DNA from: a virus | Lineage: Duplodnaviria > Heunggongvirae > Uroviricota > Caudoviricetes | DNA length: 64,000 bases | Strand: one strand, 5' to 3' | Virus record (IMG/VR): IMGVR_UViG_2687453522_000001 | Shown: in pieces, positions 1-64,000 of the stretch | Numbering within the stretch: position 1 is the stretch's first letter | Layout of the letters: every line of letters begins with the position of its first letter | The notes under the pieces: model-generated | Database searches by the model: none | What the model saw: only the letters and a program-made list of their open reading frames with translations | What the model was told of the DNA's origin: nothing | Position numbers and translations under genes: made by a program

Positions 1-7
1 GCTCTTT

Positions 8-24
8 ATTGCTCTAATTATTTG
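8..24 (+). promoter_or_regulatory. P1 C1-repressor operator-like site (ATTGCTCTAATTATTTG)
   Basis: Matches the recalled 17-bp C1 operator consensus ATTGCTCTAATAAATTT in 14/17 positions with the core ATTGCTCTAAT intact; lies just upstream of ORF 41..352. Confidence 0.4.
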
Positions 25-40
25 ATATTTATGGTTACAC

Positions 41-352
41 ATGCGGAAGGATTTCAAAATAGACGGAAAATATGTGGTGCTGTCTGTAAGCTCTCAAATT
101 CAGTCACCATCTGTCATTGTCACCGTAAAGTTGAGCGATAGGATGCCTGATATCGACTCGATATCTGTTGCGTTCCCCGTTAAAAGCATGCGGAGTGCTG
201 AACATTTTGTGATGAATGCAACGGAGGAGGAAGCACGGCGCGGGCTTACTAGAGTGATGGCGGAATTTGGCGAACTCCTGGGTAAGGTAAACAATTCCCT
301 TTCAATCAGTTCAGCAAGATCCAAAGCGTTAACAGCTTCCATGATGAAATAA
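41..352 (+). CDS. hypothetical small protein upstream of ref
   Basis: 103-aa ORF in the track; no recognisable motifs; true start may be an internal Met. Confidence 0.3.
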   Translation: MRKDFKIDGKYVVLSVSSQIQSPSVIVTVKLSDRMPDIDSISVAFPVKSMRSAEHFVMNATEEEARRGLTRVMAEFGELLGKVNNSLSISSARSKALTASMMK

Positions 353-482
353 AAAAGCCTGGCAAGGAGCCAGGCTACACAAAAGAGCGGGTTTGTATTC
401 CGCATCCAATCAATCAAGAAGGAGTATAGCACACAGGTACTGAAGTGAAAAAATGTGATTCGCGATAAACAAAATATCGACC

Positions 483-507
483 ATTGCTCTAATTGATTGC
501 TATAATT
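483..507 (+). promoter_or_regulatory. C1 operator-like site (ATTGCTCTAATTGATTG) overlapping a TATAAT -10 hexamer; probable C1-controlled ref promoter
   Basis: Operator core at 483-499 followed directly by gcTATAATtt at 502-507; ref is a known C1-repressed gene in P1. Confidence 0.5.
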
Positions 508-567
508 TAGCCGCAGTTTTTGTCAACTACGAAGACGTTGCCATTACTTAACTCCTTGACATCATTG

Positions 568-592
568 GCGGCCATCAGGCCGCCTTTTTTTT
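568..592 (+). terminator. hairpin plus T8 tract in the ref leader (attenuator-like)
   Basis: GGCGGCC-atca-GGCCGCC perfect 7-bp stem followed by TTTTTTTT, ending 5 nt before the ref ATG. Confidence 0.4.
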
Positions 593-597
593 GCCAT

Positions 598-1158
598 ATG
601 AAAACAATCGAACAAAAAATTGAACAGCACCGTAAGTGGCAGAAGGCAGCCAGAGAACGAGCGATCGCTCGGCAACGGGAGAAGTTGGCTGATCCGGCCT
701 GGCGAGAATCTCAATATCAGAAAATGCGGAATACTATCGACCGCCGTATCGCTAAACAGAAAGAGCGCCCACCAGCCAGCAAAACGCGGAAAAGCGCGGT
801 AAAGATAAAATCTCGTGGCTTGAAGGGGCGAACACCGACAGCGGAGGAACGGAGCATCGCCAATGCTCTTGGCGCTCTCCCCTGCATTGCCTGCTACATG
901 CATGGAGTAATATCTGAAGAGGTGTCTCTGCACCATATTTCCGGTCGTACCGCGCCTGGTTGTCACAAAAAGCAATTGCCACTTTGTAGATGGCACCACC
1001 AGCATGCAGCACCGGCTGAAGTAAGAGCAAAATACCCCTGGCTGGTCCCTGTTCATGCCGATGGTGTGGTTGGAGGCAAGAAAGAATTCACCCTGCTGAA
1101 CAAGTCAGAGATGGAGTTACTGGCTGACGCCTATGAGATGGCAAACATCATGCACTAA
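598..1158 (+). CDS. ref: Ref, HNH-family endonuclease (recombination enhancement function), 186 aa
   Basis: Starts MKTIEQKIEQHRKW; Cys/His HNH-like motifs (CIACYMHG, LHHISGR, CHKK, CRWHH); length from the internal ATG equals P1 Ref; C1 operator upstream. Confidence 0.7.
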   Translation: MKTIEQKIEQHRKWQKAARERAIARQREKLADPAWRESQYQKMRNTIDRRIAKQKERPPASKTRKSAVKIKSRGLKGRTPTAEERSIANALGALPCIACYMHGVISEEVSLHHISGRTAPGCHKKQLPLCRWHHQHAAPAEVRAKYPWLVPVHADGVVGGKKEFTLLNKSEMELLADAYEMANIMH

Positions 1159-1308
1159 TAAATATATTATTTTTAATAATAAATGATTGACAACTGACAA
1201 GTGACTTCAGTCAGAATCATCACATGCCCGGTACGGATGGATCCCTTTTCAAATATTCCATGGACGGCACAGTCTGAGTACCGGGCGCTACCTTCAGTTG
1301 TATTGCTA

Positions 1309-1337
1309 AGCCGCCGCTGGTGGCTTTTCTTTTTTGT
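1309..1337 (+). terminator. putative intrinsic terminator downstream of ref
   Basis: GCCGCC-gct-GGTGGC stem (one G-U pair) followed by TTTTCTTTTTT; contains a Chi octamer GCTGGTGG at 1315-1322. Confidence 0.3.
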
Positions 1338-1346
1338 AGGGGCGCT

Positions 1347-1988
1347 ATGGATAAGAAAATATGCGTTGTTTCGATGAGCGTCGGCAAACCGGCATCAATG
1401 ACTGCTGCATGGATCAATAACGAGCTGATAATGGCTGAGCGGACCAGCTACCCTGAACGCCGCCGCGATATGGAACTCCAGCTGCTGCGCGAATTGCGAG
1501 AAAAAGAGGAAAAGGGTTTTATCGTGCTGGTGGAAGAGGAAAACAGCTTTATTACTGGTCGAGTTGGCCAGCGTGTAAGGTTGCGCGATCCCTTCATGAA
1601 CGGCAGGCCGGTACTAATTGAGGCAATGCAGATTTATAAGGAGCTGGAACGCCAGAAAGCAATCAAGTTACCGCGCAAGGAATCCGGCAAATACATCCTC
1701 CACCAAAGCATCTTCGATTCCGAACACGATAAAAAAGGCGATGAATTTTTCAACATCAACTGGAGCGAAATAACGACAGAGCACGTTCTGACGTTGTTAT
1801 GCTGCTTCGCAACGGAATATAACAACGTTGCAAGCGCCGACTACATTAGGGCAATGGCAGGAGAAGTTGATGCCCGCCAGGAATCATCGTTACTAAGCCC
1901 TCTGATTAACATAATTCGCGGAACCCAAACACTGGCACAAAAACGGGTGCCTAAAGGGGAGTTAACTGGAAAAGGAAATTATCTATAA
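1347..1988 (+). CDS. hypothetical protein at the P1 mat position
   Basis: ORF (track 1320..1988) with an AGGGG Shine-Dalgarno before ATG 1347; backbone-like GC by eye; no diagnostic motifs. Confidence 0.45.
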   Translation: MDKKICVVSMSVGKPASMTAAWINNELIMAERTSYPERRRDMELQLLRELREKEEKGFIVLVEEENSFITGRVGQRVRLRDPFMNGRPVLIEAMQIYKELERQKAIKLPRKESGKYILHQSIFDSEHDKKGDEFFNINWSEITTEHVLTLLCCFATEYNNVASADYIRAMAGEVDARQESSLLSPLINIIRGTQTLAQKRVPKGELTGKGNYL

Positions 1989-2044
1989 ACGTCAATGCAT
2001 TAGGGTATACTTCTCCATAGAACTATAAGTAAATGGAGTAAGTA

Positions 2045-3352
2045 ATGAGCGAATATGTTGAGTTAGCATACGCTGCCGCTACAAGCAGGCTTTGTCTATT
2101 TACCGGGACTGGCTTTTCAAAGGCAGTCTCGAACGGTGAAGCTCCAACGTGGAAGGAACTATTAAAAAAAGTTTGCAGCAAAGTTCACAATGCCAAAAAG
2201 TTGGAAGACACGTTATTCCCTGATGATAAACCACCAGCACTGAGTCTTGAAGAAGCCGCACAAATACTATCTTTGAAGCTCAATATTGAGGGTAAGTCGA
2301 TTTATGATGAAATTGTTGACATCATATCTCCAATTCAACTTGGAGAAGACATATCAAATATAAAAGATTTTTTCCAAAAAAACTCATTCCGTGTCATTAC
2401 AACAAATTATGACAAGTTGGCTGAATGCTTGGTTGGAGATGAAAGTGTGCAGTCTATCACGCCCGGCCTGCCAATTCCAAAGTATCCATCCAAGGTGAAA
2501 ATATATCATGTTCATGGTTCTATTGATTCGCCAAAAAATATGATTGTCACTTCAGATGATTACTTCAGATTTATAAATTCCGATACTTATTTTTCACGAA
2601 AACTTAGTACGATGCTGCATGAAAATACAGTTGCGATATTAGGGTATTCTTTAAGCGACACAAATCTTAAAGCAATTATAAATGACTATAAAAAATTTTC
2701 GAAAAATAATGCCCTGTGCTCTAATATCTTTTTGATATCTCGCAACAAAGTAAGTCAAGATATGAAGGATTATTACTTCTATTGCTTTGGTATAAGGGTA
2801 ATTGACAATACAGAAATAGATTGTTTCTTTAGTCGATTAAGTTATAAGATTTCTCTCATTAAAGACATCATTGAAAGAGCGCGCGAAAATATCAGAAAAG
2901 TTGTTTCGGGGGCTTACACTTATAAAAATGAATATCTTAAATTAGAGGATTCATTTTATCAAATTATATCATCAATTATATCGGAAGGTTTAGATTGGAA
3001 TGATGATAAAGTCGTTTCTCTTTTCGAAAGGATAATAGAAAAAAAGAGAAAGTTAACAAGGAATAACGGAGCGTGGGAGCAATATGAACAGTTGGCAAAA
3101 TGGCTTATATATTTTGGAAGCATCATAGAGGTTAGCAATACTAAGTATGAAAAAACATATTTAGACGCAGTTGAATACTCGATGGGTCATATGAGTAAAG
3201 AAAGGAATTGGGGAGTTTCTTGGCATGCTTACAGAGCTTGGGAAACACGATGGCCTGCAATAATTGCCTCAAATAGATTAATGATAAAAAACCACATTGA
3301 AACATTAGGCACCTTGAAGGACGCCAACCTTATAGTTAAGAATATAGTGTAA
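2045..3352 (+). CDS. SIR2-like (sirtuin-fold, putative NAD+-hydrolysing) domain protein, 435 aa; candidate single-gene anti-phage defense
   Basis: N-terminal LFTGTGFSKA (Rossmann glycine loop), RVITTNYDKL (N121) and KIYHVHGSID (H157), spaced as in defense-associated SIR2 domains; alpha-helical C-terminal ~170 aa of unknown function; markedly AT-rich versus neighbours; GGAG Shine-Dalgarno. Confidence 0.8.
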   Translation: MSEYVELAYAAATSRLCLFTGTGFSKAVSNGEAPTWKELLKKVCSKVHNAKKLEDTLFPDDKPPALSLEEAAQILSLKLNIEGKSIYDEIVDIISPIQLGEDISNIKDFFQKNSFRVITTNYDKLAECLVGDESVQSITPGLPIPKYPSKVKIYHVHGSIDSPKNMIVTSDDYFRFINSDTYFSRKLSTMLHENTVAILGYSLSDTNLKAIINDYKKFSKNNALCSNIFLISRNKVSQDMKDYYFYCFGIRVIDNTEIDCFFSRLSYKISLIKDIIERARENIRKVVSGAYTYKNEYLKLEDSFYQIISSIISEGLDWNDDKVVSLFERIIEKKRKLTRNNGAWEQYEQLAKWLIYFGSIIEVSNTKYEKTYLDAVEYSMGHMSKERNWGVSWHAYRAWETRWPAIIASNRLMIKNHIETLGTLKDANLIVKNIV

Positions 3353-3372
3353 TTGTGGTCGATAAAAATTTA

Positions 3373-3396
3373 TCGGGCAGATAAAACTGCCCGATA
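3373..3396. terminator. bidirectional hairpin between the convergent SIR2-like gene and the lxc-like gene
   Basis: ATCGGGCAG-ataaaa-CTGCCCGAT perfect 9-bp inverted repeat with A/T-rich flanks. Confidence 0.45.
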
Positions 3397-3398
3397 AA

Positions 3399-3647
3399 TT
3401 AATCAGCATTCAGGAGCAATGCGTTATCTATGATGATCTGCTCCCATTCTTCGAATGCCCGGTCACGGACGCCCTGGGGAACGCTGTTAGTTTTGAAATC
3501 GACGACCGTACGCCATTTCCCGTCCGGACGGTACATGCGCAGAGCTTTACTTCCCCCTTCCCTGCGCACCTCAACGTTATGCTTATCAGCAAACTCTTGT
3601 AATGCTCGTAGCGTCCCATGCTTTACTGTGTAGTATCGCTTTTTCAA
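3399..3647 (-). CDS. lxc: Lxc (Bof)-like small protein, 82 aa
   Basis: Size and position (downstream of ulx and darB on the same strand) fit P1 lxc; named on synteny and size only. Confidence 0.4.
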   Translation of the reverse strand: MKKRYYTVKHGTLRALQEFADKHNVEVRREGGSKALRMYRPDGKWRTVVDFKTNSVPQGVRDRAFEEWEQIIIDNALLLNAD

Positions 3648-4084
3648 GTTTTCTCTCCAGCCTGTGCTAAGGCTTCAACTTCCAAATCGTAAGACTCAAA
3701 CTCATAGTCCTGGTCGTCAACCTCTTCAGGCACTGGCAGTAAATGCCAGGCTGAGTATATCTGACCATTATCAAAACGCTCCTGGCTGTAGAGCGTCGCA
3801 GCTATGAGCGTCAGCGCCGGGCGGTCATAACGGTAAATTTTGCGAACGTCACGGTCAACGAGACGACCGAAATTACCATAACCGCGCTCCAGTAATAATT
3901 TTTTAATTTCCGGCCAGTATGGACCATAGCTGCGGTACAGGCGGGGATTTTTCAGTAATCGCCCGCGTAGCCCTGACAGGAAGAAATCAACGTATTCGTC
4001 TTCTGTCTTTCCTAACAACGCTGTACGGAGTACCGCCTCAAGATATGTTTTATTCGGTTTTATTGTATCAGATAGTGTGGCCAT
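3644..4084 (-). CDS. ulx: Ulx-like protein, 146 aa
   Basis: Lies between darB and the lxc-like gene with a 4-nt overlap onto lxc; named on synteny only. Confidence 0.4.
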   Translation of the reverse strand: MATLSDTIKPNKTYLEAVLRTALLGKTEDEYVDFFLSGLRGRLLKNPRLYRSYGPYWPEIKKLLLERGYGNFGRLVDRDVRKIYRYDRPALTLIAATLYSQERFDNGQIYSAWHLLPVPEEVDDQDYEFESYDLEVEALAQAGEKT

Positions 4085-4117
4085 ATTATGCGACGCCCGG
4101 CGAACCGGGCGCTCCTG

Positions 4118-7100
4118 TTATGCGTATTGTTGGATGACGGCCAGAACGTCCGCCACGTTGTGTTTTGTCTCGATAATCCACCAGTTACCCGGGAAATCGC
4201 TGTTCTTCGCCTTCGCTGGCAGCCAGCGAGCGCCGAATTTCGCCTTGATTGCGTCTTTCGCACGGAAAAGAACGCCTTTCATGCCTGAGGCTTCCTGAAG
4301 CCCAAATACCTCGCCAGCGGCGAATTTTGGTGCGTACATCATCTTCAGGTCGGCGGTGGATACGCGATAATTCAGACCAAGAGACTGAGCTATGCTGGTG
4401 GCATCACCCTGTATTGATGATAACTCTTCTTGTTTCTCGTTTCTGGCGGCAATTTCTTCCTCCGTGATGTTGCCAAGGGCCAGGTTTATCCGATCAGCGT
4501 CGGCCTGTTTCTCTTCATCGGTGCGCCCGGCAAGAACCGTGTTAATTCTCTGCAATATCTCCACATGATTCTTACGCATGCTGAGCAATTCCGGCGTAAC
4601 TTCGTTAAGATCCACCAGCCCAAGGATGGCAAGGTCGGAAAACATTGATACCAGGTTGTAGGTCATGCGATAGCTGAGTTGGCCATAGGCTGATGGCAAC
4701 TGCACCGCATCCATTTGATAGGCATCCATAAATTTAGAGCCGTCGTTTACGACATCCGCAATTGCAGGTGTGATTTTCCCTGTGGTAGCGGCCTCCCTGA
4801 TTGCTGTTACCCACGATTGAGTCAGTGCGGCGACTGCATGAATCAGATTGGCTTCCCGTTCTGCTGCGATGCGCGCGCTTGCTGAGTCCATTGCCTGCTT
4901 GATCTCGGCTTTATTGCTGTAAATGCCAATGGTGCCAAACTGTGCTGTGGTGATCTCATAATCTGACGCCCGGAACTCATGGGTACCGAAAATGGCATTG
5001 GTGACCTCAAGTTCAGAATCCCCGTTACGAGTAGCCCCCTGGCTTGTTTTCTCCGGCATTTTTGCGATCGCATCCGCTATTTTCTCCTGAATTGCTTCAG
5101 GGGATAGCGTATCTCCGTATGACGCGATTACATCGCCATAATTGGAGCCAAACAATTCAACCAGGAATGTTTCTGCCGAACGGATCTGGCGGTTATTCCC
5201 TTCCGACATCATACCAAGCACCCATTTTGCAATTGACGACTTCAGCGCGCCGTCACGGCGATCCGGGTAAACCGCATGCTTCAGTGGGTCCGTATAGGTA
5301 CCAACAAAATCAATGCTATAGCCTGACTCTGTAGTCTGAACGCCGTATGAGTCAGTGATTTTGATCATGCCGCGCTGCTGGAAACGGTAGAAATCGTCAC
5401 AGGAAATGATGTCGTTAATCCCGGCGATGGAGACGCCACCACTGATTTTCTGCATAACAGCATCTTCATCGGGAGTTACATCCACCTGTTTATCCAGCGT
5501 CTTCACATCCCAGTTACCCGATTTGGTGCCTTTGAAGGTAAAGATGATCTCCACGTCTGCGCGCTGGCTGTCGAAGTCCAGCGACTTAATACGAACGATA
5601 TCACCGGCACAATCGTAGTATTGGCCTACACGCCATGAGCGATCGCCGATAACAAGGAACTCATTCGCATGGTTAACCAGATCAGGATCAACATCCAGAA
5701 TGCCTTTATTTATTGCATCCTCCACCAGTGGGCGCAGGCGTTTGATATCCGTCGCGGCCTTCTGAGTACGGTTCAATAATTTCTCATAGCGGGAGATGGC
5801 TTGAGAGATATTAGCCTTGCGCTGAATGGCGCTTTTCAACGACGCGCGATACTGTGCTAACAACGTACGGTCTGTGTGATGGACGCTACCCCAGCGGGCC
5901 TTCCAGTCTGCGTTATCAGCTGCTTTGGCCATTACCGCCTGTTTGAATTTAGCTACCTCGGCGGTGGTCTTTTCAAGTTCCGCTTTGCTTCGCTCTAATT
6001 CAGCGGTAAGTACCTCCACATCCTCGCCAGCTGCGTGCTGCGCCTTGATGTAGTTCTGAAGGTCGATAGTAGCCTGTTCTTTCTGGCGAGCGCGTTGCGC
6101 GGCTTTCGCCTTATCCATTTGAACCTGCATCATTGCCAGACGTTCGCCATCATCCTTAGCGGTATACATCTGCATTTCGATCATGTCATTGGCGTCGGCG
6201 TTCTCCATTTCTGACTTATCTGAACGGAGGATATCGGAGATCCAGCCTGCTTTACGCTTCAGCGTCTTCAGTCGGTATTCATCGAAAGACCCCTTGCCGC
6301 AGTAGTAGTGAACGCGAACGCTTGCACGGTTGGAGCCAACTCGTGCACCGCGACCGTTACGTTGTGCGATACTGGCTGGTGTCCACGGCAACGTCAGGTG
6401 GTGGATATCCGTCGTTCCTCGATGCAGGTTGATACCCACCTCTGCCTTTTTGTTGCAGATGATGATCGGAGTCCGGCCCTCCTGGAAGTCGGCAGCAATC
6501 TTTTCCAGCCCACCCAGCGACATTTCATTTTGCTGCGCGATATAGGCGTCATACAGAGCCATTTGCTCGTTGTATTTCGCTATCTGTGCATCTGTTGGTT
6601 CATCCGGTAGCTCTTTCGGCGGTTTAACCGCTTTCAGTTTCTTACCGGTTTTACCTGCCTCGGCAACCGTCTGAGCATTCAGGATCCCCACCTTTGAAGG
6701 TTCAAGGTTAAGAGCATTGCAGATAATGCGCTTGAGCTTCTGGTGTTGCGTTTTTTCATCGGTGAAGATGATTTGCTTACCTTCCGGGAAAAACTCCTTC
6801 AGCGTGGCAATCAGCTTCGCGTATTTGGGCGTAACGGGGTGAGTTACGGTCTGTTCGTCAATGCCAAACTTGGCCAGGCGCTTATTCACTTCCTGCTCAA
6901 ATGCTTCCGGTACCTGCAACTGAATAAACTCGCCCTTATCTATCAGGGAGTATTGCGATTGCTGCGTGATCGAATCATCACTGTCGTCGTCTTCGCTGGT
7001 GGCTTGTTTAGGCAAACTGTCCGCCAGCTGCTGCACCGCATCGGCGTACTCCGGCAGGAAACGATAGGTGATCCTGCGATAGTACAGGTCCATGTCAGTA

Positions 7101-10100
7101 CATACGCGGTCCATATCCCTGATTATTGAGAAGATCGGACGGGCTTTCTCGTGCTCAATCACGCCGTCTTCATTGACCGAGGTCGTTACGCCATTGTTGG
7201 CTTTGGCTGCCGCTTCCGCCTGCTGACGCAATTCTTCATACGCCGCCAGTTGTTCTTCCGTAAGTGGTGCATCCTGCTGGTGTTCGTCCAGTTCCGGGAT
7301 CTCCACGGTATCCTTAACGTCTTCCGCCGTTTTAAGCGTTGTCCAGCGATGGAATATGCCGCGCAGCGCATCAAGGTTTTCAAAGCCCACCAGCGCCATT
7401 TTTTCTTCAACTTCACCGCTGATTTTCTGTACCGTTTCCAGCCTGGTCTTGCCGAAGAATTTAACGAAGTCATCAGGACCGTAGATCCCCATCTTCTGCC
7501 AGTATTCCTTCGGCAGCACATGAGAAAGCATGTTGTATGCATCGATCGGGGTGTTAACGACTGGCGTTGCAGTCAGGAGAACCGGTCCGCGCCCACCATT
7601 CTTTTTCATCAGGTACGCGTTTTTAATTGCCATATCCCGCGCCGATTGCGCCACCGCGCTGGTGGGCAGATAGGCCAGTTGTGACGCTTCGCGACCATTT
7701 TTATAGCTATTGCGGTAGTTGTGACCTTCGTCAGCGATCACACTATCGAAGCCCATATCCTCAAAGTACGGATACTTCTCTGCTTTTTCGGTGCCGGTAT
7801 CTGAATACTCCGACAATACCCGGCGACGCGCGGCCTCTTTGCGGTGGGAGTCGGAGTCCATTGCGCTGGCTACGCGCCCGGCGGCAACGAAGTCATAAAG
7901 CATATCCTGTGCATGCTCATCTACGGTGTCATCACGTAGCGGAATGCGGGCGTATTGTTCTTTGGTAAACACGACTGCACGGTAATTTGAGTGCGGGATC
8001 GCGTTCATCCGCGCCGTGATAGTGGCTTCATCTGCCAGTTTTAGGGCATCGCGCATAACTGGAGTGCCATCAGTACCAAGAACAGGTTTACCGTTCTCAT
8101 CGAGCACCGGCACCTGGCGAATCTGATCGCCATCCATCAGCACATCAAGACCGACGAACAGGTAGTTACTGAATGCCTCTTCACTCAGGAATTCTTTTGC
8201 TTCGTAATACCAGTTTTCCAGCACTGATTTAGGCACTACATACGCAGTACGGGTGGAGCGACCGTTCTCATAGTTGAACGCCTCAAGCGCCAGCGCGGTC
8301 GTAGTTTTACCCAGCCCGGTGCCGAAGCCCAGGATGCCGCGCCCATCTTCGGACAGTCGGCGCACTTCGCTATTCTGGTAATCAAATGGCTGGCGCTTAC
8401 CGCTTAATCCCTTCAACCCAAGCGGATCGCCAGAGTGTTCATACGGGATATTGCTATTGAACACATCGTTGTATTTGGCAACCAGTTCATCGTAGCGATC
8501 GTGCGTCTTGATCCACTTATTGAACTGGTCCTCAAGCAGTGCCATCTGCTCGCGGTAGCCGTTCGCCGTCGCGCTATCTTTGCCACCGATACGCGCACCA
8601 TTGAGATACTTTTCCAGCTGTGCCGGGAACCCGGTCGCGTTTTCACCTGATTTACGGTCCCACTCGTAGCGGATCTCGCCTGTTTCTTTATCCTTGCGCT
8701 GGACGACACCGTATCGGTGCCCGACGAACAGGCCATCACCACCGTGATAGGTGTCAGAAACCATTTCGTCGCCTTCCAGCTGCACTGACTGCACATAGCG
8801 CAGATCCGGATAGCCGTTTTCCTGCAAAAACTCCAGAATGACGGAACGGTCGAACCAACGGCTATTGAGCTTAAACCGGATATTCTCTGCTGGCGTCTTG
8901 ATGCGCTTCTCTTCGATCGCTGCCAGCTGATTAAGGACGTTGTTCTTTACTGGACCGTCGGGGAGCGTGGCGAGGAATTCCTGTTTTGGAGCCACTATCT
9001 CGTTAATGTCGCCGCTGGTGGCGCGGGCGAACGGAACAATCCCGCCATACGGAGAAACCGCAATACCAGGAGTGCTGGCCAATAAATTAAGCAACTCTTC
9101 ATCACTGGCTGGCAATTCGCCGGTAAACGCAAGGCGGAAATCATCGAGCTGGATTGGATCGCGGGTAAGATCGCTATAGAGATAACGCAGGGTGTCCTGA
9201 TAGCTGGTGGAGTCATAACTGGCGCTGGAATCATGCGTAACCAGCTTTCCTGTCAGCTCGTCAGAAATAGTGCCATCCAGCTTAATTGCACCACGGAAAG
9301 CAAACCAGGCGCGCGCACCGCTTCCCGATAATTTAGCTATCGGACCGCGACCAGGGTTACCAAAACGGTCAATCTCTGCCTGCAAACGGGATACCAGAGA
9401 AAGGCGCTGCTGTTCGATTTGTTCAGCACTATGCCCGGCGGCCTTCATATCCTGATATTCAATTAACATCCGGCCAATCATCGCCCCACGATACAAGCGT
9501 TCACGGTATTTTTCAGGCTGGCTGTTAATCCAGTCCACCAGCTGCACCATATCGTCGCTGATTGATGTGGTGTACTTATCGCGGACATTTGCCATCTGGG
9601 TAAATGTCATACCGAGACGGCCTTCTGTTGTAGTCAGGTTACGCTGAAGAGCCTCCCAGCTATCCGCGCCATAACTGGCAGCATCAATTTTAAGTTCCTT
9701 CCCGGCATCAGCTTCAATCCAGCGACCACCAGCATATTTTTGCCATACGCCATTAATCAGGCGCATTTCCCCTTCACCAACAACGTCTGCGGTCAGTGAC
9801 GGTTCAGCCATATCGAGCAAAGACCAGTCGATACGGCTTTCGAAACGATGAATCAGCTTCGCTTTAAGAGCCTGGTTATCAATCTGACCGTCGGCACGAA
9901 CCTCAATACGCCCCTGGAAGCCCTTTTCCTGGGTGCCATGAACAAACCGGCGGCCATCCTTTTCAAACCACTTGCCAGAAATAAACGTTGGCCAAAGCAC
10001 ATTTGCCGATTCAAGAGTGCTTTCATCCACCAGGGGGATTTTCTCAGCCATCTCTGCCGGATGTTTGCGCATCAGCACCACATCAACGACTGTACTGGTC

Positions 10101-10885
10101 CCGTTTGCGTCAAAAGTACCGGTAGGCAAGCGGTGGGCACCAAGAAATTCAGCTTTCCGTGATAGGCGCAGGCGTAACCGCTTCATGTTTGAACCTGAAA
10201 CAATGGACGGCGGCACAATCACGCACATGAATCCGCCTGGCTTTATCTTGTCCAGCATGCGGAGCATGAAGTAAGAACCCATGTCCGTTTCTTCTGCGTA
10301 AGGCTTATCGATGTTGCGTGTGTTATCACGACCGCCGAACGGAACGTTACCCACAACATGGTCGAATGAATCGTTAGGCGTGCTTATAGCCAGCTGTTCG
10401 AACGGGGAAATCTGTACGCTGTCTTCCGGGTGTAACAACTGGTTTATACGACCGGAAACACTGCTGATCTCAGTCGCGGTCATCACCGTACCAACCGGTT
10501 TTGTCTCATTAAAAACGCCGGTTCCCGCCGATGGTTCCAGAGTGTTACCTACGTCCGCGCCGTAGAGCTTCATGATCTCCCAGACACCTTCAGCGATCGG
10601 CTTTGGTGTGTAATATTCGGAGACGGACCCGCCAATGCCGCCTTCACCGGTGTACCCAGCCAGGATCTGGCGCTGTTCATCTGTCAGTGTCGCGCCGTCC
10701 ACCAGCGAATTAAGCAAATCAATCGCCTTCTGATTCGCCTCCCGGCGTAGTCGGTCATAGCTTTTGCCTTCCACCTTTTCCACGCCGTATCTAATCGGCG
10801 CTCGGTGAGATGTTATTGCCCTAATGTATTTCAATATTTCGCTGACACTTGAACAGCGAAACACCCCCATAGATAGCTTGTTCAT
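4118..10885 (-). CDS. darB: DarB, giant virion anti-restriction protein (N6-adenine MTase-like domain plus DExH helicase), 2255 aa
   Basis: Length identical to P1 DarB; MTase-like motif GNVPFGG near the N-terminus; helicase Walker A GFGTGLGKTT and DExH box IADEGHNYRN. Confidence 0.9.
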   Translation of the reverse strand: MNKLSMGVFRCSSVSEILKYIRAITSHRAPIRYGVEKVEGKSYDRLRREANQKAIDLLNSLVDGATLTDEQRQILAGYTGEGGIGGSVSEYYTPKPIAEGVWEIMKLYGADVGNTLEPSAGTGVFNETKPVGTVMTATEISSVSGRINQLLHPEDSVQISPFEQLAISTPNDSFDHVVGNVPFGGRDNTRNIDKPYAEETDMGSYFMLRMLDKIKPGGFMCVIVPPSIVSGSNMKRLRLRLSRKAEFLGAHRLPTGTFDANGTSTVVDVVLMRKHPAEMAEKIPLVDESTLESANVLWPTFISGKWFEKDGRRFVHGTQEKGFQGRIEVRADGQIDNQALKAKLIHRFESRIDWSLLDMAEPSLTADVVGEGEMRLINGVWQKYAGGRWIEADAGKELKIDAASYGADSWEALQRNLTTTEGRLGMTFTQMANVRDKYTTSISDDMVQLVDWINSQPEKYRERLYRGAMIGRMLIEYQDMKAAGHSAEQIEQQRLSLVSRLQAEIDRFGNPGRGPIAKLSGSGARAWFAFRGAIKLDGTISDELTGKLVTHDSSASYDSTSYQDTLRYLYSDLTRDPIQLDDFRLAFTGELPASDEELLNLLASTPGIAVSPYGGIVPFARATSGDINEIVAPKQEFLATLPDGPVKNNVLNQLAAIEEKRIKTPAENIRFKLNSRWFDRSVILEFLQENGYPDLRYVQSVQLEGDEMVSDTYHGGDGLFVGHRYGVVQRKDKETGEIRYEWDRKSGENATGFPAQLEKYLNGARIGGKDSATANGYREQMALLEDQFNKWIKTHDRYDELVAKYNDVFNSNIPYEHSGDPLGLKGLSGKRQPFDYQNSEVRRLSEDGRGILGFGTGLGKTTTALALEAFNYENGRSTRTAYVVPKSVLENWYYEAKEFLSEEAFSNYLFVGLDVLMDGDQIRQVPVLDENGKPVLGTDGTPVMRDALKLADEATITARMNAIPHSNYRAVVFTKEQYARIPLRDDTVDEHAQDMLYDFVAAGRVASAMDSDSHRKEAARRRVLSEYSDTGTEKAEKYPYFEDMGFDSVIADEGHNYRNSYKNGREASQLAYLPTSAVAQSARDMAIKNAYLMKKNGGRGPVLLTATPVVNTPIDAYNMLSHVLPKEYWQKMGIYGPDDFVKFFGKTRLETVQKISGEVEEKMALVGFENLDALRGIFHRWTTLKTAEDVKDTVEIPELDEHQQDAPLTEEQLAAYEELRQQAEAAAKANNGVTTSVNEDGVIEHEKARPIFSIIRDMDRVCTDMDLYYRRITYRFLPEYADAVQQLADSLPKQATSEDDDSDDSITQQSQYSLIDKGEFIQLQVPEAFEQEVNKRLAKFGIDEQTVTHPVTPKYAKLIATLKEFFPEGKQIIFTDEKTQHQKLKRIICNALNLEPSKVGILNAQTVAEAGKTGKKLKAVKPPKELPDEPTDAQIAKYNEQMALYDAYIAQQNEMSLGGLEKIAADFQEGRTPIIICNKKAEVGINLHRGTTDIHHLTLPWTPASIAQRNGRGARVGSNRASVRVHYYCGKGSFDEYRLKTLKRKAGWISDILRSDKSEMENADANDMIEMQMYTAKDDGERLAMMQVQMDKAKAAQRARQKEQATIDLQNYIKAQHAAGEDVEVLTAELERSKAELEKTTAEVAKFKQAVMAKAADNADWKARWGSVHHTDRTLLAQYRASLKSAIQRKANISQAISRYEKLLNRTQKAATDIKRLRPLVEDAINKGILDVDPDLVNHANEFLVIGDRSWRVGQYYDCAGDIVRIKSLDFDSQRADVEIIFTFKGTKSGNWDVKTLDKQVDVTPDEDAVMQKISGGVSIAGINDIISCDDFYRFQQRGMIKITDSYGVQTTESGYSIDFVGTYTDPLKHAVYPDRRDGALKSSIAKWVLGMMSEGNNRQIRSAETFLVELFGSNYGDVIASYGDTLSPEAIQEKIADAIAKMPEKTSQGATRNGDSELEVTNAIFGTHEFRASDYEITTAQFGTIGIYSNKAEIKQAMDSASARIAAEREANLIHAVAALTQSWVTAIREAATTGKITPAIADVVNDGSKFMDAYQMDAVQLPSAYGQLSYRMTYNLVSMFSDLAILGLVDLNEVTPELLSMRKNHVEILQRINTVLAGRTDEEKQADADRINLALGNITEEEIAARNEKQEELSSIQGDATSIAQSLGLNYRVSTADLKMMYAPKFAAGEVFGLQEASGMKGVLFRAKDAIKAKFGARWLPAKAKNSDFPGNWWIIETKHNVADVLAVIQQYA

Positions 10886-10951
10886 TGGTAATCCTTAACA
10901 AGTGACTAGTGTTAAATTCCGTTCAAACACGATGCGAATTATTCTAATTAA

Positions 10952-13682
<2,731 letters not shown>

Positions 13683-13693
13683 CCATCAAAAAT

Positions 13694-13715
13694 AACCCCG
13701 GCGGCTGCCGGGGTT
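13694..13715 (+). terminator. intrinsic terminator after pro
   Basis: AACCCCGGC-ggctg-CCGGGGTT hairpin followed by a T-containing tail. Confidence 0.45.
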
Positions 13716-13973
13716 CTCGTTAACTATTATCGCCTTCGTCTGCGTGCCATATATTTTCGCACCGCGCGACGTGGGCAATCTGAAGCGGTTTCTTTCTGCT
13801 GCATCAATCTTGCAGCCATGCTCAAAAATGTCAGGCACAGCCGAAGCCCGGCATATAATAGCGGTTCCAGTGGCCACGTCTCATTGAGCACATATACCGC
13901 CATGAAAATCGAGTCGAAAACTATCGCCGCCAGCGATAACTTCATTGTCGAAAGTCGGCGGAGCTGCCGGAGT

Positions 13974-14531
13974 TTATTCATTGACCAGTCCCGTCAGGCA
14001 AAGCTGGCGTTCTTTTTCACGGCGAATCTTTAAACCTCGCAGGGGCACGCCGTTACTGTTCACGAAATCAGGGAGATGGTTACACATATTCACCCATTCT
14101 CCTTTCTGCGCCCACTTGTGGATGGACGTTTCTACTCGCATGCCTCGCGCTTTGCTGTAGTAGGTCCGTAAACTATTGCATCCCATATTGAATGCCGCGC
14201 TTGTCATTGCGCTAAAGGCATTATCGGGCATGTCTTTGCCCCGGAAGTGCTGGTTAATACAGCGTTCAGCGATCAGGATATTCTTTTCCCAATCAGCGGC
14301 GATTTGCTGGTCGGTTTTTCGCACGCCCGGCGTTACCCCGTGTGTATTACCAATCCCGTCAGTCCATACACCCGCCGGGCACATGTATGGGTCACGTCGG
14401 CAACCTTCAGCGTTTCCGATAAGCTCAAGCCCCGCCTGGTTGGTTCGCACATTGCCATTACCCATCACGATGGTAATCATCACCGCGATAGCGCAAATTG
14501 CACCGCCTCCTGCGGCTGTTTTTCCCTTCAT
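13974..14531 (-). CDS. lyz: Lyz, SAR (signal-anchor-release) T4-lysozyme-family endolysin, 185 aa
   Basis: N-terminal Gly/Ala-rich weakly hydrophobic SAR segment (AAGGGAICAIAVMITIVMG) followed by a lysozyme-like domain; length equals P1 Lyz. Confidence 0.85.
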   Translation of the reverse strand: MKGKTAAGGGAICAIAVMITIVMGNGNVRTNQAGLELIGNAEGCRRDPYMCPAGVWTDGIGNTHGVTPGVRKTDQQIAADWEKNILIAERCINQHFRGKDMPDNAFSAMTSAAFNMGCNSLRTYYSKARGMRVETSIHKWAQKGEWVNMCNHLPDFVNSNGVPLRGLKIRREKERQLCLTGLVNE

Positions 14532-14663
14532 AAAGACCTCATAAGCGAATTTTTACGCTCCAGGACAAACACCCATTCACAGCCAATACCGACTGACTCG
14601 ATCCCTTTAGAAGACACAGGATAATGCAAATCACTTGTTAGCTACGTTTCAAAGATATACATT

Positions 14664-14680
14664 ATTGCTCTAATTAATTT
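14664..14680 (+). promoter_or_regulatory. C1 operator-like site (ATTGCTCTAATTAATTT) upstream of ssb
   Basis: 15/17 match to the operator consensus, 20 bp upstream of the ssb GTG start. Confidence 0.45.
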
Positions 14681-14699
14681 ATTTTATTAGGTAAGATAA

Positions 14700-15188
14700 G
14701 TGGCACAACGCGGTGTAAACAAAGTCATCCTGATTGGTACCCTGGGGCAAGACCCGGAGATCAGGTATATACCAAATGGCGGCGCGGTCGGAAGACTCAG
14801 CATCGCAACGAATGAATCATGGCGCGACAAGCAAACGGGCCAACAGAAAGAGCAAACAGAATGGCATAAAGTCGTTTTGTTCGGAAAACTTGCTGAAATT
14901 GCGAGTGAGTATTTACGAAAAGGTTCTCAGGTCTACATCGAAGGGAAACTTAAAACCCGTAAGTGGACAGATGACGCCGGTGTAGAACGTTACACGACGG
15001 AAATTATCGTCAGCCAGGGCGGCACCATGCAAATGATCGGCGCTCGCCGCGACGATTCACAGTCCTCAAATGGCTGGGGGCAGTCAAACCAACCTCAAAA
15101 CCACCAGCAATACAGCGGTGGTGGCAAACCTCAGAGCAGCGCCAATAACGAACCTCCAATGGACTTTGAAGACGATATTCCGTTTTAG
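14700..15188 (+). CDS. ssb: single-stranded DNA-binding protein
   Basis: Canonical SSB N-terminal OB fold ([18 protein letters not shown]...[12 protein letters not shown]), Gly/Gln-rich linker and acidic tail DFEDDIPF. Confidence 0.9.
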
Positions 15189-15390
15189 AGTTTATGAGTA
15201 AAAAACGACTGAAAGAAAAGCGGTGGTCCAAACGCCAACAAAAGCACGAACTCGCTAAAAAACGCCAAAGTTGGCAATGGAACGCGTTTTTAACGAACAG
15301 AACACCCCGAGATATTGCTTTCGCTGGTGGGAAAACATTCCTGACCCACCTGAAGGCGCAATACATCAGTTTTTAAGCAGAGAAAAGACT

Positions 15391-16179
15391 ATGGCAGCAC
15401 AAAATACTAAAACAATTCAATACCGCCTGCGTAATGGCCAGAGTGTCGAAGTGACCATCAATAATGATGGTGTACCTGGCGAAAAGGTTTCTATCTCCGA
15501 TCTGGCTATCGAAAAAACCATCATGTGCCACCTTGGCTTTACTGAAGAAGTGAGCAAAAAGCATGGTGTAGCAATCTGGAGCGCAATGGATACTGGTATG
15601 CGCAAATTCATTACTGCTCGTACCCCAGGGATGACCATGATGGACCTCATGCAGATTGCGCCGCTGTTTGAATGTGAGCCTTTAGATGTATTCAGCAATC
15701 CAGCTATCTGCCAGCAGTTATATGGTGAGATGAAACTCGCGGTTACCCCCATTGTGCTGCATGAAGGATCGCTTGCTGGCGTGTGGAAAGTGGAGCGTAT
15801 TTCAAGCTACATGCCTTTCCATGTCAACGGCGTAATCACTGGTGAAAATCAACCTGTTTCCGTTATAAAGTCAGACCTCAAGCGCGCAATTCTTGAAGCA
15901 AGTTGTCGAGTTGTCGGCCTGGGCAAACAGTCTTATGTTTCCTTCCCGGCTGGCCCTGAAGGCCCGGCAGAAATTCTGATTATGGATGCCGATCTGCTAT
16001 GGCAAATACAGTTTCTGATTGGCAAAAGCATCATCCGCGCTGAAGAACTCGATCAGTACATTACCTGCACGATGACGGATGAAGTCAAAAGTGTGGCTAT
16101 AGCCAATGCCCGGAACCTATGTCGTGCTGCATTAACAGAACTGCAAGAAAACACCACGGAAGAGGTGGAAAGTGATTAA
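15391..16179 (+). CDS. hypothetical protein
   Basis: Track ORF 15271..16179; probable start at MAAQNTKT; no recognisable motifs. Confidence 0.4.
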   Translation: MAAQNTKTIQYRLRNGQSVEVTINNDGVPGEKVSISDLAIEKTIMCHLGFTEEVSKKHGVAIWSAMDTGMRKFITARTPGMTMMDLMQIAPLFECEPLDVFSNPAICQQLYGEMKLAVTPIVLHEGSLAGVWKVERISSYMPFHVNGVITGENQPVSVIKSDLKRAILEASCRVVGLGKQSYVSFPAGPEGPAEILIMDADLLWQIQFLIGKSIIRAEELDQYITCTMTDEVKSVAIANARNLCRAALTELQENTTEEVESD

Positions 16180-17266
16180 TCGTATACAGAATGAATCTGC
16201 CTGGTTAGCACTGATAGAACGGTATAAAGACAATTGGGAACTGGCAGCAAAAGAGTTGCTTGATATTGAGTTAACACCTCATCAAGCAAAAATTATTAAC
16301 GCGATAAAGAACACCGGAGCCAAAGTCACTGCCACCACACCACATGGTATTGGGGAAACCTCTATTGTGGCAGTGATTAGCATCCTGCAAACAATACTGT
16401 ATTCGTGTTCCCGTACAGTGGTTGTTTCTCCTGCGATTAACGATAGTCGAAAAACAATAATTGACTATATGTTCCGTTATTGGGAGCGAGTTACCCAAAA
16501 ACACCCTTTTCTTGGCAATTATTTCAGAATACACCCTGACAAAGGGTTGGTGCATATCAGTGAAACATGGGGATGCGTCTATATAACCTATTGTCTGAAT
16601 AACGAAGAGTCTCTGGCTGGTTTTACTGGACCGCACGATCTTTTCATCGTTATTAACTCGGCGGAAATCAGCGATCGCGCTCATGCAGTGATAACTGGCA
16701 ATTTAACCAATTATGACTCGCGCCTGCTGTTGCTGTCGAAACCATCGGAACGCGAGAAAGGGTACTTTTATGATTCGCATCACCGGTTGGCCCATAGTAA
16801 AAACAATCCTGCTGGTTTTTTCACGGCGATAACTCTAAACACAGAGGATTCACCTCTCGTTTCTGAAGCATATCTTGAATTCAAAGCCAAAGAGTTTGGT
16901 GGGCGCAATAGCGATGAATATCGCCGATTGATCTTGGGGAAATTTCCCGGGATTCGGGAGTTGATGGAAAAGTCATCTGTTCCCCGTAATATGCACTTCA
17001 CAATGACTGACGGTAGTAAATGGGTAGTGCCTACGATCGTGATCGCCAAACACCATGCGAAACATCACGCTCAAAAACACAACTCCAGCACATTAGACTG
17101 GCTGAAGGCCTATACAATACCGTTATTCTCGGCAAACCATAACGCTATAGCTGAATGGGCTAAACAAATCCCCTGGCAGGATGTGGCTGAAGAGGCATTT
17201 GTCGAAAAACCACCAAGAGATTTGCACGAGCACTGTTGGCTGACATCAGAAAAAAGCTTCTCGTGA
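16172..17266 (+). CDS. hypothetical protein with a degenerate P-loop-like N-terminal region
   Basis: LTPHQAKIINAI...ATTPHGIGETS resembles a terminase/ATPase N-terminus but lacks the Walker A lysine; start overlaps the upstream ORF. Confidence 0.4.
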   Translation: MINRIQNESAWLALIERYKDNWELAAKELLDIELTPHQAKIINAIKNTGAKVTATTPHGIGETSIVAVISILQTILYSCSRTVVVSPAINDSRKTIIDYMFRYWERVTQKHPFLGNYFRIHPDKGLVHISETWGCVYITYCLNNEESLAGFTGPHDLFIVINSAEISDRAHAVITGNLTNYDSRLLLLSKPSEREKGYFYDSHHRLAHSKNNPAGFFTAITLNTEDSPLVSEAYLEFKAKEFGGRNSDEYRRLILGKFPGIRELMEKSSVPRNMHFTMTDGSKWVVPTIVIAKHHAKHHAQKHNSSTLDWLKAYTIPLFSANHNAIAEWAKQIPWQDVAEEAFVEKPPRDLHEHCWLTSEKSFS

Positions 17267-17271
17267 GGTAA

Positions 17272-17295
17272 AAATCCCGCCGATTGGCGGGATTT
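17272..17295. terminator. bidirectional terminator between convergent genes
   Basis: AAATCCCGCC-gatt-GGCGGGATTT perfect hairpin. Confidence 0.45.
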
Positions 17296-17297
17296 CT

Positions 17298-17606
17298 TCA
17301 ATATACGATCTGGTCTACATGATCACCAAAATCATCGTCGTCGTCCTCATCGCCACCATCTACTGCTGGCCAATCAACAAACCAGCCAGCGTAAAGATGC
17401 AGCGTTCGGAGAACATCACTTGCGGGAGCATCAAGGGTGTTAACGAATCCCATATAGCTATTGGGATTTGCCCCAGCTATGGCTTCAGCGATCATGTCCT
17501 CGGTAATGTCACCGGAGATAATGCTTAAACGCCCGGAAACTTCTTCATTATCATCAAATTCGATAATGGCATCTCCGCCTAATGGCGCTGCGATTTTAAT
17601 CTGCAT
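17298..17606 (-). CDS. hypothetical acidic protein, last gene of the dar operon
   Basis: 102 aa ending in an Asp-rich tail (DGGDEDDDDDFGD); start overlaps the ddrB-like stop. Confidence 0.4.
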   Translation of the reverse strand: MQIKIAAPLGGDAIIEFDDNEEVSGRLSIISGDITEDMIAEAIAGANPNSYMGFVNTLDAPASDVLRTLHLYAGWFVDWPAVDGGDEDDDDDFGDHVDQIVY

Positions 17607-20583
17607 TATTTAGCTCCTTTGCCACACCTAATAACAGTTCCAGCAATCCGTCACCATTCATCAGTGATGCGGCAGCGGCCTCTTTGTCATGATACAACTG
17701 AAGAGCCATAGAGAATACTTCCGTTGCTGACGTTTTGGAAATAGTCGGTGATTTCTGCCGAATTTTCCCGGTGTTACTTACTGAGGCTGGCGGGTATACC
17801 TTCGCCATATAAATATTACTCAATCGAGATCTGAAGCACCATTCAGGCTTGCCACGCCCACCGATATTGACGAAAGATGGCTTATCCCCTTCAACATTGG
17901 CCTTCAGGAATGACCGGGCTTTCTCTAACAAACCAGGGTTACTGTACTCAAGATGATGACCCAGCTCGTGCCACAGTGCACTTGCATTTTCATCGTTCAA
18001 ATTGACAGCAACAACACCATTTAGATTTGCATATGCCCTTCCCTGGTGGTGAACCACTTTTGATAAGGTCGATATTTTCCCGCCGGTCAGGCGATAAATA
18101 TCAGCAAGTTCCTTGCGCAGGTCTATCCCACCATTCTGTCCAGCGCGGGCTTCTTCCACTTCTTCCGTGATAAAAGAGTCGGCCCACTCAAGAGCTTTTT
18201 CTTCAGATACGGATGAGTTTGCGATCGCACTGTTCATGGCAGATAACACTTTCTCGTGGACCGAACCCATACTTCGCTGATTCATTTGCCAGCGTGTCTG
18301 CGGGTTGTATGAGAATCGCTTAAGTAGTTGGTCAAGCTGCTCAAGTTCTTCTTCACTGACATACTTTTTAGCCTCACCAATAATGCCAGGGAGAATATTG
18401 CCGTTAGGATTAAACGCTCGCGAAAGGAAGAGTTTCAGCGCCCCCATGCCCTCCGATGCTTCAATATCACCAATAACCCGGTTAACAATGGCCGCACTCT
18501 TCGGATTAGCATCCGCCAACGCCCTGGCTACAATTTGCAGGGACGATACGACCTCACGCTGCATATCAGTCCTGATCTCATCAATAAACTCTGGCGTTAT
18601 GCCGTGCTCTTTAAGGATATCCCTGCCTTCCGCCGTTACCCCATCGATATCACCGACATGTTTATTAACCTGACTTTGCAATGCCTTAAATGCCTTCAGA
18701 ATTCCACGGGCATCATCAGCTTTACTAACGGCCTTCCTGAATGCTGGCAAGAAGTCAGAGTTAACCTCATTTTGTTGATCGGCCCACTGAATGGAGGCTT
18801 CTTTCATCTCGTCCAGAGTCAGATCACCCAACGCGGTATGGTCTGTGAATATGAGCGACAACCTCTGAACCATTTCTGCCAATGGTGATGCCGAATGCGC
18901 CGCGCTAAGGAATGCTTTCACCCTGGTTGGGCGAATGGAAAACCAGTCAATAGCTGGTGGCATATCTCCGTTTTTTATCGCCTGCGCTATCTCGTCAAAG
19001 CCATCGCGCCCAAGGGAGGATGCGTGATTTAACAAGCCGCGAAGTAACGAATTGCTGATACCGAATAATCGGCACCATTTATTCACGTCGGCAACAGGCA
19101 TTCGAACAAAATGCGCAAGCACTTGTACAAGCTGTTCATCCTGGGGATCTGTACGGGAAAGCAGCCTGATCAGATGAATAATGTCTTTGATGCCGGATGC
19201 CCGATGTAATAGCAAGCTGGTATATGGAGCAACACCGTTGTAACTACCGCCGGAAACGGACTCGAAAAGACCGCCGGATATCCCTTGCATGCCTTCGTTT
19301 TCCAGTTCCTGAGACACCTGGCGAAGGATATCCTGTAACGACACATCACCACCGCCAAACATATCCCCCAGCGCCTGGCCCTGGTGCTGTAACTCATCAT
19401 TGATACGTTGAGCCATCAATTTAAAGGCGGTGGCCATACGCTTCGCGCTACGGTTATTCGCGACGATGAACAACGCGAGAGCTTTCACTTCCGGGGCTGT
19501 TTCGCTGAACATATCCCCCTGAGCAATAACATCGGTAATATGCTGGCCTGACTCCTTCGATTGCCTTACCAGGTCTACCGCATCTTTCAATGCCGCCAGC
19601 GCCTTTTTATCGAGGCTATCCGCTGTCTCAATGCCATCAACAATAGTTGTCACAGCCTGCTTGTGCGCTTCTCCTGATAAAGCCTGCATCTGGACAAAAT
19701 CATTGGCTGCCGCATTAAGCGCCGTCAGAACATTACGCATATCCGGATCAGGTTCTTCTGCAACCATCCTTACCAGGCGCGCATCCTTATATGCCTTGGC
19801 AAAGATCGCGTTTTGTATACGGTCAACAAGTTGCCGTGTTGGTCGCCCATCTTCCGTTACAAGGCCAGCAGCCTGTGTGGCACCAACTTGCGTCATGAAT
19901 CCGCGAATAAACGCGTCATTACTGCGGCTAAGCAGATCTCCGCTTTCTGACGGATTAAACAGCGCCATCATCGCCGGTGTTATGCTGTCGGCATCAACAA
20001 AAGCCTTTTCACTGGCTGCCATTTCCTGAAGATCAGAAATATTTGAGTCCTTGGCAAACTGAACGCGGTCAACCTTCGTTAACCGGCGGCGCACCAGTAC
20101 CGGAGCCGTCATTGATTCAACCTTTTCAGTACGTATGCCGAATTCGGTCGCATGTTCAATCAGGTACTCCCGATACCGATCCGCATTACCGTCCTGATAG
20201 GCTTTAATGATCCCCATGGTACGTCCATTACCTGACTCAACTGCATTGTCCTCACCAATTATCGGTGCGCCATGGCTGGATAATCCGGAATCGGTAAGCT
20301 GAGCAGGCCGCAAATCTTTGGATATCTGGTTAACCTGAAGAAGGCTGGATGCGCGGGTCCGGTCGCGCGGCTGAAGTTCCTGGGGATAGTCAGGATTAAT
20401 TTTCCCATCCAGAGTATTGGATACCAAAATAGCTGAGGCATCGACGATATCAAACGCTGTTTTTACCTCGTCTCCCTTCGCTGTCACCACATACGAAACC
20501 CGCCCATAATCGGGCAGGTTCTTTAGCAGCTCGATCAGCGTTTCTATGCTGGTGGCCATTACCACCTGATCGCTTAAGCTCAT
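17596..20583 (-). CDS. ddrB: DdrB-like large virion internal protein, 995 aa
   Basis: Size and position within the dar operon fit P1 ddrB; named on synteny. Confidence 0.5.
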   Translation of the reverse strand: MSLSDQVVMATSIETLIELLKNLPDYGRVSYVVTAKGDEVKTAFDIVDASAILVSNTLDGKINPDYPQELQPRDRTRASSLLQVNQISKDLRPAQLTDSGLSSHGAPIIGEDNAVESGNGRTMGIIKAYQDGNADRYREYLIEHATEFGIRTEKVESMTAPVLVRRRLTKVDRVQFAKDSNISDLQEMAASEKAFVDADSITPAMMALFNPSESGDLLSRSNDAFIRGFMTQVGATQAAGLVTEDGRPTRQLVDRIQNAIFAKAYKDARLVRMVAEEPDPDMRNVLTALNAAANDFVQMQALSGEAHKQAVTTIVDGIETADSLDKKALAALKDAVDLVRQSKESGQHITDVIAQGDMFSETAPEVKALALFIVANNRSAKRMATAFKLMAQRINDELQHQGQALGDMFGGGDVSLQDILRQVSQELENEGMQGISGGLFESVSGGSYNGVAPYTSLLLHRASGIKDIIHLIRLLSRTDPQDEQLVQVLAHFVRMPVADVNKWCRLFGISNSLLRGLLNHASSLGRDGFDEIAQAIKNGDMPPAIDWFSIRPTRVKAFLSAAHSASPLAEMVQRLSLIFTDHTALGDLTLDEMKEASIQWADQQNEVNSDFLPAFRKAVSKADDARGILKAFKALQSQVNKHVGDIDGVTAEGRDILKEHGITPEFIDEIRTDMQREVVSSLQIVARALADANPKSAAIVNRVIGDIEASEGMGALKLFLSRAFNPNGNILPGIIGEAKKYVSEEELEQLDQLLKRFSYNPQTRWQMNQRSMGSVHEKVLSAMNSAIANSSVSEEKALEWADSFITEEVEEARAGQNGGIDLRKELADIYRLTGGKISTLSKVVHHQGRAYANLNGVVAVNLNDENASALWHELGHHLEYSNPGLLEKARSFLKANVEGDKPSFVNIGGRGKPEWCFRSRLSNIYMAKVYPPASVSNTGKIRQKSPTISKTSATEVFSMALQLYHDKEAAAASLMNGDGLLELLLGVAKELNNAD

Positions 20584-20592
20584 CCCTGTTAC

Positions 20593-21930
20593 GCCTTATC
20601 CAATGTGCCGCCCCCTACGCTCCTCATAGTGGGGATATAAGGCACAGTTTTCCTCCCGGCTATTTTTGCTTAAAATAGTGACATGAAACAACAGGTGTCA
20701 TTCAAATTCCGGTTAAAACCAGATGGTCAACAGGAGCATCAAATGAGGCGCTTTGCCGGAGCTTGTCGTTTCGTTTTCAACCGTGCTCTGGCGCTTCAGA
20801 ATGAGAATCATGAGGCCGGTAAAAAATACATCCCTTACACGAAAATGGCTTCCTGGTTGGTTGAGTGGAAAAAAGACACTGAAACCGAATGGCTTAAAGA
20901 TTCTCCCTCACAGCCATTGCAACAGTCACTGAAAGACCTTGAGCGGGCTTACAAAAACTTCTTCCAGAATCGGGCAGCTTTTCCCCGATTCAAAAAGCGG
21001 GGACAGAATGATGCATTCCGCTACCCGCAGGGTGTTAAGCTCGATCAGGAAAACAGCCGTATTTTTCTGCCGAAACTTGGCTGGATGCGCTACCGGAATA
21101 GCCGTCAGGTCACGGGTATTGTGAAAAATGTTACTGTCAGCCAGTCCTGCGGTAAGTGGTACATCAGTATTCAGACAGAAAGAGAGGTATCCACTCCTGT
21201 TCACCCTTCAGCATCAATGGTCGGACTGGATGCTGGCGTGGCTAAACTCGCCACGCTGTCAGATGGCACAGTCTTTGAACCTGTAAATAGTTTTCAGAAA
21301 AACCAGAAGAAGCTGGCGAGACTTCAGCGACAGTTAAGCCGCAAGGTCAAATTCAGCAACAACTGGCAGAAGCAGAAACGCAAAATACAGCGACTGCATT
21401 CCCGTATCGCAAATATCCGCAGGGACTACCTTCACAAAGTCACAACGACCGTCAGCAAAAACCACGCAATGATTGTCATTGAGGATTTGAAGGTTAAATA
21501 CATGTCAAAGTCAGCGGCGGGAACGATAAGTCATCCGGGTCGCAATGTCCGGGCAAAATCAGGTTTAAACCGTTCGATACTGGATCAGGGCTGGTATGAA
21601 ATGCGCCGCCAGCTTGAGTACAAGCAGCTCTGGCGTGGCGGTCAGGTGCTTGCTGTTCCGCCAGCGTACACAAGCCAGCGTTGCGCGTGCTGTGGTCATA
21701 CAGCGAAAGAAAATCGCCTGTCACAAAGTAAATTCAGATGCCAGGTATGTGGATATACAGCGAACGCCGATGTAAACGGCGCTCGTAACATTTTAGCGGC
21801 GGGGCACGCCGTACTTGCCTGTGGAGGGATGGTGCAGTCAGGCCGCCCGTTGAAGCAGGAACCCACCGAAATGATTCAGGCGACAGCCTGAACGTAGCAG
21901 GAATCCACGCCCTTCGGGGCGTGGAGGATG
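20593..21930 (+). mobile_element. IS200/IS605-family tnpB-only insertion sequence (IS1341-like)
   Basis: Inserted right after a TTAC tetranucleotide (20589-20592); tnpB ORF; 3' end carries a perfect hairpin CCACGCCC-ttcg-GGGCGTGG (21905-21924) typical of IS605 right ends / omega-RNA region; no tnpA. Exact ends not determinable without comparison. Confidence 0.6.
20683..21891 (+). CDS. tnpB: TnpB (OMEGA RNA-guided nuclease), 402 aa
   Basis: RuvC-like motifs ([25 protein letters not shown]) and C-terminal CxxC...CxxC zinc finger (CACCGH...CQVCGY). Confidence 0.85.
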
Positions 21931-22296
21931 TCACGCTGCCTCTTTAATGTTGGCGGCTATCCATGCCGCCGTGTGCTGTTTAACCTGGTCCAGGTCGATG
22001 TATGTGCCAACATATTGACTCAAGTCCTGTAACGTACCGATAAATGCATCGGTGCTCTGATCGACGAATTTATCAGCCAGGAAATCAGCAACCAGTTTTG
22101 GCACACCATCATGTACCGAAGGTTGTTTTTCCTCGCCACTACTGCCGCCGGACACACCGTACCCCATCTGTTGCATGATCTGGTCAATTTCATCGCTGAT
22201 ATCCAGCAACTCCATGCCACTCGCGGTAGCCGCTTTGGACATCAGAGCATCCAACTTATCGCTGAGATCCATTAACTCAATAGCTGATAGTGTCAT
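21931..22296 (-). CDS. ddrA: DdrA-like protein, 121 aa
   Basis: Immediately downstream of darA with a 4-nt overlap; its stop codon abuts the IS right end; named on synteny. Confidence 0.4.
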   Translation of the reverse strand: MTLSAIELMDLSDKLDALMSKAATASGMELLDISDEIDQIMQQMGYGVSGGSSGEEKQPSVHDGVPKLVADFLADKFVDQSTDAFIGTLQDLSQYVGTYIDLDQVKQHTAAWIAANIKEAA

Positions 22297-24212
22297 GCCG
22301 CTACCCCCGCTTTCTGGATTGCTACCAACAGATCAGCCAGGTGGCGAGCTGCGCCGTTAACCAGCTCTTCGTTTTCCTCAAAACGTCCGGCAGCCTGAAG
22401 GGCTGCAATCGCTTCCCGGACATTGCCCCGAGCGTTACGGATCTCCGCCATGTCAGTGCTTTGCATATCCATCACGTTATTGAGATATTCAATGGCTTTA
22501 TTAGCCTCTGCATCTGCTTCGCTAACCGTTTCATCAGGCTGTGCCGGGGCCGGTTCTGGCTGAGTAATCTCACCGACTTCGGCCTGCAATGTATTGATCA
22601 TGCTCTGCACCATTTTCTCGGTGCCAGCGCCCCCCGGAAACGCAATATTGGGGAAAGTTTTTTGAAACTGAGTTTTCAGCATTACGCGGAACTCGTCTGG
22701 TGAGCTGGTGGCCAGATCCAGAGTTTTTTGTGCATATTTGCCAAACGGACCATTAGTAAGTGTCTTCGCCAGGAAGTCGAAAGAATCCTCGCGAGGCAAT
22801 AACTTCAGGTCGTACTCACTCATTTGCTGATCAGAAAGCGGGGTATCGTAAGTAGCAATGCCGTAGCGTGCATATTCATAATACGGGTCACCTTCATCAG
22901 GGCGCGGCAGAATTGCTTTGTTACCTTCAGGTATTGCGCCAGGGGCCGCCGGACGCATTTGCAGGGCATATCGATATGCACCTACAGAGACTTCTGGTTC
23001 AGGCGAAGAGCTACCGGTATCCTCCGCTGGTTCAGGTTCGACGTTTTCCGGTTTATGTTCTTCTGGTTGGACCAGGTATTCCGATACATTACCCGCTTTA
23101 TAGGCTTTAAACAGCTTGCCGATCGCATCTGCCATGTCCACACCCTGTATGGATTTAGCCTTGATCATGTATACGCTGCCATCCGGATCGGTTAACTGGA
23201 TATACCCTTCGCCGCCCCCAATGAATTGCTTCATTGATGCACCATTACTGAGCGTCACTTCCCCGTCCATATGCATACGATTTTTGATACTGGCAAGGCG
23301 ATCCGTCAGCGCGCGAGAGTGCCCACCAGTCATCCCCGCTGGAGCAATGGTATCGCGCCCACCAGTGCGATTGAGCTGATCAATCTCCGTCTGCAAACGC
23401 TCATTCTCTTCATAAAGAGAATCCGCTTCCGATGCAACAGCGTTAATTTTCTGCTCCAGATCTGCCTTCTGCCCTTCTACCGCTGCCACCTGATCCGCGA
23501 GGTCGCTCATGGCATCCTCTTTCTGGTCACTGTCAGCCTGTAGTTGGGTTATTTCATCAACAAGGGCTTTTTTCTTCTTCTGCGCACGCTGGAATTTTGC
23601 CGAGTTTTTCTCTGCAAGGTTGGCAAGTTTCATGGTGACCTGCGCCAGCGTCATATCACGTCCACTCATCGGAGCAACGGTGTGAGTAACGTCTTTTTTA
23701 TTCAGTAAGAACTGGAAAGCAACCAGCGTATCGCTATTGGTGATCCGGTTTTCCGCTGTCGGGCTATGAAACAGAATGCTGATAGTCTGACCATCACTGA
23801 GCGGAATAATGGCTGGCAAGACCGGCAGCCCGTTAACGTTACGTGCCCGGCCAATTTCAGCGCCGCCGATCGCGCGCGCGCCGCTCTGGGCCACATCCCC
23901 CGTTTTATCACTCCCCGCAGAGATTCCGGTACCATTCAGCTTCTGGTTCAATGCCCGGACAAATGCCTGCATGGTCCGGTGTAACTGCAAACGAGTAGAA
24001 CTAATCGCCTCCAGTAAATCCGTAGCACACCAGTGGATCGGCGTGTCATAGAAGAACGTAGCCTCGATTTCCTCCAGGGTGTTGGATTCCGTCATCAGAT
24101 AGCGGTCCTCACCGGCCATTAATGCGCGATATTCATCATCAGTCACTGGCGGGGGAAGCACGTCAAGCCCAGGCTTGATCGTCACCCCTTTATTGATATT
24201 GAACTGTTCCAT
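22293..24212 (-). CDS. darA: DarA-like virion anti-restriction protein, 639 aa
   Basis: Size and operon position (after lydA/lydB/hdf, before ddrA/ddrB) fit P1 DarA. Confidence 0.55.
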   Translation of the reverse strand: MEQFNINKGVTIKPGLDVLPPPVTDDEYRALMAGEDRYLMTESNTLEEIEATFFYDTPIHWCATDLLEAISSTRLQLHRTMQAFVRALNQKLNGTGISAGSDKTGDVAQSGARAIGGAEIGRARNVNGLPVLPAIIPLSDGQTISILFHSPTAENRITNSDTLVAFQFLLNKKDVTHTVAPMSGRDMTLAQVTMKLANLAEKNSAKFQRAQKKKKALVDEITQLQADSDQKEDAMSDLADQVAAVEGQKADLEQKINAVASEADSLYEENERLQTEIDQLNRTGGRDTIAPAGMTGGHSRALTDRLASIKNRMHMDGEVTLSNGASMKQFIGGGEGYIQLTDPDGSVYMIKAKSIQGVDMADAIGKLFKAYKAGNVSEYLVQPEEHKPENVEPEPAEDTGSSSPEPEVSVGAYRYALQMRPAAPGAIPEGNKAILPRPDEGDPYYEYARYGIATYDTPLSDQQMSEYDLKLLPREDSFDFLAKTLTNGPFGKYAQKTLDLATSSPDEFRVMLKTQFQKTFPNIAFPGGAGTEKMVQSMINTLQAEVGEITQPEPAPAQPDETVSEADAEANKAIEYLNNVMDMQSTDMAEIRNARGNVREAIAALQAAGRFEENEELVNGAARHLADLLVAIQKAGVAA

Positions 24213-24213
24213 G

Positions 24214-24825
24214 TTAATTTCCTGCTTTCAGTTGCTTAAGACGGCGTTTGAGTTCGCCATTTCGGGCCTTTTCGTTATTGAGTCGGCCTGTCTCCTTATC
24301 CAGCTTCGCCCGCAAATCAGTGATCTGCTGTTGATTGAAAGACACCGAGTTCTGCGCTGATTTATAAGCGGCAACCACCTGAGCATTCCGCTGTTTTGCC
24401 TCTTGCAGGCGCTGAAAGTTGGATTTTACTGCCGGTTTCTTGTCTACCGGATTGGCAACACGTTTCGCTTTGGCGATCAGTGATTTCTGGAATTTTGCGG
24501 AGTTTTTGCGGGCCGCTTGCCCCATGACGGTACCAAGCGTCTTGATATCCGGCGATTGAGCGTTAGGAATAGCTTTTCCATTCAGCCTCACAGACGATAT
24601 ATCGCCAGTATCGTTTACCTGTATGGCAAGAATTTGTCCGTCGTTAAGAACCAGCTTTGCGGTTTTAACTTTAACGCCATCTTTCGTTGTTGCGCGGTTG
24701 CTGGAGTCAACCTCAATTACCGTAACACCGGTTTTATTGATCGCCGCGATAAGGGATTTCAGCCCCTTTTCATTAACCTGGTCAAAATCGACCGTTGCAT
24801 ACTTATTTTTCGTCATCTGACACAT
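24214..24825 (-). CDS. Hdf-like protein, 203 aa
   Basis: Position between lydB and darA; basic coiled-coil C-terminus. Confidence 0.4.
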   Translation of the reverse strand: MCQMTKNKYATVDFDQVNEKGLKSLIAAINKTGVTVIEVDSSNRATTKDGVKVKTAKLVLNDGQILAIQVNDTGDISSVRLNGKAIPNAQSPDIKTLGTVMGQAARKNSAKFQKSLIAKAKRVANPVDKKPAVKSNFQRLQEAKQRNAQVVAAYKSAQNSVSFNQQQITDLRAKLDKETGRLNNEKARNGELKRRLKQLKAGN

Positions 24826-25246
24826 CCTGTGCGAGATTTATTACGTAACTTCTGCGGATTTGCTGAGTAACAGGGAAAATCCGATACAACGGGTTAATGA
24901 ACGAGTCGCCATGCGTAACCATGACGTTGAAATGCCACAGTCGCTCTCCTTTACCCATATATTCAGTGGGTATGTACAACCATTCACTGTTTTCGCCCTG
25001 TTCAGCCGACGTCAAACAACGTTGTTCGCCTTCAATCACTGTCGTCGGCTTCTGAACATCGCGGATCCAATATCTGACCGTTGCGCCGCGCAAAAACGGG
25101 AATTTAGACCGGTATTTGAACGGCACCCGGATGAAACCCGGTTTAATTTCCACATCACCAAGTTCTAAATGCGTGATGTCCTTGCGTTTTAGCAAATAGC
25201 GATCGGCTAAGGCTAACGCAAGAACGCATACACCCCAGCCAATCAT
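24803..25246 (-). CDS. lydB: LydB-like antiholin, 147 aa
   Basis: Overlaps the lydA stop; N-terminal hydrophobic segment; named on synteny. Confidence 0.45.
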   Translation of the reverse strand: MIGWGVCVLALALADRYLLKRKDITHLELGDVEIKPGFIRVPFKYRSKFPFLRGATVRYWIRDVQKPTTVIEGEQRCLTSAEQGENSEWLYIPTEYMGKGERLWHFNVMVTHGDSFINPLYRIFPVTQQIRRSYVINLAQDVSDDEK

Positions 25247-25572
25247 TTCCCGCCTCCCTTTTTCACCAAACTTGTAAGAACATTCAGAATGCTATCGATA
25301 TTCACTCGTTTCATCCCTGAAATCACCTCATGACCGTTATTGCTGGCTATCGTTACCATTAAGTACGTAATTGATAACTCCCAGCCCTCGTGTTGCCCCA
25401 ATAGGTACGCCACCGCGCCAGCTGTCACTGCAACAAAGATCTCCGTAACCAATCCCAACAAATTGCCAGACTGGCGACCGTCTCGGACATCCATCAGGAA
25501 CGTGCCTATCCCACCAATTACTGAAAGCAGGAGCGCAATAGCAACTGGAGCTAATTCCTGTGTGTCAAGCAC
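25243..25572 (-). CDS. lydA: LydA-like holin, 109 aa
   Basis: Small protein with two or three predicted TM helices and a charged C-terminus; first gene of the dar operon as in P1. Confidence 0.55.
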   Translation of the reverse strand: MLDTQELAPVAIALLLSVIGGIGTFLMDVRDGRQSGNLLGLVTEIFVAVTAGAVAYLLGQHEGWELSITYLMVTIASNNGHEVISGMKRVNIDSILNVLTSLVKKGGGK

Positions 25573-25646
25573 AAGTTCCCTCCTACGTTGTCAGGAGGTA
25601 ATGGTATGCAAAGTAACTTCTCAACCGGTTATGTTGCATAAGAGAC

Positions 25647-25910
25647 TTACCTATTCAACCAACTTTTGGAACCTTCAATAATAAGCCTGCTATTGGCGCT
25701 GAAAATAAGAACCATGCAGCTCTGAAGGCTTTCATTCATATCCTTATATTCCGCGAGATACATGCCAATAAAGCCAGCAAGTACGGCGGAAATACATTCG
25801 GCCAGCAATTTCTTGCATGAAGACTCGTAACGGTTTTCACATAGCCCACTCAAATACGAATACACCCCACCAAGAAGGGATAACATCACGATATGTACAT
25901 AAAATGTCAT
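25647..25910 (-). CDS. small membrane protein (holin-like)
   Basis: 87 aa with two hydrophobic helices; upstream of lydA. Confidence 0.4.
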   Translation of the reverse strand: MTFYVHIVMLSLLGGVYSYLSGLCENRYESSCKKLLAECISAVLAGFIGMYLAEYKDMNESLQSCMVLIFSANSRLIIEGSKSWLNR

Positions 25911-26037
25911 TTTTTACCTATACAACAGTAAGTTGAACAACATCTGAGAACGGTATGCACTTTGTGATTTCCACACACACTGGTTTTGTTAATTAAAACC
26001 TGTAGCTTGCAATAAATAACGATAGTGGGCAGAAAAT

Positions 26038-26283
26038 ATGCTAATAGGCTATGTACGCATATAGACAAATGAACAAAACACAGCTATGCAGTGAAAAGCA
26101 CTTGAAAGCGCAGGATGTGAGCTAATTTTTGCGAATAAGGCGAGCAGCAAAAAGGCTGGGCACCCTGGGTTAAAAAAGGTTCTGCGTATGCTTTCCAGAG
26201 GTGATACCCTAGTCTCGGGCTAGGGACAACATTTCGAGGACAGTTTTCATTAGCGGTCAGCAGGCGCTAGATACATCGAATTG
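26038..26283 (+). pseudogene. decayed serine DNA-invertase gene fragment (Cin/Pin/Gin/Hin-like N-terminus)
   Basis: Translation MLIGYVRI*TNEQNTAMQ*KALESAGCELIF...KAGHPGLKKVLRMLSRGDTLVSG* is co-linear with the Cin N-terminus but has three in-frame stops, one replacing the catalytic-Ser codon; downstream homology fades. Confidence 0.6.
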
Positions 26284-26345
26284 ATGTGCCGCGCGATAAA
26301 TGTACCTATTCTATCAAGATAAATTACACCGACGCGGCATTAGAA

Positions 26346-26918
26346 TTACAGCTCAGATTGAGTTTGGCGCTTCTCTACAGGATGATAACGATAAATCGTC
26401 GATACACCGATATCGTAAATAATTGCCAACTGTTTCCTGCTGTAGCCATTTTCGATCAACCTCGCTATTTGCTCATGTTGTTCTTTTGTCAACTTCGGGC
26501 GACGTCCGCCAATGCGTCCCTGTTCGCGTGCAGCTGCCAGTCCGGCCAGTGTTCTCTCAACAATTAATTCACGTTCCATTTCTGCTAAAGCCCCCATGAC
26601 GTGAAAAAAGAAACGCCCCATGGGTGTTGATGTGTCAATACTGTCTGTCAGACTACGGAAATTAACACCTTTTTCCCGCAACTCCTCTATAAGCGTGATA
26701 AGGTGTTTCATACTTCTGCCAAGCCTATCCAGCTTCCAGACAACCAGCGTATCTCCTTCTGATAACGTTCTGAGCAGCTTTTTCAAGCCTGGTCTGGCTG
26801 ACTTTGTTCCGCTTATTTTATCTTCAAAAATCAGTTCACATCCTGCGCACTCCAGCGCGTTACGCTGCAATTCTGTATTCTGGTCATTTGTTGATACGCG
26901 GACATAGCCAATAAGCAT
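26346..26918 (-). CDS. cin: Cin serine DNA invertase, 190 aa
   Basis: MLIGYVRVSTNDQNTELQ catalytic motif, resolvase core and C-terminal HTH; adjacent to an invertible tail-fibre segment. Confidence 0.9.
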   Translation of the reverse strand: MLIGYVRVSTNDQNTELQRNALECAGCELIFEDKISGTKSARPGLKKLLRTLSEGDTLVVWKLDRLGRSMKHLITLIEELREKGVNFRSLTDSIDTSTPMGRFFFHVMGALAEMERELIVERTLAGLAAAREQGRIGGRRPKLTKEQHEQIARLIENGYSRKQLAIIYDIGVSTIYRYHPVEKRQTQSEL

Positions 26919-26945
26919 GATGGATCCTCTGAATAAAAACCGGGG

Positions 26946-27437
26946 ATGATGCCAGTTAGCCGTAATCTCTGCATTTTCTTAAACGTTGGTTTAGGGGAAG
27001 GCTCGGCGCTGCCCGTTGGTGTGCCTGTTCCGTGGCCCTCAGCCACACCACCAACGGGGTGGCTGAAATGTAACGGTGCAGCGTTTTCTGCCGTTGAATA
27101 TCCTAAACTGGCGAAGGCTTATCCGACAAATAAATTGCCGGATTTACGCGGTGAGTTTATTCGTGGCTGGGATGATGGACGCGGCATTGATACAGGACGT
27201 GCTTTATTGAATATTCAGAGTGATGATATTAAAAAGTTCGAACTTAAGTATTTTGGGCCAGGTGGTGGGCCTGGAACCGCAACAGTATTTGCATTGCAAA
27301 ATGGTGTGAGTGGTATTTATACAACAGGAATTAATCAGGAAGGCGGATCTACAACCGCTAATGCTTTTCAAATTCCTGGTGGGCGTGAAACCCGTCCGAG
27401 AAATATTGCATTTAACTATATTGTGAGAGCTGCATAA
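26946..27437 (+). CDS. Sv', silent alternative tail-fibre C-terminal segment
   Basis: Tail-collar-like receptor-binding motifs (PVGVPVPWP, GWLKCNGAAFS, YPKLA); carries cix at its 5' end, so inversion would fuse it in frame to Sc. Confidence 0.6.
   Translation: MMPVSRNLCIFLNVGLGEGSALPVGVPVPWPSATPPTGWLKCNGAAFSAVEYPKLAKAYPTNKLPDLRGEFIRGWDDGRGIDTGRALLNIQSDDIKKFELKYFGPGGGPGTATVFALQNGVSGIYTTGINQEGGSTTANAFQIPGGRETRPRNIAFNYIVRAA
26974..26999. other. cix recombination site (left)
   Basis: TTTTCTTAAACGTTGGTTTAGGGGAA: 26-bp imperfect palindrome of Gin/Cin/Hin crossover-site type; encodes FLNVGLGE in Sv'. Confidence 0.6.
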
Positions 27438-28039
27438 TGAATAGCGCGATATTGAATAATGAACTTATTGCCGTACAGGCAGGAAACATCATCGTTTACA
27501 ACTATGACAGTGAGACAAAGGAATATATTTCCGCATCAACTGAATATCTTGCGGTAGGTGTTGGTATTCCGGCATATTCTTGTTTAGATGCCCCCGGCAT
27601 ACATAAGGCTGGTTATGCAATCTGCCGTTCTTTGGATTTAAATTCATGGGAATATGTGCCAGACCATCGCGGTGAAATCGTCTATAACACCGAAACGGGG
27701 GACGCCAAAGAAATCACTGCACCGGGCGACTATCCTGAAAATACAACCACTATTGCCCCATTAACGCCATACGATGAATGGGATGGTGAGAAATGGGTGA
27801 CAGATACTGAGGCACAGCATAGCGCCGCAGTAGGCGCGGCAGAAACACAGCGACAGTCACTGATTGATACTGCAATGGCTTCCATCAGTCTGATTCAACT
27901 GAAATTGCAGGCCGGACGTAAACTGACGCAGGCAGAAACAACTAGACTTAACGCTGTGCTGGATTACATTGACGCGGTGACGGCAACAGATACCAGCACC
28001 GCGCCGGATATCAATTGGCCTGCTCCCCCGGAGGCGTAG
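27437..28039 (+). CDS. U', alternative tail-fibre assembly protein
   Basis: Follows Sv' on the same strand inside the invertible segment; convergent with U. Confidence 0.55.
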   Translation: MNSAILNNELIAVQAGNIIVYNYDSETKEYISASTEYLAVGVGIPAYSCLDAPGIHKAGYAICRSLDLNSWEYVPDHRGEIVYNTETGDAKEITAPGDYPENTTTIAPLTPYDEWDGEKWVTDTEAQHSAAVGAAETQRQSLIDTAMASISLIQLKLQAGRKLTQAETTRLNAVLDYIDAVTATDTSTAPDINWPAPPEA

Positions 28040-28457
28040 GCCAGACGGGATTTGATGTATCAACGCGCATCAGCAAGACCCGGTATTTTTTCCATTCAGA
28101 TAACGCGGCGGTTTCTTCTGCCGTCGCGATTTCCGCATCAAAAGCATCCTGTCTCCAGACTATTTCCTTATCAGCCATAGAACGCAATACCGTTCTTTTC
28201 TGTTCAGCCTGAATAATCTGTTGTTCAGCGGAGAGTGGCGGGATATCAATCCACGCAGGATTACCATTTTTATCAGCCCCCAGCGTTTTGCCTTCTGGCG
28301 CTACGCCTGTGTAAATTGCCATTGTTTCATCATCAACATCAGCGCCATTTTCAGGCCATGAACCGGCGCTGATATATACATCTTTTAGTGCTTCCGGATA
28401 GAAAGAGCCTTTATAAAATTTATTCATTCTTAATACCCCAACGCGATAAAACAACAA
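28011..28457 (-). CDS. U, tail-fibre assembly protein (expressed orientation)
   Basis: Immediately downstream of S on the same strand, overlapping its stop. Confidence 0.55.
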   Translation of the reverse strand: MLFYRVGVLRMNKFYKGSFYPEALKDVYISAGSWPENGADVDDETMAIYTGVAPEGKTLGADKNGNPAWIDIPPLSAEQQIIQAEQKRTVLRSMADKEIVWRQDAFDAEIATAEETAALSEWKKYRVLLMRVDTSNPVWPTPPGEQAN

Positions 28458-31400
28458 TCTTCGGTGCCCTCTCCGGATGGCGACCAGTTCTGAATACTGA
28501 TATGCGTTCTGCTGGCAATACGCACATTCATCGCGGCATTGTAGCCAGGTGTTCCACGGTTTCCGGTCGCAAACAAACCTGCATAGGGAAAAGCAAATGG
28601 TAAGGCATATCCAGCATCAACTCCCTTTTGTGTTGCCACCATTCCCCACTGCAACATAAGTTTCACCGGGTTTCCTGTCGTCGCAATGCATGGAATGTAG
28701 ATGTAGCCATTACCTGACATCATTGACCTGAAGCTGTCTAAATCCAGTAACTTCGAGGCATTATCTGCTCCAACATCTCGTGTTGCAGCGGTCCCTAACT
28801 GGAGCGCATTTCGGAAGGCTGATACATCAGAAATATCATATCCATTAGCCGATTTCTGCATAGCTCCGGAGGCTTTATCTATCGTTTCTCCCAAACCAAG
28901 GTAATTAAGAACGCTCTGAATACTGGGCTTACTAAGAATTGCACGTCCAACACTTGTCAGTGCAGTTAACGCGGCACGATCAACCCCTGTGAAATAAGGG
29001 AGTTTATCTGCTGCGGTAGCTAGTGCCGCTAGAGCAGTGAGCGTAGCGTCTGCCGCTTGCTTTCCATTAGCCAAATCATATGCAGCCTTGACAGCTTTCG
29101 GTGTAGCGGCCAGCACTTCAGACGTGCTGTTAGTGGCACTACTGAGCTGAGTGATGCCTTTCGCTGTCAATGAAGCTGTTGGCACACCAGTGATCTGATT
29201 CCAGGGATGTGTATGACTGGATGGTGCCTTTCCGGCTGCTAGATCGTATGCAGCTTTAACCGCTTTTGGAGTTGCAGCTAATGTTTCAGAAGTGCTGTTG
29301 GTGTCGCTACTGAGCTGAACTATCCCTTTTTGTGTCGTGGTTGCATCCTGGGCCGTATACTTCCCGTTAGCCAGGTCATATGCTGCCTTGACTGCTTTCG
29401 GTGTGGCGGCCAGCACTTCGGACGTGCTGTTAGTGGCACTACTGAGCTGAGTGATGCCTTTCGCTGTCAATGAAGCTGTTGGCACACCAGTGATCTGATT
29501 CCAGGGATGTGTATGACTGGATGGTGCCTTTCCGGCTGCTAGATCGTATGCAGCTTTAACCGCTTTTGGCGTTGCAGCTAATGTTTCAGAAGTGCTGTTG
29601 GTGTCGCTACTGAGCTGAACTATCCCTTTTTGTGTCGTGGTTGCATCCTGGGCTGTATACTTCCCGTTAGCCAGGTCATATGCAGCCTTGACAGCTTTCG
29701 GTGTGGCGGCCAGCACTTCAGACGTACTGTTAGTGGCACTACTGAGCTGAGTGATGCCTTTCGCTGTCAATGAAGCTGTTGGCACACCAGTGATCTGATT
29801 CCAGGGATGTGTATGACTGGATGGTGCCTTTCCGGCTGCTAGATCGTATGCAGCTTTAACCGCTTTTGGAGTTGCAGCTAATGTTTCAGAAGTGCTGTTG
29901 GTGTCGCTACTGAGCTGAACTATCCCTTTTTGTGTCGTGGTTGCATCCTGGGCCGTATACTTCCCGTTAGCCAGGTCATATGCTGCCTTGACTGCTTTCG
30001 GTGTGGCGGCCAGCACTTCGGACGTGCTGTTAGTGGCACTACTGAGCTGAGTGATGCCTTTCGCTGTCAATGAAGCTGTTGGCACACCAGTAATCTGATT
30101 CCAGGGATGTGTATGACTGGATGGTGCCTTTCCGGCTGCTAGATCGTATGCAGCTTTAACCGCTTTTGGAGTTGCAGCTAATGTTTCAGAAGTGCTGTTG
30201 GTGTCGCTACTGAGCTGAGTGATGCCTTTCGCTGTCAATGAAGCTGTTGGCACACCAGTAATCTGATTCCAGGGATGTGTATGACTAGATGGTGCCTTTC
30301 CGGCTGCTAGATCGTATGCAGCTTTAACCGCTTTTGGAGTTGCAGCTAATGTTTCAGAAGTGCTGTTGGTGTCGCTACTGAGCTGAACTATCCCTTTTTG
30401 TGTCGTGGTTGCATCCTGGGCCGTATACTTCCCGTTAGCCAGGTCATATGCTGCCTTGACTGCTTTCGGTGTGGCGGCCAGCACTTCGGACGTGCTGTTA
30501 GTGGCACTACTGAGCTGAGTGATGCCTTTCGCTGTCAATGAAGCTGTTGGCACACCAGTAATCTGATTCCAGGGATGTGTATGACTGGATGGTGCCTTTC
30601 CGGCTGCTAGATCGTATGCAGCTTTAACCGCTTTTGGAGTTGCAGCTAATGTTTCAGAAGTGCTGTTGGTGTCGCTACTGAGCTGAGTGATGCCTTTCGC
30701 TGTCAATGAAGCTGTTGGCACACCAGTGATCTGATTCCAGGGATGTGTATGACTGGATGGTGCCTTTCCGGCTGCTAGATCGTATGCAGCTTTAACCGCT
30801 TTTGGCGTTGCAGCTAATGTTTCAGAAGTGCTGTTGGTGTCGCTACTGAGCTGAACTATCCCTTTTTGTGTCGTGGTTGCATCCTGGGCCGTATACTTCC
30901 CGTTAGCCAGGTCATATGCAGCCTTGACAGCTTTCGGTGTGGCGGCCAGCACTTCAGACGTGCTGTTAGTAGCACTACTGAGCTGAACTAATCCCTTTTG
31001 CGTTGTGCTTGCATCCTGCGCCGTATACTTGCTTTTCGCCAGATCGTAGGCTTTTTTAACTGCCAGCGAACTTGCAGCGACATCACTTCTGGTACTGGTT
31101 ACAGAGTCGGAAATTTCAATGCCTATCGTGAGATCGATGCGGTCGGATACATCTATCATTTCCTGAGTAATAGCAGATACGCCAGCAGGGATATTCACCG
31201 TACAAACAAGCAGTTCCCCATCTCCTAACTGATATGAATCGGTATAGGTTCTGGCAACAAATTCAGCCGCATGAATATGTGACGCGGTATTAACCTGATA
31301 AGAATCTTCTCCAAGGAGGTATCTTCCCTTCAGCACAATTGCATATTTCTTACCTGCGCTAAGTGCAAGAGAAATATCCTTACGCTGCTGAATAGTTACC

Positions 31401-31651
31401 TGGTAGAATTCACCAATATTCACTGACGCCGCGCCAGCGGTTTTATCACCATCCACTGAGGTGATTAACAGTTTCATCCCACCGCCAGGCTTAGGCAAGA
31501 AACCAGCATAAAATCCCGGGTCAACAATTCCCCTGAATTTTCGGTTTAGAGCGGCTGACAGATATGGTTCGTGGTATTGCACATCAGCCACCAGAGCCAA
31601 CGACTCGGGTGATGGGTAAGTAACCGATGTAACAACTGTAACGTCATTCAT
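28430..31651 (-). CDS. S tail-fibre protein (constant Sc plus variable Sv in current orientation)
   Basis: Track ORF 28430..31738; probable start MNDVTVV at 31651, just overlapping R. Contains at least 13 phage tail-fibre repeats (TxKGxxQLSSxTNSTSExLAATPKAVKAAYDLA); cix sits at the Sc/Sv junction. Confidence 0.8.
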   Translation of the reverse strand: MNDVTVVTSVTYPSPESLALVADVQYHEPYLSAALNRKFRGIVDPGFYAGFLPKPGGGMKLLITSVDGDKTAGAASVNIGEFYQVTIQQRKDISLALSAGKKYAIVLKGRYLLGEDSYQVNTASHIHAAEFVARTYTDSYQLGDGELLVCTVNIPAGVSAITQEMIDVSDRIDLTIGIEISDSVTSTRSDVAASSLAVKKAYDLAKSKYTAQDASTTQKGLVQLSSATNSTSEVLAATPKAVKAAYDLANGKYTAQDATTTQKGIVQLSSDTNSTSETLAATPKAVKAAYDLAAGKAPSSHTHPWNQITGVPTASLTAKGITQLSSDTNSTSETLAATPKAVKAAYDLAAGKAPSSHTHPWNQITGVPTASLTAKGITQLSSATNSTSEVLAATPKAVKAAYDLANGKYTAQDATTTQKGIVQLSSDTNSTSETLAATPKAVKAAYDLAAGKAPSSHTHPWNQITGVPTASLTAKGITQLSSDTNSTSETLAATPKAVKAAYDLAAGKAPSSHTHPWNQITGVPTASLTAKGITQLSSATNSTSEVLAATPKAVKAAYDLANGKYTAQDATTTQKGIVQLSSDTNSTSETLAATPKAVKAAYDLAAGKAPSSHTHPWNQITGVPTASLTAKGITQLSSATNSTSEVLAATPKAVKAAYDLANGKYTAQDATTTQKGIVQLSSDTNSTSETLAATPKAVKAAYDLAAGKAPSSHTHPWNQITGVPTASLTAKGITQLSSATNSTSEVLAATPKAVKAAYDLANGKYTAQDATTTQKGIVQLSSDTNSTSETLAATPKAVKAAYDLAAGKAPSSHTHPWNQITGVPTASLTAKGITQLSSATNSTSEVLAATPKAVKAAYDLANGKQAADATLTALAALATAADKLPYFTGVDRAALTALTSVGRAILSKPSIQSVLNYLGLGETIDKASGAMQKSANGYDISDVSAFRNALQLGTAATRDVGADNASKLLDLDSFRSMMSGNGYIYIPCIATTGNPVKLMLQWGMVATQKGVDAGYALPFAFPYAGLFATGNRGTPGYNAAMNVRIASRTHISIQNWSPSGEGTEDCCFIALGY
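28886..28911. other. cix recombination site (right), inside S
   Basis: TTCTCCCAAACCAAGGTAATTAAGAA, inverted relative to the left site (about 20/26 identical to its reverse complement); encodes LNYLGLGE. Confidence 0.6.
29040..31080 (-). repeat. in-frame tandem DNA repeat array within S (about 300-bp units, near-identical copies)
   Basis: Blocks such as tttcgctgtcaatgaagctgttggcacaccagtgatctgattccagggatgtgtatgactggatgg recur many times with only point differences. Confidence 0.85.
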
Positions 31652-31662
31652 CAAGCATATCC

Positions 31663-32097
31663 TTATGCTGTAGTCGTGTTTATGGCCATAACTGCGGTAT
31701 ATGTTTTGCCCACATACAGCGAGTCTTCTTGGACACAAATAATGGCGATTGGCTTATTCTCGTTATCCAGAACAACCAGAGTGTTGAATGGGTAGTTTTT
31801 CCCTTCCTGCAACTGACTTTGATCAAGGTCCATTCGGACAGTAATTATCCCTCCTGAGTAGGTTGGGACGAGGTTGATGGTGCAAAATTGACTGGTCAGT
31901 TCTGCCAGATCGAAAGCCTTTGGCAGTTCTCCAATCTCATAAGTGCCATCTCCTTTCTTAGTAACCAGTGAACTGGTACCGAAAACGGCCTTGCTGATTA
32001 AAAATCGAGAGCCTTTGTTAATGGACGATTCAGCGCGCCGCTGATAGTAATAGTCCAACAACTGACTCTTATAGAGGTTTGTTGAGACGTCAGACAT
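31663..32097 (-). CDS. R-like tail-fibre/baseplate-associated protein, 144 aa
   Basis: Immediately upstream of S, as P1 R; named on synteny. Confidence 0.45.
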   Translation of the reverse strand: MSDVSTNLYKSQLLDYYYQRRAESSINKGSRFLISKAVFGTSSLVTKKGDGTYEIGELPKAFDLAELTSQFCTINLVPTYSGGIITVRMDLDQSQLQEGKNYPFNTLVVLDNENKPIAIICVQEDSLYVGKTYTAVMAINTTTA

Positions 32098-32175
32098 GAT
32101 TTTCCCTAATCAATGTTGTGAAGCCTCATTGTAAGATAAGTAACTTGTCACCCCGCCCTGCGGACGGGGTGATTG

Positions 32176-33015
32176 TCACGCATCGCTATCCAACAGCAAA
32201 TCATCTGCGCGGGTGCGATCAAACGTAGGCGTTACTTTCACAATAGCGCCACCAGGCGTTGCGGTGATCGGGGCGCTAATCGACGTAACTCCAGTAAGCG
32301 AAGTTGTATCCGAAGTTTCAAACCAGCAGAATGCTTTTTCGGTATCAGAAATCTCGTTCAAAGTGATCATGTCGGCCTGTTCATTTACAACAACCGACAA
32401 ATAGAGCGTAAGCCCATCAAACACTATATGCAGTGGCAGTAGAGGCTTTACGAACTGATTAAACTTTCTGAGAATTTCTTCTGTAATTGCGGACTGATCT
32501 ATCGTTCCAGTAATACCCATTGTCTGGGCCAGGTCGTTTATGGGAATACTGATCATTCCTCTGGAAGTCAGAAACATCTCGCCGAATGTGCCGCCGGTAG
32601 TTTCCAGTGTGCTTTCTGGAATCAGGACCGTGCCATAGGGATGACGTTCAAAGTCCACCGGAGCATATATGGGATCCCATAAAACCGATATACCGTTAAA
32701 TTCGCGATAAATTGTCTGGTTTATAGGGCGTTCAGTACCCTTAAAATGGATCTCATCAAACCGCTGTTGTAACAACATCGGAACGGAAGATGAATTCGAC
32801 GTTCTGATAGTAAAAAACTGGCCAAGTTCATTTGTCCTAGTCTCCAGATCCTCCTTGCTCATGGAGAAAATAGACTTCCGGTTGGTAATTCGCTCCAACC
32901 ATGGGTCAACAAAGGTGTCCATCATTGACTGAACCAAATCAGCCAATGATTTATAAAGTAATGACTTTTGCTTAGCTGATGTAAGCCGGTTATTAAACCA
33001 GGAACGCTGCATCAC
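32176..33015 (-). CDS. baseplate/tail structural protein, 279 aa
   Basis: Within the tail/baseplate block; overlaps the upstream gene's stop. Confidence 0.4.
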   Translation of the reverse strand: MMQRSWFNNRLTSAKQKSLLYKSLADLVQSMMDTFVDPWLERITNRKSIFSMSKEDLETRTNELGQFFTIRTSNSSSVPMLLQQRFDEIHFKGTERPINQTIYREFNGISVLWDPIYAPVDFERHPYGTVLIPESTLETTGGTFGEMFLTSRGMISIPINDLAQTMGITGTIDQSAITEEILRKFNQFVKPLLPLHIVFDGLTLYLSVVVNEQADMITLNEISDTEKAFCWFETSDTTSLTGVTSISAPITATPGGAIVKVTPTFDRTRADDLLLDSDA

Positions 33016-34445
33016 TCCTCCTCATACGAAATATTAAAGGTGGAGTTTTCTGTATCCAGATAAACGAAATCGTAAAAGCCGTTGGACTCATTCCACTCGA
33101 CAAATTCCAGATAAAAGTCGCGGAAATAACCCAGCGTTTCGATAAATGCCCAAACGTCTTTTTTCTTGATTAGGATGTACTTGCCGACACGGTTCGGATC
33201 AAAGAAAGTTGAGTCACGCCCAAATTTTGTTTCCAGTGCCGACTTCAGCTCATCAGTCACGTTCTCAATGGTCAGGCTTGCCGATATCCGCCCAGTGATA
33301 GTGATCTTAAAGGGGAGTTTTCTGACCTCTTTATACGAGAATTTCTTGTTCAACTCATTCGGCACCTTCTTAAAGGCAGCCAGGATCATTTCTTCAAGCT
33401 CTGACTGGCTTTTGTTTGGATGCCATCCTGAAATAAATATCTTATTGATATTCCGAACATTATAAGCACCATCTAATTTCTCTTGCTGGCCTTCGCCCCA
33501 TGCCTTTACCCAGGACAGTCCCGGGATGTTACGCACCAAAAAATACGTATAGTCCCCGCCCCATACGACCTGATCATCATAGGCAAGGTAATATTGTGCA
33601 CGATTACGTGTGATCTCCGTTGTTTCGGCATCGGTACCTGCGGTTATGGGTGTCGTTGTCTTAACTGAAATCAAATTAGCTAAATTAGCCGCAGAATCGA
33701 CAGGCGTCAGGTTTTGGCCAGCAACCAGGGTTATATCTCCGTTGGTGCACCATACCTTAAGTGTAATGGTCGAGCCTTCTGGCGGTATTTGCCCAATTAG
33801 CCCATCACCGAATCGAACCCCCAACTGCTCGGATGGCTTATAAAACTCAACGTAGACCTGGCTTTTACTACCGGCTAACCGGAACATAGTGCTGGAAGAC
33901 CACTGCGTGGTCTTACCATCGGTCGTCACGAATACTTCCAGCTTATAGCAGACAGCAGTGAGAGCCTTTGATAACACGACTTCCAGAAATTCTTTGGCTG
34001 CCGTAACGGTATATGTCACCTCCTGGATTTCCAACTGTGCCACTTCTACCGTACCGGTGCCGTCAACCAACCTGCATACATCCATAGTCATGTAAGGGTA
34101 CTGGTCGTCAGATATTAAAGGCATGTTTTTGGGGATTACCGCTGGGGCATCTTCACTTGTGGCGGTGATCTCAATCATCCCCGATGACGGTGTTGGCTTG
34201 GTACCAACGTAACTATTCGTTTCTGCCGCTGCCAGGATAGAGGAACGCCGCGTCGCGGTCGATATAAAGCCTTCAGACAGCGCCGCATCGGCATACTGAA
34301 AGCACCTGTAGACAATCTGGGTAATAAACAATGTCAGCATCGAGACAAATTGAGAGCCGACAAACTTCGACCAGAATGAATCTTTCTCGACAAGCTCTTC
34401 AAACTCTGCACGAATACTGTCTTTAGTCGGTGTTGTTTTACTCAT
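33012..34445 (-). CDS. baseplate protein (BplA-like), 477 aa
   Basis: Baseplate-J-sized protein in the tail module; overlapping stop/start with neighbours. Confidence 0.45.
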   Translation of the reverse strand: MSKTTPTKDSIRAEFEELVEKDSFWSKFVGSQFVSMLTLFITQIVYRCFQYADAALSEGFISTATRRSSILAAAETNSYVGTKPTPSSGMIEITATSEDAPAVIPKNMPLISDDQYPYMTMDVCRLVDGTGTVEVAQLEIQEVTYTVTAAKEFLEVVLSKALTAVCYKLEVFVTTDGKTTQWSSSTMFRLAGSKSQVYVEFYKPSEQLGVRFGDGLIGQIPPEGSTITLKVWCTNGDITLVAGQNLTPVDSAANLANLISVKTTTPITAGTDAETTEITRNRAQYYLAYDDQVVWGGDYTYFLVRNIPGLSWVKAWGEGQQEKLDGAYNVRNINKIFISGWHPNKSQSELEEMILAAFKKVPNELNKKFSYKEVRKLPFKITITGRISASLTIENVTDELKSALETKFGRDSTFFDPNRVGKYILIKKKDVWAFIETLGYFRDFYLEFVEWNESNGFYDFVYLDTENSTFNISYEEE

Positions 34446-34801
34446 AGCACCACGTCCTGTGTGATAGTTATATCCCTGATACGAATGGATATTTTCAACT
34501 TATCAAAAGCATCTCCCTCGGCTACTGACAAGCCAGAAATCGGTATGTCAGGTAAATCTACCGTCAGTTTTTGCAACAGCATTGCCTCAACCGCAATTTG
34601 AACATGCGACAAGTTGGTCGGTTCGTGTTTAAACTGCGGTAAAACATTGCCCCATGACGGATCTCCGTATACCTCACCCTGATAAGTGTTTAGCCACTCA
34701 TATAAACGAGCGCCCCAGGCCTCCTCCTGGGACTCATACGTTTTTACGCCGGATAACTCCAGCGTCAGTAAAGGATCAATTTCATTATTGTTGGCCATCA
34801 A
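34442..34801 (-). CDS. small baseplate wedge-like protein, 119 aa
   Basis: Size and position typical of a gp25/GpW-like baseplate component directly downstream of the tape-measure-like gene. Confidence 0.4.
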   Translation of the reverse strand: MMANNNEIDPLLTLELSGVKTYESQEEAWGARLYEWLNTYQGEVYGDPSWGNVLPQFKHEPTNLSHVQIAVEAMLLQKLTVDLPDIPISGLSVAEGDAFDKLKISIRIRDITITQDVVL

Positions 34802-37800
34802 TCAACTCTCGCGTAGTCATTCATCAACGGATCATCAATTGACAGTGGCACCGTGCGCATAACGCCCGGTTGAGGCGTGCTGACCTTTACGACAGTTCCC
34901 TGGCCTTTCGCCGAGTCTTTAGTGTGCTCTTCAATCCTGGCAAGCAATGAGGTCATCTGCGCAAACAGCCGCTTCGTTTCACCATCAAGTGAAACGGTAT
35001 TATCAGCCAACTGCATTGTCGGCTTGGCACCGGAGCCGCCAAGGTCACTAATAACCTGTCCGTCTATCTGCATACGACCGGTTGGTTGCTGCAAATCGTT
35101 GGCGGCAGTCGTCACCTGGGACGTGGAGGCTGGTTCAGGCGCATTATTTTTCCGCATCCCCGGCGAGTTGCGGAGTTTATCAAATAGTCCATCAATCCCC
35201 ATTTGTGCGCCGAGTTGGTCAAAGTAACTTGAGTTGCTGGCCACCGGACGCGCCTCTTCAACTGGCATCGGAGTATCAACATACACATTGCCAGCTGCTG
35301 TTGCGGTCCCCTTCCCTCGTGCACGTTCTTCGAGCGTTCCCTGAACGACTTCCCGACGCATACCCCGGCCATTCATGAATTTGTTGACCAGATCGTTAAC
35401 GCCAACAGCATTGCCAATTTTGTCTACCAGACCGCCTTTCTCAAACGGGCTATCACCAGGGGTAAACGCCAGGCCAGTAGACTGATCGATAACAGCGTTA
35501 TCAGGCAGTGGTCCCCTCACTCCATATTGCGCCCCACCCTGTGCTCCTGCTCCAGGTGTATAGATTTCACCACCTAAATAGCGAGCACGATGAGTATTGA
35601 CCTTGATCGCGTACTCACGGTTTTCTTTCGATAAGTCACCTGTGCCTTTTTTCCACTTATTGATAGTGCCAAACCCAGCATTATATGCAGTGATGGCCTC
35701 GTTTAAGTCTCCATTGGCTTGCTTCAGATATTTGCTCATGAGAAGAGCCGCAGCTTCTGCCGATTTCACAGGATCAAACGATTCACCTTCAGCTAAGCCA
35801 GTCTCTTCACGAGCAATCCCCGTGAACTGAAACATCCCCAGAGCACCGGTTTGGGATTTTGCATACGGATTACCACCAGATTCAGTTGCAGCAATCGCGT
35901 AAAGAGTGCCTTCTGGAAGACCGTATTTATTCTCTAGTTCAGCAAAATACGGAGCCAACTTATCGAGATTTGCCTTACCTTCAGCTCCAAGACTTCCGAC
36001 TTTTACATCCAAGTTGCCATTATTGTAGGTATCCGCAGCTTTCTGAATATCATTCCTGGTTCCAGTAGTATTACGCGACGATGATGACGAGCTATTTTGA
36101 CCAATAGCTTTATCAATTTTCTGCAACGCGCTATTGCCCGTTTCTACAGCATTTGCATTGATTATCTGATTGGCAGTTTCTTTAACTGTTTTATTGCTAT
36201 CTTTCGCCGTATCTAGGGATGCATTTACAACACGAGTGACAATATTAGCCTTTTTAGAGGTATATTCAGTCTTAGGAGCATTGTCCTCCTGACGTTCTTT
36301 AGCAGGTGTTTTTAATTCAGGTGTAACCTCTTTCGCATCCGCTTTATTGACTAGCTTTGATGCAACCCAGGCCACTGGGGTGCTCTGAACAGCGGCATCT
36401 GCAACCTCACCTGAAAGCTCTTTTGCGGCACTCCATAGATTACTGCCAGCTTCTTTAATGTATTTCCCTGGGTTCTTAATGAAATCAATTGCACTATCAA
36501 TTGCATCACTGAAAACCTTTTTCAGGTTATCGACAGTAAAGAAGTCTTTGATGGCGTCTAATTTTTCGTTCAGACTCTTGGTTGTGTCACTGAACCAGGC
36601 TGAAATAGCATCGCCAATCTTGGCTGTGTAATCGTTGAATGTTGTGGATATGGTGTCACCAAGGTTAGAAATATATGTTTCTAAATTGGTAATCCCACTA
36701 TCAATGGCCTGGGCAATACTTTCCGTCGAAAATGATTGCAACATATTGCCGATATCCTCAAATCCAAGTGATTTGAGAACGCCACCAATGGCATTGCTAA
36801 TACCAGATACCAGTCCTCCCATATCGAGAACGTTAGCCAGTGTATAAGCCGCTTTTTGCTGAAAAGATGGATCTTCCCCATCCTTAAGCCCAAAGGTCCG
36901 ACGTTGTGCTTCTGTATCATTCCAACCGGTTACCGCATCATAGATACCTCCAGCCACCGTGCCGACTAGCGGAATTGCGCGTAAAGCCCCCTTTGCAAAA
37001 GCCTTAACACCTAGTTTCTCCAATCCCTTAGTTGCAAGTTTTCCGGCACCGCGAGTAGCCAATTCGCCAGCTTCTTTGGCAGCAGCTTTTTTCCCACCAA
37101 AGCCCAATAAGCTTGCAACTTTTTTTATACCTAAAGCGCCTAGTGCCATCGAGCCAACTTTCTTTAGTGCCCCACGGCCAAAAATAAGGGAAGCAATACC
37201 ACCGGCCCCCTTCCCTAACAGGCTAAATAATTTGGACAGCAAGCCGCCCTTCTTTTTCCCGGTGTTTTTGGCTATCTGATCAAGGGCGCTGAGAATCTTG
37301 TCATTGCCCTCTTTAATTTCGCTGGTCTGATCCTGAAGTTCCTGAACCGTCCGTTTTTGGGTGTTAACCTGAACGACATCGGCACTATTTTGCGATTTAC
37401 GCCTAAAAAAACCTTTTCTACGGCTGTTATCGTCATTGCCACGAATCACATCGGCAATAGACTTTCTGGCGCCATTAAGCGATCCACCAACTTCTTTTGA
37501 TATCCCGCCAAGCTCCTTCCCTGCTGCCCACAATGGACCAGCAACGGCATAACCTAACGCATCGACGGCACGAGTCTCTGAAGGGTTACCTATGCCTTCA
37601 GCTACTTTTGACAGTTTTTTTAATAAACCTGATTCAGCATTTAGACGCTCATCATCCTCTTTGCGCCTGGCCTTTTCAGCACGTTCAGCACGGGCATCTT
37701 CCGCTGCGGCCTTACTCCCTGACTTTCCAATAAAACGACCACGCGCATCGCGTTGGTTTTGGCTTTTTTGCGCACCGCCTTTTTGATCGAACATTTCGCG

Positions 37801-38493
37801 AGCGTGTTCGGCTGCTTCGGTCCGTTGTGCCTTTATATCCTCTGATATAGCCTTCCTGCGTCTTTTTTTACCCTTTGGTGTAGTTGATTTGGCCTGCTGT
37901 TCCTGTTGAGCAATGCCCTCCTGAACTACACGAGAAACGTCCCCTAAATTAAGCCGTTTCATTGCGTCAACAATAGGGTCTACTGATGGCGCATTGGCCA
38001 CAAAGTCTGGCCGGGAATTTTCGATTGTTCGATTTAATGCCGACACACTGCGAGATACTGGGTCAACCGTTGCAACGCGTTCCCCTTTCAAATCACGAGC
38101 GAGTTTGACCGTTTCTAACCGCTGTGCTTTAACATCCTCTGTTATTGCCTCTCTTCGTCTATTTGGGGGATTGTGCGCTGTTGGTGCAGCCTGCTGTTCA
38201 CGGTTAGTGACTTTGTCCTCCCGTATACGAGAAGCGTCCCCTAAATTAAGCCGTTTCATTGCGTCAACAATAGAGTCCACTGATGGCACATTGGTCACAA
38301 AGTCAGGACGTGAATTTTCGATTGTGCGATTTAATGCCGACACACTGCGAGAGACAGGATCAACAGTTGCAACTCGTTCCCCTTTCAAATCTTCAACAGC
38401 TTCCCGAATACCTGCAAGCTCTTCCAGCTCTTTCGCGCTGGCGGTTTCAACTGTCCTTATAACATCGTCAATATTGGCGTTTTTTCTTTCCAT
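34798..38493 (-). CDS. sit: Sit, tape-measure-like structural injection protein with a soluble lytic transglycosylase domain, 1231 aa
   Basis: SLT motifs (AIAATESGGNPYA, GALGMFQF, ITAYNAG); Gly-rich membrane-like segments; internal duplication near the N-terminus. Confidence 0.75.
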   Translation of the reverse strand: MERKNANIDDVIRTVETASAKELEELAGIREAVEDLKGERVATVDPVSRSVSALNRTIENSRPDFVTNVPSVDSIVDAMKRLNLGDASRIREDKVTNREQQAAPTAHNPPNRRREAITEDVKAQRLETVKLARDLKGERVATVDPVSRSVSALNRTIENSRPDFVANAPSVDPIVDAMKRLNLGDVSRVVQEGIAQQEQQAKSTTPKGKKRRRKAISEDIKAQRTEAAEHAREMFDQKGGAQKSQNQRDARGRFIGKSGSKAAAEDARAERAEKARRKEDDERLNAESGLLKKLSKVAEGIGNPSETRAVDALGYAVAGPLWAAGKELGGISKEVGGSLNGARKSIADVIRGNDDNSRRKGFFRRKSQNSADVVQVNTQKRTVQELQDQTSEIKEGNDKILSALDQIAKNTGKKKGGLLSKLFSLLGKGAGGIASLIFGRGALKKVGSMALGALGIKKVASLLGFGGKKAAAKEAGELATRGAGKLATKGLEKLGVKAFAKGALRAIPLVGTVAGGIYDAVTGWNDTEAQRRTFGLKDGEDPSFQQKAAYTLANVLDMGGLVSGISNAIGGVLKSLGFEDIGNMLQSFSTESIAQAIDSGITNLETYISNLGDTISTTFNDYTAKIGDAISAWFSDTTKSLNEKLDAIKDFFTVDNLKKVFSDAIDSAIDFIKNPGKYIKEAGSNLWSAAKELSGEVADAAVQSTPVAWVASKLVNKADAKEVTPELKTPAKERQEDNAPKTEYTSKKANIVTRVVNASLDTAKDSNKTVKETANQIINANAVETGNSALQKIDKAIGQNSSSSSSRNTTGTRNDIQKAADTYNNGNLDVKVGSLGAEGKANLDKLAPYFAELENKYGLPEGTLYAIAATESGGNPYAKSQTGALGMFQFTGIAREETGLAEGESFDPVKSAEAAALLMSKYLKQANGDLNEAITAYNAGFGTINKWKKGTGDLSKENREYAIKVNTHRARYLGGEIYTPGAGAQGGAQYGVRGPLPDNAVIDQSTGLAFTPGDSPFEKGGLVDKIGNAVGVNDLVNKFMNGRGMRREVVQGTLEERARGKGTATAAGNVYVDTPMPVEEARPVASNSSYFDQLGAQMGIDGLFDKLRNSPGMRKNNAPEPASTSQVTTAANDLQQPTGRMQIDGQVISDLGGSGAKPTMQLADNTVSLDGETKRLFAQMTSLLARIEEHTKDSAKGQGTVVKVSTPQPGVMRTVPLSIDDPLMNDYARVD
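37925..38395 (-). repeat. internal ~165-bp direct duplication within sit
   Basis: Two copies (about 37930-38098 and 38225-38393) encoding GERVATVDPVSRSVSALNRTIENSRPDFV...AMKRLNLGD twice. Confidence 0.6.
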
Positions 38494-38574
38494 GATCTTA
38501 TCGCCTACCGTTTCGGTTTAAGTTTTTCTTCCAGTTTCTCCAACAGGAAAAACGCATAGGATTCAGTAAGCCTT

Positions 38575-39456
38575 TCAGCGTCCTGAATCGGTATACCCCC
38601 ATACAAAACCAGGTTGGACACTAAGGTCTGATAGCTTTTCAATCCCCACCTGTGGAATGAAGTCGGTAGCCCGAAAGGGCACCCACAGACGGGTATACGC
38701 ACCCTCTGTGGACTCCTTTGTATCCTGGTTTGGGCATTTGTGCGGCGGGAGACGAAGACGCATTTCGCCTTTATCGATGTAGCACGGTAAACCATGTTCG
38801 AGCTTTTCATGAGCCAGCCGGATGTGTGCCGCCAGCTTCATAAATTCAGTATCAATGGCCATCCGTTTGATCGTTTCATAACGACGCTCAGCCTGCTCTT
38901 CACGAGTACCGCTAACATCGTTATAAAGTTCACACTGATAAGCGAATTCCCAAAAACGCAAATCAACGATCGCTTCTTTGAATTCCGCGTCGTCTTCAGG
39001 TGGCAATGCTGCTCGGCGCATCTCCAGCATTTCCATTGCCCAACCATCAAGCGGCACGATACGCCATTGATAAGGCACGCCCTCTACAGACACCTCAATA
39101 TCGTCAATGAACGGTTCCACTTCCAGGACCTGGATATCTTCAGCCAGAGCATTCATATCGCAATCGTAATAATGCTCTTTACCGCAATGTTTACAGGTGT
39201 AGGTAAATGTCTCGATCGGTGTTTCGCGGGAGCCAGTAAATATCCACCATAACGCGGTAATCCGGTCCTGTGCCGTCCATTTCAGTGGATCATGTTTCGC
39301 AGCTTCAGCCAGCAAGGCTTTTAAATACGCTGTTGTCTGCTGTTCTTGTTCCTCCGGTGTTATCGAGTTGAAACGCATCGCATCAGCAATATTTGGCTGA
39401 CGGAACTGGATTAATTCAGTTGGCCGCGATGGTAGCGGGAAAAGGGGTAAAAGCAT
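38575..39456 (-). CDS. hypothetical tail-associated protein, 293 aa
   Basis: Within the tail module; Cys-containing motif CKHCGKEHYYDCD. Confidence 0.4.
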   Translation of the reverse strand: MLLPLFPLPSRPTELIQFRQPNIADAMRFNSITPEEQEQQTTAYLKALLAEAAKHDPLKWTAQDRITALWWIFTGSRETPIETFTYTCKHCGKEHYYDCDMNALAEDIQVLEVEPFIDDIEVSVEGVPYQWRIVPLDGWAMEMLEMRRAALPPEDDAEFKEAIVDLRFWEFAYQCELYNDVSGTREEQAERRYETIKRMAIDTEFMKLAAHIRLAHEKLEHGLPCYIDKGEMRLRLPPHKCPNQDTKESTEGAYTRLWVPFRATDFIPQVGIEKLSDLSVQPGFVWGYTDSGR

Positions 39457-39470
39457 CCTTGCTCCTTAAT

Positions 39471-40082
39471 TTAAAGCGAAAAACTAAAGCCCAGAAGGGA
39501 AGCTAAAGAACTTGAGGATTGGTTAAACGTGCTGTGCAACGCGAAGGTCATTGGGAATGACTTAAATTCCGTAACCTGATCCCGCGCATAGGTGACATCG
39601 CCGGTAGTGACCGGGAATACCGTCATCTCATTTTCCAGTTTGGTTAAACCGGAGGACAGCAACCGATAAATACGCACATTGAGCAAATATTTAGACGGTA
39701 TATTCCCGGTACCGTCCGGATTGATCACCCGACTTTTTGCCGTCTTAAACCAGTCCAAAACGAGGCCATCAACGGTATCCCTGACCATCATTGTTATCTG
39801 CCCAGGCGAACGCTCCGTTGGCTGAAGGATATTCCCTCCGCCGATTTTAATCGTTTCATATTCGATGCTGTAATCGTGGTAGGTAATGTCTTTAGCAAAG
39901 AAGTCTGCCCCCTCCAGACCATCAACTTCGACAGAGAACTGCCATCCTTGCGCGAACAGCATTTTGTTCATGATGATTGACGTCAGCTTACCAACTTCCC
40001 GCTCACCAACGCCGGAGCCAAATAATGTCGTCGTTAATGCCGAAGATACATAAGACTTTACTGAAGCAACATTAAGCCCCAT
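39471..40082 (-). CDS. putative tail tube protein, 203 aa
   Basis: Size and position between tail genes; assignment by synteny only. Confidence 0.35.
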   Translation of the reverse strand: MGLNVASVKSYVSSALTTTLFGSGVGEREVGKLTSIIMNKMLFAQGWQFSVEVDGLEGADFFAKDITYHDYSIEYETIKIGGGNILQPTERSPGQITMMVRDTVDGLVLDWFKTAKSRVINPDGTGNIPSKYLLNVRIYRLLSSGLTKLENEMTVFPVTTGDVTYARDQVTEFKSFPMTFALHSTFNQSSSSLASLLGFSFSL

Positions 40083-40092
40083 ATCAGCCCCC

Positions 40093-40683
<591 letters not shown>

Positions 40684-40853
40684 TTAACCGATTCTACGAG
40701 TAGTCATTTGTTCATTGAGTGGGAATATTGCCGTCCGGGAGTAATATGGTATCATTAAGTTAGAGTAGGTAGTGTAGATGGAATGAGGAGTATCATATGG
40801 TTATCACACAATCAGGTTGCTTTGAGTCAGGTTGTTTTGAGTAAAACAATAAA

Positions 40854-40879
40854 ACGCCCTTTAATGGGCGTATTTTTTT
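40854..40879. terminator. bidirectional hairpin with T-tract at the edge of the AT-rich island
   Basis: ACGCCC-tttaa-TGGGCGT followed by ATTTTTTT; lies about 10 nt before the ATG of the membrane-protein gene. Confidence 0.45.
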
Positions 40880-40889
40880 AGGATTTAAA

Positions 40890-41783
40890 ATGCATTCTTT
40901 ACAGAAATACATAAAACATAAATATACTCACTTAACTTTTTTTCTCTCATTACTTTTCTTCATGATATTTGAATCTCGAGAAGATATTATCAAGAAAACA
41001 TTATCTTTTTCTCTCGATGAAGTTTTACCATTCTTAATGTTTGCGTTCTTCTCCGCCTTTATCAGCATAACGATAAAGGAAAAGATAGCAAAAAAATACC
41101 CAGAAACAAACGATGGGATTACCATTATAGCTTTAATCTTTGGTGTAACGCTATATAGTGTATTTATATTATATTATTTATATGGTGATGTATACCAATC
41201 CACAATTGCTTTACTTATAAGTTCTGTGCTACTTGGTTCTGGGTGGTGGGTTCAGGCTACTGTGAGTAAAGTAGCCGCAAGAAAATCACACACCTTAAAT
41301 ACACTAATGAATCAAAGAAACAGTGAATTATTTCACAAAAAAGTCTCATCGGTAGCGAATACGTTCGGGCTTAGAAAAACCATAAATGAAATTATTGCCA
41401 AACAAAGACTTATCCCAAATGATAAAGATTTAAAAAATAAAAAGGTCCATGATAAATACATATCAGCAGGTAATGATATGTTCTTCGTTCTTAATTATTA
41501 TGAGTTTATCTGTTCAGGAATAATAAATGGAGACTTTGATGAAGATTCAATGAGAGAATGTCTTGGACAAATTGTTCCAGGTCTCGAAGTTAGAGCATTT
41601 CATTTTATAAGAATTGCAAGAGAAATTTCAGGGAGTAGCTGCTTCTGTAATTTTGTTGCTGTTTCAGATAAATGGTCTACTAATGGAGGCTCTCTTATTC
41701 TCAGACACGAGAAAGGAGAACCTGTGATCAATAACCTGACCCATTGCTTTGAAGAAACAGCCTGTTATAACACAACATCTTAA
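40890..41783 (+). CDS. multi-pass membrane protein with a ~170-aa cytoplasmic C-terminal domain (accessory cargo at the sim position)
   Basis: About four N-terminal hydrophobic helices; very AT-rich; opposite strand to flanking phage genes. Confidence 0.6.
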   Translation: MHSLQKYIKHKYTHLTFFLSLLFFMIFESREDIIKKTLSFSLDEVLPFLMFAFFSAFISITIKEKIAKKYPETNDGITIIALIFGVTLYSVFILYYLYGDVYQSTIALLISSVLLGSGWWVQATVSKVAARKSHTLNTLMNQRNSELFHKKVSSVANTFGLRKTINEIIAKQRLIPNDKDLKNKKVHDKYISAGNDMFFVLNYYEFICSGIINGDFDEDSMRECLGQIVPGLEVRAFHFIRIAREISGSSCFCNFVAVSDKWSTNGGSLILRHEKGEPVINNLTHCFEETACYNTTS

Positions 41784-41791
41784 TATTTTGT

Positions 41792-41815
41792 AACCCATAA
41801 TCGCTTTATGGGTTA
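41792..41815. terminator. bidirectional hairpin between convergent genes
   Basis: AACCCAT-aatcgcttt-ATGGGTT inverted repeat. Confidence 0.35.
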
Positions 41816-41834
41816 CGTTAAATTTGCAATAAAA

Positions 41835-42311
41835 TTAATCGCCGCGCTTTAAGCATCCATCGTTTTTAGCTTGTTGATATAATTTACTTAGCCCAGAAAG
41901 AGGAAATGTGGCAATTTTTTCATTATCAACATAAGCATCGATCGCATTAGCATTTGAATCTGCTGCATCTTGCCAAAAGGCATACCACCAAGAATCTCCA
42001 ACCATTGACCCAAGATTGCTAAAAGGGTATTGCTCACCATCTAATGTTAATACTATTTTACTCTTGTCAGCATTATACTCTTTTTTATTATTCGACGACC
42101 TTAGCAACAGGCCTAAACTACCGGCACTATCTGGTGATCCATACATGAAACCCATATCACATAAAAAACTTATCTTATCACCATTTTGATTATGGATTGT
42201 ATATTCTCTCCCCCCTCTATCTTCAATTACATTCCATTGTAGAGGATCAATTTTTGCAAATACTCCTGCTGAAATTAACGATACAAATAATAAAAACCAT
42301 CTCATATTCAT
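41835..42311 (-). CDS. secreted (signal-peptide) protein, 158 aa
   Basis: N-terminal MNMRWFLLFVSLISAGVFA signal-peptide-like sequence; AT-rich; downstream of the 116-aa membrane protein on the same strand. Confidence 0.55.
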   Translation of the reverse strand: MNMRWFLLFVSLISAGVFAKIDPLQWNVIEDRGGREYTIHNQNGDKISFLCDMGFMYGSPDSAGSLGLLLRSSNNKKEYNADKSKIVLTLDGEQYPFSNLGSMVGDSWWYAFWQDAADSNANAIDAYVDNEKIATFPLSGLSKLYQQAKNDGCLKRGD

Positions 42312-42333
42312 TTTTTTCGCTTCTTATCTGTAA

Positions 42334-42684
42334 TTATTCTGCAATATCATTTGCCCATTGCACGGCAGCAAAATGAGTGCCCAAGCCACTCAGGAAAGCA
42401 ATTATTCCCAAAACAATACTAGCTGCTGTTGATTCAAACAAAGCACCAATGCTATAGCCAATAGCTCCCCATACTAAGCTAAAGACAATCATCAATGGTA
42501 TTGCCAGAAATTTTATTCTTAAACTAAAAATCAGTCCAAGAAATGAACCGCCAAAGGCCCACCATGATTTAGACATTAAACCTATCAGTATTGACAGAAT
42601 TCCTATTTCAATAAAGAGAATATTAGATTGCTCTTCATTGAATTTCGCATTTGTTACACCTTTACGAACATGTTCAGATGACAT
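42334..42684 (-). CDS. small inner-membrane protein (three predicted TM helices), 116 aa
   Basis: Hydrophobic segments ILFIEIGILSILIGL, IPLMIVFSLVWGAIGY, IVLGIIAFLSGL; AT-rich. Confidence 0.55.
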   Translation of the reverse strand: MSSEHVRKGVTNAKFNEEQSNILFIEIGILSILIGLMSKSWWAFGGSFLGLIFSLRIKFLAIPLMIVFSLVWGAIGYSIGALFESTAASIVLGIIAFLSGLGTHFAAVQWANDIAE

Positions 42685-42837
42685 GATTAACTATCTCCAG
42701 CCACAGATAAAACGCCTTAAAATAACATTTTGTAGCACAAAGTTTCACCATGCAATGGTCAAAGTCTTTGATCCATATCAATTAGAGTTATACATTTTAG
42801 TTGCATAGCTAATAATTTATACGGACACAAATTGCTC

Positions 42838-42854
42838 TAATTATTTTGTTTTTT
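42838..42854 (+). promoter_or_regulatory. C1 operator-like site (ATTGCTCTAATTATTTT), immI promoter region (Op51-like)
   Basis: 15/17 match to the consensus, upstream of the c4/icd/ant block. Confidence 0.5.
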
Positions 42855-43044
42855 TAGTTTCATATGCTACATTAACTCGCTTGCGTGCTAATGCATTTTC
42901 GGTTTATCCTAAACAAGCATCTTAGTAAAACGGATGCCGGGATTGGAACCCCGGATAATGCAAAAGGCGACACAGACGCCAAAAGCGTCTTTTTTATGTC
43001 ATGCCATCGCACAACCATACGTAGCACATAGCTACGAGATCAAT

Positions 43045-43124
43045 GGTAGTGCTGGCTGGGCTGCCGAAAGGCAGGCCGGTTCCCTTTTGCGCCGGTAGTT
43101 CCAACCCAGTCAGTGCTACCGCCA
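43045..43124 (+). ncRNA. c4: c4-like antisense RNA (tRNA-like, RNase P-type substrate)
   Basis: 10-bp terminal stem (GGTAGTGCTG pairing with CAGTGCTACC) followed by GCCA; internal loop CCCTTTTGC complementary to GCAAAAGG at 42968-42975 and to the icd ribosome-binding site at 43160-43167. Confidence 0.45.
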
Positions 43125-43180
43125 TTGAGATTGGAACCTCACGCGGTAGCTCCTTAAATTAGCAAAAGGAGGCTGCCATT

Positions 43181-43402
43181 GTGGCTACTATCCCTACCCC
43201 AACTCATCCTGAATTTATCTGGCGCTTTTACTCCTGCCAGAAACGTCACTATCACTTCGTTATTGCACCGACAGAAGATGAGGCTCGCTCTCAGCTTCCG
43301 GATGCACCCTGTATTTTCTCTGCCCGCTTTTCTACCGATTCGCGCAATTCTCTCAGTTACTGGAGCCTCCCTGTTAACGCTTCTGCTCAGGAGGGACTAT
43401 GA
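43181..43402 (+). CDS. icd: Icd-like cell-division inhibitor, 73 aa
   Basis: GTG start after AGGAGG; sequence (HPEFIWRF...EDEARSQL) resembles Icd-family proteins; stop overlaps the ant start. Confidence 0.55.
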   Translation: MATIPTPTHPEFIWRFYSCQKRHYHFVIAPTEDEARSQLPDAPCIFSARFSTDSRNSLSYWSLPVNASAQEGL

Positions 43403-44490
43403 GAACGTCATTAGTCACCCGTGAAGAGATGATCGAGGCAATTGAACAGCACACTGCCTGTATCAGTACCAGGGATATACCAGGCGTTATTGCCAACTAC
43501 TTCATGATCACCAAACAACTTTACCGGAGAAAGGACAAGAACGCGGTTCACCGTATCCTGTTGTCTGATATCCGCGAATACCTGCTCGAACAGGGTCATC
43601 TGAATTACGCAACCGTCGCAGCCGAAGCACGCAAGGAGGCACACAGAATGAAAGCAAATAACGTTAAATTAGAAAAAATTCATGCACCTTCAGTTCAGGA
43701 ATCAGAGCTGGTGGTTGCTCAAAATCAGCCTGATGAAATTCCCGTTCTGGAATGGCTGGGAGTACGTGTAGTGACAACTGAGACTCTTGCTAAGGGGTAT
43801 GGGACCGATGAAGCGAATATTCGTAAAAATTTGTCTCGCAACCCCGATCGCTTTGAAGAAGGTAAGCATTACTATCTCTTAACTGGTTCAAAATTAAAGG
43901 AATTTAAAAGGCTAGTGACTATTAGTCACTTGGTTAGCAAATATACAAGTCAGGTAATTCTCTGGGCCGAGCGCGGCGCTGCACGCATGTCTAAGATCGT
44001 GGACACAAATGAAGCTTGGGCATTCTTTGAAAAACTGGAAGACAGCTACTTCCGGCAAAAAGAACAGCAACCGGTCGCAATCCCCCAAACATTACCAGAA
44101 GCCCTACGCCTGGCTGCCGAGTTAGCAGAACAGAAAATGCAGTTGGAACAACAGCTGGTGGCCGCAGCCCCTAAAGTCGATTTTGCCGACCGGGTATCAG
44201 TGGCCAATGGAATCCTGATCGGGAACTTTGCAAAGGTCGTTGGACTTAAGCAAAACGCCCTTTTCTCATGGTTGCGCCAGAATGGCATTCTCATGGCTTT
44301 TGGAGCGCGCAAAAACGTACCGCGCCAACAGTACATCAACGCCGGGTATTTCACGGTGAAAGAAGTGGTGCTGGATGATGAAAATGGCTACCAGATACGG
44401 CTGACGCCCCAATTAACGGGTAAAGGCCAGCAGTGGTTAACTCGCAAGCTACTTGATGCTGGTTTGTTAAAACCAGTAGCAATAGGTTAA
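43399..44490 (+). CDS. ant: Ant antirepressor, 363 aa
   Basis: ATG overlaps the icd stop (ATGA); C-terminal AntA/KilAC-type domain (PKVDFADRV...GKGQQWL); position within immI. Confidence 0.7.
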   Translation: MRTSLVTREEMIEAIEQHTACISTRDIPGVIANYFMITKQLYRRKDKNAVHRILLSDIREYLLEQGHLNYATVAAEARKEAHRMKANNVKLEKIHAPSVQESELVVAQNQPDEIPVLEWLGVRVVTTETLAKGYGTDEANIRKNLSRNPDRFEEGKHYYLLTGSKLKEFKRLVTISHLVSKYTSQVILWAERGAARMSKIVDTNEAWAFFEKLEDSYFRQKEQQPVAIPQTLPEALRLAAELAEQKMQLEQQLVAAAPKVDFADRVSVANGILIGNFAKVVGLKQNALFSWLRQNGILMAFGARKNVPRQQYINAGYFTVKEVVLDDENGYQIRLTPQLTGKGQQWLTRKLLDAGLLKPVAIG

Positions 44491-44500
44491 CAAAAGAAAA

Positions 44501-44526
44501 AAACCTGCCAGCAAACTGGCAGGTTT
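44501..44526 (+). terminator. intrinsic terminator after ant
   Basis: AAACCTGCCAG-caaa-CTGGCAGGTTT perfect hairpin. Confidence 0.5.
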
Positions 44527-44568
44527 CTGAGCAGATCGTCCAACCCGATCTGGATCGAGTCAGAAAAA

Positions 44569-44585
44569 TTTGCTCTAATAAATTT
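44569..44585 (+). promoter_or_regulatory. C1 operator-like site (TTTGCTCTAATAAATTT), kilA-repL promoter (Op53-like)
   Basis: 16/17 match to the consensus, 70 bp upstream of kilA. Confidence 0.55.
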
Positions 44586-44654
44586 CGTTTTCTAAGTGCA
44601 AAGAATCACCATTTCGAGCTGGTGATTGAAGGTTGATGCAAATTTGGAGAAAAA

Positions 44655-45455
44655 ATGCAACAAACATTCAATGCGGATATGAATATATCAAACCTTCATC
44701 AAAATGTCGATCCTTCAACCACTCTGCCTGTTATTTGTGGTGTTGAAATTACGACCGACCGCGCTGGCCGTTACAACCTTAATGCTCTACACAGAGCGAG
44801 CGGACTCGGTGCCCATAAAGCGCCAGCTCAATGGCTAAGAACGCTGTCAGCCAAACAGCTCATCGAAGAGCTTGAAAAAGAAACTATGCAGAATTGCATA
44901 GTTTCGTTCGAAGGCCGTGGCGGCGGCACTTTTGCCCATGAATTGCTCGCTGTGGAGTACGCAGGCTGGATTTCTCCCGCGTTTCGGCTGAAGGTAAACC
45001 AGACATTTATCGACTATCGAGCCGGAAGATTACAACCTGCTATTCCGCAGAGTCTCCCTGAAGCTCTCCGTTTGGCTGCCGACCTGGCAGAGCAAAAGCA
45101 ACGGCTGGAGCAAAAAATGCTTATGGATGCACCTAAAGTCGAATTCGCCGAACGCGTTGCTACCGCCAGCGGGGTTCTAATCGGCAACTATGCCAAAGTG
45201 CTCGGCCTGGGCCAAAACTATCTCTTCACCTGGTTGCGTGATAACGGAATTCTGATCGCAACCGGTGAACGCAGGAACGTCCCCAAACAAGAATACATAT
45301 CCCGTGGGTATTTCACCCTTAAAGAAACCGTGATCGATACAAGCAATGGAAGCAGGATTTCTTTCACGACTCGTATAACCGGCAAAGGTCAGCAGTGGCT
45401 GATGAAGCGATTGCTTGATGCTGGTGTGCTGGTACCTGTCGCAGCAACGCGCTAA
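44655..45455 (+). CDS. kilA: KilA (KilA-N plus KilAC domains), 266 aa
   Basis: Length equals P1 KilA; directly upstream of repL; C-terminal domain homologous to the Ant C-terminus. Confidence 0.75.
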   Translation: MQQTFNADMNISNLHQNVDPSTTLPVICGVEITTDRAGRYNLNALHRASGLGAHKAPAQWLRTLSAKQLIEELEKETMQNCIVSFEGRGGGTFAHELLAVEYAGWISPAFRLKVNQTFIDYRAGRLQPAIPQSLPEALRLAADLAEQKQRLEQKMLMDAPKVEFAERVATASGVLIGNYAKVLGLGQNYLFTWLRDNGILIATGERRNVPKQEYISRGYFTLKETVIDTSNGSRISFTTRITGKGQQWLMKRLLDAGVLVPVAATR

Positions 45456-45484
45456 CAGACGTAGTAAGAACCACCAGCATTGTA

Positions 45485-46330
45485 ATGCTGGCTAAAGTCA
45501 CTTTCCTGAGCTGTATAACGATGAGCGATTTTACTTTTTCTGGCTATGAATTGGCCTGCTTTGTAACACACTCCGGTCTATCCCGTAGCGCCGGGCATAT
45601 CCTGTCGCAATGTGCAAATCTAGCGGCAACAACCAGTGAATACTTCATTCACAAGCCTCACCGCCTGATCGCGGCAGAAACTGGTTATAGCCAATCAACC
45701 GTCGTTCGTGCATTCCGTGAAGCTGTAAACAAAGGAATTCTGTCTGTAGAGATTGTTATCGGCGATCACCGTGAACGTCGCGCTAACCTGTACCGGTTTA
45801 CACCATCCTTTTTGGCCTTCGCACAACAAGCCAAAAATGCGCTGATTAAAAGCAAATTAAAGATCTCTTCAGCGGCAACCAAGGTTAAAGCTGTTCTCGC
45901 TAAGACATTGTCTTTATTTAATTTTTTATCCACACCCCCATGTCAAAATGATACCCCCTCCCCCTGTCAGGATGACGTGGCAATAAAGAATAAGAAGTCA
46001 CAAGTTAAAAAAACAAAAAGATCAGTTTCCGGCGGTGCCGGAACGACCAGATTCAAAAAATTGACCTCATGGATCGCTGAGGCAAAAGCAAAGGCTGACA
46101 ATCTGCGGTTATCCAAAAAACGCGCTCAAAAACATGAGTTCAAGCAGAAAGTAGAGGCGGCAGCGCGGAAATATGCTTACCTGAAGAACAAGCGTTCTCC
46201 TGATATTAGCGGGGTATCAAACTTCGATAATCTGCCGCATTGCATGACGGTAAACGAAGCTCTTAATGCGGTTTTAGCCAAAAATAAAGATAACGAAAAA
46301 TGGGGTATACCGGCAGGATTCAGAGGGTGA
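45485..46330 (+). CDS. repL: RepL lytic replication initiator, 281 aa
   Basis: Length and position (downstream of kilA under a C1-controlled promoter) equal P1 RepL. Confidence 0.7.
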   Translation: MLAKVTFLSCITMSDFTFSGYELACFVTHSGLSRSAGHILSQCANLAATTSEYFIHKPHRLIAAETGYSQSTVVRAFREAVNKGILSVEIVIGDHRERRANLYRFTPSFLAFAQQAKNALIKSKLKISSAATKVKAVLAKTLSLFNFLSTPPCQNDTPSPCQDDVAIKNKKSQVKKTKRSVSGGAGTTRFKKLTSWIAEAKAKADNLRLSKKRAQKHEFKQKVEAAARKYAYLKNKRSPDISGVSNFDNLPHCMTVNEALNAVLAKNKDNEKWGIPAGFRG

Positions 46331-46333
46331 TAG

Positions 46334-46350
46334 ATTGCTCTAATCTGGAG
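46334..46350 (+). promoter_or_regulatory. partial C1 operator-like site (ATTGCTCTAATCTGGAG)
   Basis: Core ATTGCTCTAAT intact, distal half diverged; immediately after the repL stop. Confidence 0.3.
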
Positions 46351-46594
46351 TCACCTGGCGTTTTCAGTTTGAGGTCGGAGATGCAATCTGATTTTTTACA
46401 GTTAGCGATTACTTTTTGCAGGGCATCGTTGAGACATATCCATATATAAAAACCCAAAGCCAGATCAAAACTTGTACTGATAAAAACACAGCTAACCATC
46501 ACAACTTGTAACGTTTATAATTAGTAAAAGAGTGATACATTGCTACTTTTACATATTTTTTGACTTAATTCATGGATAGTAATGGAGATGCATA

Positions 46595-47650
46595 ATGACT
46601 TATGCTGGCACACAAACAGCAGATAACGCCGGGGATACCATGAAATCATATGCTATTTGGAATAATAAAGGTGGCGTAGGAAAGACCTACTTATCTTTCG
46701 CTATGGCCTGTGAATACGCAAGGCAAAATCCAGAAAAGCGTATTATTTTTGCAGATATGTGCCCGCAGGCTAACTTATCTGAAATATTGCTCGGCGGTAA
46801 CGGTACTGGTGCTGCTAACCTCGCGAGCTTAATTCAACAACGAAAAACTGTCGGTGGGTACTTTGACAGAAGAACTCGCAGCCCCCACATGCTTACCGGT
46901 TCAGAAACAAGTTTCTTAATTCATGTCTCTGAAATTAACGAGCATGTCCCTGACAATGTATTTTTGATTGCAGGCGACCCAAGCCTGGAAGTTCAGGCGC
47001 AAGTAATCAATCAGTTAAGCAGCGTAAACTTACCAGTTGACTCATGGAAAAGCATCCACCTGTGGCTACGAGATTTGCTTGTTGCATGTGCACAACAACA
47101 AGGTATCGAAGAAACCATTTGCTTTATTGATTGCAATCCCAGTTTCTCTGCCTATACCGAACTATCACTGATAGCAGCAAATGCAATTATAATACCTTGC
47201 TCAAGTGATGGTTCTTCGGCTCGAGCAGTGGATAACCTAAGCCAGTTGGTTTATGGCGTTGGAGTACAAAACGATTATCGTTCTGTTAACTTTTACGATC
47301 GGTGTCAACAGTTTGGTCTAGCGGTTCCTGTCATTCATTCTCTAGTTTTTAATCGTTCGACAGAGTATGACAAACGAGCAAGTAAAGCGTTTTCGGCAAT
47401 GTTCGACGAAATCAGGGATAGAGCTGAAAATCTGCGGACGAATAAACCAACAGCGTTCCAAGGCGGAAATTTAAAAACGTTTACTGTGCCAGATAACCAT
47501 TCCGTAGCTATAGTATCTTCCCATCTAGGAAGACCTCTATTTGATATAAAACCAGGCAGATATCAGATCCATGACACTGAGCCACAAATCAATAATGAAC
47601 CATTAGAAAGATATGGTGCAGCAATCGAACGTCTTGTTCAGAGTTTATAG
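46595..47650 (+). CDS. orphan ParA/MinD-family ATPase, 351 aa
   Basis: Deviant Walker A NNKGGVGKTYLS; no adjacent ParB-like gene; GC lower than the backbone by eye. Confidence 0.65.
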   Translation: MTYAGTQTADNAGDTMKSYAIWNNKGGVGKTYLSFAMACEYARQNPEKRIIFADMCPQANLSEILLGGNGTGAANLASLIQQRKTVGGYFDRRTRSPHMLTGSETSFLIHVSEINEHVPDNVFLIAGDPSLEVQAQVINQLSSVNLPVDSWKSIHLWLRDLLVACAQQQGIEETICFIDCNPSFSAYTELSLIAANAIIIPCSSDGSSARAVDNLSQLVYGVGVQNDYRSVNFYDRCQQFGLAVPVIHSLVFNRSTEYDKRASKAFSAMFDEIRDRAENLRTNKPTAFQGGNLKTFTVPDNHSVAIVSSHLGRPLFDIKPGRYQIHDTEPQINNEPLERYGAAIERLVQSL

Positions 47651-47674
47651 TGGCTTATCTCAGTCATAATGGCT

Positions 47675-47708
47675 AAAAAAAGGCTGCAACAGAGGTTGCA
47701 GCCTTTTT
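47675..47708. terminator. bidirectional intrinsic terminator
   Basis: AAAAAGGCTGCAAC-agag-GTTGCAGCCTTTTT. Confidence 0.5.
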
Positions 47709-47719
47709 ATAAAATTACA

Positions 47720-48007
47720 TTAACAGACTGGTAGCGATAGTAAATTATTATTCCATCGATTGTCTGCATACGTTCTAATAAACTGCCTTCCACCATTACC
47801 AGGATTAACAACCCCAACTTCTACACGATTACCTGCATTATCTGTTACATAGAATGTATGGAGATTATTATCAATAGCATTAATTACCTGCTCAACAGTC
47901 CATTTCCCATTGCTAGTATTAAATTGAGGACTTCCCACATGAGTAATATGCTCATGGATTGATTGCGAGCCGGAGAGGGTAATGCAAGTAATGCGTACAT
48001 CAGCCAT
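47720..48007 (-). CDS. small hypothetical protein (~95 aa)
   Basis: Track ORF 47720..48097; probable start MADVRITCI; contains HEHITHVG; AT-rich. Confidence 0.4.
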   Translation of the reverse strand: MADVRITCITLSGSQSIHEHITHVGSPQFNTSNGKWTVEQVINAIDNNLHTFYVTDNAGNRVEVGVVNPGNGGRQFIRTYADNRWNNNLLSLPVC

Positions 48008-48296
48008 ATATGCTTCCTTTATTCTATAGATTATAGGAATTGCGTCGTCCAAAAAAACAAACAACACAATAACAATAAAGAAACATACACACAACAAAAA
48101 CTAACGCTATTTATTGATAGATTTGCCTGATGAATGCTAGCTCTCTTTGCTACCTAGCACTCAAACAAATAACAGAAGAAAGACCCAGATAACATTACGC
48201 GTCCTGCAAGACGCTTAACATTAATCTGAGGCCATATCTATGCTTAGCATATCTAGATTAACCCTCTCCCCTTTTAAGGAGCAAGGAATTTTACTG

Positions 48297-48929
48297 CTAT
48301 GCCGCCTTTCCAGTTATGGATTCTGCGACAAGAACAACCCCATGCTTACTTCGATCCGGATGTTCACTCCATATCTCGGATTCAGGAATACTTTTCCCGT
48401 CATAGCAAACACGTTCGCCATCAAATGGGTAATACTGAGCAGTATCGGTGTCCAGGATAAAAACTTTTAGTTCGGAAGAACGACGAGCGATGTGCTGCCA
48501 AAGAGCCTTTCCGCCTTCGTATTGCTCATTGTCACTTAGCAAAACAACTCCGGCTTTTGAAGCTACGGTTTCATAAACAAAAGTGGCTAAACCGACATCC
48601 CGGACGATTCCATCAACCACGATACCTTCAATCTGGGCAACATCGTTATCTTCCCAGAACTTCCTCACCAGTACGCCTTCAAGCTGTGGGCGACGTTGAA
48701 GTTCAAGAGTAGCGACAACCTTATGGCGCATATCACCATCGATAACAGAAGGAGCAGCCTCTATTACGGCAGCAAATGGGGTTTTGGAATCCCATATAAC
48801 CTGGTAAAGCACACCCTGGATGGTAACTCCGTCCAGGATCGAAAATCGACGAGCGACAGTACCCGGGGAGTACGACATTGGAATCACAGCCATTTTAGAG
48901 TCCCCCTTTAACAGTACAGGCACAAACAT
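48297..48929 (-). CDS. hypothetical protein, 210 aa
   Basis: ORF with backbone-like composition; no motifs recognised. Confidence 0.4.
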   Translation of the reverse strand: MFVPVLLKGDSKMAVIPMSYSPGTVARRFSILDGVTIQGVLYQVIWDSKTPFAAVIEAAPSVIDGDMRHKVVATLELQRRPQLEGVLVRKFWEDNDVAQIEGIVVDGIVRDVGLATFVYETVASKAGVVLLSDNEQYEGGKALWQHIARRSSELKVFILDTDTAQYYPFDGERVCYDGKSIPESEIWSEHPDRSKHGVVLVAESITGKAA

Positions 48930-49064
48930 CTACCTCAATAATTGTAGTTTATTAGAACATTAATAATCTAACATAAAACTCCAGACAATGTTATCGATGC
49001 ATTTTTATATAAAAAGGTTATAAAAAAAGCTCCCGAAGGAGCTTTAAAATACAAGGGATGACTC

Positions 49065-49574
49065 TTAATCCCACTCAATCCAGTTGTAGACGATACGAAG
49101 TGACGGGCGCACAGCGGCAGTCACATCTTCGGTACTAAAGTCGATTGCATCACTGTAGATTTTGCAGTCCAACATTTCAATTGTTGTAGCAGCTTTTGTC
49201 ACAGCGTTAACCCCGGAAGATTTGGATTCAGGGGTCGCAGCCATCGTGATATCAACATAGTCCTTCGCCGCAATGCGATCTTTAATGAACTGAAGAATAT
49301 CACCTTCGATAGTCTCCACGCACTGGACCTGGATTTCCCCGGAGTTACGGATTGGACCGTGCTGGTTGAACTTCACACCATTCGGACCATAGTCCTCCAC
49401 ATCCTCGCGGGTCATTTCAGGAATTTGCGACGTGCGAACCAGTACGCTGATATCTTCATGGCCTGCAAAAGTGAGCTGGAATTCAGAAGATACCAGTCGT
49501 TCGCCTTTGGCCGCGTTGGCAGTATAGCGGCCCTTAATAAATTTACGGTTTCCCTTAGTGTTATTGTGCCCCAT
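49065..49574 (-). CDS. hypothetical virion-module protein, 169 aa
   Basis: Downstream of the sheath-like gene in the same operon. Confidence 0.4.
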   Translation of the reverse strand: MGHNNTKGNRKFIKGRYTANAAKGERLVSSEFQLTFAGHEDISVLVRTSQIPEMTREDVEDYGPNGVKFNQHGPIRNSGEIQVQCVETIEGDILQFIKDRIAAKDYVDITMAATPESKSSGVNAVTKAATTIEMLDCKIYSDAIDFSTEDVTAAVRPSLRIVYNWIEWD

Positions 49575-49585
49575 ATAAAATCCTT

Positions 49586-50167
49586 TTACTGGAACGCCCG
49601 AACAATATCGGAGCTGTTATATATCGAAGAACCGGTCAACTGGAGGTTGACGGTGTTTTTCAGGAAATATCCATTACTGTCCCTTGGCGCATCGAGATCA
49701 AAACTTAAGTCCTGGATGGCGACATCGGTGATGTTGATCCGGCGACCAATGTTTAGCGTCACGCGCTCCGGGATTCGACCACCAACATTGGCCGCTTTTA
49801 GTTCCGGGCTAATCATGGCTGTCAACGCGGCGATAGCGCCTGAAACTTCAATGAATGGATTGTTCAAAGCAATGAAAGTTACAGGCAGCGTGAACGTCGG
49901 CGGAGTCCCCCCTTCCCAAACCATTAAGCTATTCCAACGGGCAACCGACGTTGTTTCAGTACCTACTTGCACAAAACCACCCAGAGCACCAGAAACAGAT
50001 CCCATGGACATACCGGTAAACGGCGCTTCCCAATTCTGGGCCATGTTCATTGCCGCTCCCTGGCTGATATATCCGGTAACCTGGTACTGAGAGTTCGTTA
50101 AAGTAACTTTCAGATATGGCGATACACCGTCAGCCTGGCTGTAAACCCCATAAGCTATAGGAGCCAT
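49586..50167 (-). CDS. hypothetical virion-module protein, 193 aa
   Basis: Same operon as sheath. Confidence 0.4.
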   Translation of the reverse strand: MAPIAYGVYSQADGVSPYLKVTLTNSQYQVTGYISQGAAMNMAQNWEAPFTGMSMGSVSGALGGFVQVGTETTSVARWNSLMVWEGGTPPTFTLPVTFIALNNPFIEVSGAIAALTAMISPELKAANVGGRIPERVTLNIGRRINITDVAIQDLSFDLDAPRDSNGYFLKNTVNLQLTGSSIYNSSDIVRAFQ

Positions 50168-50202
50168 TCAAGTTAAAGGCCGGAGTTCCCCGGCCTCCTC
50201 CT

Positions 50203-51018
50203 TTAGCCAAGGCGCTTACGGCGCAGTTTCATTGACTTTTTGCGGGCAAGTTTTGCCGCGCCAGTCTGGGCTTTTCGACGCGCTTTTTTCAGCGCCGATT
50301 TTTGAGCCGCAGTCAGACGTTTTTTACGCAGGCGTTTACGGATGAGTTTGATCTCACCGTTACGAACAACCTTCTTAAATGCTTCAGTCAGCATTTCATC
50401 AGAAGTGCCAGCAACAACAAACGCCGCTTCCAGTTCGTCGCGGTCGTCGCTATCTAAACCAGCGATAGAGGCACCAACATCAGCAGCAGCGTCGTCGTCT
50501 TCATCGTCAGCCAGTGCTTCGATCAGGTCATCATCTACACCGCATGCTGCGAGGAAGTCAGCAACATTTGCCCATGCTTCGTTATAGGCATCGTCCTGTT
50601 CTTCTGTAACTTCGGAGTCGTCGTCATCAGAGATACCAGCGATAGCCTGAACGAAACCATCAAGGGAGTCGAAAGTCAGATCACCGCTATCAGCCCAGGC
50701 GAAAACGGCATCGGCCGCATTACTCAACGCATTCTGCATAGCACTTCGATTTGCAGCTTCCAGAATCATCTTGTGCGCCTGTTCGACGGTCCATTCTTTA
50801 CCATCTTTTCCTTCCAGGATTTGCTCTGGAGCCGGGGCAGATGGAACGTTATCGTTAGTCTGTGCCGCCGGTTCCGGATTATTATTAATAACCGGATCTG
50901 TTGGCGGTTCGGCGCTTGCTCGGGCAGACTCCATCAGCTGCACAGGATCAGAGTTCAAAGCGAAACGGGACAGTCCATTCCCCAAAAATGCCCCGGATTG
51001 AAAAAAGTTTTTGCTCAT
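50203..51018 (-). CDS. hypothetical acidic protein with a highly basic C-terminal tail, 271 aa
   Basis: Asp/Glu-rich body and KLIRKRLRKKRL...KLRRKRLG tail. Confidence 0.4.
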   Translation of the reverse strand: MSKNFFQSGAFLGNGLSRFALNSDPVQLMESARASAEPPTDPVINNNPEPAAQTNDNVPSAPAPEQILEGKDGKEWTVEQAHKMILEAANRSAMQNALSNAADAVFAWADSGDLTFDSLDGFVQAIAGISDDDDSEVTEEQDDAYNEAWANVADFLAACGVDDDLIEALADDEDDDAAADVGASIAGLDSDDRDELEAAFVVAGTSDEMLTEAFKKVVRNGEIKLIRKRLRKKRLTAAQKSALKKARRKAQTGAAKLARKKSMKLRRKRLG

Positions 51019-51027
51019 TGTATTCCC

Positions 51028-52617
51028 TTACTTAATAAGCAGCGGTACGCCCTGGATACGACGGCCTACGCCAGTCGGGCAGCAGGCCCAGACTGCTTCC
51101 CATTTATCGAATTCCGCCTGCGTAACTTTCAGCACATACGGTTCTGTACCGTCAGCATCGGGATCACGAGGAGCCACCAGAGCGCCGGAGGCGACAAAGC
51201 GATCTAAAAGTTTGGTCATCCCTTTAGTCAGGCCAGCCGCAGTAATACCGTCCGGGCTATGCTTCATCTGTCGGGCTAACTGGACAAAGAAACGACTGAT
51301 TGCATTCATCAGGGATGGGACGTGCTGGAAGTGCAGATAGTTATCCTGCGTGCAGCAAGTTAAAGCATCGTCGATGATCATCTGGCCAGAGGTGCCAACA
51401 GATACTTTATTGAGACGGCCCTTGACCATTGCTTCTTCGTCCGGGGTATCTTCCGGATACAGCGGTTGAATTGACGCACGAGCAATGACGGCACGTTCTT
51501 CACCAGCCGGTGAGTAATGCCAACCGCCGACATCAGAGTTTTTCTTGACGCCACGAGCTTTCGCCGCATACGCCGCGCCAGACAGACCGAAGACCACACG
51601 GGATTGGGTCCATTTGTCTTTGCAGGAGAACGGGTAGTGATAGACAGAACAGCTTACATAATCGGTACCAAGTAAACCGGTACCCTCAACAGCTGTTAGT
51701 GCTTCTGCGTACCTTAATGTCGGTTTGACATCAAAGAAGCCATCAATCAGGCGATCTGCACAGATTTTACCTAATGCGGTGATAGCCGCATTGTCATAGC
51801 AGCCCAGGCCAAGAACAGCGGTGTACATGTACGGCGCATTATTCAGCACTTTAACCGCACGCAGGTAAGCAGCGGTTGAGATTTTCGACTGATCGCCATT
51901 GGTACCGCCAGTGAATGCCACCGATTTTTTATTTGTTACTTTCGCTGTAGAAATCAGCTCTTCATTAACAACCGCACGCAGATATTTAGAACGGGCTTCC
52001 AGAGCCGTAGGCAGATAACACAAGCGGCCCATGTCATCTTTCGCTTCTTCCGCCAAAGACACAGTGTGTGTCTCCAGGGTCGTTACCACACCGAGCGAAG
52101 TCGTCTGGGTCAGTTTTAAGAGGAAGCGTTCATTACCCGCGCTGTCCGCTGTTGCCGTTTCGATGGTTAACTCACGGGTAGGTGAAATACACGGATCACC
52201 ATCATCAACGTAGATAGCAAAGGCTTCGCCGCTATCAAGTTCAATTTCAGAACCGTATGGCAACGCACTGTTAGCCGGTTCGCCTGATTCATCGAACATA
52301 ATAATCGGGAACTTCGCATCATCCGGAACAGCACGGACAACATAACCAGACGTTTGCTGAATAGCTTCGTACACATGGCGAATTGGTTCAAACTGTGAGC
52401 CGGAAGACGGCTTCAGCGGTTCGCCAAGAACATCTTCGTAATTGGACTCAGTAACCGCAAGAACAGTAAACGGCTTGCCACGCGCAAATACGCCAATACC
52501 AGCCCACAAGCTGCTATTTAATGCAACACCGGTAGATAACGTCGCATCGGCATTGATCGGGCTAACCGCGACGCCGGATGCATTACCTAATGACTGTTGA
52601 ATTGAATATTGAGACAT
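51028..52617 (-). CDS. contractile tail sheath protein (P1 gp22-like), 529 aa
   Basis: Size and position typical of a myovirus sheath; synteny with P1 genes 21-22-23. Confidence 0.55.
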   Translation of the reverse strand: MSQYSIQQSLGNASGVAVSPINADATLSTGVALNSSLWAGIGVFARGKPFTVLAVTESNYEDVLGEPLKPSSGSQFEPIRHVYEAIQQTSGYVVRAVPDDAKFPIIMFDESGEPANSALPYGSEIELDSGEAFAIYVDDGDPCISPTRELTIETATADSAGNERFLLKLTQTTSLGVVTTLETHTVSLAEEAKDDMGRLCYLPTALEARSKYLRAVVNEELISTAKVTNKKSVAFTGGTNGDQSKISTAAYLRAVKVLNNAPYMYTAVLGLGCYDNAAITALGKICADRLIDGFFDVKPTLRYAEALTAVEGTGLLGTDYVSCSVYHYPFSCKDKWTQSRVVFGLSGAAYAAKARGVKKNSDVGGWHYSPAGEERAVIARASIQPLYPEDTPDEEAMVKGRLNKVSVGTSGQMIIDDALTCCTQDNYLHFQHVPSLMNAISRFFVQLARQMKHSPDGITAAGLTKGMTKLLDRFVASGALVAPRDPDADGTEPYVLKVTQAEFDKWEAVWACCPTGVGRRIQGVPLLIK

Positions 52618-52677
52618 AACTTTCCCTGTTATGCGCCCCGCGCGGGGGCGCTATGTTAAACGGAGAGCTTCCCCTGA

Positions 52678-54405
52678 TTACTCAGAGTCACCAGCATCAA
52701 TCGTGTTACCGGTCAGGAAGTTAATTCCGCCATTTTTTGCCATAGTCAGAGTTACACGGGTGAAGTAGTCAGCACCGTTGCGTGGATGCATATCGTTGAT
52801 AGCCGAACCCCACAGAGTGGTTCGGTTGACTAGTGCCGGGGTGGTCGGATGCTGGAATGGGACAGCCGGGACTGCATCACCAGTTACGAAGCCCGCTTTG
52901 CCCGGATTTTCATCACGGACGTAGCACAGCACATCCATTGGGCTGAACTGGATACCGTCGGCGGTCAGGTTCGTACAAATACCTTCTGGTACTTCGAACA
53001 CTTTGACGTTGCCGAACAGAGTGCCAATGTAGTGGACGTATGGGGTCTGGATGTAATCTTCTGCTGGCTGGAAGAAATCCTTCGGCAATTGTTTGAAGAA
53101 AGATGCCGCATCAGCACCGGCATACATCCCCATCGCACCAGAAGATTTAACACGCTCAATAATACCGCGATATACCGTCTGGAATTTGCCTCGAATGATG
53201 GTTGCCCACACATCAAAGGTCTGGTTAGCTGGTAGTGCAATATCAAAGGAGTCGGTCGCAAGAGTTCGCCAAATCATGATACGAAGACGAAGCATATCTT
53301 GCTCATGGGACAGGTATTCCTTCAGGGTGCGGAACTGTAGGGAGCCAAGATCCAGACCAAATTCACGCTGTGCTTCATACGCCGCCTGTACCGTGTGCTC
53401 AGCCGCGATGACGAACTGGTTTGGGAACAGGGTGTAACTCTTCATTTCGTGGTTGATAAGTGGGATCAGCTCAGGAGCTGCTTCTATATTGATCTCCGCC
53501 TCAATGGCGATCTCAGTGCCTTTATCCGGCGCTTTGGAGAACGACAGGGCAATCTGACCAACGTTGTAATTCAAAGAGCAAGTAACAGTGATTTGTTCGC
53601 CTGCTTTGTTATTGAATGTGTGAAGCAGAGTACCGGAGCCGTTATCAACAACAGACTTAATACGGTTAACGTAGATGTTTGTGCGACCTTTGCGAATCGG
53701 GACATTCTGACCTTCGACATCTTCCATCTTGAAGGTTGCAGTTTTGCTGGTGCCGTCGGAGCTTGCAACCAGCACATAGCGGCGGCGCAACTGGCTGTAC
53801 ACGCCAACGGATTGCATGTCCAGAACATCGCCAATAGCATAGGAGCCAAAAGAAGAACCCGCTACGTTAAAGATTTCATAGATTTCGGACTTGTCACGCG
53901 TAACCGGAATGAATGTACACGCATCAGCGGTAGCTGCCCCCAACTGAACAGGCAGGATCATCGCCAAGAATAAAGGCAGACGCATAACCCCGTCAGAAAC
54001 ACTCATCATCTCTGCCGCGACTGATTCCAGCATCGCTTTATTGGTGGCGTCCATGCTATTGCGGGTGGACTCAATCAGGCAGTTTTCCAGCGTCTGATGG
54101 CAGGAGGCCAGAATTTCCGGACGTGGCATAGATTTATGTGTTGCGGCGTAGTCAGCCAGTGCACTTGCCCACGCTGTAGCGATTTGAGCGGTGGCATTAT
54201 CAGAGATACCCGCAAAAATTGGGTCTTTACGTGCAGCTTCAAGGATAGATGCGGCACGCGCGGCATCATCTTTAATGAATTGGTTATCAGTACCGAACTG
54301 CGCAGTGCTTGCCCAGCCAAGCACAGCTTTAGAGCGTTTTGCGATATCTGCAATACGATTCTGGTATTCGCGTAAGTTACTCAATTTACTCTTCCTTAAA
54401 CACAA
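52678..54405 (-). CDS. major capsid protein precursor (P1 gp23-like), 575 aa
   Basis: Lies immediately upstream of the par locus as P1 gene 23; size fits a capsid precursor. Confidence 0.5.
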   Translation of the reverse strand: MCLRKSKLSNLREYQNRIADIAKRSKAVLGWASTAQFGTDNQFIKDDAARAASILEAARKDPIFAGISDNATAQIATAWASALADYAATHKSMPRPEILASCHQTLENCLIESTRNSMDATNKAMLESVAAEMMSVSDGVMRLPLFLAMILPVQLGAATADACTFIPVTRDKSEIYEIFNVAGSSFGSYAIGDVLDMQSVGVYSQLRRRYVLVASSDGTSKTATFKMEDVEGQNVPIRKGRTNIYVNRIKSVVDNGSGTLLHTFNNKAGEQITVTCSLNYNVGQIALSFSKAPDKGTEIAIEAEINIEAAPELIPLINHEMKSYTLFPNQFVIAAEHTVQAAYEAQREFGLDLGSLQFRTLKEYLSHEQDMLRLRIMIWRTLATDSFDIALPANQTFDVWATIIRGKFQTVYRGIIERVKSSGAMGMYAGADAASFFKQLPKDFFQPAEDYIQTPYVHYIGTLFGNVKVFEVPEGICTNLTADGIQFSPMDVLCYVRDENPGKAGFVTGDAVPAVPFQHPTTPALVNRTTLWGSAINDMHPRNGADYFTRVTLTMAKNGGINFLTGNTIDAGDSE

Positions 54406-54519
54406 GGCACTTGTGTGAATCCCTTTTCGGAAGAGATTTTATTGAAAGTCACTTGTTGACTTTCTCGTGACAAGCAATTTTTTTATTTTTTTTCGGGAGT
54501 AGGGGAGGAAGGTAAAATC

Positions 54520-54610
54520 CAAGGTGAAATCGTGGCGATTTCACCTTGAAATTTTAGAGTGATTTACTTTAAAAACAGTAGGTTAATAGTGAAATTTGAA
54601 TGGCGAAAGT
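54520..54610. promoter_or_regulatory. parS partition site (centromere)
   Basis: GTGAAATCGTGGCGATTTCAC palindrome (box A ATTTCAC heptamers flanking box B TCGCCA) plus a second box A/box B pair (GTGAAAT...TGGCGA) across an AT-rich spacer, directly downstream of parB. Confidence 0.75.
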
Positions 54611-55612
54611 TTAAGGCTTCGGCTTTTTATCGAGGCTCTTTCTAAGGATATGCCCAATCATCCTGTCGAGTTCTTCCTGTAGCTCTTTTGAAAGTCGATT
54701 AAACTCATAAGAAAATGCACGGCCTTTCACGCGCTTCCTTGCAAAGCGATCCTTGTCCTCAAATTTCCATAATTCAGTAACTACGGACTTATCTTTAGAA
54801 CCTTTATCCGTGAGTAGTGAGGCTTCCTTTGTTATCAAGCGCAGGATTTTATTTTTAACTTCATCTTCGGCCATTTCTTCAATGGATAAGATGTCGTTTA
54901 TTTCCGGGGATATGTTTTGAATAAGCTGATCAAACTCTAAATTCTTGTTCCCCATTTCGTCGCCAACAGCACAAAGCGTTTTGTAGTCCGAAAAGGTTAA
55001 TTCCGACTGCACAGGGAAAAGGGCGACTAATTCTTCCGGAGCACTCGCTGCCTGGAGAGCACGCGTGACTTTCGCCTGAGACAGCCCTTCCTTGGCTGCA
55101 ATATCCTTCTGACTCATCCCATCATTTTTCATTCGCATCAAACGCAGACCTATTTCTCGAATGCTGTGCTGCAATGCTGTCTGAACGTCTTTCGCTAAAT
55201 TTTGCGCTTCCTGAACGCTGATCTCCTGGTCCGTGACTAAAACCCGCAACCCTACGTTCTCTAAGATGGCAGAAGCTCGACGCCGGGAACCATCCAAAAT
55301 TTCAATTTTCCCTGTAGCCCGTCTAACACCTATTGCAGGGTAAAATTGCTGATGCTTAATAGTGCTTCGGATACTTTTTAATGATTTTGGCGTAAGAGAT
55401 GCCTGGTCACGCCCGTTGTTATGCTGATCAACAAAGGTATCGCGTTCTACCTGGTTCGGAGGTATTACCTCTTCAATAAATGTGGCCTGGCGACCAGTTG
55501 ATAACTTGAATACCTGCTCGACTCGATCGCCAGAGGCTGAAGAACTATCAAATCCGCTTAATATTGAAGGATTAAGGGTTCGCCCAATTGTTGGTCTGTT
55601 TTTCTTTGACAT
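54611..55612 (-). CDS. parB: ParB partition protein, 333 aa
   Basis: Length equals P1 ParB; follows parA; parS immediately downstream. Confidence 0.9.
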   Translation of the reverse strand: MSKKNRPTIGRTLNPSILSGFDSSSASGDRVEQVFKLSTGRQATFIEEVIPPNQVERDTFVDQHNNGRDQASLTPKSLKSIRSTIKHQQFYPAIGVRRATGKIEILDGSRRRASAILENVGLRVLVTDQEISVQEAQNLAKDVQTALQHSIREIGLRLMRMKNDGMSQKDIAAKEGLSQAKVTRALQAASAPEELVALFPVQSELTFSDYKTLCAVGDEMGNKNLEFDQLIQNISPEINDILSIEEMAEDEVKNKILRLITKEASLLTDKGSKDKSVVTELWKFEDKDRFARKRVKGRAFSYEFNRLSKELQEELDRMIGHILRKSLDKKPKP

Positions 55613-55628
55613 GGGGGTTTCTTACTCC

Positions 55629-56825
55629 TCAGTTAGATCTGATAAATTCAATACGGTCAAAAACTGCTTTAGCAAAATCTTCCGCGGCAATTCGCGCGTT
55701 CTTCAATGCATCAGCACTACCAACATACGTTGCCGGGTTAGCTGAAATAACAGTGTCAAAAGACTCGCCGCAACGTTCAAAACCGTCAAGGCGAGGGAGG
55801 ACGACATCGAGCATATCCCCACCGAACACTTCTTTAGCCAAGCTATGGCAATACTTATGATCTGCCTTGTTACTCAACTTGGACATAAAACCAATGTTAG
55901 TCGCAAGCTGGCACTCGCAGCCTTCATCCGAAATGAGTTTCACCAACTCAGGAAGGCGGGCAACGTATTTAAGCGATGAGTGGAAATCGACAGTTGCTGG
56001 CGGCAGAGGTGTAAACAGTATATTGGCCGAGGCCAAAGCATTTTTCAGGAAGGCGTCAAGGTGAGGACCACTATCAACGAGGATAAAGTCATAATCGCTC
56101 TTCAGCTTATCAATCACATTTTCTTTCAGGACAGCATGGATGTTCTGACCCGGTAGATGCTCATTGCACAGCTCTCTCCAATCGGATGCAATAAAGGCAT
56201 CGTCAATCGACGCAGGCATAACGTCAACCCCAGGTACAACAGAAGGAACAATAAACTCCTCTAACAGCTCTTCACGGCTTACATTCTGCAACATAGCCTG
56301 TGCAGATGTTGCGTTTACGATACCAATAGAGTGTTTATGGCTTAAAAACATCGTTGCTGAAGATTGCGGATCAAGGTCAATAACCAGAATCCTTAAATCT
56401 TCCATCAGAAGATGAGGGTGGGCACGCATTGCATGCGCCAGAGAAACCGTCGATACAGTTTTTGACACACCGCCTTTAAGATTGGAGATGAAAATCACAT
56501 ACGCTTCGCTGTAGCGATCCCGGTATTTTGGCACTCCGCGATGTTCATATATGTCAATGATGTTCTGAATTGACATCGCATATTTCATTGAAGAGCCAGC
56601 AGGGCGTTTATCGAAAACATAGCCCTTTTCTTCCATTTCACTTACGGCATAGTCAACGTTCGCTCGAGTCAGTAGAGGCAATTTTGCCAGTGCCGCTTTC
56701 GCATAGACCTGGTAAAACTCGTTCGCGTGTAGCTCATCCTTTTGCAACTGTACTTGTTCAGTCAGAACATTGAGCATTCTGTTTGCTCTTTGAGCAACCT
56801 TGTGAAGCTGGCTGGAATCACTCAT
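55629..56825 (-). CDS. parA: ParA partition ATPase (type Ia, N-terminal HTH extension), 398 aa
   Basis: Walker A NLKGGVSKTVSTVS; length equals P1 ParA. Confidence 0.9.
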   Translation of the reverse strand: MSDSSQLHKVAQRANRMLNVLTEQVQLQKDELHANEFYQVYAKAALAKLPLLTRANVDYAVSEMEEKGYVFDKRPAGSSMKYAMSIQNIIDIYEHRGVPKYRDRYSEAYVIFISNLKGGVSKTVSTVSLAHAMRAHPHLLMEDLRILVIDLDPQSSATMFLSHKHSIGIVNATSAQAMLQNVSREELLEEFIVPSVVPGVDVMPASIDDAFIASDWRELCNEHLPGQNIHAVLKENVIDKLKSDYDFILVDSGPHLDAFLKNALASANILFTPLPPATVDFHSSLKYVARLPELVKLISDEGCECQLATNIGFMSKLSNKADHKYCHSLAKEVFGGDMLDVVLPRLDGFERCGESFDTVISANPATYVGSADALKNARIAAEDFAKAVFDRIEFIRSN

Positions 56826-57098
56826 CGAAAGTCATCCTTTATGCTGTATTTTTGAATTTAATTAAAAATGCTGCATAAAATAATAATGTATGCGTAGATG
56901 CTTGTACATAGCATTCTCTGCATGTTTACTCCTTTGCCAAGTGTGTCACAACATGCTTTGGCATCCTCCACGTATAAAGGACGCGGATTTCTTCTATGTT
57001 CAGGTTGTAGCCTGAATCATTTTGGTGATTTCCTGCTTCAACGGGCAGCCAGGCTTCACTCTCTATCAACTGGTGAGAACGGCTTGCCCGGCAGCTTC

Positions 57099-57382
57099 GA
57101 TGTGTGCTGGAGGGAGAATAAAAGTCTAAGATGTGCGATAGAGGGAAGTCGCATTGAATTATGTGCTGTGGAGGGATCGCTGGTATCAAATATGTGTGCT
57201 GGAGGGAAAGACAGAGAATTACATGTGCGCTGGAGGGAAAAACTGATGGACAGATGTGTGCTGGAGGGAAAGTCTGGGCAAACTGCGGGGCGTCCCCCTC
57301 CAGCGCACATCAAAAACAGGAAATTGGACAAGCCTTCCCGGCAGCACACATTTTTTGAATGCAGCTGCCCTCCAGCACACAC
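57099..57382. repeat. incA iteron array (nine 19-bp RepA-binding repeats, six in one orientation and three inverted)
   Basis: GATGTGTGCTGGAGGGAAA-type repeats at about 57099, 57131, 57159, 57191, 57222, 57251; inverted copies (CCCTCCAGC[A/G]CACA) at about 57295, 57335, 57368. Confidence 0.85.
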
Positions 57383-58243
57383 TTATTCGGGGAGTTTCAG
57401 CTTTGGATTGCGAGAATGGACGATTACAAAACTTTCCCGGCCTTTCTTCTCAATTGAACAGTCGAGATAGCCGATTGTTTTAAGCTGTTCTATCGCTTTC
57501 TTAATGATACGGTTTTGCTCGCCAACAGCTGACTGCAAAGCCAGGCGCTCACGGATTCGCGCGAACGATAGCGGCAACGGGTTCTGCGGAAGGCTTTCGA
57601 TGAAAGTGTAAATGGCTTGTGCAGCTTCTTTCTTCGGAAGGGCACGCAAGGCGTGGTGTTGCAACAGAACGCGATAATCAAGCTGGAACAGCTCCCACAA
57701 CTTCGAATCAGCCTCCAGCTCTATCAGATCAAGGTCAGCATCAAAACGCCCGACCTTCAGCAGACCAGTCTGATAGCCGCCTTTAGCATCTTTTCCGCGC
57801 TTAAAAGCGATACCCTTGTTACGCAAGCGTCCAAGTGATTCATGAATGGTTAAACGCAGTTTCGCATCCAGACGTTTTGAGGGGAAACCACAGGCTTTAG
57901 CGAATTCCTGAAACGATAACTGGATGGTGTTTGAGGACAAGCCGTATTTGCTGAACGCGTAGATGACACCGATCCACGTTTTGAAATCAGTATCCATATC
58001 GAGTCGAGGACCGGTGATTTTAATATCATCGTAACCCTCGGCTTTAGCTATCTCCAGCTGGGAAAACGCTTTGGTGGCATCAATCTCTTTACTTTCTCCT
58101 TTGCTCTTTGATGGCTTCGGCACGAATACCCCCAAGCGCATCAACGCTACAGGCTGCACAGTGTTGTTTGAATTAACTGTTAGTTCTTTTGCCTTACTTT
58201 CAATGTCTGCGTAAAGAATATCGGAGATAAATGATTGATTCAT
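57383..58243 (-). CDS. repA: RepA plasmid replication initiator, 286 aa
   Basis: Flanked by iteron arrays; length equals P1 RepA. Confidence 0.9.
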   Translation of the reverse strand: MNQSFISDILYADIESKAKELTVNSNNTVQPVALMRLGVFVPKPSKSKGESKEIDATKAFSQLEIAKAEGYDDIKITGPRLDMDTDFKTWIGVIYAFSKYGLSSNTIQLSFQEFAKACGFPSKRLDAKLRLTIHESLGRLRNKGIAFKRGKDAKGGYQTGLLKVGRFDADLDLIELEADSKLWELFQLDYRVLLQHHALRALPKKEAAQAIYTFIESLPQNPLPLSFARIRERLALQSAVGEQNRIIKKAIEQLKTIGYLDCSIEKKGRESFVIVHSRNPKLKLPE

Positions 58244-58287
58244 GTTACTTTTTCCGAATTGTGTGGATAGTTTTTATAAGTGGTGAT

Positions 58288-58394
58288 AACTACCCAGGCT
58301 TTCCCGTCAGCACACATCCTATATCCCGCCAGCACACATTAGCAACCCGTCAGCACACATTTTTATCCCTCCAGCACACATCGTTTTCCCTCCA
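58288..58394. repeat. incC iterons (five copies) of the plasmid origin oriR
   Basis: Five CC[G/T][C/T]CAGCACACAT repeats directly upstream of repA. Confidence 0.85.
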
Positions 58395-58432
58395 GCACAC
58401 ATCGCGATACACTTCTAAGCCAGACGTGGCGC

Positions 58433-58510
58433 GGCCTGCAACGATCAGGGATCTATATGGATCTAATTGGGATCTGTATGGACCTGATTATTGGATCTAC
58501 CCAGTGGATA
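58433..58510. other. oriR core: five GATC (Dam) sites at ~10-bp spacing plus two tandem DnaA boxes
   Basis: GATC at 58433, 58440, 58450, 58461, 58484; DnaA boxes AGTGGATAA (58493-58501) and TGTGGATAA (58502-58510). Confidence 0.7.
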
Positions 58511-58569
58511 ATGTGGATAAGTGAAAAACCGGCCACTGAGGACCGATTTCTGTGAAGAGTTGAAGCGAA

Positions 58570-58971
58570 TTAGTTGTCGTTTTCCGTACCTACTTCTTCG
58601 ATCAACAAACTACTTGTATAGATGCGTAACGTATCACCTTTGTAGAGGAATTGATAACCAACACCTCCTATGGCAGGGAGGTCGGGGAACATTTCAGAAG
58701 CAACCCCAGAGCAAATCACGGCGATACAGTCATCCCGCTGTACATCCTTACGCTCTGTACTCAAAGTTTGCTCTTCCCCGATTGCCTTTGTCATCTCCTC
58801 ATCTTCGTACGCAACAGGGATATATTCAATCGCATCAGGCGTTTTGATACCCAGTTCTTCAGCAATCTCGAACGCCTGTTTAAATTGATCTGACCCAGGA
58901 TATCCAACGGTAATACTCTCAATTTCGAACAAAGAAGTAGCGTTGTTTATTTCTTGTTTAACCGCAAACAT
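58570..58971 (-). CDS. hypothetical protein, 133 aa
   Basis: Acidic ORF downstream of oriR. Confidence 0.4.
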   Translation of the reverse strand: MFAVKQEINNATSLFEIESITVGYPGSDQFKQAFEIAEELGIKTPDAIEYIPVAYEDEEMTKAIGEEQTLSTERKDVQRDDCIAVICSGVASEMFPDLPAIGGVGYQFLYKGDTLRIYTSSLLIEEVGTENDN

Positions 58972-59041
58972 GTTGTTTGTCCTTAGTGGCTTCCTGCCAA
59001 AGTAAAGTCATGAGTGTTGATATTACGATTTCTACAGTTGA

Positions 59042-59401
59042 TTAAATCTGCTCGCTGAGCTTTTGCTTCAGCAGATAACCTTCCAGCGGCCAGATTTTCT
59101 CAATGGCGTTCTTACGGGCCACCTTACGGCCAATCTCCGCGTCGAAATTTTCAGGGCTGGCACAGGCGCTTTCCCCGGTAACAATGAATCCATTGCACAG
59201 CACCAAGACACAGATGGTCAGGCTACGCGTAGAGGGATGAACAGACAGCACCTCACGAACGCCTTCGTGCGCAGCGCGAATGCCGTCAAAAGCTGTGAAA
59301 TAATGCTCTTCGGCAATCACACTCTCGATGTGATCAGGAGTCAGGCGTGGTGCTGTTTTGCCTTTGGCCAGAATCTCTTTTTCAATTTCCATATCGGACA
59401 T
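59042..59401 (-). CDS. hypothetical protein, 119 aa
   Basis: No recognisable motifs. Confidence 0.4.
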   Translation of the reverse strand: MSDMEIEKEILAKGKTAPRLTPDHIESVIAEEHYFTAFDGIRAAHEGVREVLSVHPSTRSLTICVLVLCNGFIVTGESACASPENFDAEIGRKVARKNAIEKIWPLEGYLLKQKLSEQI

Positions 59402-59412
59402 AGTTTTTCCTT

Positions 59413-59664
59413 TTAGTTACCGCTGATAGCACGGTTGTAATCATTAACGTTGCGATTCTTCCTGTTAATCCCCTTCAGCATCGTTTCTGTATCGAGGATA
59501 TACGCTGGCAGATCATCAAAATATTCACTGCTAAACTCTGGCATTCTGCACATAAATGCACTTTTGGGGGCAGGGTGGTTAACCTTTGTCGGCGTCGGCG
59601 TTAAATTCGCTGATCGACTCCCGGAGCAACCGCTGAGTGTCAGCAGGAATGCGCTGGCGAACAT
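59413..59664 (-). CDS. outer-membrane lipoprotein, o-spanin (Rz1)-like
   Basis: Lipobox LTLSGC after a short signal sequence (MFASAFLLTLSGC); Pro-rich mature part; embedded out of frame in the 3' part of the upstream gene. Track ORF 59413..59745. Confidence 0.5.
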   Translation of the reverse strand: MFASAFLLTLSGCSGSRSANLTPTPTKVNHPAPKSAFMCRMPEFSSEYFDDLPAYILDTETMLKGINRKNRNVNDYNRAISGN

Positions 59665-60001
59665 TACCCGCCGCAACCAGTTGTTTCTGAACTTCAGCTT
59701 TTCGTTCCATTTGCCTGTCAGCATATTTGGCTTGTTCTGATTCATTTTTCACTTCCTGGCTGTGAAAATGTTGCTCTGCTTTGTTCATCGTCTCAATGGT
59801 CTGGTTAAGATCCATTATTGACTTATCACGTTCCTTAACAGCCTGATCAAGACTGCCAATTTTCTCCATGGCTTGCTTTAGCTGATGACGTTCCCATGCA
59901 AACCCAGCACCAACAAGTGCGCAAATCAGAACAAGAACACCAGTAGCAGCAAGTTTCTCCTTCAAAGACAAAGCTGTTTTTAACGTAGAAAAGAATGACA
60001 T
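59579..60001 (-). CDS. i-spanin (Rz)-like protein with N-terminal TM helix and coiled-coil periplasmic domain
   Basis: Probable start MSFFSTL; TM segment ATGVLVLICALVGAGFAW; the lipoprotein gene overlaps its 3' part in another frame. Track ORF 59579..60028. Confidence 0.5.
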   Translation of the reverse strand: MSFFSTLKTALSLKEKLAATGVLVLICALVGAGFAWERHQLKQAMEKIGSLDQAVKERDKSIMDLNQTIETMNKAEQHFHSQEVKNESEQAKYADRQMERKAEVQKQLVAAGNVRQRIPADTQRLLRESISEFNADADKG

Positions 60002-60040
60002 GTCTTCCTCCTGAAGAAAAATTATCAATGAAGTCCTTTG

Positions 60041-60829
60041 TTACTGTGCCGCTTTGTTTAATTCATCAAGAACAGAATCAGGAACCAAAGCGGCAACTGC
60101 GCTGGCTGTGCTGACCTTATTTGCTGATGCTTCCGCAAGAGCGGTACCGATAGCATGGTTATAAGCAGTTATGGCTACGTTGGCGCTTTCATTCGCTCGT
60201 TCATACTGCTGTTGTAACGCAGTTGTGGGCGCTGTTGTCTGGTTGAAAACAACCCCAAACTGTTCAGTTGCTACTTTCAGAGATTCAATTTGCTCTTCTG
60301 TTAGTGCTGGTGGGGGAGTGGCAGTGCCGCCGCCTGAACCAGAGCCTGACGAGCTTCCTGAGCCAGTGTTAAGGGTCTGGTTAATCTCCCCCATAGCAGC
60401 GACTAAACTTGTTGTATTAAGCGCGTTAACAGCGTCCTCAAGCGATTTAGTAATATTCACATCACCAATGGCAATAGAGATCGGCAGTTCTGAAACTTCT
60501 CGCTCATTAGCACGGCAGTAAACATCCCAACCAATATCGAGTTGAAGCAGCATTGACAGATCTGCATAACCAGCCAACAGGTCCGCGTGCTTAGTTGCCA
60601 GTTCTCCAATGTTCGTTAAGCCGGTTGTGGTTGTTCTGATCGTTGAAACATAGCTGGTAATAGTGTCGGGATAGACAATTGTATCCAGAATTAATCCGGT
60701 CAATTCTTCTGCAAGCAGTTTTGCTGTGTTAGCACTGTTTCGTGCCGATGTTATGGCACCAGGTGTTTTCATCCCACCGGCGGCGGCCAATTTTTTATAT
60801 GCGGATAACTGGTAGTCTTTTTCCAGCAT
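60041..60829 (-). CDS. hypothetical protein with Gly/Ser-rich linker
   Basis: Track ORF 60041..60886; probable internal start MLEKDYQ; contains SGSSSGSGSGGG linker. Confidence 0.4.
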   Translation of the reverse strand: MLEKDYQLSAYKKLAAAGGMKTPGAITSARNSANTAKLLAEELTGLILDTIVYPDTITSYVSTIRTTTTGLTNIGELATKHADLLAGYADLSMLLQLDIGWDVYCRANEREVSELPISIAIGDVNITKSLEDAVNALNTTSLVAAMGEINQTLNTGSGSSSGSGSGGGTATPPPALTEEQIESLKVATEQFGVVFNQTTAPTTALQQQYERANESANVAITAYNHAIGTALAEASANKVSTASAVAALVPDSVLDELNKAAQ

Positions 60830-60837
60830 GATATCTC

Positions 60838-61122
60838 CTAACTTACCTGAACCAGGCCGTCTCCGGATGCTACGGTAGATCCGCATGAAACAGGGTCACC
60901 AACGCATACGATCCCTTTACCATTGACGGTAAACCATGCCCTGGTTGATATAGCTTGCCCACCGTGCGTACTGTTTCCATCGGTATGCTGTGCATATTGC
61001 TTACCATCAACTAACACTTCGACTCCGTTGACTTTAAGTAGTGGTTCACTCTCTACAGGAGGCCTGGATGGGAATCCTCCGTGCCCCGAACAAATGCTGT
61101 CTTTTGTTGCAATACTTGCCAC
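60838..61122 (-). CDS. small Gly/Cys/His-containing protein, possibly a spike-tip (PAAR-like) protein, 94 aa
   Basis: Motifs CSGHGG, HGG, CVGDPVSCGS suggest metal binding; assignment speculative. Confidence 0.3.
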   Translation of the reverse strand: MASIATKDSICSGHGGFPSRPPVESEPLLKVNGVEVLVDGKQYAQHTDGNSTHGGQAISTRAWFTVNGKGIVCVGDPVSCGSTVASGDGLVQVS

Positions 61123-61202
61123 GTCATCACCAATTATTTGCTCTGGTTTTCGTTATTTTAACTTAGGTTACTTGTGGTCTATATGGTGTTAACTATTGCA
61201 TG

Positions 61203-61219
61203 ATTGCTCTAATAAATAT
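61203..61219 (+). promoter_or_regulatory. C1 operator-like site (ATTGCTCTAATAAATAT)
   Basis: 16/17 match to the consensus, upstream of the rdgC-homologue/dmt operon. Confidence 0.5.
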
Positions 61220-61290
61220 TGTTTTTTATGTCGTGTTTTCGGTACCATTCAGCCATCGCCCTTCAATGGGTATTTGTTTGGAGTCGTCAG

Positions 61291-61575
61291 ATGCAGATGG
61301 AGCTAATAAGCCGCAAAGAGTTCGATAGCCGTGTAACCAGCGGTGAACTCGACAACTTGCAGGCTATCAAGGTGAAAGAAGGCTTTTGCCTCATTGGGAA
61401 TCAGAGCGGAACAAATCGCGTTTTTATGCTTCGCCGTACGGATTTGAAGCCATTTGTCTGGAAGAACGAAATTGGTCCCAGCTCATACGCTCAAACTAGG
61501 GGGTGCCTCAACCTGGCCTTTTTCTACAAAAACGAGCTTTCTGTGGTTGATATTCAAGGGTTACAACATGTTTAA
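61291..61575 (+). CDS. small hypothetical protein
   Basis: Probable start MQMELISRK inside track ORF 61219..61575; stop overlaps the rdgC-homologue start (ATGTTTAA). Confidence 0.35.
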
Positions 61576-62473
61576 GCACTGGAAAAACATTACTATTTAT
61601 AAACTTTCTCGTGAAGCGGATCTGACCGACTTAGAAGATAAAAAGAAAATGATCCTTTTCACGCCATGCGGTAGTCAGGATATGGCCAAGTTCGGTTTTG
61701 TATCTCCATTTGGTGATAATTCCGAAGTTATCGCTATGCATGGAAATGGTTTTATCCTTGTTGAAGCAAAGCGCGAAACAAAAATCCTTCCCCCGCCGGT
61801 TATCCAGCGAGCTATTCAAGAAAAAATTGAAAAACTCGAGCAAGAACAAGCGCGTAAACTGAAGAAAACAGAGAAGGACTCCCTGAAAGACGAAGTTCTG
61901 CATTCTCTTCTGCCACGGGCTTTTTCAAAGTTTTCTGTTATCCAGGCGATCTACGACGGTTCAACTAAACGTATCTATATCAATGCCAGCGCGCGGCAGG
62001 CAGAGGATATGCTCGCGCTTATGCGTAAATCTCTGGGTTCTCTTCCTGTTGTTCCCCTAAGTGTTGAAAATCCCATTGAATTAACGCTGACCGACTGGGT
62101 ACGTGATGGTAGTGCTCCACAGGGATTTCAAATGGGGGATGCGGCAGAACTTAAGGCAGTGCTTGAGGATGGCGGTATTGCCCGAGTGAAAAAGCAGGAT
62201 TTGGGAAGCGATGAAATTTCCACACACCTGGAAGCTGGCAAGCTCGTTACTAAGTTGGCACTCGACTGGCAGAACCGCATTAAATTTACACTGGACCATA
62301 ACTTCAGCCTTACCAGCGTCAAATTTGCGGATGAATTGCTTGAGCAGAACTCTGATATTGATAGTGAAGATGTTGCGCAGCGACTGGACGCAGATTTCTT
62401 CCTGTTGACCAGTGAAATTTCGTGCCTGGTTGATGCTCTGGTAAATGCCCTTGGTGGAGAGGCTAAGCAGTGA
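61568..62473 (+). CDS. rdgC: RdgC-family recombination-associated protein (P1 hrdC-like)
   Basis: [14 protein letters not shown]...[15 protein letters not shown]...[23 protein letters not shown] is near co-linear with E. coli RdgC; AAGGG Shine-Dalgarno; track ORF 61454..62473. Confidence 0.8.
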
Positions 62474-64000
62474 AAGAGCTGTGCTATGGATCTGTTTGCA
62501 GTGGAATTGAAGCCGCGAGTATTGCCTGGGAACCGTTGGGTATGCGTCCGGCGTGGTTTGCTGAAATCGAGCCTTTTCCATCTGCCGTTCTTGCGCACCG
62601 CTGGCCCCATGTCGCCAACCTTGGCGACATGACAAAACTTGCCAAAAAAGTCCTGGCTGGGGAAATCGAATCCCCTGATGTGCTCGTCGGGGGTACGCCT
62701 TGTCAGGCATTCAGTATCGCGGGCTTACGTGGTGGGCTTGATGATGAACGCGGCGCGCTAACTTTGAAGTATGTGGAGCTTGCAAATGCAATTGACGACA
62801 AACGGTCTGAGTCCTTCCTCAAACCGACAGTTATCGTCTGGGAAAATGTCCCAGGAGTCCTGTCATCGGCAGATAACGCCTTCGGATGTTTCCTTGCCGG
62901 ATTGGCTGGAGAAGATGCGCCATTTGAACCAGGTGATCGACCTGAATCAGGAAAAAGTAACGCGTTCTGGCGGTGGGATGGCAAAACCGGTTGCCATGCT
63001 CCAAAGTGGCCGCAGTGTGGTTGTATTTATGGACCGCAGCGAAAGGTGGCCTGGAGAATCCTTGATGCCCAATACTTCGGAGTGGCACAACGACGCCGAC
63101 GCGTGTTTGTTGTCGCAAGTGCTCGAACAGACTTCGATCCCGCAACGGTACTTTTTGAGTTCGAAGGCGTGCGCCGGAATATTGCGCCGAGCCGAAAAAA
63201 GAAGGAAATCGCTTCCGCCATTACTGCAAATGGCGCTGCAATCAGTGGCGAAAGCCTAAATCCATGCCTACACGCTGGCATGTCCCCCGGTATGAAATCG
63301 ACGAAATCCGTAAACGGTTTCAGGATGGCGGCATTTGGGGAATATATTGACGATGAAACCGCATTGACAGTAAAGGCAAGAGACTTTAAAGATGCCACTG
63401 ACCTTGCCGTTTTTAGCAGCACTGGAGCAGGTTTTTGGTCAGAAGGGCATGGTACATTGCGGGCGCGTGAGCAAGAAAGCCATGAGCATCTTGTTACATT
63501 GGCTTTTCCTGAGCGTATGAGTGGTACACAACATGCAGCAACTAAGAATACTTCACCATCTCTAATGGCTCAAAATCCAACTGCTGTTTGCTATGAAGTA
63601 AGAAACGAAGAAGTAGCTGTCCGCCGTCTTACCCCTGTCGAATGTGAGAGACTTCAAGGTTTTCCTGATGGGCATACATTGATCCCTACGGAAAAGCGTA
63701 AAAAAGTTAATTCAGATGAACTGGCATATCTGCACAATCACTATCCAGATTTAAGCGAAGAAGAGGCCGCAATGCTTGCAGCTGACGGACCGCGTTACAA
63801 AGCGATCGGCAATAGTATGGCGATACCAGTAATGCGCTGGATTGGCGATCGGATTGCCAAGGCTGCATGTCGGCAGAAGGAAGGGAGTGAAACAAAAGAG
63901 CGAAAAGTTAAACCAGCGGCAGAATTCGAACGGTCCATATTCAAATGGGCTGGTGGAAAATTTGGTGTTCTGGAACAAATCTTTCGCTATTTGCCAGAAG
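62470..64000 (+). CDS. dmt: Dmt-like DNA methyltransferase, partial (C5-cytosine MTase domain followed by the start of a Dam-like N6-adenine MTase domain); 3' end beyond the window
   Basis: My own translation of the open frame from GTG 62470: C5-MTase motifs [36 protein letters not shown]; then [13 protein letters not shown] resembling Dam motif I. No stop before the window end; not in the ORF track because it is open-ended. Confidence 0.7.

Follow-up and report, generated by a model that had tools for sequence, protein, structure and literature searches.

An evidently active DNA-inversion switch with two alternative tail-fibre tips in a P1-like phage-plasmid of Escherichia coli

The 64,000-nucleotide stretch of DNA analysed here (the window) carries a phage tail-fibre gene, S, whose last part lies in a short segment bordered by two inverted crossover sites and a DNA invertase gene. 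Sc, the constant N-terminal part of S, occupies 28912..31651 (−) and continues across one of the crossover sites into the variable tip Sv. Over the first 252 aa it shares 92% identity with P1 S, and an expanded array of Phage_fiber_2 repeats follows. The complete S protein has 1,073 aa and the alternative product S' 1,067 aa, with an identical prefix of 922 aa in both. The P1 late promoter LPs (−10 and −22 boxes; 32128..32146, −) lies upstream of R, outside the segment, in a region with 98.3% identity to P1 over 578 bp, and both annotated boxes are identical.

The centres of the crossover sites are 1,912 bp apart. Open reading frames and Pfam domains between them bear out the gene content first described for this segment, with Sv'-U' on the plus strand and U-Sv on the minus strand. 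Sv (28430..28911, −), the currently expressed C-terminal tip of S, has a Gp53-like_C domain (PF21882) and is 91-99% identical in three E. coli phages; it is followed by U (28011..28427, −; 138 aa; Caudo_TAP, E 2e-31), the assembly chaperone for Sv, whose C-terminus is about 41-43% identical to those of P1 and Mu U. Sv' (26976..27437, +), the silent alternative tip, has a Phage Tail Collar domain (PF07484, E 2.8e-15), is 57% identical to e14 StfE and is joined in frame to Sc in two sequences (L001 and L002). Its chaperone U' (27437..28039, +; 200 aa; Caudo_TAP, E 3e-32) is 84% identical to e14 TfaE, and the 3' ends of U and U' overlap by 29 nt. Sv and U were also considered as direct homologues of e14 StfP and TfaP, but this was rejected, the similarity being marginal (26% and 40%, over short stretches). 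Comparison with P1 revealed no homology of the cassettes except for the U C-terminus. The estimate that the segment is about half the size of the P1 C segment was correct, since 1,912 bp compare with 4,256 bp annotated for P1; long inverted repeats like those of P1 are absent from the segment (none above 25 nt). In a sigma-70 scan, the only hit was one weak site at 27187, inside Sv', which is fewer than expected by chance and carries little information. As the scan found no promoter-like site upstream of Sv'-U', it is plausible that this cassette is promoterless; nor did the scan identify a promoter for the invertase gene.

Both 26-bp crossover sites lie exactly where the initial annotation had placed them, in inverted orientation. 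The invertase-proximal site (26974-26999) reads TTTTCTTAAACG-TT-GGTTTAGGGGAA, in full TTTTCTTAAACGTTGGTTTAGGGGAA, and the Sc-proximal site (28886-28911) reads TTCTCCCAAACC-AA-GGTAATTAAGAA, in full TTCTCCCAAACCAAGGTAATTAAGAA; read in inverted orientation, the central dinucleotide is TT at both. When the whole 64 kb was scanned with the palindromic Din-type consensus TTNTCNNAAACCNNGGTTTNNGANAA, allowing up to 3 mismatches, these two sites were the sole matches (0.04 expected), and none of 100 shuffled controls gave two or more. Allowing 4 mismatches added no further site in the window of the kind that a Min-like shufflon has. Alignment with known crossover sites, a check proposed at the outset, succeeded for both, which align with cix, pix and gix: the invertase-proximal site matches e14 pixR at 23 of 26 positions, and the Sc-proximal site has the same inner half as e14 pix. 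The outer half-site on the Sc side (TTCTTAATTACC) fits the consensus poorly; a similar imperfection is seen on this side of P1 cixR. Both sites are translated as 2 nt plus 8 codons, giving F-L-N-V-G-L-G-E in Sv' (+) and L-N-Y-L-G-L-G-E in S (−), and because of these readings the claim that both encode L-N-x-x-G-L-G-E holds.

The invertase gene (26346..26918, −) encodes a 190-aa protein of the Min/Pin type, with Pfam Resolvase (E 9e-52) and HTH_7 domains and a match to the Gin structure 4M6F at E 1.6e-92. It is 98.4% identical to the invertase of pJIE250-3, 81% to e14 PinE, 75.8% to P1 Cin and 72% to Gin, the last three being characterised enzymes. The pJIE250-3 enzyme is in turn reported to be 98.5% Min of p15B (PMC6906374), and it is through this enzyme, rather than through the p15B sequence directly, that the likeness to Min was established. 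Thus, of the Cin-mediated inversion proposed initially, the inversion stands and the identity of the enzyme does not. The enzyme is active-looking as judged from its sequence: the reading frame is intact with all the catalytic residues, and Ser9, D64/R65/R68, H106 and M114 are present, the last two as in the wild type. It also has Q149, R152 and L153 together with K46, K47 and R50, Fis/enhancer contacts of a type unique to invertases (PMC3798978). Its gene is on the opposite strand from P1 cin, with the 5' end facing the segment, 55 bp off the crossover site, and is transcribed away from the segment. The 55-bp spacer (26919..26973) contains an ATGATG (26946); a terminator-like hairpin at 26957-26938 (−), between segment and invertase, has a weak stem and is not conserved in e14. 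Nucleotides 19-90 of the invertase gene (26829..26900, −) are equivalent to the enhancer annotated in P1, with 57 of 72 positions identical to P1, 61 of 72 to e14 pinE and 58 of 72 to Mu gin (79-85%), and this stretch is presumed to act as a Fis-dependent recombinational enhancer.

Beyond the invertase gene lies the remnant of another one. The first 59 codons of a P1-type cin pseudogene are found at 26038..26214 (+), preceded by the P1 cin promoter region and interrupted by two in-frame stops, one of them in place of the codon for the catalytic Ser9. The sequence is colinear with P1 (about 96%) up to 26214, and on this comparison the remnant marks the left edge of a replaced region. Sister plasmids, pJIE250-3 among them, carry the remnant with 99-100% identity.

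The segment occurs in nature in both orientations. Over 3 kb the window is 100% identical to p1493-4, an IncY P1-like phage-plasmid of E. coli, and in two other plasmids, pCREC-532_2 and pM71903, the segment is flipped. The sites of the flipped plasmids, TTCTTAATTACC-TT-GGTTTAGGGGAA and TTTTCTTAAACG-TT-GGTTTGGGAGAA, are reciprocal hybrids of the half-sites, as predicted for a crossover in the central TT, and the polymorphic positions place the exchange within the 7 bp TTGGTTT. Over 20 kb to either side of the segment, identity to the window is 99.98-99.99%, and the flip is essentially the sole difference between pCREC-629_2 and pCREC-532_2. Within the segment the divergence is 0.4% versus 0.015% in the flanks; we considered whether this indicates a different cassette and rejected the idea, since all 8 differences are clustered and private to the plasmid of the window. 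At 99.8% identity or above, and with same-study pairs included, 13 RefSeq records have the junction of the window and 5 the flipped one; PLSDB contains 12 in window orientation versus 2-3 flipped, and overall there are about 16 records of the former and 5-8 of the latter. A locus locked in a single orientation, which the initial annotation regarded as the finding that would speak against a switch, is therefore not what the databases contain: near-identical plasmids have it both ways. The flipped form encodes a 1,067-aa in-frame Sc-Sv' protein with U' directly after it, so the predicted in-frame fusion carrying a collar-type tip is encoded in existing plasmids. Taking these database records as the basis, inversion takes place at these two 26-bp sites.

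Could the opposite orientations come from misassembly, or from RecA-dependent recombination between short repeats? Assemblers can be confused by inverted repeats, and one of the records, NZ_CP029117.1, a noisy and untrimmed linear assembly, has both orientations within its redundant ends. However, the repeats in question are only 26 bp long and imperfect, and where the exchange takes place they agree in just 7 contiguous bases; this is too short both for RecA-dependent homologous recombination and for a long-read assembler to be misled. The exact reciprocal exchange of half-sites is, in addition, found in independent finished assemblies from several laboratories, and we regard this explanation as having practically no chance of being right. 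A different objection is that the segment has ceased to invert at any meaningful rate and that the orientations in the databases are rare historical events, each fixed in its lineage. This would agree with Venturini et al., in whose judgement reversal or alteration of the invertase in P1-like plasmids "likely impairs" the switch (PMC6906374). Against it, opposite orientations are found in plasmids that are 2-4 SNPs apart over 40 kb, several same-study pairs are split between orientations, both are present within the one assembly mentioned above, and the invertase has kept an intact reading frame with every catalytic residue. A fossil locus is highly improbable in the face of these observations, and the DNA-inversion switch between two alternative tail-fibre tips is real and evidently active.

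We consider it very probable that the locus works as a two-state switch of phage host range, operated by a serine invertase of the Fis/enhancer type. In the mechanism that we propose, the R, S, U operon would be transcribed from LPs outside the segment, with codons 1-922 of S (Sc) constant and the last 150 or so codons, together with the downstream chaperone gene, inside the 1,912-bp segment. The Min/Pin-type invertase would bind and synapse both sites, presumably on the enhancer within its own gene, some 90-100 bp from the nearer crossover site, and would then cleave at the central TT and rotate the strands. The orientation of the window would give Sc-Sv, with a Gp53-like tip, and chaperone U; the inverted orientation would give Sc-Sv', with a collar-type tip, and chaperone U'. 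Inversion presumably depends on the enhancer and on Fis, and the two tips would be expected to bind different receptors. The enzyme that acts in vivo is probably the plasmid's own. Pin-type enzymes of the host chromosome could also contribute to the activity or provide it. The alternative is that inversion is mainly the work, in trans, of chromosomally encoded Din invertases of the host (PinE, PinQ, PinR and others): each of these three inverts the e14 P segment, a documented cross-reactivity (PMC12529663), the sites of the window are very close to pix, and DNA similar to the invertase-cassette junction is present in 1,828 of 5,426 complete E. coli genomes. Nevertheless, an intact invertase of the plasmid itself adjoins the site in the same arrangement as Mu gin and e14 pinE, and it bears no sign of inactivity, which makes a mainly chromosomal source very unlikely; such a source would change the actor and leave the mechanism of the switch as proposed.

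The locus belongs, as an ordinary member, to the family of Hin/Gin/Cin/Pin/Min systems, which has long been known, and the mechanism is a known one. It shares these features with the Din systems: a serine recombinase of about 190 aa with a C-terminal HTH, two inverted 26-bp sites, inversion at these sites, and in-frame fibre C-termini that are swapped with their chaperones behind an external promoter. Its closest counterpart in layout is the P segment of e14, the cryptic prophage of E. coli K-12, reportedly described with PinE by Plasterk and van de Putte in 1985. Both have the order Sc-[Sv, Tfa | Tfa', Sv']-invertase, and in both the invertase gene is directed away from the segment; both have short crossover sites only, with a central TT; and their sizes are close (1,827 bp between pix centres in e14 by our computation, 1,797 bp as published, versus 1,912 bp). 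In both, one tip is of the collar type and the other Gp53-like, the two tfa genes overlap by 29 nt at their 3' ends, the chaperones have 137/138 and 200 aa, and an ATGATG start for the silent cassette, in e14 the start of stfE, occupies the same position in the spacer. The differences are that the invertase is only 81% identical to PinE and that the Sv/U half is barely related to StfP/TfaP, so that the layout is shared without orthology of all four cassette genes and the invertase. In e14, moreover, the fibre gene is truncated and belongs to a defective lambdoid prophage, whereas the window has a full-length 922-aa constant part of P1 type in an apparently intact phage-plasmid.

The P1 C segment has the same position in the backbone (flanks 96-98%), the same function, the same site position and S reading frame (…Y-L-G-L-x-E), a central TT and an external LPs. 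In spite of these similarities, it spans 4,256 bp with 0.6-kb inverted repeats that the window lacks, its cin gene is directed into the segment and has cixL at the 3' end, the identity to Cin is 75.8%, and Sv, Sv' and U' are unrelated at the DNA level. The orientation of the invertase, the size and repeats of the segment, the identity to Cin and the separate cin remnant rule out a strict P1 C segment/Cin system, and we also rejected the idea of a shortened C segment: the module is a different one, built like the e14 P segment. Mu resembles the window in having gin downstream of the G segment and directed outwards, an enhancer-bearing 5' end close to one site, short crossover sites and an S/U versus S'/U' logic, but its G segment is about 3 kb, its central dinucleotide is TC/GA, Gin is 72% identical and the cassettes are unrelated except for the U C-terminus. 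With the Min-type plasmids p15B and p266917_2_02 the window has in common a P1-like backbone, an essentially identical, reversed invertase and the pseudo-cin remnant (PMC6906374); the invertase of p266917_2_02 is 97.9% identical, Sc in these plasmids agrees with that of the window as far as the crossover site (98% nt), and their collar-type cassettes share the first 220 or so nt with that of the window. They have many cassettes and sites, however, six collar cassettes being annotated in one of them (L010), whereas the window, with two sites only and a separate chaperone for each of its two cassettes, has two states.

The cassette that is not fused to Sc may have a use of its own. The ATGATG just outside the segment is in frame with it, and the reading frame opens into whichever cassette is silent, giving 163 or 169 aa in the two orientations and ending in the unused receptor-binding tip. 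In e14, inversion generates an analogous chimera, StfE2, with a Gp53-like tip, and this protein reportedly prevents phage T2 from adsorbing (PMC12529663). By analogy, the spacer frame might produce a protein for receptor masking or superinfection exclusion in the lysogen; we think this improbable. If it were true, one switch would both set the host range of the progeny virions and toggle receptor masking or exclusion in the lysogen.

We found no description in the literature of this two-cassette variant in P1-like plasmids: papers on these plasmids list the cin-S region merely as variable, and a preprint on phage vB_EcoM-813R1 does not mention inversion. The locus opens no new question about mechanism, and its value is mainly practical. 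In a common IncY P1-like phage-plasmid lineage of clinical E. coli, a two-state host-range switch has stayed in working order, in contrast to the published view that reversal or alteration of the invertase probably disables switching in such plasmids. The two tips, neither of them that of P1, could affect which strains the plasmid prophages infect, and resistance genes have been reported in related P1-like phage-plasmids. Finally, the region documents modular exchange among P1-like, P2-like and e14-like prophages at invertase crossover sites.

The tail-fibre switch is real and of the textbook type, and the initial annotation had read it essentially correctly. Two 26-bp crossover sites, inverted relative to each other and with an identical central dinucleotide, lie where they had been placed, site 1 at 26974-26999 (TTTTCTTAAACG-TT-GGTTTAGGGGAA, written toward the centre) and site 2 at 28886-28911 (TTCTCCCAAACC-AA-GGTAATTAAGAA), their centres 1,912 bp apart. 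Scanned with a palindromic consensus for such sites, the 64-kb window yields just these two at up to 3 mismatches (0.04 expected by chance; two matches reached in 0 of 100 shuffles), and no third site was found even at up to 4 mismatches. Each site contributes two bases and eight codons to its gene, giving FLNVGLGE in Sv' and LNYLGLGE in S, which bears out the argument that the two share a frame across the genes.

Beside site 1, on the minus strand, is the invertase gene (26346-26918), encoding a 190-aa serine recombinase (Resolvase, HTH_7). The plus strand of the segment carries Sv' (26976-27437, Phage Tail Collar domain) and U' (27437-28039, a 200-aa Caudo_TAP chaperone), and the minus strand U (28011-28427, a 138-aa Caudo_TAP chaperone) and Sv (28430-28911, Gp53-like C-terminal domain), into which Sc (28912-31651, minus strand), the constant part of the 1,073-aa tail fibre, runs directly. 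U and U' are convergent, their 3' ends overlapping by 29 nt (28011-28039) and terminating in WPAPPEA on one strand and WPTPPGEQAN on the other.

Both orientations are present in database records of near-identical plasmids. In pCREC-532_2 (NZ_CP024832.1) and pM71903 (NZ_AP023436.1) the 1.9-kb segment is reversed relative to both flanks, and these match the window at 99.98-99.99% identity over 20 kb per side; pCREC-629_2, in the window orientation, differs from pCREC-532_2 by the flip and two mismatches per 20-kb flank. In both flipped plasmids the Sc-side site is TTCTTAATTACC-TT-GGTTTAGGGGAA and the invertase-side site TTTTCTTAAACG-TT-GGTTTGGGAGAA, each a hybrid with its outer half from one window site and its inner half from the second, and the bases that differ between the sites narrow the exchange to 7 bp, TTGGTTT, central TT included. 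Since homologous recombination or mis-assembly is implausible from a 26-bp imperfect repeat with seven identical bases at the exchange point, the inversion is site-specific; no long inverted repeats were found in the segment. The annotated tail-fibre gene of the flipped plasmids encodes 1,067 aa, of which the first 922 are those of the window's S, continuing in frame into Sv' with U' directly after, so that the predicted in-frame Sc-Sv' fusion is seen in these records.

At 99.8% identity or more, RefSeq holds 13 records with the window-type junction and 5 with the flipped one, with two more flipped copies at 98-99%; PLSDB has 12 in the window orientation versus 2-3 flipped, and the pooled records come to about 16 and 5-8, respectively. 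Sets from the same study are split by orientation (ECO11 versus ECO12 and ECO13; strain 158 versus strain 167). NZ_CP029117.1, a linear, untrimmed 120.8-kb assembly of a ~97-kb plasmid, carries the region twice, in opposite orientations, in its redundant ends (1276-11674 and 102745-105745 of the record, with a noisy copy containing many frameshifted gene calls), for which a mixed-orientation population in one culture is probably the simplest explanation.

The Cin label first given to the invertase was not borne out: (i) the enzyme shares 75.8% of its residues with P1 Cin, 72% with Mu Gin and 81% with e14 PinE, versus 98.4% and 97.9% with the invertases of pJIE250-3 and p266917_2_02, the former reported to match p15B Min at 98.5% and to be reversed with respect to P1 cin (Venturini et al., PMC6906374); (ii) the window gene is reversed too, its 5' end 55 bp from the site, as the 5' ends of Mu gin and e14 pinE are near theirs, whereas P1 cin is directed into the C segment and has cixL at its 3' end. 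The P1 C segment, at 4,256 bp, is about twice as long as the segment here. The e14 P segment has the same architecture (StfP-TfaP, then TfaE-StfE-pinE), equal chaperone lengths (137/138 and 200 aa) and an identical 29-nt convergent tfaP/tfaE overlap; its TfaE is 84% identical to U', its collar-type tip StfE 57% identical to Sv' (collar domain), and its pixR site equals site 1 at 23 of 26 positions, which aligns the latter with a published crossover site. A Gp53-like tip also occurs in e14 (PMC12529663). The window's Sv-U half differs from the e14 cassette, and just three E. coli phage records contain it, at 91-99% identity. From these comparisons the module reads as Min/Pin-type with e14 architecture, not as a small C segment. 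Six collar cassettes, the Min arrangement, are present in other P1-like plasmids that share this invertase and this Sc, and this region is known to vary in the P1-like family (PMC9603915); the window segment is therefore the minimal two-site version within that variable-region family.

The surroundings are those of P1. E. coli plasmid p1493-4 (NZ_CP019075.1, IncY, 96,986 bp) is 100% identical to the region over 3 kb, and some 20 further plasmids of 96-100 kb match it at 99-100%. Colinearity with P1 holds on both sides at 96-98% identity (the flanking genes include darA, hdf and lyd to one side and R, gene 16 and bplA to the other; both annotated boxes of the late promoter LPs are intact upstream of R at 32128-32146), ending at 26214 and restarting at 30905, so the non-P1 stretch begins inside cin, takes in the invertible segment and ends in the repeat portion of Sc. 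P1 homology stops exactly at the end of a P1-type cin pseudogene (26038-26214, plus strand), which spans 59 codons, is interrupted by two in-frame stops, the catalytic Ser9 codon being replaced by one of them, and lies behind the P1 cin promoter region. This remnant, 99-100% identical in sister plasmids including pJIE250-3, indicates that the lineage formerly had a P1-type cin and that the region was replaced afterwards. Within it the enhancer region is present a second time, in decayed form.

Several further differences were observed. Sc contains at 29060-30500 at least five tandem 300-nt units of 168-nt and 132-nt Phage_fiber_2 sub-repeats (14 Pfam repeat matches), P1 having far fewer; among sister plasmids its length varies by exactly one unit (3,300-bp versus 3,001-bp span), so the fibre shaft is polymorphic in length. 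In U', 8 differences within 84 bp (27776-27859) separate the window's plasmid from every sister examined, in both orientations, with about 6 in the surrounding 40 kb; the cluster resembles a short patch of gene conversion with another tfa gene as donor. The ddrB and ddrA homologues are separated by 1.3 kb inserted with respect to P1 (20600-21934); annotated in sister plasmids as a TnpB-family RNA-guided endonuclease (IS200/IS605-type), this insertion is probably the IS609-like element noted in PMC6906374. In the 99% identical phage vB_EcoM-813R1 (ON470617.2), the invertase is annotated in two pieces, 'Hin1' and 'Hin2' (30363-30931), which reflects a frameshift or else an error in sequencing.

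Sites, reading frames, intact enzyme, exchange point and external late promoter are directly supported, and each alternative in-frame product is paired with its cognate chaperone. A putative enhancer lies within the invertase gene (gene nt 19-90, window 26900-26829), matching the annotated P1 enhancer at 57 and the e14 sequence at 61 of 72 positions, ~90-100 bp from the nearer site, a spacing comparable to the ~100 bp between hixL and enhancer in Hin (PMC3798978). Because the enzyme has the residues at invertase-specific Fis/enhancer contacts (Q149, R152, L153; K46, K47, R50; PMC3798978) and wild-type H106 and M114, not the activating changes of the crystallised Gin variant, inversion would be expected to be regulated and Fis-dependent.

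No promoter-like site was found upstream of Sv', which would fit a silent cassette. An ATGATG at 26946, lying in the spacer and not in the segment, begins an ORF that in either orientation reads into the cassette on the invertase side (26946-27437, plus strand, 163 aa in the window; 4957-5466, 169 aa in L002, a plasmid record with the flipped segment), the products being annotated in RefSeq as 'phage tail protein' and 'gp53-like domain-containing protein'. The stfE gene of e14 starts at the same position, and StfE2, which arises by inversion in e14, is reported to prevent adsorption of T2 (PMC12529663). Given the poor Shine-Dalgarno context and purely predicted expression, it seems unlikely that this ORF puts the silent cassette to comparable use.

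Of 5,426 complete E. coli genomes, 1,828 contain DNA resembling the invertase-cassette junction (at least 80% covered in 639 of those); the system is widespread. The records were already in RefSeq under generic annotation; what is new is modest, namely proof from database records of flipping in this P1-like lineage, the recognition of a Min/Pin-type module with e14 architecture, and a cin remnant that records the replacement of the region.

Follow-up and report, generated by a model that had tools for sequence, protein, structure and literature searches.

Does the long run of near-identical repeats in the S tail fiber gene of this virus belong to the genome, and, if so, how did it arise and what does its length mean for the fiber? 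Within the window (the whole 64,000-nt stretch of DNA analyzed), a sequence-only reading had placed an array of in-frame units of about 300 bp at 29040-31080, inside S. That placement was accurate: the array occupies 29063-31069 on the minus strand, in a single ORF. It lies upstream of the cix-like site at 28889-28908 and thus, as had also been claimed, inside the constant part of S (Sc). The features of the locus are collected in Table 1.

By N-terminal homology, operon context, and an apparently invertible C-terminal segment, the gene is a P1-type (Punavirus) S tail fiber gene. According to the ORF list, S runs from an ATG at 31651 to a stop codon at 28430-28432, and its product opens with MNDVTVVTSVTYPS (MNDVT...), a start identical to that of P1 S. 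Pfam analysis of the protein retrieved 14 matches to PF03406 and a Gp53-like_C domain (PF21882) at residues 998 to 1073. From 30905 to 31700 (query positions 2506 to 3301), a stretch that also takes in part of R, a0, and module Aa, the window shows 92.5 to 93% DNA identity to the S genes of P1 and P7. The nonrepeated N-terminal part of Sc was conserved in all of the plasmids compared (12/12). Because the N terminus of Mu gp49 docks on the baseplate (PMC11915804), this part of Sc (aa 1 to 194) is presumed to be the baseplate-attachment region. The operon R-S-U adjoins the baseplate genes 16, bplA, pmgA, and sit. R has the position and length (435 nt) found in P1 and in all plasmids compared, and the order and lengths of ORFs across the locus agree with those in P1 and the 12 plasmids.

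The C-terminal part of S appears to lie in an invertible segment that is bounded by cix-like sites, flanked by a cin-type recombinase gene, and furnished with an alternative set of tip and chaperone genes (Sv' and U'). An inverted-repeat search of the window did not detect the cix pair, which was located instead through its resemblance to P1 cixR and by direct inspection of the sequence. The site at 26981-27000 reads CGTTGGTTTAGGGGAA and was compared with the first cix-like site in reverse complement, and the Sv' frame (...LNVGLGE...) matches the ...LNYLGLGE of S. A 1067-aa protein that joins the same Sc to the Collar tip was found in four contigs. The nonrepeated end of Sc is common to the 12 related plasmids, and below position 28886 many relatives diverge (matches begin at query position 487). 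The chaperone gene U probably starts at an ATG (MNKFYKG) inside the listed TTG ORF.

Table 1. Features of the S tail fiber locus (positions in the window)
Feature	Coordinates	Strand	Remarks
R	31663..32097	minus	Upstream of S in the tail fiber operon; ORF
S tail fiber gene	28430..31651	minus	1073 aa; ORF list and translation
N-terminal nonrepeated part of Sc	31070..31651	minus	aa 1-194
a0, partial repeat unit (SLAVKKAYDLAKS)	31031..31069	minus	Corresponds to P1 "repeated element a0"
Module Aa (A'), 44 aa	30899..31030	minus	Equivalent of P1 element a1
Super-unit 1	30431..30898	minus	Ab 30767-30898, Ba 30599-30766, Bb 30431-30598; module table
Super-unit 2	29963..30430	minus	Ac 30299-30430, Bc 30131-30298 (hybrid B'), Bb 29963-30130; module table
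A-B units (300 nt), three	29063..29962	minus	Ac-Bd 29663-29962, Ad-Be 29363-29662, Ac-Bf 29063-29362
Nonrepeated Sc end	28886..29062	minus	aa 864-922; KQAADATLTALAAL...LNYLGLGE; runs into crossover site
cix-like recombination site, Sc/Sv junction	28889..28908		15/20 matches to annotated P1 cixR
Sv, C-terminal variable tip in the present fusion with Sc	28430..28885	minus	151 aa; Gp53-like_C
U, tail fiber assembly chaperone for Sv	28011..28427	minus	Pfam Caudo_TAP, E = 2.3e-31
U', chaperone of Sv'	27437-28039	plus	Pfam Caudo_TAP; silent in present orientation
Sv', alternative tip	26946-27437	plus	Pfam Collar domain; silent in present orientation
Second cix-like site, inverted, start of Sv'	26981..27000		Read from sequence
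cin-type serine recombinase	26346..26918	minus	Pfam Resolvase, E = 8.8e-52; HTH_7

The array consists of the partial unit a0 and 13 full modules (29063-31030), which together account for the 14 Pfam Phage_fiber_2 matches and bear out the claim of at least 13 copies. Scored with the PF03406 family HMM, the protein reached 840.3 bits (E = 2.7e-260, 14 stretches; gathering score, 22 bits). The repeats are in frame, as claimed; the unit length of about 300 bp was a simplification, the real units being module A (132 nt, 44 aa) and module B (168 nt, 56 aa). Module B corresponds to A with a 12-residue insertion that carries an SHTHPW motif. Because the modules follow the order A', (A-B'-B)x2, (A-B)x3, the array displays periods of 300, 168, and 468 nt. 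Tandem Repeats Finder accordingly reported a 300-nt period at 29060-30218 (3.9 copies, 97% match, no indels, score 2213), a 468-nt period at 29717-30986 (2.7 copies, 98%, score 2456), and two further rows of 168-nt period. A repeat search retrieved seven copies of a 300-nt unit and eight of a 168-nt unit, spaced by 300, 168, or 132 nt, and the longest exact self-match was 440 nt at an offset of 468, far beyond chance. No other large tandem repeats occur in the window; those that remain are short and iteron-like, at 57 to 58 kb. Antisense coding in the array was confined to five repeat-derived TTG ORFs on the plus strand (41 to 47 aa), and no Rfam family or tRNA was found there. A 76-aa plus-strand TTG ORF (30998-31228) overlaps the array edge.

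Copies of the same type differ by only 0 to 2 nt (A) or 0 to 9 nt (B). The exception is Aa, which differs from the other A copies at 31 to 32 nt, is present in all relatives, and is an old, diverged first A module. Ba is a hybrid (B') made of a B head and an A-type tail. The two tail types, t1 and t2, differ at 24/75 nt (22 to 24/75 overall) in 20 codons, 17 of them synonymously, and copies that share a tail type are nearly identical. Since same-type copies are so close while alternating tails differ at 22 to 24 of 75 nt, an old two-module unit appears to have been amplified recently.

Arrays of this kind are a known hazard for assembly, and the sequence-only reading had flagged the locus as a site of such errors. 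Short reads cannot resolve 2 kb of near-identical units of 132 to 468 nt, and several related records look damaged: CP142921 has two stops inside the array, S is broken into four fragments in ON470617.2, and MF679145 is shorter by one base. However, the identical array is present in CP024817, CP019075, AP023233, CP073964, CP024832, AP023436, and AP023222, and in MF679145 except for that base. At least eight closed Escherichia coli plasmids, independently deposited, carry the same array with 99.8 to 100% identity over 3301 nt; they differ in total size and come from human urine, a rectal swab, and a poultry cloaca. The S reading frame is unbroken across 1073 aa, and variant alleles differ by whole modules with clean recombinant junctions. 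That the recorded length arose because the assembly collapsed or expanded the repeats is thus scarcely credible, and the array in this window is not an assembly artifact. The concern does apply to some other records, in which frameshifts occur. S should be treated as prone to errors of short-read assembly and automatic annotation, with fragmented or frameshifted copies in several entries.

Comparison with related plasmids revealed extensive variation in module number. Sc is 922 aa long here; in the 12 related plasmids its lengths are 354, 398, 454, 510, 554, 654, 722, 754, 810, 866, and 1022 aa. The number of modules among these relatives ranges from 2 to 15 (Sc of 354 to 1022 aa), all drawn from one A/B set. 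Exact module counts were taken only from fetched sequences, as distances from concatenated-flank BLAST were off by a few bases owing to indels elsewhere. Among 120 database proteins, many further module strings were found, e.g., (A-B'-B)x3 and A-B'x5-B. Proteins with the 151-aa Gp53-like_C tip carried 5, 6, 9, 10, 12, 13, 14, or 15 modules, and identical Sc arrays were found joined to many different tips. We found no description of copy-number polymorphism of the S modules in a literature search. As an anecdotal observation, confounded with lineage, the longest alleles came mostly from human extraintestinal isolates, and alleles of two to three modules came from pig, duck, and Klebsiella mcr-1 plasmids.

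Three alleles illustrate how these differences may have arisen. In CP083496, the 6-kb flanks are 100% identical to those in the window and exactly 600 nt are missing; the allele equals the present one minus "Bd Ad Be Ac," lost between identical Ac copies. CP041960 corresponds to the present allele plus 300 nt, and its junction module, Bg, is a hybrid of the head of Bc and the tail of Bb, as a single unequal crossover would be expected to produce. To judge from these junctions, each of the two alleles is a single unequal crossover away from the present one, and, together with the divergence of only 0 to 9 nt between same-type modules, they uphold the proposal of recent expansion. CP026725 has its own substitutions in 5/5 A copies and 5/5 B copies and represents an independent expansion. 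The related claim that fiber length is hypervariable held for the gene across lineages (2 to 15 modules) but not within a clonal lineage, where the allele is mostly stable. About 8/10 near-identical plasmids retain the same array; thus, arrays do not turn over quickly on an epidemiological time scale, and the comparison gave no sign of rapid phase variation.

Taken together, these data make it likely, at roughly 85%, that the array is the modular shaft of a trimeric S fiber of a P1-like phage-plasmid, changed in frame by unequal recombination or slippage to give 2 to 15 modules. The shaft would connect the N-terminal baseplate-attachment region to the Cin-invertible receptor-binding tip, and Sv and Sv' would therefore both be presented on the same shaft. 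Modules A and B would be old paralogs, whose conserved 25-aa tails have diverged chiefly by synonymous changes, and amplification of the A-B pair (300 nt) would be recent. Recombination at the short junction shared by heads and tails (TCAGCTCAGTAGC) could then have created the hybrid B' and, with it, the 468-nt A-B'-B units. Because every unit length is divisible by three and same-type copies are nearly identical over as much as 440 nt, whole modules would be gained or lost in frame, either by unequal homologous recombination between sister or coresident copies or by replication slippage. The outcome would be a P1-like population in which one tip is carried on fiber proteins of 2 to 15 modules. 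The sequence does not distinguish among a RecA-dependent crossover, slippage, and a phage function. Chi sites were considered as a driver of recombination and rejected; of the 28 in the window, none falls between 22712 and 43706, which leaves the array and its surroundings free of them.

What the module number means for the virion is a separate question. We consider it quite possible, though at somewhat less than even odds, that the polymorphism is real but functionally neutral. Unequal recombination would then follow inevitably from the repeated DNA, any number of modules would be tolerated, and adsorption and host range would be unaffected. Module number varies widely with one tip and shows no obvious preferred value, and the literature searched yielded no phenotype data for it. 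In a spread sample of P1-like elements, the majority (about 36/52) appear to be without the array; the two of these that were examined have the short P1-type Sc. Against neutrality, the reading frame is intact in 11/12 alleles, and the predominance of synonymous changes in the paralogous tails (17/20 codons) indicates that the protein is under purifying selection. Such selection, however, shows that the modules matter, not that their number does.

At the other extreme, the array may have evolved as a means of tuning length, a contingency locus for virion geometry that is itself evolvable. Alternating old paralogs with near-identical same-type copies would then be maintained for quick in-frame change of shaft length, and the reach of either tip would adapt to the thickness of the host O antigen or capsule. 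We regard this extension as unlikely. Like the modular-shaft reading, it takes for granted that each module adds fiber length, which is an assumption, and an effect of module number on adsorption is likewise our conjecture. Structural analysis was of limited help: an AlphaFold2 monomer model of residues 190 to 520, made with no alignment, was unusable (mean pLDDT, 35; pTM, 0.25), and a PDB sequence search retrieved only the single repeat in Mu S (5yvq/9ki1), with no match to the SHTHPW head of module B. In the tip of T4 gp37, HxH motifs from three chains coordinate a metal ion in the trimer. The SHTHPW segment, present in each B module, resembles such metal-binding HxH fiber segments and may be a counterpart.

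A further explanation holds that the repeats serve mainly as homology patches through which distal segments are exchanged with other phages and prophages, with copy-number change as a side effect. Mu S contains the motif once and K-12 StfR has it too, side tail fiber genes of unrelated phages match the array at 79 to 82% DNA identity, and the 174-nt Sc end matches chromosomal prophage fiber genes at 87 to 93%. Many different tips are also joined to identical Sc arrays. Yet the cix sites and cin already provide for tip exchange in S, one repeat would suffice where thirteen are present, and no recombinant with a foreign fiber and a junction inside the array was identified here. We therefore give this explanation little credence and favor a modular shaft that gains and loses units in frame.

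The host range of P1-like phage-plasmids depends on the S fiber. Such elements were present in 514/5426 complete E. coli genomes (∼9%); published work describes them as disseminating resistance genes and as serving for DNA delivery (PMC9600943, PMC9603915). The natural versions of the fiber protein, from 503 to 1173 aa with the same modules and the same tips, offer a ready-made allelic series for testing fiber length against adsorption through O antigen or capsule. For fiber engineering, whole A or B modules could probably be added or removed.

Among the closest known systems is P1 itself (gene S; M81956, NC_005856). It is the same gene, with the first 250 aa shared, and its Sc repeats likewise lie between the N-terminal domain and cixR. 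Sc of P1 is annotated with the repeated elements a0, a1, b1, and b2, of which a0 (36 nt) and a1 (132 nt) are the counterparts of a0 and Aa here. P1, however, has only two Phage_fiber_2 matches and, after them, two "b" elements of 222 nt, whose 74-aa type is unrelated, whereas the b elements were not found in Sc here, and 12 further A/B modules are present. Sc is correspondingly 454 aa in P1 and 922 aa in the window. The comparison of S length across P1-like references that had been proposed as a check thus showed that array length is not conserved, P1 having a different, short Sc. The b1/b2 units are present in P1 and two P1-type plasmids; from their absence, Sc here is best classed as p15B-type rather than P1-type.

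Arrays of 44-aa KYTAQ... and 56-aa KAPSSHTHPW... modules ending in KQAADATL... are shared by the window, the 12 plasmids, and Q47430. Sc of p15B is part of the Min inversion system and is entered in UniRef as Q47430/Q47431, "Sc protein (SvN/SvO protein)." It is built from the A and B modules seen here, with 89% identity in the best local alignment (53% of the query covered), and has the same KQAAD... end. The p15B string, A' A B A A B A, has seven modules, eight Pfam matches, and no hybrid B', compared with 13 modules and two A-B'-B super-units here. Sandmeier, Iida, and Arber, writing in J Bacteriol in 1992, reportedly put the p15B Sc repeats down to sequence amplification.

Beyond P1-like elements, every module here matches PF03406 (Phage_fiber_2, or Pf2), a repeat of lambda Stf-type and Mu-type fibers whose fold and role were described in 2012 as little known (PMC3368898). 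Mu S has one Pf2 repeat (residues 102 to 152; structures 5yvq, 9ki1, and 8ju3). K-12 StfR was considered as a large PF03406 array and rejected, as it contains a single repeat-like segment, no PF03406 match at an E value of ≤0.001, and no tandem DNA repeat. Mu S and StfR, the best-studied proteins in this comparison, have one repeat each, in contrast to 14 that are near-identical at the DNA level here. The stalks of the enterohemorrhagic E. coli (EHEC) prophage proteins EPclA-D offer a parallel for the variation itself, as their alleles differ in length by whole repeat units with unchanged terminal domains, and some of these fiber proteins also have a Pf2 repeat (PMC3368898). Their units are collagen-like, of 3 aa, or form coiled coils, with 7 aa, compared with the 44- and 56-aa modules here, and they occur in lambdoid prophages, not in P1-like elements. 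The array is thus an extended representative of a repeat type already known rather than a new system.

The repeat array of the tail-fibre gene S lies within a single long minus-strand ORF that begins with an ATG at 31651 and encodes 1073 aa. The protein starts with MNDVTVVTSVTYPS, the N-terminus of P1 gpS, and by Pfam contains 14 PF03406 (Phage_fiber_2) stretches (E = 2.7e-260) and a C-terminal Gp53-like_C domain. The gene neighbourhood of S corresponds to the tail-fibre region of P1. From the positions of two cix-like sites, the array can be assigned to the constant part of S (Sc), in agreement with the sequence-only reading, and is common to both alternative fibres; a public 1067-aa protein (P0017) joins the same Sc to a Collar tip. 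The invertible segment (26981-28908) spans only ~1.9 kb, compared with 4.2 kb in P1, and its tips are short and of different families (a 151-aa Gp53-like_C tip in Sv, a Collar domain in Sv'), with one Caudo_TAP chaperone per tip by Pfam.

Features of the S tail-fibre region and its repeat array
Feature	Position	Strand	Description
R	upstream of S		
U	downstream of S		Caudo_TAP chaperone
Sv'	oppositely oriented to S		alternative tip, Collar domain; accompanied by second chaperone U'
cin-type serine recombinase	S neighbourhood		
cix-like site	28889-28908		15/20 matches to P1 cixR
inverted partner cix-like site	26981-27000		
a0, partial unit	31031-31069	minus	SLAVKKAYDLAKS
13 full modules	29063-31030	minus	module decomposition
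module A			44 aa, 132 nt; KYTAQDATTTQKGIVQLSS + tail
module B			56 aa, 168 nt; KAPSSHTHPWNQITGVPTASLTAKGITQLSS + tail
tail t1			DTNSTSETLAATPKAVKAAYDLAAG
tail t2			ATNSTSEVLAATPKAVKAAYDLANG
300-nt period	29060-30218		3.9 copies, 97% match, no indels, score 2213
468-nt period	29717-30986		2.7 copies, 98% match, score 2456

Tandem Repeats Finder reported the two periods listed in the table and two further 168-nt rows, while a repeat search returned a 300-nt unit seven times and a 168-nt unit eight times, at spacings of 300, 168, or 132 nt. A tandem-repeat scan retrieved no comparable repeats anywhere else within the 64-kb window. At the protein level, the partial unit a0 precedes 13 full modules, which are of type A or B and each close with a 25-aa tail of type t1 or t2. 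The module order from N to C terminus is A'(t2), [A(t1) B'(t1) B(t2)] x2, [A(t1) B(t2)] x3, which accounts for the 468-, 300-, and 168-nt periods. Internal A copies (n = 5) are 0 to 2 nt apart, B' copies (n = 2) 2 nt, and B copies (n = 5) 0 to 9 nt; A', the first module, is more distant, with 31 to 32 nt differences to the rest of the A copies. Between t1 and t2, 24/75 nt differ across 20 codons, 17/20 of which are synonymous. Exact identity runs reach 440 nt, and every unit length is a multiple of three. The initial observation of the array was accurate, and at the level of the gene the data support its interpretation.

Collapse or expansion during assembly had been raised as a concern. The 3301-nt S region occurs at the same length and 99.8 to 100% identity in the closed plasmids CP024817, CP019075, AP023233, CP073964, CP029117, and MF679145, and is partially matched at 99.8 to 100% in AP023222, CP024832, and AP023436. 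With the two array flanks joined together as the query, an inter-flank distance of 2021 nt was measured in seven plasmids and was found again in a complete-genome collection. Records with the identical array came from human urine, a rectal swab, and poultry, and the plasmids span 96,986 to 118,399 bp in length. The agreement of these independent assemblies on 13 modules argues strongly against an artefact. Other records do contain errors in S: CP142921 (NZ_CP142921.1, locus L007) has two in-frame stops in the array after a frameshift, ON470617.2 (L015) has S broken into four "tail protein (Fragment)" CDSs, and NZ_MF679145.1 is one base short in inter-flank distance. Such broken records, inside or near the array, represent either sequencing errors or real pseudogenes, and the array calls for caution in assembly and annotation. 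In NZ_CP145648.1, an IS2 lies inside the matched stretch, not necessarily inside S.

Array length is not conserved among relatives. In 12 plasmids fetched to span the range of inter-flank distances, the translated Sc measured 354, 398, 454, 510, 554, 654, 722, 754, 810, 866, or 1022 aa (922 aa in the window), with the reading frame intact in 11/12. The same module set builds Sc in all of them: A' A in pD72-mcr1, A' A A in pSCKLB684-mcr, A' A B A in CP123256, A' (A B)x2 in CP103764, A' (A B)x3 A in CP087567, A' (A B)x4 A in LR130557, A' (A B)x5 in CP026725, 12 modules in CP095126, and 15 in CP041960. Full-length S measures 503 aa in pD72-mcr1, the shortest, and 1173 aa in CP041960, the longest. 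A protein-collection search returned 7964 proteins at E <= 1e-30; the best 120 of these, decomposed into modules, yielded numerous further strings, (A B' B)x3 A B and A B'x5 B A B among them, and no more than 14 modules in any. The same 151-aa Gp53-like_C tip is paired with 5, 6, 9, 10, 12, 13, 14, and 15 modules; thus, shaft and tip vary independently. With 13 modules, near the top of a 2-to-15 range across related plasmids, the window carries a genuine and unusually long allele.

The near identity of same-type copies and the mostly synonymous differences between t1 and t2 indicate that an old paralogous pair, whose protein sequences purifying selection has kept similar, underwent recent amplification as a 300-nt A-B unit. 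The hybrid B' (B head, t1 tail) would be the expected product of recombination at a 13-nt junction common to both heads (TCAGCTCAGTAGC), turning A-B-A-B (600 nt) into A-B'-B (468 nt), equivalently a 168-nt duplication. Two alleles are each derived from the window allele by one event. In CP083496, 6094 nt of flank match at 100% identity, and exactly "Bd Ad Be Ac" (600 nt) is missing between two identical Ac copies (lowercase letters denote individual module variants). CP041960 is 300 nt longer, its extra module Bg having the two diagnostic bases of the Bc head plus the Bb tail, as would be expected if Bc in one molecule had recombined by unequal crossover with the upstream Bb in a second molecule. 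Lineage-specific substitutions occur in 5/5 A copies (final Gly to Glu) and 5/5 B copies of CP026725, and CP087567 and CP123256 have their own A and B variants in common; expansion and homogenisation of the arrays therefore proceed separately in different lineages.

These near-identical copies and single-event alleles support, at the gene level, the proposed recent expansion by slippage or recombination. The long identity runs and in-frame units provide ample substrate for RecA-dependent recombination or slippage. As CP083496 demonstrates, the array changes faster than point mutations build up in 6 kb of flank. It is also stable enough for clonal inheritance: among plasmids with flanks at least 99% identical, ~8/10 kept the same array. 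The suggestion of hypervariable fibre length holds for gene-level length variation; none of these data supported phase-variation-like rates.

The modules probably stack along a trimeric fibre, with copy number setting shaft length; an AlphaFold2 monomer model of the array segment was unusable (pLDDT 35). HxH motifs bind a metal ion in the T4 gp37 tip, and by analogy the SHTHPW motif of B modules may do likewise. Fibre length may affect receptor reach through O-antigen or capsule, or the fibre may simply tolerate any module number. The S array alleles constitute a useful natural allelic series.

Repeats also occur at other sites. In L018 (NZ_CP020522.1), a P1-type S allele (1515 aa, annotated "beta strand repeat-containing protein") has near-identical 120-nt tandem repeats (93 to 97% match; locus positions 1218-1499 and 2807-3211) encoding 40-aa GNAATATKLQTARTIGGVSFDGSANIDLPGVN... 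units in its variable part, so in-frame amplification in S is not limited to the A/B array. In the window, a ~297-nt unit is directly repeated in sit (34798-38493, minus strand; "putative tail ruler / injection transglycosylase" in P1): its two copies (37883-38391) are 84% identical across 212 nt, so that a segment of ~100 aa is duplicated in the protein. Related plasmids have sit lengths of 3042, 3393, 3399, 3690-3696, 3726, or 4023 nt (P1, 3423 nt); thus, sit may be a second virion gene varying by whole repeats. Short tandem repeats at 57192-57272 and 58300-58404 (motifs CCAGCACACAT and ATGTGTGCTGG) are presumably P1-type replication and copy-control iterons.

Chi sites (GCTGGTGG) number 28 in the 64-kb window, compared with 1.6 expected from shuffles. 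They form two clusters (0.7-22.7 kb and 43.7-64 kb), and the 21 kb between them, which contains the tail-fibre and baseplate genes, has none; the nearest Chi sites are more than 6 kb from one side of the array and more than 12 kb from the other. For P1, a high density of Chi sites has been reported. Rfam matches were obtained for isrK (42917-42995, 58.5 bits) and C4 antisense RNA (43039-43126, 76.7 bits), the latter being part of the P1 immI immunity region.

P1 S has only two PF03406 matches, and the annotated repeated elements of P1 Sc (454 aa) are a0 (36 nt), a1 (132 nt), and b1 and b2 (222 nt each), the b units being a 74-aa repeat unrelated to the A/B modules. By megablast, P1 and P7 align to the N-terminal part of the window S only. 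The tail region was present in 514/5426 genomes of a spread sample of complete E. coli genomes; ~16/52 near-full matches had the window-type Sc end within joining distance, and both examples examined (n = 2) among those without it had P1-type Sc. Sandmeier, Iida and Arber reportedly described P1 and p15B Sc in 1992 as mosaics of repeated elements arising from sequence amplification. The A/B type of Sc is that of plasmid p15B, whose Sc (UniRef Q47430/Q47431, "Sc protein (SvN/SvO protein)") is 89% identical and has seven modules. The Pf2 repeat occurs in lambda Stf-type fibres, its structure and role being "little known" in 2012 (PMC3368898). K-12 StfR was checked for a large Pf2 array and does not contain one. 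No description of copy-number polymorphism of the S array was found in the open literature searched, of which coverage was incomplete. Mu S has one Pf2 copy, with solved structures. Both the repeat family to which the array belongs and the gene that carries it are already known, and an ordinary mechanism produced it; it is not a new kind of system.

Follow-up and report, generated by a model that had tools for sequence, protein, structure and literature searches.

Why would a phage-plasmid that already carries a complete partition system also carry a second, orphan ParA-like protein? The question is posed by a 64,000-nucleotide stretch of Caudoviricetes DNA (IMG/VR record IMGVR_UViG_2687453522_000001; hereafter, the window), which is a P1-like phage-plasmid. 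Directly after repL, 265 nt beyond its stop codon at 46330, lies an open reading frame for a 351-aa ATPase with the Walker A sequence KGGVGKT. Its neighbours are repL and a small convergent gene, and neither has a ParB match in Pfam. The P1 parA and parB genes and an exact parS core lie elsewhere in the window, and the ATPase resembles P1 ParA in the Walker A stretch alone (BLASTP E 2e-4). The first-pass annotation of this DNA was thus right to regard the ATPase as lacking a ParB-like partner and superfluous for partition. It offered three other functions: incompatibility, replication-linked positioning, and Abi. No support was found for the first two. The third, broadened to defence, is where homology to the Salmonella protein GiPD474 leads: judged by sequence comparison, this cargo slot holds a stand-alone ATPase of the GiPD474 family, and its function is probably that of a single-gene anti-phage (superinfection-exclusion) system.

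Exchangeable cargo extends from about 46344 to 48929, within variable region 5 of P1-like phage-plasmids. Its features, together with the partition genes, are as follows.

46333-46343, plus strand: C1-operator-like 11-mer ATTGCTCTAAT, the left 11 bases of the consensus, at the left cargo junction
46344-46594, plus strand: AT-rich leader of the ATPase gene, read from the sequence and a repeat search
46464-46476 and 46498-46510: 13-nt direct repeats ATCA[A/C]AACTTGTA, two copies in the ATPase leader
46516-46521, plus strand: perfect -10 element TATAAT in the ATPase leader, with a weak -35
46586-46589: Shine-Dalgarno sequence GGAG of the ATPase gene
46595-47650, plus strand: GiPD474-family ParA/MinD-fold ATPase, 351 aa; alternative start ATG at 46640
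47674-47711, no strand: bidirectional intrinsic terminator common to the two convergent genes, from folding and a repeat search
47720-48007, minus strand: DUF3892 small protein, 95 aa (Pfam PF13031; phrog_8224; RefSeq)
48014-48039, no strand: palindrome TTCCTTTATTCTATAGATTATAGGAA, putative operator or promoter
48172-48287, plus strand: remnant of a hok/mok/sok type I toxin-antitoxin locus, of which the leader alone survives
48297-48929, minus strand: 210-aa ORF (RefSeq: 198 aa, 48297-48893; phrog_7522, E 4e-146)
49065-49574, minus strand: bplB, to the right of the cargo
54524-54544: parS core, exact
54611-55612, minus strand: P1 parB
55629-56825, minus strand: P1 parA (HTH_54 and AAA_31)

The slot between repL and bplB has been described as a low-GC variable region (PMC9603915), and its contents differ among P1, P7, SJ46, RCS47, 673R5, and MH422554. 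GC content is 0.36-0.45 over 46200-48400 and 0.45-0.53 in the flanks, as the initial description of a lower-GC stretch had implied. Where P1 has rlfA, rlfB, and pmgF, the window has the ATPase and DUF3892 genes. The two segments occupy the same place and both fall below the backbone in GC content, but they are not homologous; RlfA of P1 belongs to DUF3800. Comparison with the P1 rlfA/rlfB region, which the annotation had proposed, therefore reveals replacement; the ATPase is not orthologous to a P1 backbone gene, the result that the annotation had named as refuting it.

A partial C1 operator had been noted ahead of the ATPase gene. The 11-mer ATTGCTCTAAT is indeed present and fits 11 of the 17 operator consensus positions; it is not among the operator matches with three or fewer mismatches. 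P1 carries the identical 11-mer after its own repL stop codon, and homology to P1 stops directly past it. The element is therefore a backbone feature outside the ATPase module, left over where backbone meets cargo, and is no part of the control region of the ATPase gene.

What kind of protein is the ATPase? RefSeq lists the same 351-aa ORF (plasmid, 100% identical; WP_052761440.1) as a "ParA family protein", and Pfam finds AAA_31 (E 5e-15) and CbiA. NCBIfam returns just sub-threshold, Walker-A-level matches to ParA, BcsQ, and RepA, so the labels "BcsQ" and "chromosome partitioning" carried by database homologs are generic. An AlphaFold2 model (pLDDT 85) has McdA, ParA, and Soj as its best Foldseek matches in the PDB (E 1e-12). 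The window ATPase shares with chromosomal and plasmid partition or positioning ATPases of the ParA/Soj and McdA kinds (for example Soj 2bek/1wcv of T. thermophilus, McdA 6nop of Cyanothece, and P1 ParA) the SIMIBI-class fold, a deviant Walker A with signature lysine, the Walker A' Asp, and Walker B, so that an ATP-sandwich dimer is to be expected. The translated sequence includes WNNKGGVGKT; within it NNKGGVGKT (residues 23-31), a deviant Walker A of the form KGGxxK[ST] with the signature lysine, is invariant in the family. Signature Lys25, Lys30, Asp54, and Walker B Asp179 (in IDCNPS) are all retained.

The likeness to ParA, Soj, and McdA has limits. Identity is just 12-20%; the C-terminal extension is about 100 residues long; there is neither partner gene nor centromere; and an insert of about 30 residues between strands 2 and 3 carries the family-specific, invariant motifs LGGNG-G and R-x-T-x-GGY-x-D-x-R. 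Most specifically, the catalytic Asp of the D-x-D-P-Q switch I is absent: the ATPase reads D-M-C-P-Q (in DMCPQAN), with Cys56 at the catalytic-Asp position. In profile alignments the family sequence "vdmCpq" stands opposite VDLDPQ of wild-type ParAs. The same profile also aligned to VDLAPQ (2bek, the hydrolysis-dead Soj mutant D44A) and to VDMAPQ (8ray, ParA with ATP). All 118 of the 118 close matches contain D-x-C-P, as do 78 of 93 Walker-A-bearing cluster representatives. By these alignments, a near-invariant Cys stands in for the catalytic Asp of ParA and Soj. Pfam gives no match to an N-terminal helix-turn-helix domain in the ATPase. A C-terminal helix is predicted at residues 334-350 of the model; the gene has no minC or minE neighbours.

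Salmonella Typhimurium 4/74 provides a relative with a demonstrated phenotype. GiPD474 (WP_000368620.1, STM474_RS13505) is encoded by the Gifsy-1 prophage (Bosma, Noireaux, and Bowden 2025, Appl Environ Microbiol, PMC12724215). That study used deletion, complementation, and heterologous expression to show that GiPD474 by itself lowers the plating of phages FO1, Alf5, and T4, by as much as about 5 logs, and that T7, SP6, S16, Jbel, VpaE1, and LPST153 are unaffected. A literature search for ParA-like defence proteins by name returned nothing; the link came through the Pfam name AAA_31. The GiPD474 gene was recovered from IMG/VR loci through exact matches to two primers given in PMC12724215; the ATPase loci fetched first contained no primer match, and the matches came from a scan of viral contigs. 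The recovered protein has 361 residues, with GGVGKT at 29-34, and its gene has 1086 bp, as stated in the paper.

The window ATPase and GiPD474 align end to end by BLASTP (36% identity over 342 of the 351 residues, E 3e-79). Their common motifs are WNNKGGVGKT, D-x-C-P-Q-x-N-x-SE, LGGNG-G, DCNPSF-x-YTE, and IIPC. Both are single proteins of about 350 residues with a ParA/MinD-type fold, the same Walker A, Cys at the catalytic-Asp position, and the family motifs; both are accessory cargo of a temperate phage; and the repressor-adjacent position of GiPD474 is also held by close relatives of the window ATPase. There are differences as well. The window ATPase belongs to a separate, far more conserved subfamily, its C-terminal 50 or so residues diverge, and it is encoded after repL, in a plasmid prophage of P1 type, whereas GiPD474 lies beside cI, cro, and cII. 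At 36% identity it also falls below the homolog criterion of PMC12724215 (at least 70% identity and 70% coverage), so function is being transferred across subfamilies. With that qualification, sequence comparison adds the window ATPase to a defence family described only recently, and the cargo slot that it occupies is an ordinary one. PADLOC-DB 2.0, which is older than the GiPD474 paper, has no match for the ATPase, the DUF3892 protein, or the 210-aa ORF.

The family is large: 4521 homologs were found at E < 1e-5. Each of the six phage-borne relatives examined (35-85% identity) lies directly downstream of a cI-type repressor gene, on the same strand: in a Serratia prophage (85% identical), in three metagenomic lambdoid prophages (70-71%), in Pseudomonas phage phi297 (71%), and in Klebsiella phage ST11-VIM1phi8.2 (35%). 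GiPD474 itself is placed likewise. The site after a cI-type repressor is typical for lysogen-expressed exclusion genes. The window ATPase has no such location beside cI, cro, and cII; it follows repL in the P1 variable region.

The family reaches across bacterial phyla and into archaea with identity still at 55-60%. So much conservation would be unusual in a protein that senses fast-evolving phage proteins, an observation that runs counter to defence.

Other relatives travel with insertion sequences. A transposase, either IS1595-family or IS1-like, adjoins the ATPase gene in 16 of 80 genome-collection loci. Sequence OZ250139.1 contains three copies of a 2272-bp unit, consisting of the ATPase and transposase genes between 23-nt terminal inverted repeats, and each copy has its own 8-bp target duplication. 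The inverted-repeat tip, GG..ATTAT, fits the ISNwi1 subgroup. A second candidate unit (L026), with imperfect inverted repeats of about 33 nt, probably has the same passenger arrangement. When neighbouring ORFs at the 80 loci were clustered in search of a conserved partner gene, only the two transposase families and a 145-aa family (four loci) recurred. Passenger-carrying members of the IS1595 family are known as transporter ISs (Siguier, Gagnevin, and Chandler 2009, as cited in PMC3129680 and PMC11891212). The ATPase relatives resemble these in lying between terminal inverted repeats flanked by 8-bp target duplications, whereas the window copy has neither transposase nor IS ends. The literature searched yielded no report of this ATPase as an IS passenger gene. 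PMC12724215 describes neither the IS carriage nor the Asp-to-Cys change, nor that the family extends widely outside Enterobacteriaceae.

How might such a protein act? By analogy with ParA and Soj biochemistry, the window ATPase would bind ATP and form the nucleotide-sandwich dimer typical of deviant-Walker-A ATPases. With Cys56 in place of the water-activating Asp, hydrolysis should be slow or gated; the protein would then serve as a long-lived switch, unlike positioning motors, which cycle. The ATP-bound form would bind a highly conserved cellular or nucleic-acid target and, once certain phages have adsorbed, stop them from developing further, perhaps at the infected cell's expense. The plasmid prophage that expresses it would thereby protect both its host and itself. 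A wider proposal is possible but tentative: the window ATPase may stand for the core clade of a ParA-derived single-protein immunity family, pan-prokaryotic in range and unusually well conserved, in which the Cys-for-Asp exchange creates a slow or thiol-gated ATP switch, the target is universal (DNA, or the replication or translation machinery), and IS1595/IS1-type insertion sequences, phages, and plasmids have all contributed to the spread.

The small convergent gene raises a different possibility. Its HEHITHVG motif had been noticed at first pass, and the gene is real: it encodes a DUF3892 protein (PF13031, 56.4 bits against a cut-off of 22.3, E 4e-15), and has 112 homologs; Cys8, His23, and Cys95 are invariant. 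Its size had been overestimated. A 125-aa ORF with a TTG start was an over-call; the gene begins at an ATG behind the Shine-Dalgarno sequence AAGGAAG and has 95 codons, in agreement with RefSeq. Just upstream, the palindrome TTCCTTTATTCTATAGATTATAGGAA overlaps a perfect minus-strand -10 element TATAAT (48035-48030). For its AlphaFold2 model (pLDDT 82) the PDB offers no fold match with E below 1, and the published dsRBD/HPF-like description of DUF3892 was not confirmed from this model.

Could the two genes form one system, acquired and functioning together, with DUF3892 as sensor or regulator, for example, and the ATPase as effector or switch? Each is found in 41 PLSDB plasmids, with identical breakdowns by organism and mobility; the arrangement is the same in 39 PLSDB records in which at least 80% of the whole segment is covered; and others predict that the DUF3892 family acts in conflict systems. 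The two genes also share one terminator, as first described: a bidirectional hairpin with a 14-bp stem and A/U-rich flanks (-29.7 kcal/mol, z = -4.6 against shuffled sequences), which a repeat search delimits as 17-nt arms, 94% complementary, around a 4-nt loop, and which a simple terminator scan missed. However, the 41 plasmids are closely related (at least 97% identity), so that co-occurrence reflects one insertion event and not repeated selection. The genes are convergent and form no operon. No DUF3892 homolog flanks any other ATPase locus examined (up to 8 kb per side; phmmer, E up to 10), including that of the 85%-identical Serratia protein, so that a functional pairing is not supported. 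Conversely, DUF3892 homologs occur without the ATPase, in a satellite-like element of E. coli and beside an FRG-domain gene in a Salmonella island. GiPD474, moreover, works alone. A two-gene system is thus unlikely, and the DUF3892 gene is a separate accessory gene that was inserted together with the ATPase, not a conserved partner.

The insertion sequences suggest another reading, in which the ATPase serves mobile DNA, either by regulating or targeting transposition in the manner of transposase-assisting ATPases or by stabilising its carrier element, and has no role in immunity. The adjacent transposases, the three-copy unit with its target duplications, and the second candidate unit would all fit. 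On the other hand, about 80% of the ATPase loci have no adjacent transposase; the phage-borne members lie by a repressor gene instead; and neither a transposase gene nor an IS end lies near the window copy, nor did a repeat search find flanking repeats marking a transposon or cassette around the ATPase-DUF3892 insert. In the three-copy example the ATPase is frameshifted; barring an error of long-read assembly, transposition there does not depend on intact ATPase. Passenger genes are regarded in the IS literature as having nothing to do with transposition, and the homolog that was tested, GiPD474, has a defence phenotype. Service to mobile DNA is accordingly improbable.

Finally, it is very doubtful that a second ParA-type motor positions or stabilises the plasmid prophage, or disturbs the partition of competing P1-like plasmids: the ParA/Soj/McdA fold, the intact deviant Walker A, and carriage by a low-copy plasmid prophage would suit such a motor, but the ATPase has no ParB-like or adaptor gene and (by repeat search) no centromere-like repeat array nearby, a full P1 parA-parB-parS set is at hand, Cys takes the place of the Asp on which partition motors depend for their ATPase cycle, the helix-turn-helix domain is missing, and the closest relatives reside in integrated prophages and IS elements, where partition is unneeded.

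When the gene is expressed bears on the favoured reading, an anti-phage function. The true translational start is uncertain, since most homologs begin at the position of Met16 (ATG 46640). In the leader, the first 80 or so nucleotides (to about 46425) are common to phage 673R5. A consensus promoter scan found nothing upstream of either the ATPase or the DUF3892 gene, and no convincing sigma-70 promoter is apparent, so the ATPase promoter suggested by the -10 element is a tentative assignment. No conserved upstream DNA was detected, as similarity to the Serratia, phi297, and metagenomic copies begins inside the coding region; and no conserved upstream RNA, as all Rfam matches are sub-threshold. 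Because the gene follows repL, a gene of the lytic replicon, and has no convincing sigma-70 promoter, its expression in the lysogen is an assumption, and this weighs against the defence reading. If it is read through from the C1-repressed P53 promoter, it would be a lytic-phase gene.

E. coli from clinical and animal sources often carries P1-like phage-plasmids, and 41 of those in this collection (from human, poultry, pig, cattle, and environmental isolates) carry the ATPase and DUF3892 genes. If the ATPase protects against T4-like or FO1-like phages as GiPD474 does, these plasmids add phage resistance to their other cargo, which would bear on phage therapy and biocontrol. The family also offers a compact single-protein system in which to learn how a ParA-type ATPase stops a phage. 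Its presence in a small insertion sequence, with direct evidence of transposition, suggests a cheap inter-phylum route for immune genes. Should the window ATPase indeed represent the core of a pan-prokaryotic immunity family, it would exemplify both a new type of defence mechanism and a clear case of an IS-borne immune gene.

The hok/mok/sok remnant scores 22.7 bits with the Rfam sok model (gathering score 59) and has an 88-nt match to mok regions. Alignment to the P1 variant MH422554, which has an intact 51-aa Hok-type ORF annotated MokW, reveals that the toxin ORF is missing, and no Hok ORF is present. This leader remnant, together with the differing cargo of other P1 relatives, shows that the slot has turned over repeatedly. 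The 210-aa ORF, which makes up the right-hand part of the cargo before bplB, is shared with phage SJ46.

The first-pass annotation placed a 351-aa ATPase gene downstream of repL in a lower-GC stretch, and both points hold: the open reading frame is 46595-47650 (+), it contains WNNKGGVGKT, and the GC content of the segment is 0.36-0.45, against about 0.45-0.53 in the flanks. The carrier is a P1-like phage-plasmid. Escherichia coli plasmid p1493-4 (NZ_CP019075.1) shows 100% identity over window positions 46331-48296, and the flanks match repL and bplB of P1, P7, SJ46 and RCS47 at 96-99%.

Genes from repL to bplB in the window
45485-46330, + strand: repL, 281 aa (ORF map)
46595-47650, + strand: ATPase, 351 aa (ORF map)
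47720-48007, - strand: small convergent ORF (DUF3892), 95 aa, ATG at 48007
48297-48929, - strand: ORF of unknown function, 210 aa, phrog_7522
49065-49574, - strand: bplB, 169 aa (ORF map)

The window ATPase matches Pfam AAA_31 (E 5e-15), CbiA, and PHROG 164, "ParA-like partition protein" (E 2e-43). A word-indexed protein search returned 4521 homologs at E below 1e-5, most of which are 333-345 aa long and share 55-60% identity with the window ATPase despite their very distant source organisms: Oleidesulfovibrio alaskensis G20, Halomonas, Acidiferrobacter and Patescibacteria; Acidobacteriota, Chloroflexota, Planctomycetota, cyanobacteria and Bdellovibrionales; and metagenome-assembled genomes (MAGs) labelled Methanoperedenaceae, Hodarchaeota and Micrarchaeota. 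The family is compact: among 1.84 billion representatives of 50%-identity clusters, 97 score below 1e-30 and 404 below 1e-10. With each of 185,579 species represented by one genome, a scan yielded 345 loci, and an 18-sequence alignment has a mean column identity of 66%, with about 100 invariant positions.

The AlphaFold2 model (pLDDT 85, pTM 0.87) matches McdA, ParA and Soj in the PDB (E about 1e-12) at only 12-20% identity. The ATP-binding and dimer apparatus is intact, including signature Lys25, Lys30, Asp54 and Walker B Asp179. In contrast, the catalytic Asp of the ParA/Soj pattern is replaced by a near-invariant Cys. In the profile alignment, wild-type ParA-like chains have the second Asp of VDLDPQ at the position of the Cys in the family motif D-M-C-P-Q-A-N; the deposited chains VDLAPQ (2bek, Soj, which we take to be the hydrolysis-deficient D44A mutant) and VDMAPQ (8ray, ParA with ATP) have Ala there. 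D-x-C-P is present in all 118 close matches; among 93 cluster representatives retaining Walker A, 78 have D-x-C-P and only two D-x-D-P.

[quoted passage not shown] In both Salmonella and E. coli, a low-copy plasmid carrying gipd474 cuts the plating of phages FO1, Alf5 and T4 by about 5 logs, whereas T7, SP6, LPST153, S16, Jbel and VpaE1 are not affected; a single gene suffices for strong, phage-specific protection (PMC12724215). The authors suggest that GiPD474 acts after adsorption, and state that its mechanism is unknown. By their description the protein has an AAA_31 domain, adopts a ParA/MinD/Soj-like fold and carries GGVGKT at positions 29-34; they find homologs of 70% identity or more beside cII, cro and repressor genes across Enterobacteriaceae (PMC12724215).

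The GiPD474 gene was recovered from four IMG/VR contigs with the published check primer; the knockout-arm primer also matches exactly. In length (1086 bp, 361 aa) and in the position of GGVGKT (29-34), the recovered ORF (6935-8020 of L097, L numbers denoting fetched loci) agrees with the publication, and a cI-like helix-turn-helix gene precedes it. The alignment of GiPD474 with the window ATPase starts at residue 19 and runs to the C terminus (36% identity, 59% positives, E 3e-79); GiPD474 has the same family motifs, including D-A-C-P-Q. On this alignment and these motifs, the window ATPase is assigned to the GiPD474 family, but to a different, more conserved subfamily. PADLOC-DB 2.0 (2023) holds no model for it.

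The relatives carried by temperate phages each have a cI-type repressor gene immediately upstream, on the same strand. They come from a Serratia prophage (85% identical to the window ATPase), three metagenomic lambdoid prophages (70-71%), Pseudomonas phage phi297 (71%) and Klebsiella phage ST11-VIM1phi8.2 (35%). Genes that a lysogen expresses typically occupy this place, as rexAB does in lambda. Upstream of the ATPase gene, unusually long stretches of 1.2-1.5 kb carry no called gene in a Halomonas chromosome (L009 4768-6001) and a metagenomic prophage (L091 5511-7001).

Among the roles offered by the first-pass annotation, the evidence favours the guess of an Abi function. We regard a defence role for the window ATPase, taken as a whole, as moderately probable, and any single mechanistic step as considerably less so. 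The protein would do a GiPD474-like job for the P1-like prophage, acting as an ATP-dependent dimerisation switch in which the Cys slows or gates hydrolysis. Since conservation across phyla is very high, its target may itself be conserved, for example DNA or a core machine, rather than variable phage proteins recognised directly.

For the window copy, expression is where this reading is weakest. The gene follows a lytic replicon gene, and the best promoter found upstream of it pairs a poor -35 with a perfect -10 hexamer at 46516-46521. Two 13-nt direct repeats in the leader, ATCA[A/C]AACTTGTA at 46464-46476 and 46498-46510 (34 nt apart), adjoin this only good -10 hexamer and are a possible regulator binding site. 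The 11-mer ATTGCTCTAAT (46333-46343), previously read as a partial C1 operator, is present. P1 too has it right after repL, and P1 homology ends immediately past it, so it marks the edge of the backbone rather than a control site for the ATPase.

Could the ATPase and the convergent small gene form a two-gene system? We think this unlikely and unsupported. The two genes do share the bidirectional terminator proposed earlier, a 14-bp hairpin between their stop codons that is flanked by A-rich and U-rich sequence, folds at -29.7 kcal/mol (z = -4.6 against shuffles) and can terminate transcription both ways. In PLSDB each matches 41 plasmids, with identical organism and mobility breakdowns; almost all are non-mobilizable plasmids of about 93-128 kb, from E. 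coli, E. fergusonii, E. albertii and Salmonella. When ORFs were called and clustered in 80 genome-collection loci plus seven loci fetched earlier, no conserved partner gene emerged, and DUF3892 was absent from all of these ATPase loci. The contexts of DUF3892 itself differ from those of the ATPase, and we treat it as a second, independent accessory gene.

The small gene is real (DUF3892, E 4e-15) and shorter than first called: with AAGGAAG as Shine-Dalgarno sequence, translation from the ATG at 48007 gives 95 aa, in agreement with RefSeq, and the 125-aa TTG ORF is rejected. Its 112 homologs are mostly stand-alone proteins of 90-99 aa. Invariant Cys8, His23 and Cys95 and the core motif HEHITHVG suggest a metal site; the model (pLDDT 82) has no fold match in the PDB. 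In E. coli (L102-L105), a 73%-identical copy lies between truncated and full-length lambda-E-type capsid genes, at the border of a satellite-like element (D5_N primase, SSB, capsid, head-decoration and AlpA genes) that adjoins lambdoid structural genes. In Salmonella enterica islands (L106-L108, 5001-6357), an FRG-domain gene lies 26-160 nt downstream of a 68%-identical copy, in the same orientation, and the two may form a module; a 1020-aa DEAD/ResIII helicase is also encoded in these islands, joined in one locus by a DUF4917 gene. According to two citing papers, Burroughs and Aravind (2020) predicted a role for DUF3892 in conflict systems; both papers place it beside CapH/CapP-type regulators or fused to Min-Wnt effectors. 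Just upstream of the DUF3892 start in the window, a 26-nt palindrome, TTCCTTTATTCTATAGATTATAGGAA (48014-48039), overlaps a perfect -10 hexamer and is a possible operator.

The family travels with insertion sequences as well as with prophages and plasmid prophages. In 16 loci the immediate neighbour of the ATPase gene is an IS1595-family or IS1-like transposase gene. A Vicinamibacterales MAG (OZ250139.1) holds three copies, 99.96-100% identical, of a 2272-bp ATPase and transposase unit of the IS1595 family (L074 7883-10154, L075 and L076), which has 23-nt inverted repeats at its ends (GGGGATTATAAATATTACTTGAC and GGTGATTATAACTATTACTTGAC). The 8-bp target duplications differ from copy to copy (ATCGGAAA, CAAATGAT and ATATATAA), direct evidence that the gene moves as a passenger. 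All three carry a frameshift about 97 codons into the ATPase gene, either a genuine change or an error of long-read assembly. In another candidate transporter (L026 6940-9762), imperfect inverted repeats of about 33 nt enclose a 150-aa ORF together with genes for an IS1595-type transposase and an intact ATPase. Homologs of the 150-aa ORF (about 145 aa, no Pfam match) also flank the ATPase gene in L019, L036 and L048. An accessory role in transposition or element maintenance, to which these associations would speak, is improbable beside the repressor-adjacent copies and the GiPD474 relationship. A partition or incompatibility function is very unlikely; the genuine P1 system, complete as annotated before, lies elsewhere in the window: parA (HTH_54 and AAA_31, canonical IDLDPQ), parB and an exact parS core (54524-54544). 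The small remaining probability goes to something else.

The interval between repL and bplB differs from element to element: rlfA (DUF3800), rlfB and pmgF in P1; other genes plus the 210-aa ORF in Salmonella phage SJ46; yet another set in 673R5; an IS605-family transposase gene in RCS47; and, in P1 variant MH422554, an intact 51-aa Hok-type gene annotated MokW (L109 2909-3064). A survey of P1-like phage-plasmids lists "rlfA, rlfB, pmgF" among eight highly variable, low-GC regions (PMC9603915). The window retains a hok/mok/sok type I toxin-antitoxin leader (48172-48287, +) whose toxin ORF is gone. Together, these features make the ATPase segment exchangeable cargo with a history of turnover. 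The 210-aa ORF (no Pfam match), common to the window and SJ46, is the right part of this cargo.

Since the defence family was first reported in late 2025 and the cargo slot is recognised, the gene adds a new and more conserved member to a known group, and the locus does not amount to a system of a new kind. Beyond the published description (PMC12724215), the analysis adds how widely the family is spread, that it moves as a passenger of IS elements and that Cys stands almost invariably in place of the Asp; these points offer clear experiments without making the locus highly surprising.

Upstream of the icd/ant region is a DUF4760-domain gene (40890-41783, +; 297 aa, Pfam E 8e-14), closely followed by a further low-GC stretch (0.34-0.36) at 42000-42999. 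This area, presumably near the position of simABC in P1, is probably more exchangeable cargo.
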